A stretch of 64,000 nt of DNA from Spongospora subterranea f. sp. subterranea. Its lineage: Eukaryota. The stretch is taken from assembly GCA_049724395.1 (NCBI GenBank), contig JAUGWO010000097.1, positions 62,001-126,000 on the forward strand, read 5' to 3'. Positions 1-64,000 of the stretch are shown here, one piece after another. Within the stretch, counting starts at the first letter, position 1, and every line of letters starts with the position of its first letter. The notes under the pieces were generated by a model. It made no database searches, was not told the origin of the DNA, and saw only the letters and a list, made by a program, of their open reading frames with translations. Both the position numbers and the translations under genes were made by a program.

Positions 1-619
1 CAGAGATCGAATGATTGCTGTTTGAAGCGACCACATCAAGGTCATTGAGGCTCTCATTTCCTTCCTCAATTCGCCAACATGTGCGCTCAGCGACAACAGT
101 TCATGGTCTAAATTGTCAAGCGACGTTCGAACTTCGTCATTAGCCACTCTTTTTTCACTTCTGCTGTCTTCAGAGTCAGCACGAGAGCCGTCAATTCTTA
201 AAAACCAAATTACTTCAACGTAGTCTTGCCCCCGCTTTTCTGCATTCGCGTCGAATACGTTTTATTTTTTCCCGCAGGCATCCACGTGCTGGTTATCTGG
301 GAATCCATCAATGGTTTGCCCATCGTTGCTGCCATAGCGGCCATGCTCGTGAACTCCCGTTCCGACTTCATCCGTTTGATACTATTTCAGAGTACAGAAC
401 AATGAGACTAAATTGGTCCGATCGATGTGGCTCTTTACGGGTATCATATACTGTACACACACACACACTCACTAAAGTGCAACAAAACCCAAACGTTATT
501 GGGCGGTTGAGTATCCTATAGATACCTCAACCCACAGACCCAGGTGGTTGCCTGGATATCCTACATTACATAACCAGGCGGTTGACACTGGACTCGGTTG
601 AGTCTACAACACCTCATAC

Positions 620-2950
620 TGAGATATCTTTTTTCTTTCCGGTCGCAGATTCATGCACAAATGTGTTTGTTTGCCGAGAACGAATAGATTCAATCTCTTT
701 GTTAGCCCCCTGTCTCCATTATTGGCCATACTCGGGATCATTAATAGCGGCAGATAACGATGTCGGAATTGTAATAGTAGAAGCAATTATCTTCGAAAGA
801 TGTTGGCAGCTGACTTAACCCTCTAATGCCATGGAGTGCGCCAAAGCCTCATCTACTTCGTGAGTCAAGCAGGATTGCTCGACTCCAGGGAATGGCTAAT
901 AAACAGATTGAATTGGAACCGATTCCAGCGTTGGGTAGAATACGCTATAAAGATCTTTCTGCGTTTGCGTCTGCATCCACGAGTGTCCTGATAATCGTTG
1001 ATGAGGAGATGTCTGTAGTGGGTGCTGGGAGCCCCATTAAACTGGGTGACGATACGGAGGCGAACAATGATCAGAATGGGAAGGAAAGAGCATCCGATGT
1101 CAAAGTGTCCGACATGGAAGGAAGTGACGTTTTCGGCGGTCCAGCAGCTCAGCCATTTCCCTGTCAGCTTGTCAGGACACTTTGACATCGGATGCCCTTT
1201 CCTTCCCATTCTGATCATTGCTGATGGAGCTCGCCTCCGGTTCGTCACCCAGATTAATGGGACTCCCAGCACCCACTACAGACCTCCTCATCAACGATCA
1301 TCAAGACGCAAACGCGAAAAGATGTTTATAGCATATTCCACACAACGCTGGAATTTGAACTGTTGCCCTTTCCATCCATTCTATACCGGAATTATCGACT
1401 GAACTAACGATGGCATGACGACTATCGGACGCCGAATCTTGTTTAGTTCCCAATTGTGATGAGAAGCCGTATCGAATAGGTTGCGTGTTCTCTTTCGTTT
1501 GGACATCAACAGTATCGGTTTCAGAACCATTTGGTGCATCAGTAGTTAACGGTTTTTTCTTTCAAAGTGACTCGGAAACTGATACTCAGGCAGCGGGAAT
1601 CCATCGTCAACATCAACGTAGACATGATAATCGCAGATTTGGCAATAAGACTACGTCTCTGCTGATCACGAACCTTGCGCAGAAGGTCCCATAATCGATA
1701 GCCCTGTCGAGGTTCGCAAATCTAAGAAACGCACATCGTTGAGCTCTGGCATCAAGTCATTTCCTCTTTTGATTCAAGTATTCGCTTCCACAAGTCACAT
1801 TCAAAAGCCCGAAGATGGGATCATTGCGGGTTCCTTTGAACCACATTTCATATGGAGTTTTCCCAATTTTGTCCGGTGACTTCGACGATTCAGTAGATCA
1901 GCTGCCGTATTAACAGAATCTGCTCAGAACATTTCAGGCAGCTGTACATTCATCCTCATCTCCTCAGCTGGAGTGCGAGCTAGAAATGATCCTCTAGTCA
2001 AATTTGCCAAAATACATGCCTCACAGGTCTCTTCTTTCATGCCTTATTTTGAAGATTTAACAAATCGTATGCCATTGGAAGTGTTCTTCAGCAGATCACA
2101 TGGATGTCGCCATGTTGCCTTGCTTCCCGATGGAGCTCGTGCTGGAGAATCTACCAAAACCTGCTCAGGTGGCACGTTTCAAGCTCTGACATGATCTTTG
2201 CAATCATCACATGGAACCGTGTATAGACATCCTCAACAGAAGCTACAGCATTGAATATTGTACATTGATCACCAGGAAACCAGAAAATGTCCTCGTGCAG
2301 TACAGATAATACGTTCTTACCCATGAAGGGAACATGTAAGATGTTGTTCAACCTGTCATTTTTGTCTAATGTGAGTAGGCCTTGACCAAATCTAGCACCT
2401 GTTTGGACGATAATTGCATCACCTAATTTCACTTTCAAGTAAGAATTATATTGATGCATTATTGATAGAGTGATTTTTACATCCACAGTCGATCAATCAG
2501 CACTTGCTACAGCTTTTCACTACACCAGTCGAACCAGAATAACAGATTTAGATTGACATGATTGCCCCATCTTGGGACGCACTTACGAATGTAGGCTATA
2601 GCATCGAGGCAAATAGCACTTTTGCTTTGGACATCTGCAGCATAGTAGTAGTAGAACGCGTTGTCGAGGGAACGGATATCGTTCCGTTCGACTCTTAAGA
2701 CCGTGATTTGTTTTTCATCCTGTCTGTCGGAGGAACCATCAAGTAAATCGCGAGTTCTCGTTTCTCATCAAAATCGCCGTCAGATGTGATGTTTTCCTGA
2801 AGGGCGGTTACCATCAATTGAATCGACTACATGAGAGTAACGGTGATTTCACGCCCCATCAAGTTAATCATCGCCTGGAGAGATCGTTGACAGTGAAATG
2901 TTTTGAGAAACAGCCATAGCAACGTTTACCGCGGCTTCAACCCTTGCCAT
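620..2950 (-). mobile_element. Degenerate Ty1/copia LTR retrotransposon internal region
   Basis: Minus-strand translation gives motifs in copia order with stops and frameshifts: protease *LIDCGCKNH (~2490), VKLGDA..LNNILHVPFMGKNVLSV (ORF 2151-2486), integrase C-terminus LPEMF*ADSVNTAADLLNR..GKTPYEMW (~1850-1950), LDARAQRC..GYRLWD..VISRDVV (~1650-1760), RT start IPTSLSAAINDP..WRQGANKEIESI (~670-770). Boundaries approximate. Confidence 0.8.
922..1354. repeat. Long imperfect inverted repeat (arms ~922-1114 and ~1170-1354, ~55 bp spacer)
   Basis: Arms are reverse complements, e.g. caatgatcagaatgggaaggaaag versus ctttccttcccattctgatcattg. The mirror ORFs 865-1272(-) and 1022-1402(+) share peptide sequence. 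Confidence 0.95.
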
Positions 2951-3008
2951 GGTACTAGGATCTAGGCCTTGCTCATAAGACCCTGAGACAACAGCTTTTC
3001 AGCATTCA

Positions 3009-3577
3009 GTGGATTCCCTGGTCTACAAGGATCTTTAGACTGTTATTATTGGAAATGGGACAAATGTCCCAAAGCAAAGCAGGGACAATTCCAGGCACAT
3101 CGATTTCCCTCGAGGCAGTGGTGGATGGCGAACTCTGGTTTGGCACGTTCATTTCGTAATACCAGGCGCTTTGAACGATAAAGATCAACGTTGCTGCATG
3201 ATCTAGTCAACGGCAAATCCCATTTCTGCCTCACCAAGAGGGTCCGGAATTGACTTCATGAACACATTCCATCTTGTATATTCGTCATCAACAAGAAGTA
3301 TGGCATGGTATATGTGTTGTCATCAACGGTGAAGGTAACTGAATGGGATTTGCCGTTGACTAAATCATGCAGCAACGTTGATCTTTGGGCAACTCGTTCA
3401 AGCACCTGGTACTGTATTCCGAAATGTACATGCGAAAACCAGAGTTAGCCAATCACCACTGCCTCGAGAGAAATCGATGTGCCTTTATGGCCCTTGAATT
3501 GTCCCTGCTTTGCTTAGGACATTTGTCCCATTTCCAATTGTAACAGTCTAACGATCCTTGTAGACCAGGGAATCCAC
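3009..3577. repeat. Long imperfect inverted repeat (arms 3009-3224 and 3342-3577, ~115 bp spacer)
   Basis: gtggattccctggtctacaagga... at 3009 is the reverse complement of ...tccttgtagaccagggaatccac ending at 3577. The match continues to cggcaaatcccatt / aatgggatttgccg. Confidence 0.95.
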
Positions 3578-4088
3578 GACCAACATTGACCCGAATGATC
3601 CTCTCTAAGTCTTCCGGCGTAGGAGCGCGTAAAGACTCGCCAGCAAATCTCCCCACAATTGCTGCAGCGAGCCGGTCAAGGCAAACTGCCGCAGTGCTCT
3701 CTCCCTCCATTCGGATATACTCTGACCACGTGGCCTCTAATGAATGTGGGAGAGCGAGCTGCTTGCAGTAAACTCGGAAACTCTGGATAGGCAATGTAAT
3801 CAGGTGGGGGCAAGTCCCATTCGTCGCACGCATCTGCACCGGTTCCATACGCCATTTGCCGAATCGCCGCGGTGATAATGGACAGATATAATCCGAGTAT
3901 ATGCGGTTCGCACCCAGTGCTCGTCCACGATCCACGTTAGGTTTTCGACCAATTCTCGAGCCTCCATGGCGAGAACCTAATTGCCCTGAGTTAGAAATAA
4001 CATCGTCGGATGAGAAGACAGCATCAATAGCAGCATCGTTCTGATCCTCTTCAAAAAACGACCCTTGCAACCGACGGAGCAGGTCCAT
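3230..4088 (-). mobile_element. PIF/Harbinger transposase pseudogene (Plant_tran-like nuclease)
   Basis: GGSRIGRKPNVDRGR, SEYIRMEGESTA, LRAPTPEDLERI..RGFPGLQGSLDCYNWKWDKCP, and downstream NGKSHSVTFTVD..YTMPY match the Harbinger RGFPGMLGSIDCMHW signature region. Frameshifted. Confidence 0.85.
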
Positions 4089-4316
4089 GAAGACATACGG
4101 GGTCGTTTTAGGGAATAAACCTCGCGGTGTTCAGCTGATCAGGTTCGGATCATTCCCCAAATAAGAGAAAGGCCGCTCGAACATATTTAAGGATAGGGAC
4201 TGTTTGCAGATTTGCGTTGGAGTTGCTCTAAATCAGGGTTTGGAACTTATATGGGACAACCTTAATGGAGAATTTGACTGTAACGGAGGATCCATCCTAT
4301 TGATGACCCCTGTCGC

Positions 4317-4735
4317 AACCCGCTGTCTGTGTAACGCCAGTGTCAACCCGCTGTCTGTGTCACGCCAGTGTCAACCCGCTGTCTGTGTAACGCCAGTGTC
4401 AACCCGCTGTCTGTGTCACGCCAGTGTCAACCCGCTGTCTGTGTAACGCCAGTGTCAACCCGCTGTCTGTGTAACGCCAGTGTCAACCCGCTGTCTGTGT
4501 AACGCCAGTGTCAACCCGTTGTCTGTGTAACGCCAGTGTCAACCCGCTGTCTGTGTAACGCCAGTGTCAACCCGCTGTCTGTGTAACGCCAGTGTCAACC
4601 CGTTGTCTGTGTCACGCCAGTGTCAACCCGCTGTCTGTGTAACGCCAGTGTCAACCCGCTGTCTGTGTAACGCCAGTGTCAACCCGCTGTCTGTGTAACG
4701 CCAGTGTCAACCCGTTGTGTGTGTAACGCCAGTGT
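4317..4735. repeat. Minisatellite, 28-bp unit, ~15 copies
   Basis: Unit gtgtcaacccgctgtctgtgtaacgcca repeats head-to-tail with only a/c and c/t variants and no spacers. Confidence 0.97.
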
Positions 4736-4857
4736 ATCGCAACGATACTGCAACGATACTGTCTCAGGAAACGTGTTAGCGGTTTATTGTTGGGATATAC
4801 AATAAAATCACATAATGAATCCCCATGTTATTGTGGATAATCAGTTTGAATTGCAGT

Positions 4858-5736
4858 TTAATACAATCCCGGGGCGCCATAACCGCCGCTGCCATATCCT
4901 AATCCACCACCATATCCTAACCGACCATATCCCAACCCGCCATATCCCAACCCGCCATATCCACCTCCAGCATATCCCGCTTTTCCAAATCCTCGTCTCC
5001 CGAATTGCGATGCACCATATCCATTGTAGTTTCCCTGGTGGGCGCCCAAGTTAGCGTTCACCAACGCGTTCTTATTGGCGAAACTGTTGGCTTTATCTGC
5101 AGCTGATCTGACCATAGCAGCCTTACTTCCAGCTTTATATGCCGCATTTCGCTTAGCTGCGTTTTCAGCATTTAGGCTTGCAATCTTGTTCAATGCTGCT
5201 GCATTAGACTTGAGCGTCTTTGCCGCCTGGTTCTTGCTAGCGACTGCCTTAGATTCAGCCACCTCTTTAGCCGCATCATTGACAAAGCTATTGGTGATGT
5301 CCGAAGCTTTTTTCGAGAATATATTTAGGTTCTTCGCTCTTGAGAATTTGGCAGTATGAACCTTCTCAGCAGCCGTTTTTTTTGCCCTTGCATTTGCCTC
5401 ATTCAGTGCTGCAGCATTGGCGAATTTATCGTTTTCTGATGTTGCTGCAGCCACGTGTTTTCCTACAATATTCTTGTTTGCTTTGGCGGCCGCCGCGTTT
5501 TTGAACGACCGCCTAGCTGACGCTTTCTTGGCTGCTGCAGCTTGTAGCGCCGCTAACTCGGCGTTGGATAGGACGTTATTATTAGCCAGGGTTCCAGCGG
5601 ATAAACCTCCCTGGTATCCAGCACTCTTGCCATATTTTCCTATGCCAGCCCCATATCCTGCGCCTCCATATGTCGCATCGCTCTTTGCAATTAATATCGC
5701 CAAGACAGCGATGATCATCATTGAAACCTGATTCAT
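4858..5736 (-). CDS. Secreted Gly/Tyr- and Ala/Lys/Asn-rich structural protein (292 aa, intronless)
   Basis: Clean ATG-to-stop ORF with a signal-peptide-like N-terminus (MNQVSMMIIAVLAILIAKSDA), GYG-rich ends, GYGGL repeats and an Ala/Lys-rich helical core. Confidence 0.85.
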   Translation of the reverse strand: MNQVSMMIIAVLAILIAKSDATYGGAGYGAGIGKYGKSAGYQGGLSAGTLANNNVLSNAELAALQAAAAKKASARRSFKNAAAAKANKNIVGKHVAAATSENDKFANAAALNEANARAKKTAAEKVHTAKFSRAKNLNIFSKKASDITNSFVNDAAKEVAESKAVASKNQAAKTLKSNAAALNKIASLNAENAAKRNAAYKAGSKAAMVRSAADKANSFANKNALVNANLGAHQGNYNGYGASQFGRRGFGKAGYAGGGYGGLGYGGLGYGRLGYGGGLGYGSGGYGAPGLY

Positions 5737-6295
5737 CTTGAAAGATTCGCTCTGAAATACTGAATGACACTAACCGCGCTCTGCAAATCGGAATGTTTCT
5801 TTCCGGAGACTTGTTTTGCCACAATTTTCCGCCGATTTCGGCCAACGCCATCGGCTACGGTTTCCTCCGGATGGAACTGGTCACGCTGTCAACGTCCACA
5901 ATATATCTATGGCCTGCGAATTTTTATCCAATTCCTTCGGCCGTTTATCAGGCAAGCTAAAATAATACTCAGAATCTGACAAACTTTGAGGAAAATATTG
6001 ACAACCTCACCAGTCAACCGCATTTGTGCAAATGCCCAGCAAACAACCTCATCTAAATTCACAGCCCTATATTCCCATGGTCGATTATACCGAATGACCA
6101 TTCCATTTCAGAGAAGCTCATTGATCGTAAATGAAGGTTTCGATGAGTTTGTTGAAGTTTGTGATAAATCCAGATACTATGGTGTTGCGCTATGATGAGT
6201 TGACGTCATAACAATATCCCCTTTATTCTCTTCACAGGTCCCAAACCCATATCTGTCGGCAAAGGGTGATCCTCGCCTTCTCGCCTCCAGCGGTT

Positions 6296-7750
6296 ATGCT
6301 CAATGTTAATCTCTTCGATGGGACGATTATCACGACCGACCCAGACCCTGATGCCAAAGCCGGCGATATCGCCAATACGGTGTCAGGTCTATCAGGATCT
6401 GGAACCCAACCCCATTATATATTTATCACCGCCACCGATCACTATGACCTCATCCACGAATGGCAATTAGACCATGATGAAATGGTACAATTAATCATCG
6501 CATTCGAGTGAACTCTTAATAATGAACCTTTAAATCTGATATCTATCAGATGAGCAATGCTCTAGCTCATATATATCGAATATTCTCAAACGTCAAGATC
6601 TGGTGTGGGAAATCAGATCAGGATTATGATATGATTCCCAATCCGGTTCTGGTCCAGGTTGATTTGGTCTGTATTTGCGGAATGACCCGAAACTGATTAG
6701 CTGAATAGGGTTATGTGATGAAGCGATGCTGTAATGGGGAATACAAGGACCGGTGGGTTTCCATTCAGGATTGCAAGGCGGCCGTATTCGGCAGCCATCG
6801 ATCCAGGAGCCCACTTGAGGTGCTCAACCTGTGGACCTGCTCGATTGAGGTCGGCGACAATGATCGAGGAAAGGGGATTTGCGCTCAAAATATCTGGCTC
6901 AAATTAACATTCCGTGTTTTATTTTCAGAGGTTCAGCTGATCCAGTCAAATCGTGTGCACCGATTACGGTTCGAGATCGATCTCTGTTCGGCATCCCAAT
7001 GGGCTGATGAAGTCGCCCGCCATGTACGATATCGCCTGTTGACCAATCGCCATCTGCATCGAGCGGAAGGAATGATGAGCGATAACACCGATGTCGCTGA
7101 GCAAAGGGATGCGCTAGTTGTGTCGTTGCAATCGTTGGCGGGATTGATGAAAGATGTGAGAGATTTTGGGGTTGTTTATTTGGGCTATGGGATTTTATTC
7201 AGATGCTGTGTGGTGATAGTCAGCCGCCTCAGCCGAACTATTACAGTTCGCGTCGGATGAACCGGAATCCTGTACAATGATCCGGTTCATGATAGCGTTG
7301 AATTCATCATTAGGGGCTGTGGAGGTGCAGGGAGATCACCTCACCGATATTTATCATAGGTTTATGGACAAATCCACTGAGGGCGTCCTTCCTTTGCCAA
7401 GGTATGAATTACCAACAGTATTTCAATCATTGACTAACATCCATCAAGTGAACTGCTCGATGAACTTCGTCGATCAAAGGCAGTTGAGTCTGATTTCCAC
7501 GCCTGTTTCATCAGAGTTTTTCGCGTCATATTTCAACGAGTGAATGGCGACATATTCCAAAGGTTTAAGGCAAGCCCCAGGTTCAGACGTTATGTCTTTA
7601 ATGCGGTACGAGAACTCACATTAGCTCAGCACAATTCTGAACGATGCATAGCCACTCAAATTCCGTCTTGATAACTCATTAGCAATGAGACATCGATCAT
7701 GCTATGATCTATTGTCATCAAAAAATACCACGGAATTGATAAAATTTAAT
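6296..7750 (+). CDS. Possible multi-exon hypothetical gene or pseudogene with ubiquitin-like N-terminus
   Basis: MLNVNLFDGTIITTDPDPDAKAGDIANTVS.. resembles the start of a Ubl fold, and several GT-AG intron-like segments follow. The model is not resolved. Confidence 0.25.
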
Positions 7751-7848
7751 GAGAAACTACAGGAGAAGGAATGAGGACGAGTTGTTTATTATTTTTCTTG
7801 TTCCTATTATTTATAAAGGTGAAACCATTTATACATGCATGTTGACAT

Positions 7849-8752
7849 TTACTTATGGGTTGAAGGAAGGGATTTAGTTAAGATTGGTGTCTTGGTTGAA
7901 GGAGAGGATTTGGTGAGGATTGGTTTCTTGGTGGGAGGTGGCGCTGTTGTGATATTGTGGCATTGTTTGATCTGAAGGGACAGGTGTGGGCAAACCGCAC
8001 AGACCGAATCCCATGGCAATCCCTCGTTCACTGATGGGTATTGCTCGATCAGCGATGTGAATGGAATCACACAATCATTGATGATCGGGCACGACGCCTC
8101 GTTCAGGTCCGATAGGGAGAACATCTGTCGAATGCATGGCGACTCCTTTGTCGGGGGAGATCTGGCAAGCCATTTCGGGATTGTCGAGGACCATGTTGAC
8201 GAAGTCTTCTTGACCCAACATCTGATGAGTGATATCGTCTCGAGTACCACATCGTTGAATCACAACAACTACACACCACAAATAGATTAGATGAACCTGT
8301 CTGAGATAACCAGATCTGAAACAAACTGACCGTATCGGAAGAACAATGTGGCGCAGGCGCCATCAGTGCACATTGTGTCGAACACCTGGTTTTGGCCAAT
8401 GATTTAGTCCAATTGTAAATGGGTCATGAAGGAGTCTCCATCACCTCAGTGCCGTTTAGATCTTTATTGGAGTGTGGTAATGAGGCCGCCATCTTCATGC
8501 ATGTTGGCGACGACCGCAACAGACTCGCGTACGACTTGATCGTCTTGTTCAGGCAGACCTTTGCCGCGCCGGTGATCTCAGGGAAATAATCTTTGGTGGA
8601 GTTGGTGCGATTAGCTTGATTGTATAGAGCGCGGATTGCGTTGATAGACCCATATTGATCAACAACGGGAGCCTCTTCGACTTGAAGAAGTGAGCACAGT
8701 GTCCGATCCAAGCTAAACCGGCAATCAATATCGAAAGATATAAACTGGTCAT
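7849..8752 (-). CDS. Putative secreted Cys-rich protein with Thr/Pro/Lys-rich tail (frameshifted in this sequence)
   Basis: Signal-like MTSLYLSILIAGLAWIGHCA at 8752, Cys-rich segments in overlapping frames (8424-8846, 8103-8399, 7849-8250), and a C-terminal repeat PILTKSSPSTKTPILTKSLPST. Confidence 0.45.
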
Positions 8753-9036
8753 CTTGATCGTGGACCAAAGGGAGCAATGTGATCACGACGTGGGATGATG
8801 AAAATGGGACCTTTCTGCTCCAACAGCTGTGACGATAAAACGACATTGAGTTTGGAAAAAGGGCACAGAAAGTGCAGTTGACGGACTGTTGACGGTGGAA
8901 AAGATCAACAGTCAGTCAATGCAGCTCCACTCCGATACGGTCAATCAACAACAGCGCGGATACGACGATTACGATTTTCCCATCTGCTACTAAACACTGC
9001 ACAGACCAGAATTGATTAGCATAGGGTGAATTTATA

Positions 9037-10217
9037 TTATACTTGTGGGGGAGGCGGGGGCGCTTGGAACCCGGGCGGGAATCTCTGAGGGGGCGGGAAC
9101 TGTGGAGGGAAGATTGGCGGTGGGGTACTGTATTGGGGGGCGCCAAAGTTTGGGGGCGGTTGTGAATATCCAACTGGAAACCCGACAGGCGGTGGTGCAA
9201 CAAATCCAGGGGCAAACCTATTACACCTACGTTGAGCGATAGCGATGTTGACATTAACAGAACTACCCAGTTGGAGGAAATGGCATACCAGCCATAAGAC
9301 CTGGCATCCCCGGAATTTGCGGCGGCATCATCATGTTCGTCGTCGACGCAGACGTTCCAGCAGAGAAATGTGAATGGACCCTCGTTGATGATTTTGGTGT
9401 GACAGCTGATCGACTCTTGGCAAGCTGTCGCTCTGCAAGTGTCCCGTGGCGTTCACCGCGGGTTCCTAAATTATTGAAAGTCAGAATTTTGAAAAACATG
9501 TCAGGAACATCAAAGGTGTACCGTCTTTCATGTAAGCATATGAGACATTGATCGGTTTTGAGCATATATATTGGCCATCCATCGCGGCCAGAGCAGCATC
9601 TGAAGCCTGTAATAAACCATCTCAAAAAACAATCACGGACGTTCATCCGATTTTCGACACCTCAAACGACGCGAAGTTGATGAATCCAAATCCTCTTGGT
9701 GCACCGCCATCGTCATTCATGACCTTTGCGTTGAGCACTTGACCGAAAGCGCTAAATGTATTGTACAGAACCTAATTGCCGCGATCAAAATCGATGGAAC
9801 CGGTTGAGTGTAATCTGGTACCTGCTCGTCCACATCGGGATCCAAATTGCCCACAAACAGATTAGCCCCAATATCGAACTCCTCCTTCTCTCTTGATGAA
9901 CGGTTGATTCGAATGGATTGACCGAAAAGTTTGACCATATTCATAACCTTCATGGCATAATCTGCATCCCATTCTGTGCGAAATTCTACGAATGCATAAT
10001 TTTGATGCTGATTTGTGATCTTATCGGTAGGCATGCACACATCAACTATGGCAAAAATGCAGAATCAGAATCAGAATCGTAAAAACGTGGTAATCAGCTG
10101 ACCTAATGGACCACACTGCACGAATAATTCCCATAAAATCTCCTCGCTACACTGCTCTGATAGATTGCCAATCCATAGTGTGGCTGCCTGGTTCCGATCC
10201 TGGGCACGTGCGGCCAT
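9037..10217 (-). CDS. SF3B4: Splicing factor 3B subunit 4 (SAP49/Hsh49)
   Basis: Spliced model with 5 GT-AG introns: [79 protein letters not shown], and a Pro-rich C-terminus. Confidence 0.95.
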
Positions 10218-10649
10218 TCAGCCTATCGGTTATCTGTTTCCAGTGAGCGGCAACAGGGGCGCGAGAATCGATTGCCGAAACCGCTTCGGCAGAGATCGGG
10301 ATGATGATATCACTTGTCGACGCGCGGACTCCGGGTATGATATGGGCATGTGGCGCCACCGCCACCCCTCTAACAGTCTACTGTAGCCATATGTACTATT
10401 CTGTGTACATGATGTCAAAACACACCGCAGACTGACGGAATGGGCCCCACAGTACAAACGGTAATTGACCATATATTTACAGTATATTCACGCCAAATTA
10501 CGAGTTTACCGTACGTCAAAAACAGCAACATAATGTAAGAATCAGTGAATAAAGTGTTTAGCAATATCACAAACCCTGCCGCAAGTCAATTGAAATTTTC
10601 TGTTCGAGGACCATAAACAGACGATTTTCGAGAGCAACAACGCTACTAG

Positions 10650-11700
10650 TTGTTAGTAAGAAGTGAACGAATAAGGGAATGATAACCATGGCGATCCCTC
10701 AATCACGGCCAAGCTGAGGCGGGTCTTGTGAACAGGCAACGTTGGCCTGACACTTGTTGAGCTCGTGTAAGCCGTCACATCATCTGCCGGATACGTCCAC
10801 CTCGCCGCTCTTGTACAGCTTGTCGAACATCGCCTTGTCGTTGTCGGCGTCTTCACATGTTTTGCCAATGGAAAAGAGGCTGTGGCAACGCAAGCCAAAC
10901 CTTGAAGCCGACTTTATCTTGGCCGTATTCTATAACAGGGTCCTTCGCCATCTGAATCGCCACTGATCTTGATGATTTGGCTCGTTTGAGGACTAATTGA
11001 TGTTGTAGCTCGTGATATCGTCGATCTCCCAGGGAAAAAATAGATGCCATGGCGACGATGTTGGCTGAGTGGGCATAGTGACTGGATTTCTTGTCCTTGT
11101 CCTTCGTGTCCTGTTTGTCGTTCTTGCAACGCTTCTCAAAGTCGCCTGTTTTGCCGCATTCCCTGCAATTATTCAGACGTGTTCAACAATGGCCCTTGAC
11201 AAGCCCGTCTCAATTTACAGTTTTTGCAGTTCACTCCTTTTGCCATCATTTAGTTCGCTTGTTCGGAAACGGGCGCCAGGGGTGGGGTTGTTCTTGACGA
11301 ACGACATTGGGAGTTGCTCTATGCTGGCGAACCTCCCTTGGATCCGCAGGTCCATACACAATTGTGACTTGAATTGATTGCTGATATTTGAAGCGGTCGA
11401 TAGACTTGATCCTGTCGTCGGCCCAAAATCAATCTATATCGTTCAGTCGAAGCTTTTTCGAGTCTGTCGTCAATAACGGCTGGACCTCTGCCGCCATGCG
11501 AGCGTAGTTAACCGTTTCGAGGTCTTGATGCGCTTGCTGGAGTTGGTGTCGAGGGGTCACATCTTCAAGTTCATCTGGGGCAAGGGGTTTCGCCCAGTCG
11601 GTGTATGTTTCTTGGCTATGTTGAGTTGTGTTCATGAAGAGCGTGGTCTCCGCTCGAAAAAACACATTCAACTCAAACTCCTATGTGTAGATCTGATTAA
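10650..11700 (-). mobile_element. Degenerate copia-like gag-protease fragment
   Basis: Decayed zinc knuckle CRECGKTGDFEKRC (~11130-11170), protease-like WEIDD, then SLFSIGKTC..AMFDK..GLHEL..ANVA typical of the copia pre-integrase region. Many stops. Confidence 0.6.
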
Positions 11701-12363
11701 GAGACTAAACTATGTCAACATCGTTCATTGTGAACGCCAACGTCCCATATTCTTTGCCTCCTGAAATATAAAATCACGGTGACGGCTAAAACTCTCGGCG
11801 GGTGACGCCTAAATATTTTCTCCTGTTTGAGCGAAGTTTTTGCCGAATAATTGTCATACGAGTTCTTTTATTGGCCGCTGACGCCACAGCTAGTGGAAGT
11901 TTTGAGATTACTGTGGTATGCTTTTCAGGAACAGGACTGACCTATCAAGTCGCTATTAATGATGTAGACCGTGACGAGGAACGGGAATAACAAAGTAAAT
12001 CGATAAGGACGAGGTATGTTAGAATTGCTAATCATCAGACTCTAGATCTAATACTATATTCATCGCCAACTAATACTAAAAACCACCAAGTTCCTAACCG
12101 ATTGATCAATTACATGGAAGAACATGTTGAATACTGACACAATGAAAATTAATGTGCCGATGGGAACCACAACCTAAAAATGGACACCAATAACAAATGG
12201 CGATTGTTTTTACAGTTAAACCAGGAGAACAAAGGTCGGTATTCCAATGAATACCATTGAAAACCTAACTGGAGCTGCTTTCAATAAACGATATTTTGTT
12301 GGGGCACGCTCCATTCACTAATTGGTTCTCCTCACACACTCTTTACCATTGTTGTCATTGACC

Positions 12364-13218
12364 ATGGATTTGCCCGATCAACGCCAGGAGCCGGGCAGCC
12401 GCCGAATTACACCTGCTGTATATTTATGTGCAGAACTCTTGAATCAAACAAAGCAGTTGTCTTTACTGCGATCAATTAAGGCGTCGGCGGCCGATAGTTC
12501 AAGGTTCAATCCGATGGTCCTATCGCCAGATTCGGGAACGATGCGGTTCGGTGCTTCATCATCAGTTTGGAAGACGCCTAGAGCGGCTGATCCATCTGAA
12601 ATGATCATTCCCTCACGTCAATCGTCCCCCCATCATGTTCATCAACTGCTATCGGTAAATACCTGGAAGGACGACGATCTGCCATTGCCCTTCGAATGGA
12701 TGGACATATGTGATAGATCAACTGAGCTGATCAGCCAAATCTTACAGCCTTTCTATCCGGCTGCAATCGAATCAGGTATTACTTATGTCCCCAGTTGACT
12801 GGATCATTGACGTTTGAACACTGCTGAAGTACTTTACGAGAAGCATGATATAACCAGAATAAGGAATCAGGCGGGGGCACGAGGATGGAAAATATTGGTG
12901 TCGCTAGGATGTACAGCGAGAATAGCAATCAAGAATGAGTCTGATCATATTCAGATGGAGCTATATTCAGGGGACGTACTTGTATTCAATTCGTCTCCTA
13001 AGAACGAGGTTGACATTGCTGTTATCTGCCTTATACCTGATTCCTGTCCACCATTGCTTGCAGCATACGATCCAATGCTGATTTCTGGAAGATGCAACGT
13101 CATATTATCGGAAAACGCCATCGATCGACAAAGGGATCGCCAGAGACTATTGAGGAGGACATTCGAGATTCAACGTAAACGGTTATGGAAGCAGCAACAG
13201 CAGGCTAGCGTACATTGA
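12364..13218 (+). CDS. AlkB-like 2OG-Fe(II) oxygenase-fold protein, probably catalytically degenerate
   Basis: Two ORFs in the same frame joined by a 54-nt intron (12776-12829). The motifs ILVSLGCTA, LYSGDVLVF, IPDSCP and GRCNVIL follow the AlkB order. Confidence 0.6.
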
Positions 13219-13362
13219 GCATAAACTAATCACTGTAAATTCAACTTTCAGTGAGGTTTAATTATACGTCAGAAATTGATAATCGATACAGCAATTGATT
13301 ATAGCATGTGAAAGCATCATTATAAATATAATGGAAAAAGCGACATCGCATGTGATGAAAGG

Positions 13363-14569
13363 CTATGATGAGATCATCCAATGACGAACACCGTCAACCA
13401 TACTCGAAGTGATGAACAACCTGTTCTGGAGAATGTCCAATAGAAGGTTTAGGACTTCTTCATTCTGGTCAAGCACCACTGCCAATGTGCTCAGATTCTG
13501 TGAAAAATACTGGCATTATATATACGGTAACCGATAATGGGGGAAACGGGGTTACCATTGGGGCAGATTTAGACTTCAGGCAATTAAACAACTCAGTGAT
13601 CTGTTGCCGAGCAATGCCAGACCTATAAATAGTTGGCAATTTCTGTAGGTTCAGGGTAATTGAACTGGATTGAAGACGAATATCCGTGTTGGGTGGTATG
13701 TTTTCAGTCGAAAAATGCGGCACGTCAGAGTGTTTAGCTGGGCTTGCACACCGACTTTCGACTAAATCGCTAAGATCAGTGAGTCTTTTCTGATTGTAGG
13801 GAATAGAAAATGATGCCGGAGTGGAAGGACTAGAGGGCAAGGTCAAACTCCTTGGAGTGAATATGTCTGAGATAAAGGGGATAAATACTAAATAAACGGG
13901 AAGGAACGGAACAGCATCCAAATGTACCATGAGCAATAGGAGTTGAATGTGCATCAGTATGAGGAGTATCAATGGTAGATATTAAAGATATGTCAAGGTC
14001 TAACGCAGATTTGATGGGACGAGATGGCGTATCCAGTGAAAGTTCATGCAATAGAAGATCACTGGGCGCTTGTCGAAGAGACGTTATCGGAGGAGATGTG
14101 ATGTCTGGCGTCACTGATGATCTGCAGCGCAAAGTTGAATTTCTAACAGGACGAGCAACTACGAGTAGGTACCCTCTTTCTATACAATGAAGAAAAGGTG
14201 CTGGGGTCGTGACTAATGTTGGATGCGTCTGTTGGTCTGCAGTAAAGGCTGGTGGTGGTTCCGAGGTACATGTTGAATTAAAACCTAAACAAATACAATT
14301 GATCAATCGTATATCTTAAAGCATTCGAACGCTGTTCAACTCTGATCTGAATCGTGAGTTTTGTGGTTATCAGTCATTATGGTAGTGTTATACATTTGAA
14401 AGAATGTATTCCATTTCTGCAGGTGAAAGTTTGCCGAGCGTAGAGCATCCCCATATGCCTGGGTTGATCGCTTCAAACTAGTCGCGACCACGGCCGCTTC
14501 GGCCAGGTTCACATCTATGCTCTGCAGGGCTCGCGTGATGCCAACCTGCACCTGCTCAAGGTCGGCCAT
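13363..14569 (-). CDS. ASK1: DASH/Dam1 complex subunit Ask1-like
   Basis: N-terminal LEQVQVGITRALQSIDVNL..YG..KWNTFFQ matches the DASH_Ask1 pattern (LEQ.IT..LQ.ID.N....W..FF). A Ser/Pro/Thr-rich middle with SP/TP sites follows. Three introns; ends ..VRHWMISS*. Confidence 0.72.
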
Positions 14570-15899
14570 TGTCGGTACCGTTGAATGGCGACAATCGACA
14601 CGACCGAATAGACAATGGCGCGTTGTTATTCAGATCTGAATGATCATGAAAATGATGGACCTATGTGTGAACTGTGAACAGTGGTGTTGGAGGAGGACCA
14701 TCAGGGGCTGCGCTATGACCGCACAACATGGTGTCAGTGTAACATGTGAGGGAGCGACAACATCATAACGATCACTACACTAGACCAGGACGCTGACCAC
14801 ATCACACCCGACAATTCACCGCTCAATAAGGATCGAAACTCAGATGGATCCTGAATGCTTTTCTGTTTGGAAAGTCGTTGTCAGGGCATTCTGCGGTTCA
14901 CGAAGGATAGAAAGCATCCTTTGACTTTCTTGCCTTCAATTCCTTTTAGGAATAGAGTTCATGGTGCAACACAATTAGCAATTATTCCAAAATTGTTTTT
15001 AAGAGTTTGTATTCATAAACAACAACATAAAAGCGTGTCAATGCTTTGTCCTCTAAAGTGTACCGATATGTTGAAACAAGCGTTTCATTTGCGGAAATCG
15101 CAACGAGTCGATGAATACAACAGTGTAGAAATATCATTTCGATTCTGTGGATTTTCTGAAAAAAACTATGCTATCAAGGGTGACGACTGATGAGTAATGT
15201 TGAACCATTCAGGAATGGACCTTGAGCCCCCTTGATCGGTGTATTATACAAAACACTCTGTTAACAACGACCTACTTATTTGCACTGCTCCAAATATTCT
15301 GAATGAAGAGTCCCATTCTATCCCTTAAAGCAACGCCTCAAACCCCCGATAAGCAAGGTCGAATCCCGTGCGACGAGACGCAAAACTGACTACGACCTCG
15401 GCATGAAGTTGCAGCCAAACGACGGCAGCGTCGGGGTTTGGCTATACCAACCTCATAGCAACTTCAGGGTCAGACCAGATTCTACGCGACGCCAACACGC
15501 ACACAGCATACGGTTGCTCTTAAAAACTCACGATGGATAGAACTGCGACGGCAAACTCCGACGCGTACGGCAGCGAAACGCAAACATGATTACAGTTGCA
15601 GCCCAAGCGGAAGTCCGGAACCAATGCAACTGGAAGCAGGCAAGTGCTAACGGAGAGAGCCACGAGCGGCCTCCGACAGCAAAAAACCATCACGGCTGAA
15701 ACACCACCAGACCAAAGCAGAGTTAACTACGAACAAGCCATTACTTTCGACAAATGCGGGGAATAGATGACGAATTACTGCCCAAAACTCTTAAGGAGTA
15801 AAAGTTTTTAAAACATTGAATCCGCGAACCTTTCACACAGCGACACAGTGGAACGGTAGTGGTAAAGGGATTAACATCAGGTGTACCAATCAGAACGAA

Positions 15900-16620
15900 C
15901 AAAGACAATCACATAGAAATGAGATACATTTATCGCTTGCAATCATCGAGAACACTCCAATAGACCAACCAAAATTGAATTGGATGGCATCAAACGTACC
16001 ATTCTCATGCGCGGCATCCCCAAATTCATGGTGGCCAACGGAACGGCAATTCTGGGATGGAAGGGCACTAAACCAACTAAAATACAGTCAATTGGAGAGA
16101 ATACGTAATAATACCATGTTGACAATGAGAAACCAGCACAACCGTTGGTCCGCACAGGAAAGACATGAACCTTTTCTCTTCCGCACGTTGTGCACTTGAT
16201 TCCAGTTTGATCTGTTGTTCCTTTGTGTGGGCATTCTGTAGCCTTATGCTCATTGCTACCATATATTTCACAGCGAAAGTCCTCATAGTTTTGCTTCTGT
16301 TCGCAGGATAACCGCAAGCATGTCGGGCATGCTTTCCATGTACTGCATACTCCTGGCAAACCATATTTTTCCTGTGCGAACCAAGGCTTGTGCTGGTTTC
16401 TCAGTATTAAACTGGCATTTGCACGTGTTCTCTCCAATTAACTGTACTTTAGTTGGTTTAAGTGCCCTTCCATCCCAGAATTTCAGTTCCGTTGGCAACC
16501 ATAAACTCGGGGATGCCGCGTACAACAATGGTACGTTTGATGTTGTCCATTCAGTGTTGATTGGTCTGCTGGAGTGTCCCAGTTTTCTGGCAAAACCATC
16601 CAGTGCCATGACACAAGCAG
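15900..16620 (-). mobile_element. Non-LTR (LINE) ORF1-like relic with zinc knuckles
   Basis: RTIVVRGIP..LVRTGKIW followed by decayed CCHC knuckles CEIYGSNEHKATECP and CTTCG. Frameshifted. Confidence 0.5.
15952..16577. repeat. Long imperfect inverted repeat (arms 15952-16167 and 16362-16577, ~195 bp spacer)
   Basis: aattctgggatggaagggcact pairs with agtgcccttccatcccagaatt, and tgagaaaccagcacaa with ttgtgctggtttctca. Roughly 80% identity by eye. Confidence 0.95.
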
Positions 16621-17175
16621 AGTATGCGGCTCATAGCAAATTGGTGGCCGAAGCCGCATAGATCCGTATACTGTTGGATTCCGCTTGAGGAAATGGTGCA
16701 GACGAATGGAGTAGGTCAAGAATGGGTCCATTCAGTTCAGTCTTTTCAATTCGGAGTTGAACCTTGCAGATGCACTGACGAAGCCGGCCATCCGGCATGG
16801 GTCGTTGGCGCCTTAGGGGCGGCCGTTACGTTGAGGAGACTGACGACTGACGTGTACTACGACCTACTTTTGAACTACTCCATATTCTACAAACAACGAT
16901 TTCGTTCATCGGCTAGAATGTACTCTAAATCAATTAAGGTTGCCAAAACTAATTACCTAAACGTATGAAAGAGCCGCTTGAATATTCCTCATACAATCAA
17001 TGAAAAAACAAGATGGTGTTTATCGATAGCAGCCAGCCTATTTTTGAAATGAGAATATTTAACGGCGAAACGGCTGTCGTGAGAAGGCAGCAGTCGTTTG
17101 AATACTGTATCGCCATTCGCTCACGGTAAATGTCAGGTAACAAGTCCGTAGGCCAGGTATAATTTTTCAAGAGCA

Positions 17176-17656
17176 ATGGCCGAAACCGCCAACGAGAGAC
17201 GCGAAAGGCTGAACGCGTTACGGGCGGAAGCATTTCAGAATGGTTCGATACCCGAACAAGATGAGAACTTAGCGATGCGTGAGGACGACGAGGATCGCTC
17301 ATCAGATAAGGAGGTTACTGGACTCACGTTCCGCAATTACAGGCCCAGAAGTAAGGAGCTAGTGGATTTGCATGTTGGGGAAGCTCTGTGTCGAATCTGG
17401 ACAAGGCCACCGCTGAATTACGTCAGGTTGCGACTAAACCACAGGTTAGGTTATTATCTTATCATTTTCCGAAGTTGGTTCCTAAACGATCGTATAGGAA
17501 GAGGTGGTAAGCCTAGCCCCAAAGAAACCAAACTGGGATTTGAAACGAGATATTGAGACGCAAATGGCCATTTTGCAGAACAAAACAAACATTGCTATTG
17601 CAAAGCTGGCAAGAGAAATAGCCGAGGAAGGAGCAGAAAGCGAAGAAGAAAATTAA
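17176..17656 (+). CDS. CCDC12: Spliceosomal NTC-associated protein CCDC12/Cwf18
   Basis: ERRERLNALR, LTFRNYRP and, after intron 17445-17497, LAPKKPNWDLKRDI. Apparent 1-nt frameshift near 17385. Confidence 0.9.
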
Positions 17657-18228
17657 GCCGTAATAAATGTCTGTGTAATATGTCATCGTTGGGGGTGAAA
17701 TGCCACACTGAATCAACACCTTCTTCTCATGAGTGCTGATAGCTGATCTCAATCAGATCAAATAGCCGAGCTTGCCAAGCCTATCAGCTGATGCAGCAAT
17801 AGGCAATGGTGAAATACACTTTGGCGAACGGGAATATAAACTCTATAACAGGAAATCGATTCCCCAAGCGCGTGCTTACTCTTCAAGAGCATTGCTCGTT
17901 GATGCCATCAAATTTCGGTTATTGAAACCTCGCTCACGATCCCCAGAAACGTTTAAAAGCGACGAGTTTGTACATCAGTCAAGGAAAGAAGAAAACCACG
18001 TTCAAAACAGGAGAATCTACGCCGCGAACAGACACACGGAGACACGATCCACGATTAGTCAGCGCATTTTCTAGACCGAGAATTCGTTATTTCATTGATC
18101 CAACAGATTGGTGACTAGCTTTTTAATTTGGCAGGAAACGAATCACTTAAGCACAATAACGATCCTAAACTACTAGAGTCAAACCGGGAATTATTGATTA
18201 TACCTTGGTAATGATTACTTTGGTGTGA

Positions 18229-19756
18229 TTAACGGCGATACCCACGGTTTTCACGGCCACGGTCATCACGATAACGGGGAGGAGAACGCGACCGAGAATA
18301 ACGACGTGGGGAGAATGACCTAGACCTGGAGCGCCGACGACGATCACCCCGAGGAGAACGGCTGCGCGAATACCGATTGCCGCGACCACCTCCCCCACGG
18401 CGGCGATCAGAATCGATCATATCTTGAACCAATTGCTGCGCCCTCCTGGCAAATCAAGTTAACTCGCTGATTCAGCACGAACAAAGAACCAGCATTACTT
18501 TCTTCCAGATTTTAGATGAGAGAAAATATAAAGCTTTTCAAATTCCGCTTTAGAATCGTCTTTGTCGCCATCACCGAAGCAGAACGTTGTCGTGCGATGC
18601 TCAATATTACGGAGAGATTCACCTGATAATATTTAGGGGGAAACAGAGCAAACAACAAACGACTTTACCTTTACGTCCGGTGATGAAACCCATGCAAGAT
18701 GAAGGAACCTCCATAATGGTGAGATCATCTCGATTCATATCGACAGCTGTCAAGGGAACTGGACCACCACGGCGCTGCTTCAGCAGCCAATCCAAATAGT
18801 CCATAGCCCTTCCGCGTTCATCCTAAACAGTTTGATGTCAGAGATTGATTATGGGTCCGAGAAAAAGGTGACCTTCATGCCGGCAGCAATCGCGAGGAAT
18901 CCAACAAATTCAAGAATAGCTCCAGAGGCGGCGGCAAGTTTTTTACGGGTAGTGCCGCGAGCTCCAAGGGCATATGAAAACTCGTCATTAGCAAGAAGAC
19001 GAGTGTCGTAACCCCACCCGTCATCCATATCATCACCACTCTAAAACTATCGTCAGAATGCGCTGAAAACCTGATGAATAAACTGGACCTGTTCTAGTCG
19101 CTTGATCAGTTCACCGTCTTCGTTAAGGAAAAATCCCGCATGCTTATGCTCAACAGCAGAAAGCACTTTAAGCTCAGCGCCTCTGCGTGCACGACGGTTA
19201 CCAAAAATTGCGAGTTTTTCGGTAGGGTTATCGCCATTTCGGCCGCGTCCTTTGGCAAAAAACATTAAAGTGCCCCATTCGTCTTCTAATCCACGAAGAA
19301 CAGCTCCTCCACGTCCCATAACAAATCCAACTGTGTCAGTCGGTACATCAACAACAGAGAGATCGTCTCTTTGCACATTTAAATCGATTTGAACATCTCC
19401 AGTGCGCTGATCAAGAACAAATCTGGTATATTCAGCTGCACGAGCGCGTTCTTGCGCTGATCCGAAAATTTCAAGACGGTGGTCGCGCTCATGGAGATCC
19501 AATCGCGCCCCGGAGACACGCTCAATTTTGCGCTTGGTAGAGCCAAGCTTTCCAAGCACAAATCCAACCTATGAAATATTATGTAAGAAGGCAATCGCCT
19601 TGTCGACATTATGGCCACCTCATCATAAGTCAGATTGATGACGTCGCAAGCACCTTGGTTCCGGCGCGGGCTACGCGACCGAGACCCAGCACGGCCATTA
19701 TCTAACGACATGGAGCGTGATCTAGAACGAGGACCGCGAGAACGACTACGAGACAT
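18229..19756 (-). CDS. Multi-KH-domain RNA-binding protein with N- and C-terminal RS domains
   Basis: Four GxxG KH loops (LGKLGSTK, MGRGGAVL, LGARGTTR, TGRKGESL) and RS dipeptide tails. Five introns splice in frame. Confidence 0.9.
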
Positions 19757-20382
19757 CGTGCCTGTTCGGTGAAGAGACAAGCGGGTCGGTAGCGCGTTCC
19801 TATAATGCCTATGGTTAATTAACAACACAAAGGGGAGATACCGCTGCGCACTCCGTCACGGTCATCTTACTGTGCCCACTGAAGCAGTCACGGATTACGT
19901 ACACTGGTCAGTGGCGAAAAAGGTACGGAGAAGGAGGTCACGCCTTGTCTGTGAAGTGACTGTGAACGAGGCCAGCCAGCCCCGTTGTGGCTGCGCGTGT
20001 TCTGTGACCGATTCAGACGTGGCTGCGCTCCGTCGTGTGCTGAATGTGGAGCTGATGACGTTGAACAAACTTAATCTCAGGTGTCTGTTCTTAGACATTC
20101 AATATTGACTGATTTTCATCCAGGTTAATAGCCTCATTTATCTGATATCCAGTTCGTGATCGAATCTCTAATTGCTGTGGCTGTCTAGCCCTTTCGACAT
20201 ACCAAAAATCAATACAAACATATTGCAAAATTCCGGGTTTTCATTGCATGATATTGGGTCGTGACCGGTTTTGGTGCCGACGTCTCCATCACTCAACTTT
20301 GCGATGGTTAGCTGTAGCCCCGATTGTCGAATTGTTCTGCGGATTTTTGTTTTCATTTGGAACTGCTCTGTCCAACCACGTC

Positions 20383-21284
20383 ATGTCTGATCACTGGAAA
20401 CATTCCATTTGTGGCGCGGTTGAATATTTCGTCAAGGATCAGATGGCTGGTCAAGATGGAGTAATACCATCTGCTCATGGCTTCACATCTGTCAAGTGAC
20501 TAAGCACACTCTTCCTTAGTCCCATGATTTCGCCCATGTTGATCGAGTCAGACAGATGGCGATACGACTAGCCAAAGAAGAGGGGTTAGACCCTGATTCA
20601 ACTCTGGTCGTTGAACTCAGCGCGCTTCTCCACGACGTTGGCGATTACAAATATTCGGGGGATGATGACGCCGGTCCAGAACTCATCCAGGCCTTTCTCC
20701 AATCTCAGAACTGTCCTAGTCATATAATCGATCGTGTTATTTCAGTGGTCGAATCTATTGGTTTCAAACACGAACTAGAAAATGGTCGTCCTCAAATGAC
20801 CCCTGAACTGGTTTGTCCCATTCAAACCCACCTTCGTTTCAACGACAACTTACCGATTCTTCGTTCAGGAGTGTGTCCAAGACGCTGACCGATTAGATGC
20901 AATTGGTGCGATTGGGATCGCACGTTGCTTCACGTTTTCCGGGTATCAATCGAATTGTAAATCACCGATATCCTCCAACTTAATTGCGCTTATTTAGTGC
21001 AAGAAATCGCCCAATCCACGATGGTTCTTTCGAACCAAATAATTGTGATGATCCAAAAACCTATGGAGACAAGAATCGTGGAACAGCAATCAATCACTTC
21101 TACGAGAAACTGCTGCTCCTTAAAGACAAAATGGTGAAAATTCAAATCTGGCAGGCGACTGTGAACAATCAATGAATCAGATGTACAGAATACCCCATCT
21201 GGGAAGAGGTTGGCCGCCGGTCGCCATGATTTCATGAAGGTATTCCTACAGCAATTCCAAGGGGAAATGAACGCCGTTGTGTAG
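20383..21284 (+). CDS. HD-domain metal-dependent phosphohydrolase (YpgQ/YedJ-like)
   Basis: [53 protein letters not shown]. Four canonical introns. Confidence 0.93.
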
Positions 21285-21333
21285 TCTGCCATACAGACGG
21301 ATTCCCCCATTTTATTGTATTCTCTGTTAGGAA

Positions 21334-21708
21334 TCAAGATTTAGTGGTCTGATTCGTCTCGTGATCATAATAAAACTTTCGCTGGAAATCAATGAACGCC
21401 CGTTGCTCTGCAATGATGTCTTTTGTATCCTGCAAATCGTTAACAGCTTTCGCCAATTCCGATATTTTCCTGGATAATTGGGAAAACGCTGTTTCGAGAT
21501 CAAGCGTCAGATTGGCCCCTGTTGTCTCAACGCAGGTTGGTCCCTGACGTGATATGACGACCGATCCGGAAATATCCTCATCATCTGCGAATCTGACTCC
21601 TCTGCCGGCCTCTCTTGTGGCGCCACCGTTGTGTGAGTGCAACGAGACAGATCCACATTCGTGAGAACCAGCGCTATTGGCGTCGTTGCGTTCAGTCGAA
21701 TCCGGCAC
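21334..21708 (-). CDS. Hypothetical coiled-coil protein (3' part; start unresolved)
   Basis: Open frame with heptad-like LETAFSQLSRKISELAKAVNDLQ, convergent with the HD gene. Confidence 0.35.
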   Translation of the reverse strand: MPDSTERNDANSAGSHECGSVSLHSHNGGATREAGRGVRFADDEDISGSVVISRQGPTCVETTGANLTLDLETAFSQLSRKISELAKAVNDLQDTKDIIAEQRAFIDFQRKFYYDHETNQTTKS

Positions 21709-22449
21709 TGTATTGGAATTATTTATCAGGACAAGAGAGTCATGATGATCATGATTTACATCTTCCGATCCTGCATTGCAGATTTAGGAGTGCCACTAAA
21801 TATTTTAAATCACTTTTACCAATCGCCTCTATGTCCAAGCTGCGATAGCAGCAAAATCTATCTTTAACAAGGAGCCGTTTAATCTCCCTTATTTGTTCAG
21901 TATTGGACAATGATTTGGATGTTTCAGCAAACATTTGAATGTGTGAAAGTTTATATACCGAAGAAGTTCATAAAATGGAGATACTTTTTCACCCTGCGAA
22001 CTGGGCACACGGTCCATATCTCTCAATATAGAAAGGTGATATAATGGGACCGGAGTGCTTAATCAACCTCAACGTCATGGTACATTGATTAGGTCAATAC
22101 GGTATGTGGTGTGCTGGAGCAACAGCGATATTGTGGAACATTTTTGAGAAACCAGTTGCGATATAGCAATATCTGGCGACCATAATGTCAATCCGACCAA
22201 TGCTACAGACACACCATGCCAGGGCGATTCCACTCGCCAACACCTATTTGATCTCTCTACGTTGTTGTGTTGATGCGACAGTATAGAAGCAGCTCCTTTT
22301 TGATGGTGTTAACATCATGGTTGCTGGATTTCGATTGATATTGGTATTTGGTTTGCGGAATGTTTCAAACGTTGAAACGTCGACTTGCTAAAAAGGCAGT
22401 TTTGTCCCGACGATCAATGTGATGATCAATATTCGGTCAACACCTGCTG

Positions 22450-23250
22450 AATACAAGGGAATTATCCCATTCCCTCTTGAATGGCTTCGCTCGAAATATT
22501 CATTGTTGCTGTTAACGAGCCTCGAATACTCGTTCTCAAACGTTGGTTTGATTCTACAATACCAGCATGAATTTCAAACAGCTTGCTGGCGGGAGGTTCA
22601 CCGTTCCGCGAGAGGATCTGTTCACGATGATCGAGACCAAGTTCGAAGCCCAGTTGGCCTTATCTAGACGAAACTGGCGTTTATTAACTTATGAAGTAAT
22701 TCTTTGCAATAGAATATCCGGATCCTCACTCCACTTCAAATTTGTTGGGCATATAAAACTTTGCTCCACATAGCAAAATAATTTGTGGAGTTGTTATGTG
22801 CCGAGCTCAAAGAGAACAGAAATTTCTTGTGGAATAGAAGGGAAAAGCATTGGAAAATGTTATCAACTTTGAAAAAAACATACTTGAAGCAATTTCAGTG
22901 TTTGATTGTTGTCTTTCTTCGTTGATAAACGCCGTTGTAGTCTAGTGAGGCCAAACGAGCTTTGAACTTGGAATCGTCTCCGGCCAGTGAATTGGCCGCA
23001 TTCTTCAAACCCGTATGCAACTCAACGGCGTGGAAAGTTTTGTTGGTTAATCGTATCGAATGCATTCTCAAAATTGTGAATAAAACCTGTCAATAACACG
23101 CTGCCAGCAAGCTGTTTTTGCAGTCAGGTGTTAAATAGTAGGCTGTCTGTAATCGAAGTAGGCCTTATGTACGTGGGCTTTGATGGGTTTGTTCAACGCG
23201 AAATCGCAGACCTGAAAGATAAAGGTAATTTCTTCAGGAAAAAATTTGAT
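22450..23250. mobile_element. Two degenerate pogo-type (DDE_1) transposase C-terminal fragments in inverted orientation
   Basis: Minus strand IFQVCDFALNKPIKAHV (~23170-23225) and plus strand KQLAGGRFTVPREDLFTMIE (22567) both resemble the C-terminus of the element at 24845-25201. Confidence 0.6.
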
Positions 23251-23264
23251 CCACACCGTTCCCC

Positions 23265-24056
23265 TTGAGCTGGAGTGAATTTTCTCGAGCCGTTCGGTCT
23301 AGGCCTCCGCAAAAGGACCCATTGAACCGACCTCGCAATTTGCCGAGGGTGTCGGGGCCATCAGACATTGAAAGGACGTCGTTGATCAACATGAAACTGC
23401 ACGACGGAGCCTCAGTGGTTGTAAAGCAGAAGCCCAAGAGCACACTGCAAGAAGCGCGTTTGTTTTTGCTGGCACAAGGGCCCGGCATCGTCGTCCTTCA
23501 TGATTGGCACGAATTGCAGCCTCGAGGCGTTGTTCTCACTGAAGAAATGCTGGCAGATGTACCTGTGGAAGGTTTATCGGTGGAATTGGGTCTGTTGGCG
23601 ATCCGATTGATGGTCGATGGTCTTGGTGCTCTCGATACTGTTTCTCGTGCTGATGTTGTCCATCGTGATATCTCACCAAATAACCTATTGTATTCTCTGT
23701 CTGCTCAGGCGTGGCGCTTAACTGATTTTGGTTGTGCATCGAGTGGACCTGGAATCGCACACAGAGTGTTTGGGACTGACGGGTACATTGCCCCCGAATC
23801 GCTCACATCGCTATCGTACTCGCGCGAATCGGATATTTGGGGCTTCGATATGACAGCGAGGTTCTACTTGTTTCAAATCGAGGACGTGTACAGCAACATG
23901 TCTGAATATGATAGTGATTTGGGGGATCTACTGGCAGTGCTGCAAGGCGCGACCTGTTTTCTCATGTCCGAACGTCCTGGTGATCGTCATTTGCGGCAAG
24001 CATTGCGTCAGTTATTGTCAACACGACATTCCGAATGGAACATACCGGGTTATTGA
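23265..24056 (+). CDS. Intronless Ser/Thr protein kinase domain (5' end unclear)
   Basis: VVVK, helix-C Glu (QEAR), HRDISPNN, DFG, GTDGYIAPE and SDIWG are all present in one 263-codon frame. Confidence 0.8.
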   Translation: MSWSEFSRAVRSRPPQKDPLNRPRNLPRVSGPSDIERTSLINMKLHDGASVVVKQKPKSTLQEARLFLLAQGPGIVVLHDWHELQPRGVVLTEEMLADVPVEGLSVELGLLAIRLMVDGLGALDTVSRADVVHRDISPNNLLYSLSAQAWRLTDFGCASSGPGIAHRVFGTDGYIAPESLTSLSYSRESDIWGFDMTARFYLFQIEDVYSNMSEYDSDLGDLLAVLQGATCFLMSERPGDRHLRQALRQLLSTRHSEWNIPGY

Positions 24057-24541
24057 GCCTCGCGACTTATCATCTGACATCCCTGTCATATCAGGAGAAG
24101 CGTAGCCACAATACATTTCTGCAATTTATGTGAGTCATCTGGTCATTGTCTACAACTGCTGTGTATCCTGACCTGTCATCAGGATGTCATGGGGTTTCTA
24201 TAGATGAAACTGAGCTAAGGCTTCCAATATTGTCAATCAATTCTCGGACCCGTCTAATAAATATTTTCCAGACACAGTACTGTACTCCCAGATTCGTCGC
24301 TTTGCATGCAAATGCTTCAGATACATGGACGCCTATCGCGTTAATGGTCCCGATGGCAACAGACTGACCATGCGCCAAGTAGAGTATGCTGTCAAGGTTT
24401 ATAAGCGTCACAGAAACTTGCCAGTTCGCATAATAAACGATCTTTGACTGGGGAAAACCGGTGCAGTCGCACTTATATTTGGCGCAGTAGCGCAACCAGC
24501 GTACGCACTTTCTCATTTCCAATTTGAAATGACTACATACT

Positions 24542-26417
24542 GTACTCACCGGTGGGAGAACAATTTTCACCTTTTCAACCAAAAATGCCGTGGATACACC
24601 AAACTCTACCAGAATACCCAAATTATGGGTTATTTGTACGTCCGCGGTGGAGATGCTCTTAAGGTGAAAATTGTTCTCCCACCGCTGAGTACCTATACCC
24701 ATAATTTGGGTCGAATTTGTCCCTCCAGATGGGTATACCGTAGACCACGTAATAAACCCACAGATTTTTGCTCCATGTGGCGCAATTGCGTAGTCTTAAA
24801 ACCGGAGATAGATAGTGTCAGTTTTCCATTTTTTTTTATCAAATTCATGTCAAATTGAGCCGAGCGGTCGATTCCGCCATATGCTTATATACTGTTTGCT
24901 CCTGGAGCGATTCCAGGAGACGTTCAAATCGGCTCTGGTCCTCACTCCACGGATCTTGGCCACATACGGCGAAGGCGTCCGCTATCCAACGCCGGGTTCT
25001 GTTTCTCGCATTTATGTCGTCAAAGGCTGCCTCGATCATACCGATTAAGTTCTTTCGTGGAACGGAAAATACTGCCCCCGCAAGCTCTTTCGCTGACAGA
25101 TCTCCGATAGATAGCATTCTGAACTTGTAATATTCGGCCCTGATTTTTGCCTTGAGGGGCTTGTTAATTGCAATGTCGCAAATTTGGTGGATGGAATTCA
25201 TTCCCTCTCCAACGTATTCAATAAAGATTTTCCCCCGCGATGCAGATGCATGATTAGAACGAAGCCAATCATCTATGATCTTTCCGTAGCGTTGCTCGAT
25301 CTACTATTAACAGGGTTCGCTGACTAGGAAACATCTTCAACAGCCATTCCAGGTAGAGAACAAAAATATATTGTGTCATACAATGTGTTGGATTAAACAG
25401 AACTGTCGATCTGACATAATGTTTCCATTGGTGCATGAGAGTTGATCCAGAACCTCCACTATCAATGATGAATGCTGGTAGCAGCTGCGACGATAGTAGT
25501 GAGGCTGTGACCGCCAACGTGACTCCCTTTTTCTCATTTTGCACCGGAACAAGATTCCCAACGCGCTTAGTTCCCTTTGGAACAAGTACACGCTCCGACG
25601 CAGAGTAATACAGTATAAACGACTCATCCATGTTGAAGACATTTTCACATTGCAGGTCTTTCGCAGCCGCGCAGATCTTAGCCGATGATGCACGAGCGAT
25701 AGAGATCCAATCTGATGGAACCTTCTGAGAGATGGATCCTGCCCGGTCCGCATAATTAATTCGTTTGAGCAGCCTTGTCAGCCAGGTCCGAAGGTGTTTG
25801 GCGTCATGCAGCAATTTCTGGAAGCTTTCATTATTGCATCCACTCCAACGAATAACGGTTGCTGCACAAGCTTCCTCACGCGTCATGGGTTTTCCTCGCT
25901 GGAAACGTGAAACCACAAGGTCTTCCAACCAATCACGCTGTTCCTCATAACGAGTAGGCGGTCCCAGTTTGCTTTGCAACCCTGCGTTTGGGATTCTGCA
26001 CGTATTTCTCTTGACATACATGACATCCTTATTCTTGTGTGATAAAGTTGAAGCCCTTTGACAAGACACGACGCCATTGTTCAATAATAAAGTCAGTTGC
26101 TGCTGTTGGTTGCAAGCGAAAAGGTCCGCCTTAGCCTGGTACTCAGAGAGCAATTTCTTTGGAACTTTACTGTCGCCTGCACCATTCCTGAAAATTGATC
26201 GTTTTGCCTTTGGTACGAATTTCAAAATATCATCCTTTGTGACAGCGCTCACTATGTCGATCCACTTATAGATCTTCTCTTTGCGAAGCCAGTCTCTGCA
26301 TGTCTCAGGTTTTACAAGATGTCCGAAAACAGAAGTGAGATCATCAAAATCGGTCCGTCCTAACTGAGGATGCAGGAAGAACCCGATAATCATTGATCTG
26401 GCAGGCCATGTAGACAT
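24542..26417 (-). mobile_element. pogo/Tigger-type Tc1-mariner superfamily transposon, 5'-truncated and disrupted
   Basis: CENP-B-like HTH region (RGKPMTREE..WLTRLLKR) and DDE_1 motifs VFNMDES, LLIVDRA, ICDIAINKPLK. Frameshift near 25260. Subterminal inverted repeats at 24542-24710. Confidence 0.85.
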
Positions 26418-26419
26418 GC

Positions 26420-27079
26420 GGGGGAGTTGGTCACTAAACCAGTTACAGTGACCAAGGAAATATATGCAGACATGCTCATCTCAAAGGTTCTGCGGGCGAT
26501 CCGAGACCAGTGGCCGCGTGAAATTCGTCCCATATTCCTTCAACAAGACAACGCTAAACCGCATTTATCAGTTGATGATCCAAGGTTTATCGAAGCAGCA
26601 AGCGCTGAGGGTTTCGACATTCGTCTGCGCTGTCAGCCGCCCAACAGCCCGGGCATGAATGTTCTAGACCTGGGGTTCTTCAGTGCCATACAGGCACTTC
26701 AACACCAAAATGCTAAAAAAAAATGTAGACGAGTTGATAGCTGCAGTGAACAACGCGTTTGCCGAGCTGAATCTCAAAAAACTCAACTATGTTTTCCTAA
26801 CTCTGCAGCAATGCATGGTCTTAACAATGAAAGAAAGTGGGAGGATCAGCTACAAGCTGCCACACATGGGCAAAGAGATGTTGGAGCGCCCAGGAGAACT
26901 ACCATTGGTTATCGATGTCAATACGGAACTTGTCGAGAGCGTCAAAGCCCTAATTTCCACAAAATAAACCGCAAATATCTTCCCTTTGTTGCCATGATCC
27001 GTTAAAACTGCTTCCTACACCCTGTTTCATTGTTAAAACCACACGTCTCTGCTGTCACCACCAAATGGGACAGAGGGAG
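26420..27079 (+). mobile_element. DD39D mariner-like element, 3' half with right TIR
   Basis: IFLQQDNAKPH...QPPNSPGMNVLDLGFF with exactly 39 residues between the two Asp. Frameshift in an A-run at ~26715. Ends GGGACAGAGGGAG followed by TA (27080-27081), i.e. TIR CTCCCTCTGTCCC. Confidence 0.9.
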
Positions 27080-27192
27080 TACTATATACAGTTTAGTGCA
27101 CGTTCGACAGTGGGGTTGCGCCTCCCAACCTACACCACAGTCGTCAATCGTTTGTTATTTCTTCAATCGTTGTGATTGTCATTAGTTGAGCC

Positions 27193-27758
27193 ATGAAGGG
27201 TGCAATTATGTTTATGATCAAGGCCTTTTCGCCCAGCAAACCGTCTCCCCCTGTCTCTATGGGCATGCGTATCTGCAATATATCAGTAGCCACGGTTGCT
27301 GTAGCAGCAGCCTTCTGTATGAATTAACGATTTCTTTTCGAATCATTATAAACTCACTTATATCCTGTTTAGACATATTCATTGCTGTGCATAAGTTTCC
27401 CATTATTGATGAACATGTCATTGCCGCGCTTGTTGCAATAATCAGCATTGCCTTTTTATCTGAAGCATTCAAGCATCTAACATACGAAGCCCAATTATCT
27501 CGTACACAAGAATCGCGTGATTTTTTCTCGAAATTGCGAGGATTCTCTTTCAAAAAAGCAGAATATTCACAAAATCAAGTCGACAGAAATATTCATCGTG
27601 TTTCTGTTTCGATATCCCACTTCCAAGGCCTTACTCTTTTTTTCCTCATGTTCATCTTCTTATCGCTACGCCTAACTCCCAAGTTTCCACTAGAAACCAG
27701 CTTTGCAGCGTCAATTTTCTGTTCTGCATTTCTGCCATGGCTTGCTGCTGGGCAATAA
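27193..27758 (+). CDS. SSR3: Translocon-associated protein gamma (TRAP-gamma)-like 4-TM protein
   Basis: One 56-nt intron (27317-27372). Two TM, a charged loop, then two TM; YIFIAVHKF..FLSEAFKHL and SVSISHFQGLTLFFLMFIFLS..F.....FAASIF align by eye with TRAP-gamma. Confidence 0.6.
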
Positions 27759-27863
27759 ATTAACGTATAGTTCCCTCACATCACCGTTTTTCAGTGTTTC
27801 TTATTCCGTATTTAATTTTGTTTCGAAAAGATTTCCTGACAGATTTGGGAACAGAACGCGTGA

Positions 27864-28760
27864 TCACCCTCTAGTTGTGCATCTCGACGATAGAACGCCT
27901 ATATGGAACTCAGAATGAATGCAAGCATCGCTTATGATCATGTATCGACCACCATCTACCTTGAAACACGTTGATGAATGGCATGAGATTCGATTTTCTT
28001 CGAAATATTGCGACGAGCACGATTGGTTGCAAAATCGGTGTTTGACAAGGGGATCAAGGAATGATTGATCTGCAAATATGATCGCATAACAATGATAACA
28101 ACTGCATCGTGCCCGCGATTCCGTAGGCATCTCCATGGAGTTTGTTTGCGTGGATTCGATCTCAAACAACTCGTTTGTTTCAAGGTTTCGCCGGCTCTCC
28201 AACCACGCGTTGCGAGCTTCCTGAAAGGGTCGCGGGTCCTCAATCATATCGGATCCGTAGCTACGCTCGGAAGGTTGTGCTGCAATTCCATCGTGGATGT
28301 CCTCTAATGAGCTCGCATTTCCTGCTTTGCTGCTTTTGTTTGTGGTCCCGTTCTCATGGATTGTCAGACCACCGAACCTCACGCTAGGATCGGGCTTACC
28401 CTTACGTCGATCATTGCCTACAACATTGTTTGGCCGACCGGGGATTCTCCGGCTACCTGGCTTCATTTGTCTAATTCCAACAGGTTTAGTTTGCTCCGAT
28501 TTTGCTAAAATTGCTGCTGCAAATTTCCTGATCGACTGCGGTCGAGAATTCTCCCAGAGACAGCCTTTGTTCTTGGATAAGATGCTTTCATATTTCAGTC
28601 GCGCCTCTTGTTGAGTCTGTTTAATCTTTGCCAAACGATTCTCCATTTCCAACATCTCCCGCCGAAGAATATCCGAAGGATGAGATGATTTTGACGGCAA
28701 CGATCCATTCCTGGATACGTTCATTGGCGTCAAACGCTGATTTGCACTTTCAACCATCAT
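27864..28760 (-). CDS. Hypothetical protein: coiled coil plus C-terminal FCS/MYM-like zinc finger
   Basis: Long intronless ORF containing CYHC..RFCNQSC..YF and further Cys/His residues at the C-terminus. Confidence 0.7.
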   Translation of the reverse strand: MMVESANQRLTPMNVSRNGSLPSKSSHPSDILRREMLEMENRLAKIKQTQQEARLKYESILSKNKGCLWENSRPQSIRKFAAAILAKSEQTKPVGIRQMKPGSRRIPGRPNNVVGNDRRKGKPDPSVRFGGLTIHENGTTNKSSKAGNASSLEDIHDGIAAQPSERSYGSDMIEDPRPFQEARNAWLESRRNLETNELFEIESTQTNSMEMPTESRARCSCYHCYAIIFADQSFLDPLVKHRFCNQSCSSQYFEENRISCHSSTCFKVDGGRYMIISDACIHSEFHIGVLSSRCTTRG

Positions 28761-29834
28761 CCTGTGATGAGAAGCCAGAGCACTAGATCGCAAAGCCTAG
28801 AACATGGCGAAACTTTTGACATCTGCGATCTGAATCTATACTGCATCCCGTGGGCAATTCAATGCCCAGTTTCGTTTGATTTGTTTTCCATTGAAAGTTG
28901 AGTTTCAAAGACCTTTAGCGAGCGGAGATCTCGGTGGTGATCACCGAAACTGGGGCACTACGATCATTGTCAGGTTGTGCATGTGGAATAAATTGGTGAG
29001 GTTCATTGTAGGAAAGTGGCGGTAATCATTCGTTTCTCCATTGACATAAATCGAAAACTGCAAGAAAAACATCAGAACATCAGGCTGGCCCTTTGCTGGT
29101 ATAACGGTGAAATCAACCAGGGTTTTAACCATCCAGATTAGGGAGATTTCGTTTTTTTTCTTGTGGAGACAGCAAATATGGTCACACTCTTTCTAGCAGT
29201 AAAGGGTAGTCGACAAACAATGGTGAACCTGCAATATTGTCAAAAATTGATAACGTGGCCATTTTGACTTTTGTTTTGAACATTGACAGAGGACTGCACA
29301 CAAGTAGGAAGAATCTATTCCAACGACATGATATGATTCATGTTCAGTGAAACCTGCTTGGCCATAATTGCTGTCAAAGCGCAACTCTGGATGCCTTGTG
29401 CTATTGGGAAACACAAAAACGGAATCTGTTTTCAGACGAAGGAAGGCTCACGCCTCGTCGTGAGAAACACCTTTTTGATTAAATATTGTGAGAGCACAGA
29501 AAATTCGAACATCACATCGTTTGGTTTACAGACTGTGCCCTGCTGGCCAAGGGAAGATGTCCTGCTGAGCGAATGACAAAGCGCTCAATAAGTTGTTCGG
29601 GACCTCACTGTTGGATCTCTATTCTAAGGGAAACAATCGATCAGATGCTTAAGAGTTTCAGTGACTCGACATTCATGATGTGATGGTCAATTGTGCCCTG
29701 TTTTTATCGTGGTGCACACGATCGTTCTGTTGGAAAGTGTGTCTGTTGCCGGATTCCTATCAACGTGGTTTTTCCTTCTAATGACCAGAATACTGACCCA
29801 TTTTCTTCAGCAACAACATCGTTGGGTCTTTATT

Positions 29835-30116
29835 TTATTGTTGCCAAGTTCGCGCTCGCCTGTTTTCCCTCCGTCTTTGGCGTCTGTATTTGGCGAACTC
29901 CCTCCATTGAACGACAACGAGCTTCCGAGTGGATCGAGTACGTCTCATCCATTGAGCGATTTCGTACTTGGAATGTGCTTTGTCTATTGTTGAGCAGACA
30001 CCATGTAGAGGGAAGGCGCAGGGGTCTCCCCAATCGTTTGCAAACTCGGCCACAATCGCGATCATCTCGTCCGGTAGTTGGTCAATCATGTTTGAGATCA
30101 ATACAATAATGACCAA
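29835..30116 (-). CDS. Possible F-box-like protein fragment
   Basis: IDQLPDEMIAIVAEFA resembles the F-box start LPxE(L/I)xxxI. The downstream structure is unresolved. Confidence 0.25.
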   Translation of the reverse strand: MVIIVLISNMIDQLPDEMIAIVAEFANDWGDPCAFPLHGVCSTIDKAHSKYEIAQWMRRTRSTRKLVVVQWREFAKYRRQRRRENRRARTWQQ

Positions 30117-30487
30117 CCAGATACGAATTCTGCCCTGTAATTGTTAACTCAAGCAAACGGCCGACCCATGACCCATGAGATGGTCGGTCGACATTCAACG
30201 ACTCACTTGGCTGACCTGTTTGACCGAGTACGTTCCTCTAACGAATGTGTGACACATGTTTTATGTAGCCCTAATATTGTTTATGGTGGTAATTGTTCAA
30301 CAACCGTATCCGGTTAACGTCATTGTGCAATCACATCATTTGAGTCCAACACTTGATCAAACACAGTACATATATCGAAATGGAAACTGTGACTTCTTCC
30401 AGCTTGCCTATATTAATGTCATGGTGTTGTTAATCTCCTATAAATTTGTCTTGGTCTTTGATATTCAATTTTGATTCTTGGGTTTGG

Positions 30488-30833
30488 ATGGTGTGTTTGG
30501 TTGCCCGTTTTTCAGGTTTTGGAGCCAGCGATTCGTGGGTGAAAACCGCATTGGTACAAGCATCATCATATTCCTGAACGCCTCGTTCTATCTCGACGAC
30601 AGCCTTCAAGAGCAGCTATTGTGAGTCTCGCGGGCAGCTTGGGATTTCGGCAAGGACCCTCGTCGGCTTGTTGGGGTGAATGGGCCAATAATGGGGCTGC
30701 CATCGAAAGGGAGAACGAATTGTTCCGGTTTCGTCCTATTCATACCCTATCCCGAGTGAGTTATCGAATAGCCGGTTTTTCGCCCCCGAAACCTTGGTTT
30801 CAAAACCCGAAAAATGGCAGCCAAACATACCAT
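30488..30833. mobile_element. MITE-like element with ~65-bp imperfect terminal inverted repeats
   Basis: atggtgtgtttggttgcccgtttttcaggttttgg..gaaaaccg pairs with cggttttt..caaaacccgaaaaatggcagccaaacataccat. The GGTGTGTTTGG end resembles Tourist/Harbinger MITE ends. No clear TSD. Confidence 0.6.
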
Positions 30834-30869
30834 GTTCAAAAAATTATCCGAGTTCACCCAAAACCCGAC

Positions 30870-31600
30870 TTTTGACTGACATCCTTCTGTCTCAAATCAT
30901 CACCTAAAATATACTCCAATATCTCAATGTTGAAAATTGACTTCATTGGTTCTGTAAATTGGGCAAAAGGACGTTTTACAGGGTATCTTGTGCAATGTGG
31001 ATTTAAGGAGCTGGAGGAATTGGCATTGGGATTGATCGCCGCCCGTGGGCCGACTGCTCTTGTCGAGTTGTCGTTTATTAAAAATAACAATGGGGATAGA
31101 TGCTATATTTTTTACGCCCGTTGCAACCCAACCTCAGTTTGTCAGAAATGACCGCTCAGGCTGCAAACAGGCGACCTTACCGCCAACCCTATCTCGTGTT
31201 TGGATACCTTTCCAATGATGACGTTCAAGGGCAATCTATTTCAATCTGCACCTTTCACCCACAGTTTTGTTCTAATTTTTCAACACCGGTTTTTCCGGTT
31301 ATTCCGTTAAAGCTCTGTCGTCTGGTTAGGCCAGAAGAGCTGCCAAAAGCTCTGGTTTCACTTCCATGCTCTTTCTGGCCAGTCTCGCCCTCTCGTTTCC
31401 GGTTAACCGCATTACCAGTTGGAAGAAGCGACATTTAGAACGGGGACCGGGCGCCAGCTCCAATTCACCCAGAGGTCAATAATTCACACGAGGTTGTTGA
31501 AACAGCGGTTTGCTGGCGCATGTGTCGGTCGGTGGGCGACGATTTCAAACGCGCGTCATTCGTCCCTTCTGATCCTCGAATTTGCAAGCCGTTTACCACT
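30870..31600 (-). pseudogene. Highly decayed IS5/Harbinger-type transposase trace
   Basis: Fragmentary motifs in the expected order across frames: NRCFNNLV*II, RLPLNVIIG..SKHE, SDKLR..IASIP, RYPVKRPFA. Confidence 0.3.
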
Positions 31601-32137
31601 GGCAACACGAAAGGAAATCTGTTCCCCGATGAGAGAGCTCACGTTAAAACATGTTTCTGGATGAAATCATTCATTGTTTCTGCGTTTGGCGTTTGAAACT
31701 AAGGAACTTCTTCTTTTGTGTTATAACTTGCTTCGAAATCGCTTTGGTATATTTGAAAAATTTTGCTCTATCGCTACCGGTAATGTCCACTCCACTGTGT
31801 TGACCAGAGACCTTGGATTGGGGACCGGACTGCTATCTCGGCAATACCTGGCGAGCTCGTACATACCCGGGATCGGATCGTCGCGAAAACTGTCAATCAT
31901 GACGGAACGCGATTGTGGTCCCCAATTATCATCAGTCTGTGGAAAAACAATGGACAGAAGATCATGTTCAATTTGTTGTTTCTGTGTTTTGAGGTTTCCC
32001 TTCATTGGTCAAACATGAACTTTGACACGGTGACCATATATACACGACACAGTCATATGATCGTTACATTTGGCCAAGTTCGTTGGGCACGTTGAGATTG
32101 CCGAAACAAATGCCTGCCACCCAGATCACCAAAGAAC

Positions 32138-32332
32138 ATGGTAAGACCAATTATATCGCATGAAATCGCTGAAGGATTACTTGGGCTTACTCGATCTGCA
32201 GAATTCGCATATAAGCAGCTTTGTCGGTCGGTGGGTGCCGATATCAAGGACCCGGCACTTGTGTCGATTATGCGCTTGCTAGAAATGAGGGTATCTCCTA
32301 ATGCAATTGTATCTATCTTGCGATCTACCTAG
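32138..32332 (+). CDS. MOZART-family (MZT2-like) gamma-tubulin complex micro-protein
   Basis: 64-aa ATG ORF. EFAYKQLCRSVGADIKDPALVSIMRLLEMRVSPNAIVSILRS parallels the three-helix MZT motif (L...G..I......I..LL...V.P.A....L.S). Confidence 0.6.
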   Translation: MVRPIISHEIAEGLLGLTRSAEFAYKQLCRSVGADIKDPALVSIMRLLEMRVSPNAIVSILRST

Positions 32333-33344
32333 TAATGTTGTTTGATTTTTTTCTTCCTTCTTGTACCGATTTTCATGGGTGTCTATAGCGAAAATTCACA
32401 TTCACGAAATTAAACTATCGAGTCCCATAAAGAGTGAATGACCAACATCGGGACCTTCAATACCTGTTCGTCATCAATACACTAACAATAATGTTCATAC
32501 AGTATTTAACGTATTCCTGCCTTCAACCAATCATGGATTGACCAGAAATACATGTCCCAACACTTCGCGACGTTTCCTAGCTTTTCGATCTACGAATATA
32601 ATTCGAATTCCGAGATCCGGATACAATCAACACTCTACGCCCTCTATCCTGGGTTTGAATTTGCCCATGATGCCTGCAATGTCATTCAATTTTCACTTTT
32701 TTACCGCCGATTAACTACTTATGATAATGTGACCCTTGCAAGTAGTGTCAGGTTTATCAACGGAATCAGCCCATCTTGTCCCAAACCCAGTCCGATTACT
32801 CGTCATCCCTGTCCCCGGAATGCAGATTGGTTCATGGCAGCGCTTCGGATTCAGTTAAATCCTGCTGATGCTGGCGATTGTATATTGCTAGGATTTCAAG
32901 ATCGGTGATTGCCGTTCACCGTTATCAGATGACCCGATCAGACGGCAATCCCCATCGGAATTTTGACGTATCGGGCGCAACTCAAGCTGTTGGGTTGTTC
33001 ATGATCTAAATACCATCACTCGTGGCACATCAAGCCTCTGCAAGACCCTCTCCCACACACGTTATGACTAAAAATCAGCTTAGATAAGCATCATTAACTT
33101 CATGGACCCCGATAAAGTGTCAAATAATGTCGGTAAATAAATATGGTGAATACACGCCATCTTTCTCGGGGAAAACTTCCTCATTGTGGCCCGTTTCGAC
33201 TCATTCCAAGAATGCTGCGCCTAGAAAACTGGTCTGGAACTTGTGTCAGGATCATGATGCCCGAATCGATATCACCCAACGTCCATGGCGACTGTTTTTT
33301 TGCTGTTTATCATGTGTTGTATCGATTCTCTGGTATACGATCCA

Positions 33345-33770
33345 TCATAATGGCAGCTTGGCGTCGGAAATGATTCCCTCCTCGTCCTCATCAGCCGTCG
33401 TGTTCCCCGATGGATGCCGCCCGGACGGCGCTGCTGGTTTCCCAACGGGTTTCGTGGCGAACGAGTAGTGATCAGCGGTGTCGACCTCGGTCAGCGCCAA
33501 TGTCTCGGCCGTTGGATCGTGCGAGTAATCCCTGGGTTGGCCACAGGTTCGTTTGGGCGGCGATATTCTATCATCCGCTTCCGATATTCCGAATATTTCA
33601 CTGTCGTCAACGTTGACACGCCCCTTTCCTACTCTGGAGTATGTGCTGGCCCCTGATTGGTCGGCCCCAGACGGCCCGATCGGCGTATTGCGATCGTGTG
33701 CATATCCAACACATGCCCCGTTCTGGTGGCCGGTTCGGCCATGGGACGTTGGCTTCATTGAACGGCTCAT
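33345..33770 (-). CDS. Hypothetical low-complexity protein (possibly first exon of a gene extending toward ~32600)
   Basis: 141-codon ATG ORF, hydrophilic, with no recognisable domain. Confidence 0.3.
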   Translation of the reverse strand: MSRSMKPTSHGRTGHQNGACVGYAHDRNTPIGPSGADQSGASTYSRVGKGRVNVDDSEIFGISEADDRISPPKRTCGQPRDYSHDPTAETLALTEVDTADHYSFATKPVGKPAAPSGRHPSGNTTADEDEEGIISDAKLPL

Positions 33771-33959
33771 GATCGATCAATGGTCCAGGAGCGTTGATCT
33801 GGTCAATGAGCCAGCCGCGTGCCGCCATCTTCACAGACAGATTAATCTGGAACAGCGAATGACCAGGGTTTTATGGGGGAAATGGCTCAAATTAATTGGC
33901 GAAGCGCTCGACATGCCTATATTATGATTGTCTAGATCTCATCGACAGAAATGATTCTT

Positions 33960-34966
33960 TCAGCCGTGATCGACAGGATTCAGAGTATTTTCAGACCCTA
34001 CTGGATGACCGGCCGCTGACACCTGACCGGGCAGTGCTCCGTCGTTATCGTCAATCTGCATAGGTTTCTTGTCGTCATTGGCCGTCTTTGACGCCGCCAT
34101 CTCCCTTTCTGCTCGCATCGCGACGACTCGCTCCATTTGCTCCGTCTTCTTTCGCGTTTCGGTCTCGATCCATTGACGCGAATCGATCTCCGTCCGTTGA
34201 TGCAACGAATCGAATTCCTGCAGGATGCAGGATTTCAGCCAGTCGACACCTAGCACGATCTGTTGATCAGGAAGCGCCGAAGCAGGCGATGGACTAGTGT
34301 CTGAATCAGGTTTGGCATACGCTCTAAACGACAACAAATGAGAATCTGGCAGTCGTTGGCCATAAACCATGATCGTACACGCAACTCAATACCCGGTAAT
34401 GATCGCTGGGGATCGGTGAGAGATCGAGCCGTTGGCTGATCTCGTCAATCGATAGGGCACCGGGCAGATCCTGCTTATTCGCCAAGCTGTCAAGGGATTA
34501 GCAGCAAGGTTGGCATTGGTTATCGAGTTCACCAACATGAGGATCGGCTTGCCGATAATTAACGGGTTCTGAATCACAGAGCCCAAGGCGGTTGACGCAT
34601 CGGATATTCGGTCGTCGGCAGAGGCATCGATTACGAACACAAGACCGTGCAGCTGAATTCACACGCCAGATAGAATTCAGAGACGATTGACTGGGGATTC
34701 ATTTCTGGGTATCGGCTGACCTCGTGGAAGTAATTGGGCCAATATTGCCTAATGGACGCGCCACCGCCAAGATCGTAAACCGTCAGTTTAACATGGCCAG
34801 AATCGACCTGGACGTTGGAGAATCCCACTGTGGGCGTGACCATTCGATGGCGGTCCCCAGTGATGTTGTTGACGACTGTGGATTTCCCAGCGTTGTCCAG
34901 GCCCAAGACGGCCAGTTTGATGTTGGGACGGGATTTCGGGCGACAACACGACACAGTACAGCCCAT
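33960..34966 (-). CDS. ARL13: Ciliary Arf-like GTPase ARL13
   Basis: GLDNAGKST, PTVGF, the diagnostic DLGGG (Gly in place of the catalytic Gln), LANKQD, N-terminal CC palmitoylation site and a C-terminal coiled coil. Three introns. Confidence 0.92.
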
Positions 34967-35954
34967 GATTGTTGTTTGGCAATTCCCTTGTGATCATGAT
35001 CCTCTCCACCACCCTCGTCACACACATTATTGAGGATCGTCACCGCTTTCACCAAGATCGTTTAGCGCCACACTCATCGATTTACATATCAAACGTCAGT
35101 TAGATTCGCTTAACCTAATCGAAAACAGATTTTCGAGAATATACGATGTGACACCGTTAATATGCACACAAAAAAGTGTTTATTGCTATACAGAGTTGGA
35201 AAGGTGGTGCTACAGCAACTCCCATAACAATGACGTCCGTCTGGAACAAGGTTGCATTGACGCCCTCAGAATGCAAAGGGGCGAGGTGGCTATCGCCCCA
35301 GTGGTCCCGACAGCAGTAGATATATCCTCAGACAGCGAATAAACGCCATTTATCCCGAATTATGAGGGCACAGGCTGGGTTCACAGCCTGTGTTTTATCC
35401 CCCATCCTAGACAAAAATAGCATCATCATTGGATCATATCGTTTCGCCGAGAATTGGAGATTGAAGTGGTGTGCTGTTATTGGGGAACTGAGAGCCTCTA
35501 GAGAATAGGGTGTCGATCATGGCAATAGCTACGACTCATTAAAACAGATTAAAACCATCATCGGCTCAAGTCGCTCCAATCTAGACCCATTCCAATCTCC
35601 AACTCACTATTGGAGATCAACGCGTTCGCACGACTGCTGATCTAATTGAACAATGATCCAGCCGAGATCGAACCGGAGTTAACCCGTGGCGGACTGCGCT
35701 GCGGACAAACACCTGATATCAGGGGCACCGACATATACAGCAATCGATAGGTGAGAATTGAGAAAGCGCGTCGATTAATAAGTCTAATTTCTTCTTCTTG
35801 GTCAAAAGACGATATAAAAACAGTTTGAAGGCGCGCGCCTGATTGTTTCTGGAAGAATCTAGATGGGGCTGCGATATCAGTGGTTATATAGGTGGTCGTT
35901 CACATAGCGATCATAATTACAATGGTGCAGTCCTGTACCTGATGAGGAGATCGT

Positions 35955-36751
35955 ATGGGGACAGTAAGACACACCCGCAACCAGCGCCTCCACACAAAAC
36001 CGCAGATATTGATTTCCGCTCAGGCTCAGTCGAAATCGTCGTTGATTATCTGGCAAAGCGATCAATCTCCCGTGTGTTCTCTTTGCCATGAGCGATTCGG
36101 GTTCGTCAACCGGCGGCATCATTGCCGATCCTGCGGGAGGCTCGTGTGCTCACCGTGTAGTCCCTATACCGATATTCTATGGCAATACGGTCTTGATGAC
36201 GACTATTCATACCGAATTTGCGATGAATGTGCCAGCAAAAGCGTAAACAACGGCGCTGGCCACACAAAAGAGATTTGTTGTTGACGGGTTTGGCACAGAT
36301 AACGGTACTATCGCTTGAAAGAAACTCGTATGCGTTTACATTGGACGCCCCATTTATTGATGATAGCGATGATGGGCTGGATAAACTGCAGCAAGGGGCG
36401 GCAATCCTTTGCGATCTGGATAAATACCCGGCATTCAATCCCTATCTACGACCATACTTTATACAATGCTTTGAGAAAACGTTCTTTCGGGTTGTGAATC
36501 AGCTTGTGGTCAGAGAAGAAGCGTCCGAGCGGCTTCATCAGTTATGGGCGGTTTGCAGGAAGCATTCCGAAATTTGCGATATTCCAGTAGAACAGCAGCC
36601 AGTTCTTTCGCTGTCCTCCACATCTGCGTTGAATGGAAAAAATGGACCTGCCGTTTCTGCAATTTCATCACCGGATCGCAAAAGGGATGTCAAAAGAAGA
36701 GTACAGTTCGCATTGGATGGAGGTCCTCAAGACGGTCCTGCTCATACCTAA
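35955..36751 (+). CDS. FYVE zinc-finger protein (5' exons unresolved)
   Basis: WQSD..CSLC..FGFVNRRHHCRSCGRLVCSPC..RICDEC. Continues into ORF 36227-36751 through an apparent frameshift near 36265. Confidence 0.85.
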
Positions 36752-37183
36752 ATATCAAGTTAAACGATAAATATAAAACTCATCAACATATCGTAATTCA
36801 GAGAGACGAGCAGGTGTAGATTTCAATAGATGACTGGAATCTGCCCGGATCATTCATCCCAATGGTGATTGTCGGCAGGCAGACAGTGAACCCCTGCCGT
36901 GTACGGCACGGGGCGATGCAAATGGCGCCAAAACGAAATCAAATAGTGCGCCGGTGAGCACGCAGTTATATCGCCTATCGTAACGTTTGGTGGGTACCGC
37001 TCCCCCGTCGTGACGTTTCGGTTGGGGTGTTCTCCCTCGGTCCCTACTGTCTCTCTCTCTCTCTCTCGTCTCCACTGTCTCTCTCATCCTCTCCGTCTCT
37101 GTCTGTTCGGCTCGGCCCCCCCCCCTGGCCCTGTCCGACAACACCTCAGTATCGGGGGACAGTAGTTTAGAACGCGCGTGGCG

Positions 37184-48373: not shown

Positions 48374-51300
48374 ATGGAAGGAACCCAACAACAACGGGAA
48401 CTTCTCCCTTCATGCATTCGACCCGTCCACTATGAATTAACTCTAACACCAGACTTGACGGAGTGCACGTTTACTGGCATATGTTCGATCGATGTTGATG
48501 TTTTGTCTTCGACGGACACTATTGTTCTCAATGCAAAAGATATGAAAGTGGAATCAGTGAAAATAAGCTTGGGTATTGCCGTAAAGTCATTTGATATCGA
48601 TACTGCTAAGGACTGGCTCTCTGTTCGCTTAAACAAGCAATTGCCCGTTGGCAAAGCGACTATGTGCGTACCTGTTGTTTCAATAGGAGTTTTCTTCATT
48701 CTCATAATCTGTAAAGCACTTTCAACTACACTGGAATTTTGAATGATAAGATGTGTGGGTTTTATGCAAGTAAGTACGAAAGTTCCGGCGTCCAAAAAAC
48801 CATGGCAGTCACGCAATTCGAGGTTTGTCTTCTCAACCAGGTACTGCTTAATTTGCGATTACGATCAATGAACAGGCATGCGATGCGAGGAGAGCATTAC
48901 CTTGTTGGGACGAGCCTGCGATAAAAGCAACGTTTGGGGTCTCCCTGGTTATTGATAAAGTCCGTATTTTCATTTTTTCATGCAATTCAGTTTTTATGCT
49001 CAGTTATTTCCAGGACCTTGTTGCCGTGAGTAATATGCCAGAAAGTGCAGTGGAGGACATGGGCAACGGTAAAGTCAAGCGAACTTTCAGTAACACTCCC
49101 ATCATGTCCACATACCTATTGGCGTTCATTGCTGGAGAATTTGACAATGTTGAAACGGTAAGTTTTCCTCGGGAATTGTCGTTCGCGCCGAACTTTTTTT
49201 GCTCATTGGTTTCTAATACTCAGGTCTCTCGTGACGGCGTTGTAATTCGCGTTTTTACCCCAGTGGGTGAAAAACGGCAAGGAGAGTTTGCCGTAGATAT
49301 CGCTGTTAAATGTCTTGATTTCTACAACGAATATTTCGAGATCAAGTATCCCTTGCCTAAGGTATTTTTATCAATCCGCTGCGATCATGGACGTCATTAG
49401 CCTTACCTAGCTTGATTTACTTGCAATCCCTGATTTCGCTTCTGGTGCTATGGAAAAGGTCGGACATATATATCATTGCTTGGGAGTGCAACATTTGACT
49501 TTGCCTCGTTTTTCAGTTGGTTTTCGGGAGAATACGATTGTTTCGTTTCTCACAGTTGCGTTTGTAGCTGGGGATGCGTAACATATCGCTCCACTGCTCT
49601 CCTAGTTGATCCGGAAAAGTCTTCAGCTTCAACAAAGCAATATGTGGCGTTAGTTGTTGCCCATGAACTTGCTCATCAATGGTTCGGTAACGTACGTCTT
49701 ACTGTGCAAAGATGTCATTGGATAATTAATGTTGATTTCTCTAGCTCGTGACAATGGAATGGTGGACAGATTTATGGTTAAATGGTAAGTTTTATTCAAA
49801 TGCCAGAAAATATTATCATTTAGTAATAAGATAGAGGGTTTCGCTTCCTGGGTTGAGTATCTTGCAGTCGATCACTTGTTTCCTGATTGGAAAATGTAAT
49901 ACAAATACCCCCTTCATGTTCTTTTATCTTACATTCACTCTTAGGTGGACGCAATTTGTATCTCAGGTATCAACGATCCACTCTCGGCCTGGAATGTCTC
50001 CATTTACAGTTAACAGGACTTTGGGAATGCTCTCTCGTTGGATGCGCTACTAAACTCTCATCCTGTCGAGGTTCCTGTGTTCAAGGCATCTGAAGGTATG
50101 TTCGTTTTCAAAATCATTGTCGTACAACTTCTCACAATTTTTTTTAGTTGATGAAATTTTTGATTCAATCAGCTACTGCAAAGGTTCTCCATCATTCTTG
50201 AAATGGAAGTCGTTCTTTGACCTATTGAAACTAGGTGGTTCGATTATTCGAATGTTGGTCAGCTATCTAGGAGATGAGGCTTTTCGTAAAGGTATCCACG
50301 CTATTACTCTTTGTTTCAAACAACAGTTTTTCATTACGCGTAGGCATGGTTTTGTATTTGAACCGTCATTCGTACGGGAATGCCAGCACTATTGATTTGT
50401 GGAATGCTCTTGGTGAATCGACCGGCAAGCCTGTTGCCTCCGTCATGGAAAAGTGGACGCAGACTCAGGTACAACACCTATGATAAGGCATAACCTGTTA
50501 AGAATTAAATTTTCAGGGATTTCCTGTTATTTTTGTTGAAAATGATCCGACGCATACTAGTTTGTGTCTTCGCCAAGAAAGGCAAGCAGTATGAGATCAA
50601 TTTACAGAGTTGTTTTGATTGGACTCTAGGTTCTTGGTGGAAGGCGTCTCCGATAAATTCACGGCGCAGATTTGGCCCATTCCCATCTCTATGGTGACGG
50701 ACCGTTCCAACCAGCTCTCAATAGGTTTATTTTCGAAAAAAAATGGTATGTTACATTCAAGTGTATTTTTTACAATTCTTATTTTATTCAGAATCCTTCG
50801 CCTTTGGTGAGCTGAAGCCTTCCTTCGTAAAGCTCAACGCTGGTCAATCTGGAGTGTACCGTGTCCGGTATTCTACAGAAATGTTCGATAAAATCATCAC
50901 CGCCATCAAGGACTCGAAATTGACAGATCCTGCAGACAGGTCCGTTCGCCATCGCGTCTTGACTTGCACAATGAAAACCGTTATGTAGACTTGGTGTACA
51001 AAATGACGCAATTGCATTGGCTCAAGCTGGACTTTTGCAAACACCGAACGTTTTGAATTTGCTGCTGTCTTACGTCAGTGAAACGAATTATACTGTATGG
51101 TCGGATATCATGTCAGCCAATGTCGGCAAAGTTAAAGGGTAAGGCTGGTTGAGTAATGGATTTTCGCGTTTTTAACTTGAATGTTAGATTGCTGATCATG
51201 GATAAGGAGCTGTATCACAAATTCAAGCAGTTCGTTCAAGAATTATTGAGAGATGTTGCTACGCTCGTAGGATGGGATGCTAAACCGGCTGATGATCACC

Positions 51301-52107
51301 TCACGTCAATGTTGAGAAGTCTAGTTATTCCTAAGATTGGTTATAAACATGTTCTTGATCAAATATTCCGGGCTGACACATATGCTCTTCAGGTATTAAT
51401 GGAGACCCTTCTACAATTGCTGAAGCTTTGAGGCGTTTCGATTTATTTGCGGAGTCAAATTTCCAGTCCGATCTTTCACCGGATTTGAGAACTGGTGTAT
51501 ATTGTATCGCCATTGCAAATCGTGGTGTTTCAGCTTATGAAACGCTTTTGAAGCTTTATCGAACAACCTCCTCACCAAGAAGAAAAGGTTCTGACACATT
51601 TATCTTTGTGACCGTTGATATCTTATTCAATTGTTGTTAGGTGCGCATTCTCTCGTCCCTTGGAGCTGCTGAAGATCCTGCACTTCTTCAAAGCGCAATA
51701 GATTTATGTTTTTCTAATGACGTTCGCAAGCAAGACATCATGTACATCCTTCGAGGAGTGGCGGCTAATCCGTTAGGTGTTAAGCTGGCTTGGCAATGGC
51801 TTCAAGATCATTATGACGAAATTGTCAAAAGCTTCGGCAATGGTCCGAACTTTAGCCGATTGATTTCTTATGCCACAAGTAATTTTACTTCGCATGAGAT
51901 GGCGAAAGAGGTGATTTCGATTGTTTTCGCCTGCACTCAAAACCAATCTTATTGTGTTTCCAGATATCCACATTTTTTGATAATCACGAAGCAGTTGGAG
52001 CTGAACGTACAATTAAACAAAGCATCGAACAGATTGAAGCAGCTGCGTCTTGGCTTGCGCGTGATCGGGAAGTTCTGAAGAATTGGCTTGGTACCCGTTA
52101 CGGATGA
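48374..52107 (+). CDS. M1 family puromycin-sensitive-like aminopeptidase
   Basis: [75 protein letters not shown]. About 20 short introns including one GC-AG. Frameshift near 51570. Confidence 0.97.
49458..49567 (+). other. Candidate [D1,2] spliceosomal twin intron (stwintron)
   Basis: The GAMEN|WG reading frame requires removal of 49458-49567, which begins GG. An internal GT-AG intron (49459-49516, 58 nt) sits between the G and T of an external GTTGGT..AG intron (52 nt). Confidence 0.68.
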
Positions 52108-52501
52108 GTTTTGATTTACAATTCGATCAGCATAAACGGCAATGGTTGTTTTTATGATTTTTAAATTGGAAAAGTAAAAGAACGCCTCAGCGCTCAGTTG
52201 TGACCATGGAAATCTCAGAAACGGCTTTTAATCTTCAGTTCTATCTCGGTGCTGCTCGCCACATGGATTAGTTTGAAGTCGATGAAAATTGTACAGATTT
52301 TTGCGAATGAGATGGCAAAATGGACTCAAAATGGCCGTGCTGTCCGTGAATAGCGCGGTTTATTCTGATGATACATTAGGTTATGTTAAAGCTGAAACAT
52401 CATCCTGACCCTTATCCTGGTCCAGATAACGGGCTCAGAGGATTATAAAACACAGCTCTGATCGTGAGGCACCGTCGCCTGATACACAGCCAATCGGGGC
52501 G

Positions 52502-55500
52502 ATGGGCAACCAGCTCGGTATGGGCCAGGCTGGTGGCTCCCTACACGATTTGCCGTCGTTGCTACTGGAGCTTTCACCAAATCTTACCTTTCGCCGCAAT
52601 TTGGGCGGGGGAAAGGTACCAGGACAATGATATTTCAACGCCATCGGACAATGGCGTTGTACTAATGGCGCATTAACAGGTGCTGAAAACCATCAAGTGT
52701 AGTCATGGCGATGGTACCTTAGTTGTGAAAATATATATCCGCCGAGACCCATCGTTAACGCTCCTAACATCTTATGGATCCGAACTTGACCTGATTGCCA
52801 CACGCTGCGGCTCAACCCCATCCCTTCTCTCGTTTATATCCTGGCATGTTTCGTCGCGCGCAGCGTTTCTTGTCCGTCCCTTTATCGCTAGTAATTTGCA
52901 TGAGAGATTTCATTCACGACCATTCATAACTCATATGGAGAAGGTTCCCGTGTGTTTGTCAAGTCTTTAAGCTTCGGTTGACTTGTTGATCTTAGGCATG
53001 GATAACTTATTCTTTCCTAAGAGCGGTCGAGAAGCTCCATGGATTTGGAATATGCCACTCTGATATAAAGTCAGAAAGTTCGTGCTGTTTTATCGTTTCA
53101 GTGGAAATCTGTTTCTGAATTAACACTGTAGATGTTTTGTTGACGTCGTTTCAATGGGTGATACTGGCGGATGTATCGTCTTTTTTCAAACCAGTTTTGA
53201 TACCAGACGATAATCCATTCGGATTTTCACACTTTCTTTGACTCTTGCCGAGATGCATCTCAGCGACCGAGATGTTATATCGCCCCTGAGAGGCACGTTT
53301 GTCAACACCTTCATTACGCTAGGTTAAAATAGTCCCTATAGATTCACTAGCACAGTCAACATTGATGGCTCAGAAGGAAGCAAATTGCACCCTTCAATGG
53401 ACATATTCTCCTCAGGCTGCGTTATATCCGAAATATTTTTGGAGGGAGAAGCATTGGTAATTATCAATATCGATGTTATATTGATTTGTTTGTAAGCCTG
53501 AGACTTAGTTTGACCTTCTCCATTTACTGTCGTATAAGAAGAATCAGTTCGACCCGAGTTCATCAATCGATAAAATCGACTGCGCCGAAGCTCGACAGCT
53601 GGTTAGGCAGTGCATTGAATTGGACCCTGAGCAACGCCCGACAGCGTCGGAATGTCTCAAAAGATTTGGAGGTCATAAACAGGTTGCATGCGGAAAATGT
53701 GCCAATTCTTTCAACAGGAACGTTATTTCCTGAGGCGTTTCCCATCATGTATGAAGTTTTAGAACAATCTGTCAATGAAAATTTCGCTTTACCTGATGAT
53801 AAGATATCGCATCTCTGGTCCACGTTCCCGGAACTTTTGACGTCTATCAGCGGCAATCCCAGGGCATCCAAGCTCAACAAAGTCTTCTCTAGACTGAATC
53901 GTTTTCCGGAAAGCTTTATAGGCGGGTCAACGTGAATCGTGATTTTGTTATTCTGAATACAGAGCAGGTACCAAAGAATGCCAGAGTCGCTGCGAAAGCT
54001 CAGCCGGAGATTCTCCTGGATCTGTACCGACAAAGCAGTGTCCTGTTGACCAGGAACCCCCATCGAGCAACGCTGGGGATCAAACTCCGCTTAGGGATCA
54101 ACATGATCATCTGGATAACGGTTCCACAAGCGCTATTCCTCTTCCTCTAGTGTTATTTGGTGGGGTTATTTCGCGATTTTCATGCCCGGTAATTAATATT
54201 CTCCCGTTTAGTTTGCGCAAACATGAGAAACGCTGTTAGGTCGGAATCGAAACTGATGGCTATCGAAATGTTAGAGTCACTCGCCTTTGCTGTCAACGAC
54301 TTCACTCGCACTAATAGGATTGTTCCTTTTATTATCGCCATGACCTCGGATCCCAAGTAATCTCTTTATGTTGTTCCCATACTCAGGAGTAGCTCACTGT
54401 GGTTCATAGTGCCTTAGTCAGGGCGGTCTCCATTTCTGTATTGACCAAAGTTCTTCGTCTTGTCAAAGCTCTGTCTTCAGTTGATAAACATATCTGGGCA
54501 GAGTAAGAATCCGGTACATGCAACAGAATGCGTTTGTTGATTTTATCCAAGGTATATCTTCCCGTCGCTGGCGCCGTTGCCGTCAGACCCCCACGAAATT
54601 GTAAAAATCAGTTTTGCTCAGGTCTGATATCTTGCGCGTTTTCTTTATCAATATCTTACCTGTGAACAGAATATCGCAACGTTGGCTGATACTGCCCGTC
54701 GGTTTTTCGACATGGAGTACACTGATGATAGAAACGTACCCATTTTAAAGACGTCCGAAAAGGATTTAGAAGTGATATTTTCATGATCAATTTTGCCGAA
54801 TTTTCTGACAGTAGTCCATCTAGGTGCTGCAGTCAAGCATCTGTCAGCTGGTTGGGGATGCGTTAACGGCAAGTAGCAGCTGCGTGAAGATCGCAATCTT
54901 ATCCGACATTGCCAGGCTTGGCATTTTTTTCGGCAAGGATCGGTGCAATAATTGGCTATTACCGATGCTTATCTCCGTTCTCAACGATCGAGATTGGCAA
55001 CTAAGGGCTGGTAAGTTTCACATAACGTTGAGCATGGTGGTCTTTCTCACGATCCTTTGATTTAGCTTTTTTCTGTAATGCCATCGGAATTTCAATTTAC
55101 GTGGGGACAGTAGCTTTCCAAAATTTTTTGCTTCCCTGTATCGAGCAAGCCTTATTCGATGTAGAAGAAACCGTAGTTATACGCGCTTTGGAAGCGTTAA
55201 TCGCTCAAGTAGAAATCGGTATGGAAAAATTCGCGGCGTGTCAATTTCTCTAGGTTCAAAGCTGTTCATATTAGGGTTGTTCGAGCAAAAAGTTCTTATC
55301 AACGTGGCAAGCCGGGTTATTCCACTACTTTGTCATCCGTCTACTTGGATAAGGCTAACATCCCTTAATTTTATCTGCGGCGTCATTCGACATTTAGGCC
55401 CGGTTAAGTTTTATTGCTTTTCTGGGCCCGTATTTCCCACCCTTTCTTCATCCCCAATCTGAGATTTTTCTTTATTCGAAGTAAGTCCGAGTATTTTGGT

Positions 55501-58176
55501 CTCAACAATGTTGATGAATTTTGTAGAGTCGCTTTGATGCGCTGTTTGCGTCCACCGCTTAGCCGAACCGCTTTCATTTCCCGCGTATCCGTTGATGACC
55601 CAAATGAGCGACATGTTCTTGACGCGATGATGCCTTATCTAAATGGGGTCAACGCAGCCTTACAGCAAAGGATACAGAGCAAGCAAGCGAATCATGACAA
55701 GACCGAGGTATCTCATGGTCGGCCCAATGGTTATCATCGTCTGATAAGTTTTTTTCCAGGCAGAGTTGCTCGAAAAATATGTACAGCTTCCCGAATCCAG
55801 CCACCTTTATTCGATTGCCTTTGAACATACCGTTCCCGATGTATATAGGCAGGTGTGATAATTTGCTGCAAATTTCTTTCTCATCATTTACCTCCGTAAT
55901 CACAATTAGGCAATCGTAGTTGAAGTTCGCGCCCTTGAGACGAGCTCCTCGTGTCATCTCGCATCTGAATTGAACAATATGCAGGGAAAATCCAGGCAAA
56001 AAGAGATACCAGGTGCGATTTATTCTACACCACTATTTGAGCTGCAGAACTTAATTGCTTGCAAAGCTGCAGGAGAAAATGAAATTCCCTCTTGCTCGTC
56101 AATTGGTCAGCACAAGTTTCCACGATTGATTGACGTATTTCAGGTATGTTTTATATTGCCCATACCACGACGTCTTCGTTAACCTCGACCTTGTAGAAGC
56201 GGTTAGTGCTGAGGTCGGAGATCAAATACGGTTCCCAAGGTTGTACTCGTCATTCTAGTAAAACAGCGCCGCCCGGTATCTGCCCTTCTTTAGGTATCGC
56301 TTTTCTATTACTCTACCGGTTTACTGACCACAATCCTAATGGAAAAGGTGTCCCGCTTGACCTTGTTGATCTCGGTGTTTGCCATGCTCAGTCATTATCT
56401 GCGTCTTGGGTCTATGGGAACAGTAGCCCGCCCTATGATCGTCGCATGAGCCAACATCCTCATGCGTGGAGACCGCAAGGAGTGCTTGTGACTGATCTTA
56501 AAGAGCATCGCTCAGCGGTAACTCAGGTATTTTTTTCGATGCCAATAAGTATTACCGAACTCGTTACCAAGCGCAACATGGTAGATGAGCGTCTCGCGAG
56601 ATAATCAATTCGTTTGCAGTGCTAGCCTAGACGGCTCAATCCGAATATGGGACTGTCATCGACTAGAGAAATCTGTTTCGGCGTCGTCTCAGTTGGTCCA
56701 CAATGTCGATGGTGGCGTCACCTCGTTAACGGTTTGTGACGCATCTCATTCCGTTGCGTTTGGGACCGCGACCGGTAGCGTTATTTGCCAATTACGTGTA
56801 CCGACTTTGTTTGATAATATATTTATAGGCGTTGTTGAGGTCTTTCGTATCGAATGCACTGTACGAAAAGACGGCTCTGCTGACCGGTACGTCGGTGCCA
56901 CGTCGTTACTGAAACAAGAATCCAACAATGGCCCCATCGCTTCGGTATTCTATTGGTGACTACGTGTTTGCCTTTTGACACCAGTAATTTAGATACAACA
57001 TGCGAACAAGTTGTCAGAATCAATGCTTGTTTACGCCACTGAAAATGGCCGGATCGTGGGCCGGGATCTCAGGTACCCGTTCCTTGTGTTATCTCCTTCA
57101 TTCGGTGACTTTTGTTTGTCGGTTTGATCAGATCACGTCAGGAGGCTTTCTCAATGAGCATTCCAATTCATCATGGACTTTTGAGTCACATGCAAATTGG
57201 GCCATCAATTTATTCAATTGTTACCGGTTCTGTTCGTGGATATGTTTCAATTGTAGGATGTCGTATTTGTTTTCTGTTCCCAATCTTAGACTTAACCGGT
57301 TCCACTGGCTCACTATCAGTTTGACGCCCGGTTTCACGTGGCCGTATCGTCTTGGCGCCATTCCTCACATTCGCCTATATCATGTTTACGTGCTTGCCCT
57401 GTCACCAGCGTTGTTGCTCCTAGTAGCAAACTTCGGCATCCGGAAGAAGGCCCGCTAGCGTTTATTGGAACATTCGGAGATAATACGGTCACTGCTTTCG
57501 ACCTTCTCACTGGGGATTCAAGAGCTTGTTTTCTTACAGAAGAAAACAGTAATTTCTAGGCAATTTGAGCTGCTTGCTGATATCTGACGTCTTGTTTTGT
57601 GTTTTCCTTAGCCAATTTGCCTTATCTCGAAGCGGATCGTAAAGATTACGTCAACATTGCAGAAGAGATAGCCACATGGCCTCCAAAACCGTTAGGTAAT
57701 CAGGGAATATCAAGCGTTCTTCACTGCCCTGGATCTTGGGTCATCACCTCGTCTTGGAACCAGCAAATAATGTTCTGGGATTTATCGGAGCCGCGTGCTT
57801 CCTATTTCATTTCAGATGGAGGTGGAAGTAGGGCTACAGGCTCATACACGGGCCGGCTTGAACATGATGTTGCAGTATTTCAGGTTGTTTCGTTTTTTTT
57901 TTGAATTTGCCCCATCTGGCCATTGCACTAAGTTGAATGTCTAGGATTGCAGCGAAAATATTCCATGTAGTGAAGATTTGTTGAGGCCACGACGCCGCGG
58001 TCCCGTCTCCGCGGATACATCCCATTCCGATATCATTACACATATGGTCGCCTTGCAGCTTCCTCAGAAAATGCTGGTACGTCATTGCCACGATTTGGGT
58101 TGTGGCAGAGTATGAGCCGCTTTGTTTTTTTCAGTTAACAAGTAGCCGTGACGGGAGAATAAAAGTATGGATTTGA
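52502..58176 (+). CDS. VPS15: Vps15 / PI3K regulatory subunit 4
   Basis: MGNQL myristoylation start, kinase region (HSDIKSENV, CYIAPERF, MDIFSSGCVI), HEAT region (LLPMLISVLNDRDWQLR), WD40 region (WRPQGVLV..EH, SRDGRIKVW). Many introns and apparent 1-nt indels. Confidence 0.95.
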
Positions 58177-58302
58177 CAGAAATTTATTATTTCATTATTT
58201 ATCTACAATACAAAATTTATCATATTGAGTCTATGAGTGTTATAACGTTGTTTTGGTTTCACACAAATGATATTATTCGAAGATATTTTAAACTTAATCG
58301 CT

Positions 58303-61300
58303 TCAGGCGTTTGAATGAGAGTCTTCAGATTCTTGTTTGCTATTTTCTGAATCCACGTCTTGATGAACGTTGATTTGCGCCCATGAAATCGGGACCTGCT
58401 TATAAGCATGGAGATAGGAACGCTGCGTTTCCGCGCGAAGCAGCGTATCGACTTTTTTCCTCATATATATTCCACTTAAGTTCCGGCGAGTTATCATTCC
58501 GGCAATCTGCATGGAATCAGCAACATGAGAGGAATTCAAACTGGACTTACTTGATTTTGTCTGTTAACGACCCTAAAAAACGAGAGTCAGCCTAACCGCC
58601 ATGAAAAAGGCAAAATACCGACCATAGATGGCGAAGGCCCATTGTCCGAAATAGGTCAAAGGCGTGCACAACGGGAGAATTCTCTTGTACAGCGTAGGGA
58701 GAGGGATTCATATATGGCTGATATCAGCGATTAATTGCGATAGAAACCGACAATACGAAATTCGTTACAGTTAAATTTATCCATAAATCGAGCTCATCCC
58801 CTACTAATTTTACTTGTTCAATATTTGGATATCTGTACTTCAATAATGAATCGAAAATCAATGATTAAAAACAATTATGGCACCGGCCTTGGATAGGAAT
58901 TTTCAAAATGTAAGAAGTCCAGTCTGTGAGGGGTGGCGTGCGTAGGCCGAAGACGGTGAAAGTCGCGGTTGATTAGAATGATGATTAGATAGCTTCTTGA
59001 TATTGATCCTCGATAGTCGACTCTAATATCAAGTTTGAGGTAGAACACTATAATTGAAATGGGTTTACGAGTTAGGCGTGTCAGACTCCACCACAGGATA
59101 ACAATTGTGCGGGTGCTCAAACACGATCCGAAAAACATCGCGAACTCGACAAATCTCAGAAACAGTAACGAGCTCGGGCTCCATAACGTCCTGAAAGTAA
59201 TAAAGGATAACTAATTTGAAAATATAGGAAATACCTGAGACTTTACCGAGGCTTGAAGGTATTCAGCGACAACAAGAGGCTTGGAAGGAAGATACGACAG
59301 ATGTTTCAAATGGATGTGGATGTCGTATAGGTTGTCGTTGAAAAAATCTCCGGCCCACTTACTGAACACTAACGCAAGCATAACAGGCAGCCCATATTGA
59401 ATATTTCCTGTGGCTTCAATCAAAATCACGGTCAACGATATGGTCATTCGAGCCATGCCGCCTAGATTCCGTCATTAGACAACAGAACTCGAATTAAATT
59501 CATCAAACCTAAAAACGACGCTGCGCCGATCAAAGCATATATTCCGCTGTTGACATCCCCGAAAATTCCTAGAGAATTGAGATTCTCTCCGACCTGATCG
59601 CGTGATGATTAGCAAGTTCAGTGTTGGTCAGATGTGTGCTCGCTCACAATTCTACCAAAGGCGGCTCCAGCAAGAAGATTTGGCACAAATAAACCACTTG
59701 GAACTGATATTCCGTATGTCATGCAACTTAAAATATAGGTCACCACCATGAATAAGATCATATTGAACAAACCTAATGTAAACCGTCAGCTGGTAATTGA
59801 ATTGAGAACTGGAGAGATTGTACCGAAATGCTCCTCTGAGTGGAAAAGAATCTTGACAACAGACTCTGCAGGGCTAAAAAATATAGTTCCAGTCAAGCTG
59901 TATTGGCCCTACGAGACGATGTCAACAATATCGAACAAAAATCAGAGAAATGTGATAACGCATCGAACCGGTTGGCAGCTAAATTGAATCCGAGAAGCCC
60001 CAGAAGAATCAGCCGCGATACAATCAGGTCGGAATAGCGGGATTGATATTGCAAGCAGAGCCGCGACTGAACTGAACAAAAGCACTTCTAGGAACCGAAG
60101 AATCGGGGCCTTCAGTTTCTCGTATCGCCATTTACAAAGCATGCCATTGCAGTGATTAAACCCGGCTCCGAATAGTCCTCCACAAATTCCTGTCCAACCA
60201 ACAGCCTAAATAAAAACACGATCGCTGTTCATCTCCAACATACCCATAGCTATGAAAATCGGAACTTCTTTCAGCCTGTATATGCATGTGTTGGAAGAGA
60301 AGCTGGGAATCAGGCCGAAGGCGAAGGCGGAACCGGCCGGGATACCTTGACCACTGATGCTGAGAACATTCAAAATAAATGCAGAGGATAGTGCAGTGAA
60401 AAACGCCCTCAGTGTCAACGATGTGCTCCAAAAAGAAGAACTCTCCTCTAAAAACGAAAACAGGCAATTGTCAGTCGCTGAAATTTGGGCTTTTTGAAGA
60501 CAGTACCAATTGCAAACAGAACGCCGCCCAATGGAGCACCAAATGCGCACGCCACACCAGCAGCCGTTCCACATGCGATGAAATCCCTCTTCTCACTAAA
60601 CGAGACCAGGAGCATTAAAAAAGCGAATACCAGTGCAGTCGTCATACCGATCGTTGCGAAAAGGTCGAAAGAGATTCAGCTTGGTATCTAGACCTAACGT
60701 TGAAGATTTGCCCTATTCAAGCCAGGTTAACTCGTAGATGAGATATTGGAACGAGAAGATACTTGTGACAGCCCGGCGCCACATATAGCGCCAATATGGA
60801 TCATGGGCCCTTCACGACCAATGGGCAATCCAGAAGCAACACCAAAAACAATGCCTACAGTGCTATGTTAGCAAAATTTTCCAACTGATTTGAAATTAAA
60901 ATTCACCGATCGACTTGCTGAATAGAGTCTTCAATCGAACAGCACGTGGAATCTTGACGCCGTTCAAAATGCATTTGATTTCGGGAATACCGCTACCTCC
61001 AGCGACAGGTTCATAGAATGCAATGACAGCTGCCGATACCGCTGATAAAAGGGTCGATATGCTGACGTATAGGCCGATGACGACGAAGGTGTTGTCGGAA
61101 TTGAGCATGGCGCTCTATTTTGGAACATCATTATCGAAAACGTTGTGCACATACGAGAACGATACCTCGATGGTACCGTATTTCCATCGTTCAAGCATAT
61201 TGATGGTTTTACCGATTGCGAAGGCGATGATGGCAATGGCCGCAGCGATGACGAATGTGAGAATCCATCGCCATAATTTCTCATTTCGTCGATCCGATAA

Positions 61301-61595
61301 TGATCGATTTCTCGTATATGCGGTCCTAACCTACTCCATATTGGCAAGCGCTGGGTTTGGAATGGTCAAAATGAAACATAACTATATTACCAGGGAGTTG
61401 GGTATCTCAAAATCTACACCATTATCAGCTGGATCCAATGAAATTATTTCATATTATACCGAAACTGTCGAACAGATGTGGAGACTGAACTTCAGTTTTG
61501 AAATGGCTAACAATGGATCGGAAAACAGGATTGGATCTTCTTGGTGATAGAAGGGGTATTGAGGCTTGATCAGAATTACTGGAAGACATAGTCAT
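58303..61595 (-). CDS. CLC chloride/proton antiporter (CLC-6/7-like) with CBS domains
   Basis: [17 protein letters not shown] (gating Glu), [14 protein letters not shown] (proton Glu), [24 protein letters not shown] and C-terminal CBS segments. Checked introns splice in frame. Confidence 0.95.
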
Positions 61596-61860
61596 TCAAC
61601 TCAACGATCCCAGATAATAATAACAAGCAAAAGTTATACACAAGATGTCATGCCGCAAACTACACTTATAGGGATCAGTCGGGTGCCGTTACTGCCTACT
61701 GGCGGACTGGAGCCCGCCATGGCTCAGGTCTGCTCAAGTTGATTTATGACATGACACCAGGGCTGCATCAACTGTGTAGCGATTCATACTGGGTGAAGTG
61801 GGGCTGTTGTGGTACGTACACCCTCTATCATCAACGCTACCTACCAGTATGGTGCCCTGG

Positions 61861-62170
61861 CAACGCTACCGCAGTTATCATCGCGTACAGTAGCGGTAAT
61901 GTTGGAGTGGTAATGCACTATGTTACCCCCTGTCATCCACAGCAACGCTACCACAGTTATCATCACGTAGCAGTAATGTAGGAGTAGTAATGCACTATGT
62001 TACCCCCTGTCATCCACAGCAACGCTACCACAGTTATCATCACGTAGCAGTAATGCACTATGTTACCCCCTGTCATCCACAGCAACGCTACCACAGTTAT
62101 CATCACGTAGCAGTAATGCACTATGTTACCCCCTGTCATCCACAGCAACGTTAATCACATAGCAGTAATG
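61861..62170. repeat. Minisatellite, 63-bp unit, ~4.5 copies
   Basis: Unit agtaatgcactatgttaccccctgtcatccacagcaacgctaccacagttatcatcacgtagc. The early copies carry a ~15-bp insertion. Confidence 0.93.
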
Positions 62171-62509
62171 TTGGACTGTACGAGTGATTATTATCCATAT
62201 CCACGGTATCGTCGCTCATTATAACGAAATAATGTCGCAATGTGTTGAACTACCCAGGAAGCAGTGCCAAGCATCACCGCCTTTCTCACTTTGACTCTGT
62301 TCTTTCCTGCGTGGAACAGGAACCGCTGAACCGGAATCAAACCCAATCTCATAGGAGTACCAGGTAAAGTTGGATTCCGGTAGCCAAGTTGAAATTAATC
62401 GTGTTAGGAAGGCTGACCTTCAATATATATACCAATTTTATCAGTTTTTACCAAGCGCTGCTAAGATTGGATTCTCTACGTGAGGATCTGATAGGTGGTA
62501 GATTATTTG

Positions 62510-64000
62510 CTATGACTGTTGGATTAGCGACCGGACCATGCACGGGAATTGTTTCGGATGCGGTGCGATGGTGCCTTGGACTGCCAGCTGCATTGACAGT
62601 TGGAGTCTTCGTTGCGCTTGCTGATGTATAAGACTTGACAGCCTTTCCACTATGACTTCTCGAAAGGGATTTAGTATTAGCTGGCTTGGGAAGCGAGCTT
62701 GGGCTGAATTGACCCATTGGGCCTGACATTTCATCATCGTCTTCATCCGCTCTTCGGCGTCTGTCAAATAGTTATTAACTATTCGGAACATGCTGTGTTC
62801 CCAGTACCTTGTACAACACGAACTATCGTTCGATATTGCGCAATAACAACCACACACTCCCAACAGCAATGTGGTACCGGCAAACGCAGCGATTGCTATC
62901 AAAATGACAGGATTTGTCTGTTCAATTGCGTCCAAAATTGTTTTAGGTGAGCTTGGTTGAATTGCGTCACTTGATGATGTCAAACTCTCGTCTTTATACC
63001 TGCATAATGCTAAGATCCACCCGTGTCGAGCCCTTCAAGGGCATTTACCTAGAAGACGGAATATATCCACCAGGGAACTCTTTTTGACATGATGATTGTA
63101 CAATGCGTCCTGTTGCGACCAACGCATACGGCTGAGTTGCTCTTATAGGCAATGATCGAGCGTTCACTTGAACAGTGATTTCCACTCCGGGCTGTATAGA
63201 TCCAGGTAAAACCACGCGCTCAACCGTGTTCACAGCGTCAAGTGACCCTAACTCATTGGCTATATCAAGGCGATCCTGTCAGAGATGCAACGAATTGTGA
63301 TGGAGCGACGACATACGATAATATATCGCGCTGGGATTATCACTTGTATTGACTGTGAGGTCCAGATTCTGAACCAGTTGGGTTGTCGCTTGTGATGACG
63401 AAGGGTAATCGGTCCAGACGAGGGTAAATCGTGGAGGATATGACGAATACAAATAACTGACACAAAATGTGTAGGAATGGGTCTGTTTAGATTTCAAAGA
63501 AGGATCAGAACCATTCACACCCTAACAAGTTCACCCGAATCAGTTCGACTCTCGTCCACAGCAATTATACCGAGCACAATCTTACCCGAGGAGCATAGGT
63601 GGTATGCTTGGCGGCATTATCGGCAAAGTTCAAGACTCGATTCAGTTTCAATCGGCCGAAACCTTGGTATTTATCGGGTGCACTGTTATCAGCGATTACT
63701 TGTGTATCCAGATAATCTTTGTTGATGTATCTTCTTCTCCTGATTTCGAACGAACCCGATATCGCTAATGCTTTCAGCAAGGCGGCCGACGGATTGATAG
63801 CTGCAGACAGATTCTGGACCCCTTTGGCGAGATAGCCTTGCATCAAATATTGCCTAACCAGGTCTACAACCGGTGTCATGTCAGGAACTTGGCCAACCTC
63901 CTATCCCTGTGAAACTGCTTACGTAAATGGGATGCAACATGTGGTGCCGCCATTGAAGTCCCTTGATCGATATACAGATCTGAACTTTCCGACCCATTGC
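62510..64000 (-). CDS. Membrane-anchored subtilisin (S8, KP-43/TagABC-like), 3' part
   Basis: Catalytic QGTSMAAPHVA, LVRQYLMQG..PSAALLKAL, QGFGR, TLVWTDYP..LVQNLDLTV, NTVERV, QPYALV, then a TM helix and cytosolic tail. Runs off the window edge. Confidence 0.92.

Follow-up and report, generated by a model that had tools for sequence, protein, structure and literature searches.

Within the window (the whole stretch of 64,000 nucleotides analyzed), a gene for a puromycin-sensitive-type M1 aminopeptidase lies on the plus strand at 48374..52107, and RNA joints together with the gene model give a product of 863 amino acids and 21 intervening sequences. Pfam Peptidase_M1_N and Peptidase_M1 matches were detected on two of its exons, and the model shares 63.6% identity with Plasmodiophora brassicae protein P0257 over 877 columns. 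The frame is open only when an extra base at 51570 is disregarded; this surplus base, which frameshifts the gene in the window, is an assembly error because DNA runs X1 and X2 do not contain it. The 20 other introns of the gene measure 46-66 nt (mean 51.6), of which 17 are based on RNA joints, pieces or loose ends and three on the reading frame and bin depths. A GC-AG intron of 48 nt, supported by RNA joints, occurs in the same gene at 50582-50629.

The intervening sequence of interest is 110 nt long, has GG and AG ends and splits the active-site motif GAMENWG. The upstream exon (49411..49457, plus strand) ends with GGT GCT ATG GAA AA, interrupting the Asn codon of GAMEN in phase 2, and assembled contigs end or jump at 49457. 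The downstream exon (49568..49691, plus strand) begins with C TGG GGA and encodes WGCVTYR followed by the HELAH zinc-binding motif. Between the two exons, all on the plus strand, lie a single G (49458..49458), a 58-nt segment with GT..AG ends (49459..49516; GTCGGA...TTGAC...TTTTTCAG) and a 51-nt remainder (49517..49567; TTGGT...CTCAC...TGTAG), which amounts to 52 nt when the single G is counted. This is the layout given in the preliminary description, which proposed an intron nested inside the donor of another, and its statement that both halves are of normal local size also holds: 58 and 52 nt fall inside the 46-66 nt range of the gene's introns, whereas 110 nt is outside it and twice the local size. 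Branch-like motifs were found 19 nt from the end of the inner segment (TTGAC) and 16 nt from the end of the outer one (CTCAC), as matches to a loose motif that 14 of the 20 other introns also contain.

All splicing paths made of GT/GC-AG introns of at least 25 nt were enumerated and tested for a restored MENWG. No single-intron path and no serial two-intron path of this kind restored it, so the earlier claim that one-step GT-AG splicing breaks GAMENWG stands. Two nested paths restored it, one of 58+52 nt and one of 28+82 nt, the halves of the latter lying outside the intron size range of the gene. Every route other than the nested one leads to a stop or to foreign residues, and early stops are present alike in the unspliced RNA, the RNA lacking only the inner segment and the 109-nt one-step product. 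The AME motif was found in 117 of 134 compared proteins, and all 117 of these read AMENWG. Splice sites were scored with matrices from the gene's 20 other introns, real donors being left out in turn: the inner donor reached 4.5, the GTTGGT donor that would be rebuilt by removal of the inner 58 nt reached 2.6 and the one-step GG reached -0.3, compared with 0.8-10.8 for the 20 real donors. The rebuilt donor is weak, with only two of the 20 real donors scoring lower. The acceptors scored 4.7 (inner) and 4.2 (outer), and the inner sites are inside the range of the other introns, six of which (6/20) use the same AAG|GT donor context. The GTTGGT hexamer, said earlier to be shared with an intron in an ARL13-like gene, was indeed located there, as the apparent donor of a putative 50-nt intron on the minus strand (34487-34536) whose removal would restore GKPILILANKQD, as judged from the motif.

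When the interior of the intervening sequence was shuffled, a YAG|T placed so as to give halves of compatible size turned up in 809 of 5000 sequences, and in 81 of 5000 both new sites scored as well as those observed. Across the window, four [D1,2]-like architectures were counted, compared with 0-4 (mean 2.1) in 10 shuffled windows, which is no enrichment. The DNA pattern by itself is only modest evidence, and it is the RNA joints that carry the case. The architecture at +42308 seemed open in one frame but was discarded: the true frame (ZGRF1-like_N) extends to the canonical GT of 42309 and is resumed after a GT-AG intron of 94 nt. It belongs to a ZGRF1-like helicase gene (42160-45200, plus strand) with a weak ZGRF1-like_N match (E 0.0018, under the Pfam cut-off), the second intron of which has a stwintron-like look but is read as ordinary; at 94 nt it is long for this genome. 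At two others with high scores, -20832 and -15830, no frame stayed convincingly open through the junction, and both are within chance expectation. The inner and outer halves of the aminopeptidase sequence were no more alike than is common in shuffles (the score was attained in 207 of 1000), which leaves tandem duplication of one intron unsupported; a search for sister copies within the window returned only the self-match, and no terminal inverted repeat or terminal stem was found in the intervening sequence (folding z = +1.14).

The two adjacent Gs at 49458-9 had been singled out beforehand as a point on which the proposal could fail, since a single G would leave an ordinary 109-nt intron. They are present in DNA runs X1 and X2 and in RNA run X3, which come from three studies. 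The comparison covered eight of 24 sequencing runs, among them the raw-read run X24, which contributed zero reads. In X1 and X2 (DNA-type, two studies, either of which may be the window's own source), the whole gene was recovered in one piece, and the sole difference from the window is the base at 51570. The X3 contig covers 49452-49691 with zero differences from the window and represents RNA in which all 110 nt are still present; per-bin depths indicate splicing farther downstream, the contig not being a single molecule. That the window contains a 1-nt error in this very gene lends some color to the idea that the extra G is another one, yet besides the GG in all three runs, a partly spliced RNA from run X5 (see below) keeps one G while losing an intron that starts with GT, and the P. 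brassicae models show an equal offset. The GG in X1-X3 and this X5 intermediate refute the ordinary 109-nt intron, and an assembly error at this place is hardly conceivable.

Joints were read over 49290-49720. The mature one, 49457>49568, leaves out 110 nt bounded by GG and AG, is unambiguous in position and was observed at depth 2015 in X9 and at depth 4 in X5, and also in X16 as a loose end and in X6 by bin arithmetic (61 and 42 bases covered in the two bins). It restores GAMENWG, giving MENWGCVTYR, and it keeps zero internal letters, so that no micro-exon lies between two introns. In X5, whose sample kind is unrecorded and whose contigs are spliced, a 112-nt contig of depth 4.8 lacks only 49459-49516 (58 nt, GT..AG); G49458 is joined to TTGGT and 49517-49567 are kept. 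Thus, the external donor nucleotide and the 51-nt remainder are retained in this intermediate and gone from the mature contigs, and the 58-nt segment is excised alone. The junction GGAAAAG/TTGGTTTTC predicted in the preliminary description is exactly that of this contig, and the mature GGAAAA/CTGGGG junction foreseen there is present as well. All three RNA species were therefore seen: unspliced (X3), intermediate (X5) and mature (X5, X9, X16 and X6). The intermediate is known from one contig of one study, i.e., from one of the five RNA-type contig runs examined (X3, X5, X6, X9 and X16), at a depth below 5, where contigs may be errors, and with a short side of 29-31 letters. With a depth of 4.8 versus 4.0 for the mature form, it accounts for roughly half the junction depth of that run.

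A single contig of low depth with short flanks could in principle reflect an artefact of assembly or reverse transcription, in which case the extra G would have to be lost otherwise, e.g., through a splice of 109 nt and a later loss of a single base. The joint, however, falls on GT..AG ends that had been predicted beforehand, only 2 nt of sequence are shared across it, the intermediate and the mature contig of 60 nt make up a clean bubble, and the 109-nt form was absent from the runs examined (contigs drop rare forms). An artefactual origin is thus very improbable.

The coexistence of intermediate and product does not in itself prove that one is converted into the other. The same mature junction would arise if a GG donor were used in a single non-canonical splice, either as a 110-nt GG-AG intron or by a cut one base upstream of GT, with the 58-nt excision as a dead-end side reaction giving a frameshifted, stop-containing RNA. 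The inner-only RNA does have an early stop, in X5 it is as abundant as the mature form (4.8 vs 4.0), a high level for something transient, and GG-AG is mentioned alongside non-canonical splice sites in the portion of the literature consulted. But the GG donor scores under all 20 real donors, an intron of 110 nt would be double the local size, and it would take a coincidence for the side product to restore a GT donor that gives both the needed junction and a normal-sized intron, which 81 of the 5000 shuffles above do as well; moreover, there is no obvious bar to the spliceosome using the rebuilt donor. A single-step origin is accordingly considered unlikely, though less so than an artefact.

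We consider it very probable that the 110-nt GG...AG sequence is a [D1,2] stwintron, that is, two short introns, one inside the donor of the other. The sequence starts with GGY and is absent as a whole from the mature mRNA; a canonical internal intron lies between donor nucleotides 1 and 2; a canonical external intron in the right frame results once the inner one is removed; and the splinter is detectable in RNA. Removal likely proceeds in two ordered splicing steps, an order deduced from the products. In the first, whose product was seen, the 58-nt GT-AG intron 49459-49516 would be taken out and G49458 joined to TTGGT to form the GTTGGT donor. In the second, whose product was also seen and whose route is presumed, the 52-nt intron would be removed at the TAG ending at 49567, joining AA to C TGG and giving Asn-Trp of GAMENWG. 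The likely reason for this order is intron definition, with pairing of the nearest donor and acceptor in a genome of introns of about 50 nt, as established in fungi and presumed to apply here. Judging by how much intermediate X5 contains and by the retained form of X3, the steps may be slow in some samples.

The host is a plasmodiophorid (Rhizaria), as judged from its best protein matches, which are to P. brassicae, and the earlier view that it is a non-fungal protist agrees with this. A P. brassicae protein matches a KH-domain exon 30 kb distant at 91% identity, no other among the matches listed exceeding 63%, and the aminopeptidase is 62-64% identical to the P. brassicae models and 47-54% identical to four other homologues. 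The GC content of the window (41-50% per 2 kb) fits the 45.7% given for Spongospora subterranea in the accessible text of PMC12883290.

All three full-length P. brassicae models (the locus there is that of CEO97676.1 / SPQ98222.1) break at the GAMEN codon and read GAMEK. In P0255, GAMEK is followed by loss of WGCVTYR, and in P0256 and P0257 the reading is GAMEK-VR(V/I) with a V...SWG continuation (AAR GTN ... AG+Y), an annotation error of the kind that an offset donor should produce. Because K-V corresponds to AAR GTN and the S preceding WG is compatible with AG+Y, the P. brassicae intervening sequence likely has one purine ahead of its GT, which is the same offset donor; a G as this purine and an internal AG|T are presumed from the protein models. 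The P. brassicae insert would be only 39 nt if no spurious intron were called inside it. The stwintron is probably shared with P. brassicae, and gain of the inner intron would then probably predate the split of this host from that species.

In metagenomes, the stwintron-specific pattern at the GAMEN position was found at zero loci, and none of 11 loci retrieved with a wider pattern (0/11) carries a stwintron there. Six of these 11 loci, representing four distinct eukaryote sequences, have a canonical GT-AG intron, 60-114 nt long, that interrupts AA|Y at the same point; among the remainder, L005 reads GAMEKWG with no intron and four of the 11 are without a matching acceptor. In P0001, the closest cluster from metagenomes, GAMENWG is read with no break. 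Since a standard intron stands at the exact position in other eukaryotes, the outer intron is taken to be the older, and the inner one may have arisen inside its donor, where AA-G would supply an AAG|GT context as its birthplace. The metagenomic carriers are distant homologues, and their introns may also have been gained at this position in parallel. In L004, L006 and L007, the intron is 114 nt long, starts with GTGTCGT and has internal AGs at 24, 42 and 77, and one-step splicing gives the correct product.

As far as the accessible portions of the sources go, the closest known systems are the [D1,2] stwintrons of Pezizomycotina, especially that of Aspergillus lipS (53+46 nt) and the uniquely occurring stwintrons of Hypoxylaceae (PMC5639578, PMC9024468, PMC12403724). 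The features of the aminopeptidase sequence match the definition of the class as worded in the text available of PMC12403724 and PMC5639578: both have a GGT start, an internal U2-type intron between donor nucleotides 1 and 2 and halves of minimal size, and also in common are a splinter in RNA data, a standard intron at the site in other lineages and mis-annotation by gene callers. The read test applied to fungal stwintrons, 'splinter plus exon fusion' in the part seen of PMC9024468, is of the same type as the evidence presented here, and the lipS and bioDA stwintrons likewise have a standard intron at the same position in other lineages, according to the available sections of PMC5639578. Unlike the fungal cases, the host is a rhizarian plasmodiophorid and not an ascomycete, and in one run the intermediate accounts for about half of all junction depth; unlike repeated sister stwintrons, the aminopeptidase case is without near-terminal inverted repeats and without a sister copy in the window.

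Alternatively spliced [D1,2]/[A2,3] stwintrons, such as that of Helminthosporium alternative oxidase, resemble it in the GG start and the two-step logic, but in the accessible text (PMC5639578, PMC5587772) they require the next exon to start with G; the aminopeptidase exon starts with C at 49568, and therefore only the [D1,2] route is available. Recursive splicing at zero-nucleotide exons and nested introns, described for Drosophila, mammals and Cryptococcus BOT1 (10.1101/224170, seen in part), similarly involves two-step removal in which the first step frees a donor. In those cases the pivot is AG|GT and the splice signals are left intact, whereas the aminopeptidase pivot is AG|T with its G coming from upstream of the first intron, a line drawn in the consulted part of PMC5587772; the first donor lies one base inside the intervening sequence and not at the exon end. 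Euglena plastid group II/III twintrons are also introns inside an essential element of another intron, but they are organellar and ribozyme-type in the available description (PMC12403724), and the aminopeptidase introns are nuclear and spliceosomal.

No donor-nested spliceosomal intron in a protist was found among the papers listed in searches of openly available main texts. Within the same literature, stwintrons have so far been shown only in (ascomycete) fungi, and the aminopeptidase case would represent a new supergroup. An RNA-supported rhizarian case would mean that donor-nested splicing is not peculiar to fungi; it would also provide evidence for intron definition in a little-studied parasite lineage and a datable intron gain within an older intron. 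In addition, it would explain the errors of all three P. brassicae models at the active-site motif, and it offers a simple genome-wide screen for junctions of about 100-120 nt with GG..AG ends.

A bolder and rather doubtful idea is that this is a conserved plasmodiophorid stwintron at an ancient position, in which a slow second step acts as a stage-dependent switch gating the aminopeptidase. In this view, retained or half-spliced RNA with early stops would dominate in X3 and X5 and fully spliced RNA in X6 and X9; contigs drop rare forms, and their depths cannot measure splicing differences between runs. If this reading were true, eukaryotes with short introns would harbor stwintrons as a general class that has been overlooked, masked by 'GG-AG' junctions and by gene models that are broken.

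Elsewhere in the window, open reading frames at 3453-4130 and 24845-27005 appear to resemble DDE transposase remnants. Tandem near-repeats of roughly 375 nt occupy 15795-16661, with similar stretches near 16077 and 16452. A single-exon gene on the minus strand (4858-5769) encodes an Ala/Gly/Lys-rich protein of about 292 amino acids, for which no exact-sequence match was found in the protein collection; with its hydrophobic N-terminus and GYG-rich ends, it is possibly a secreted structural (spore wall) protein.
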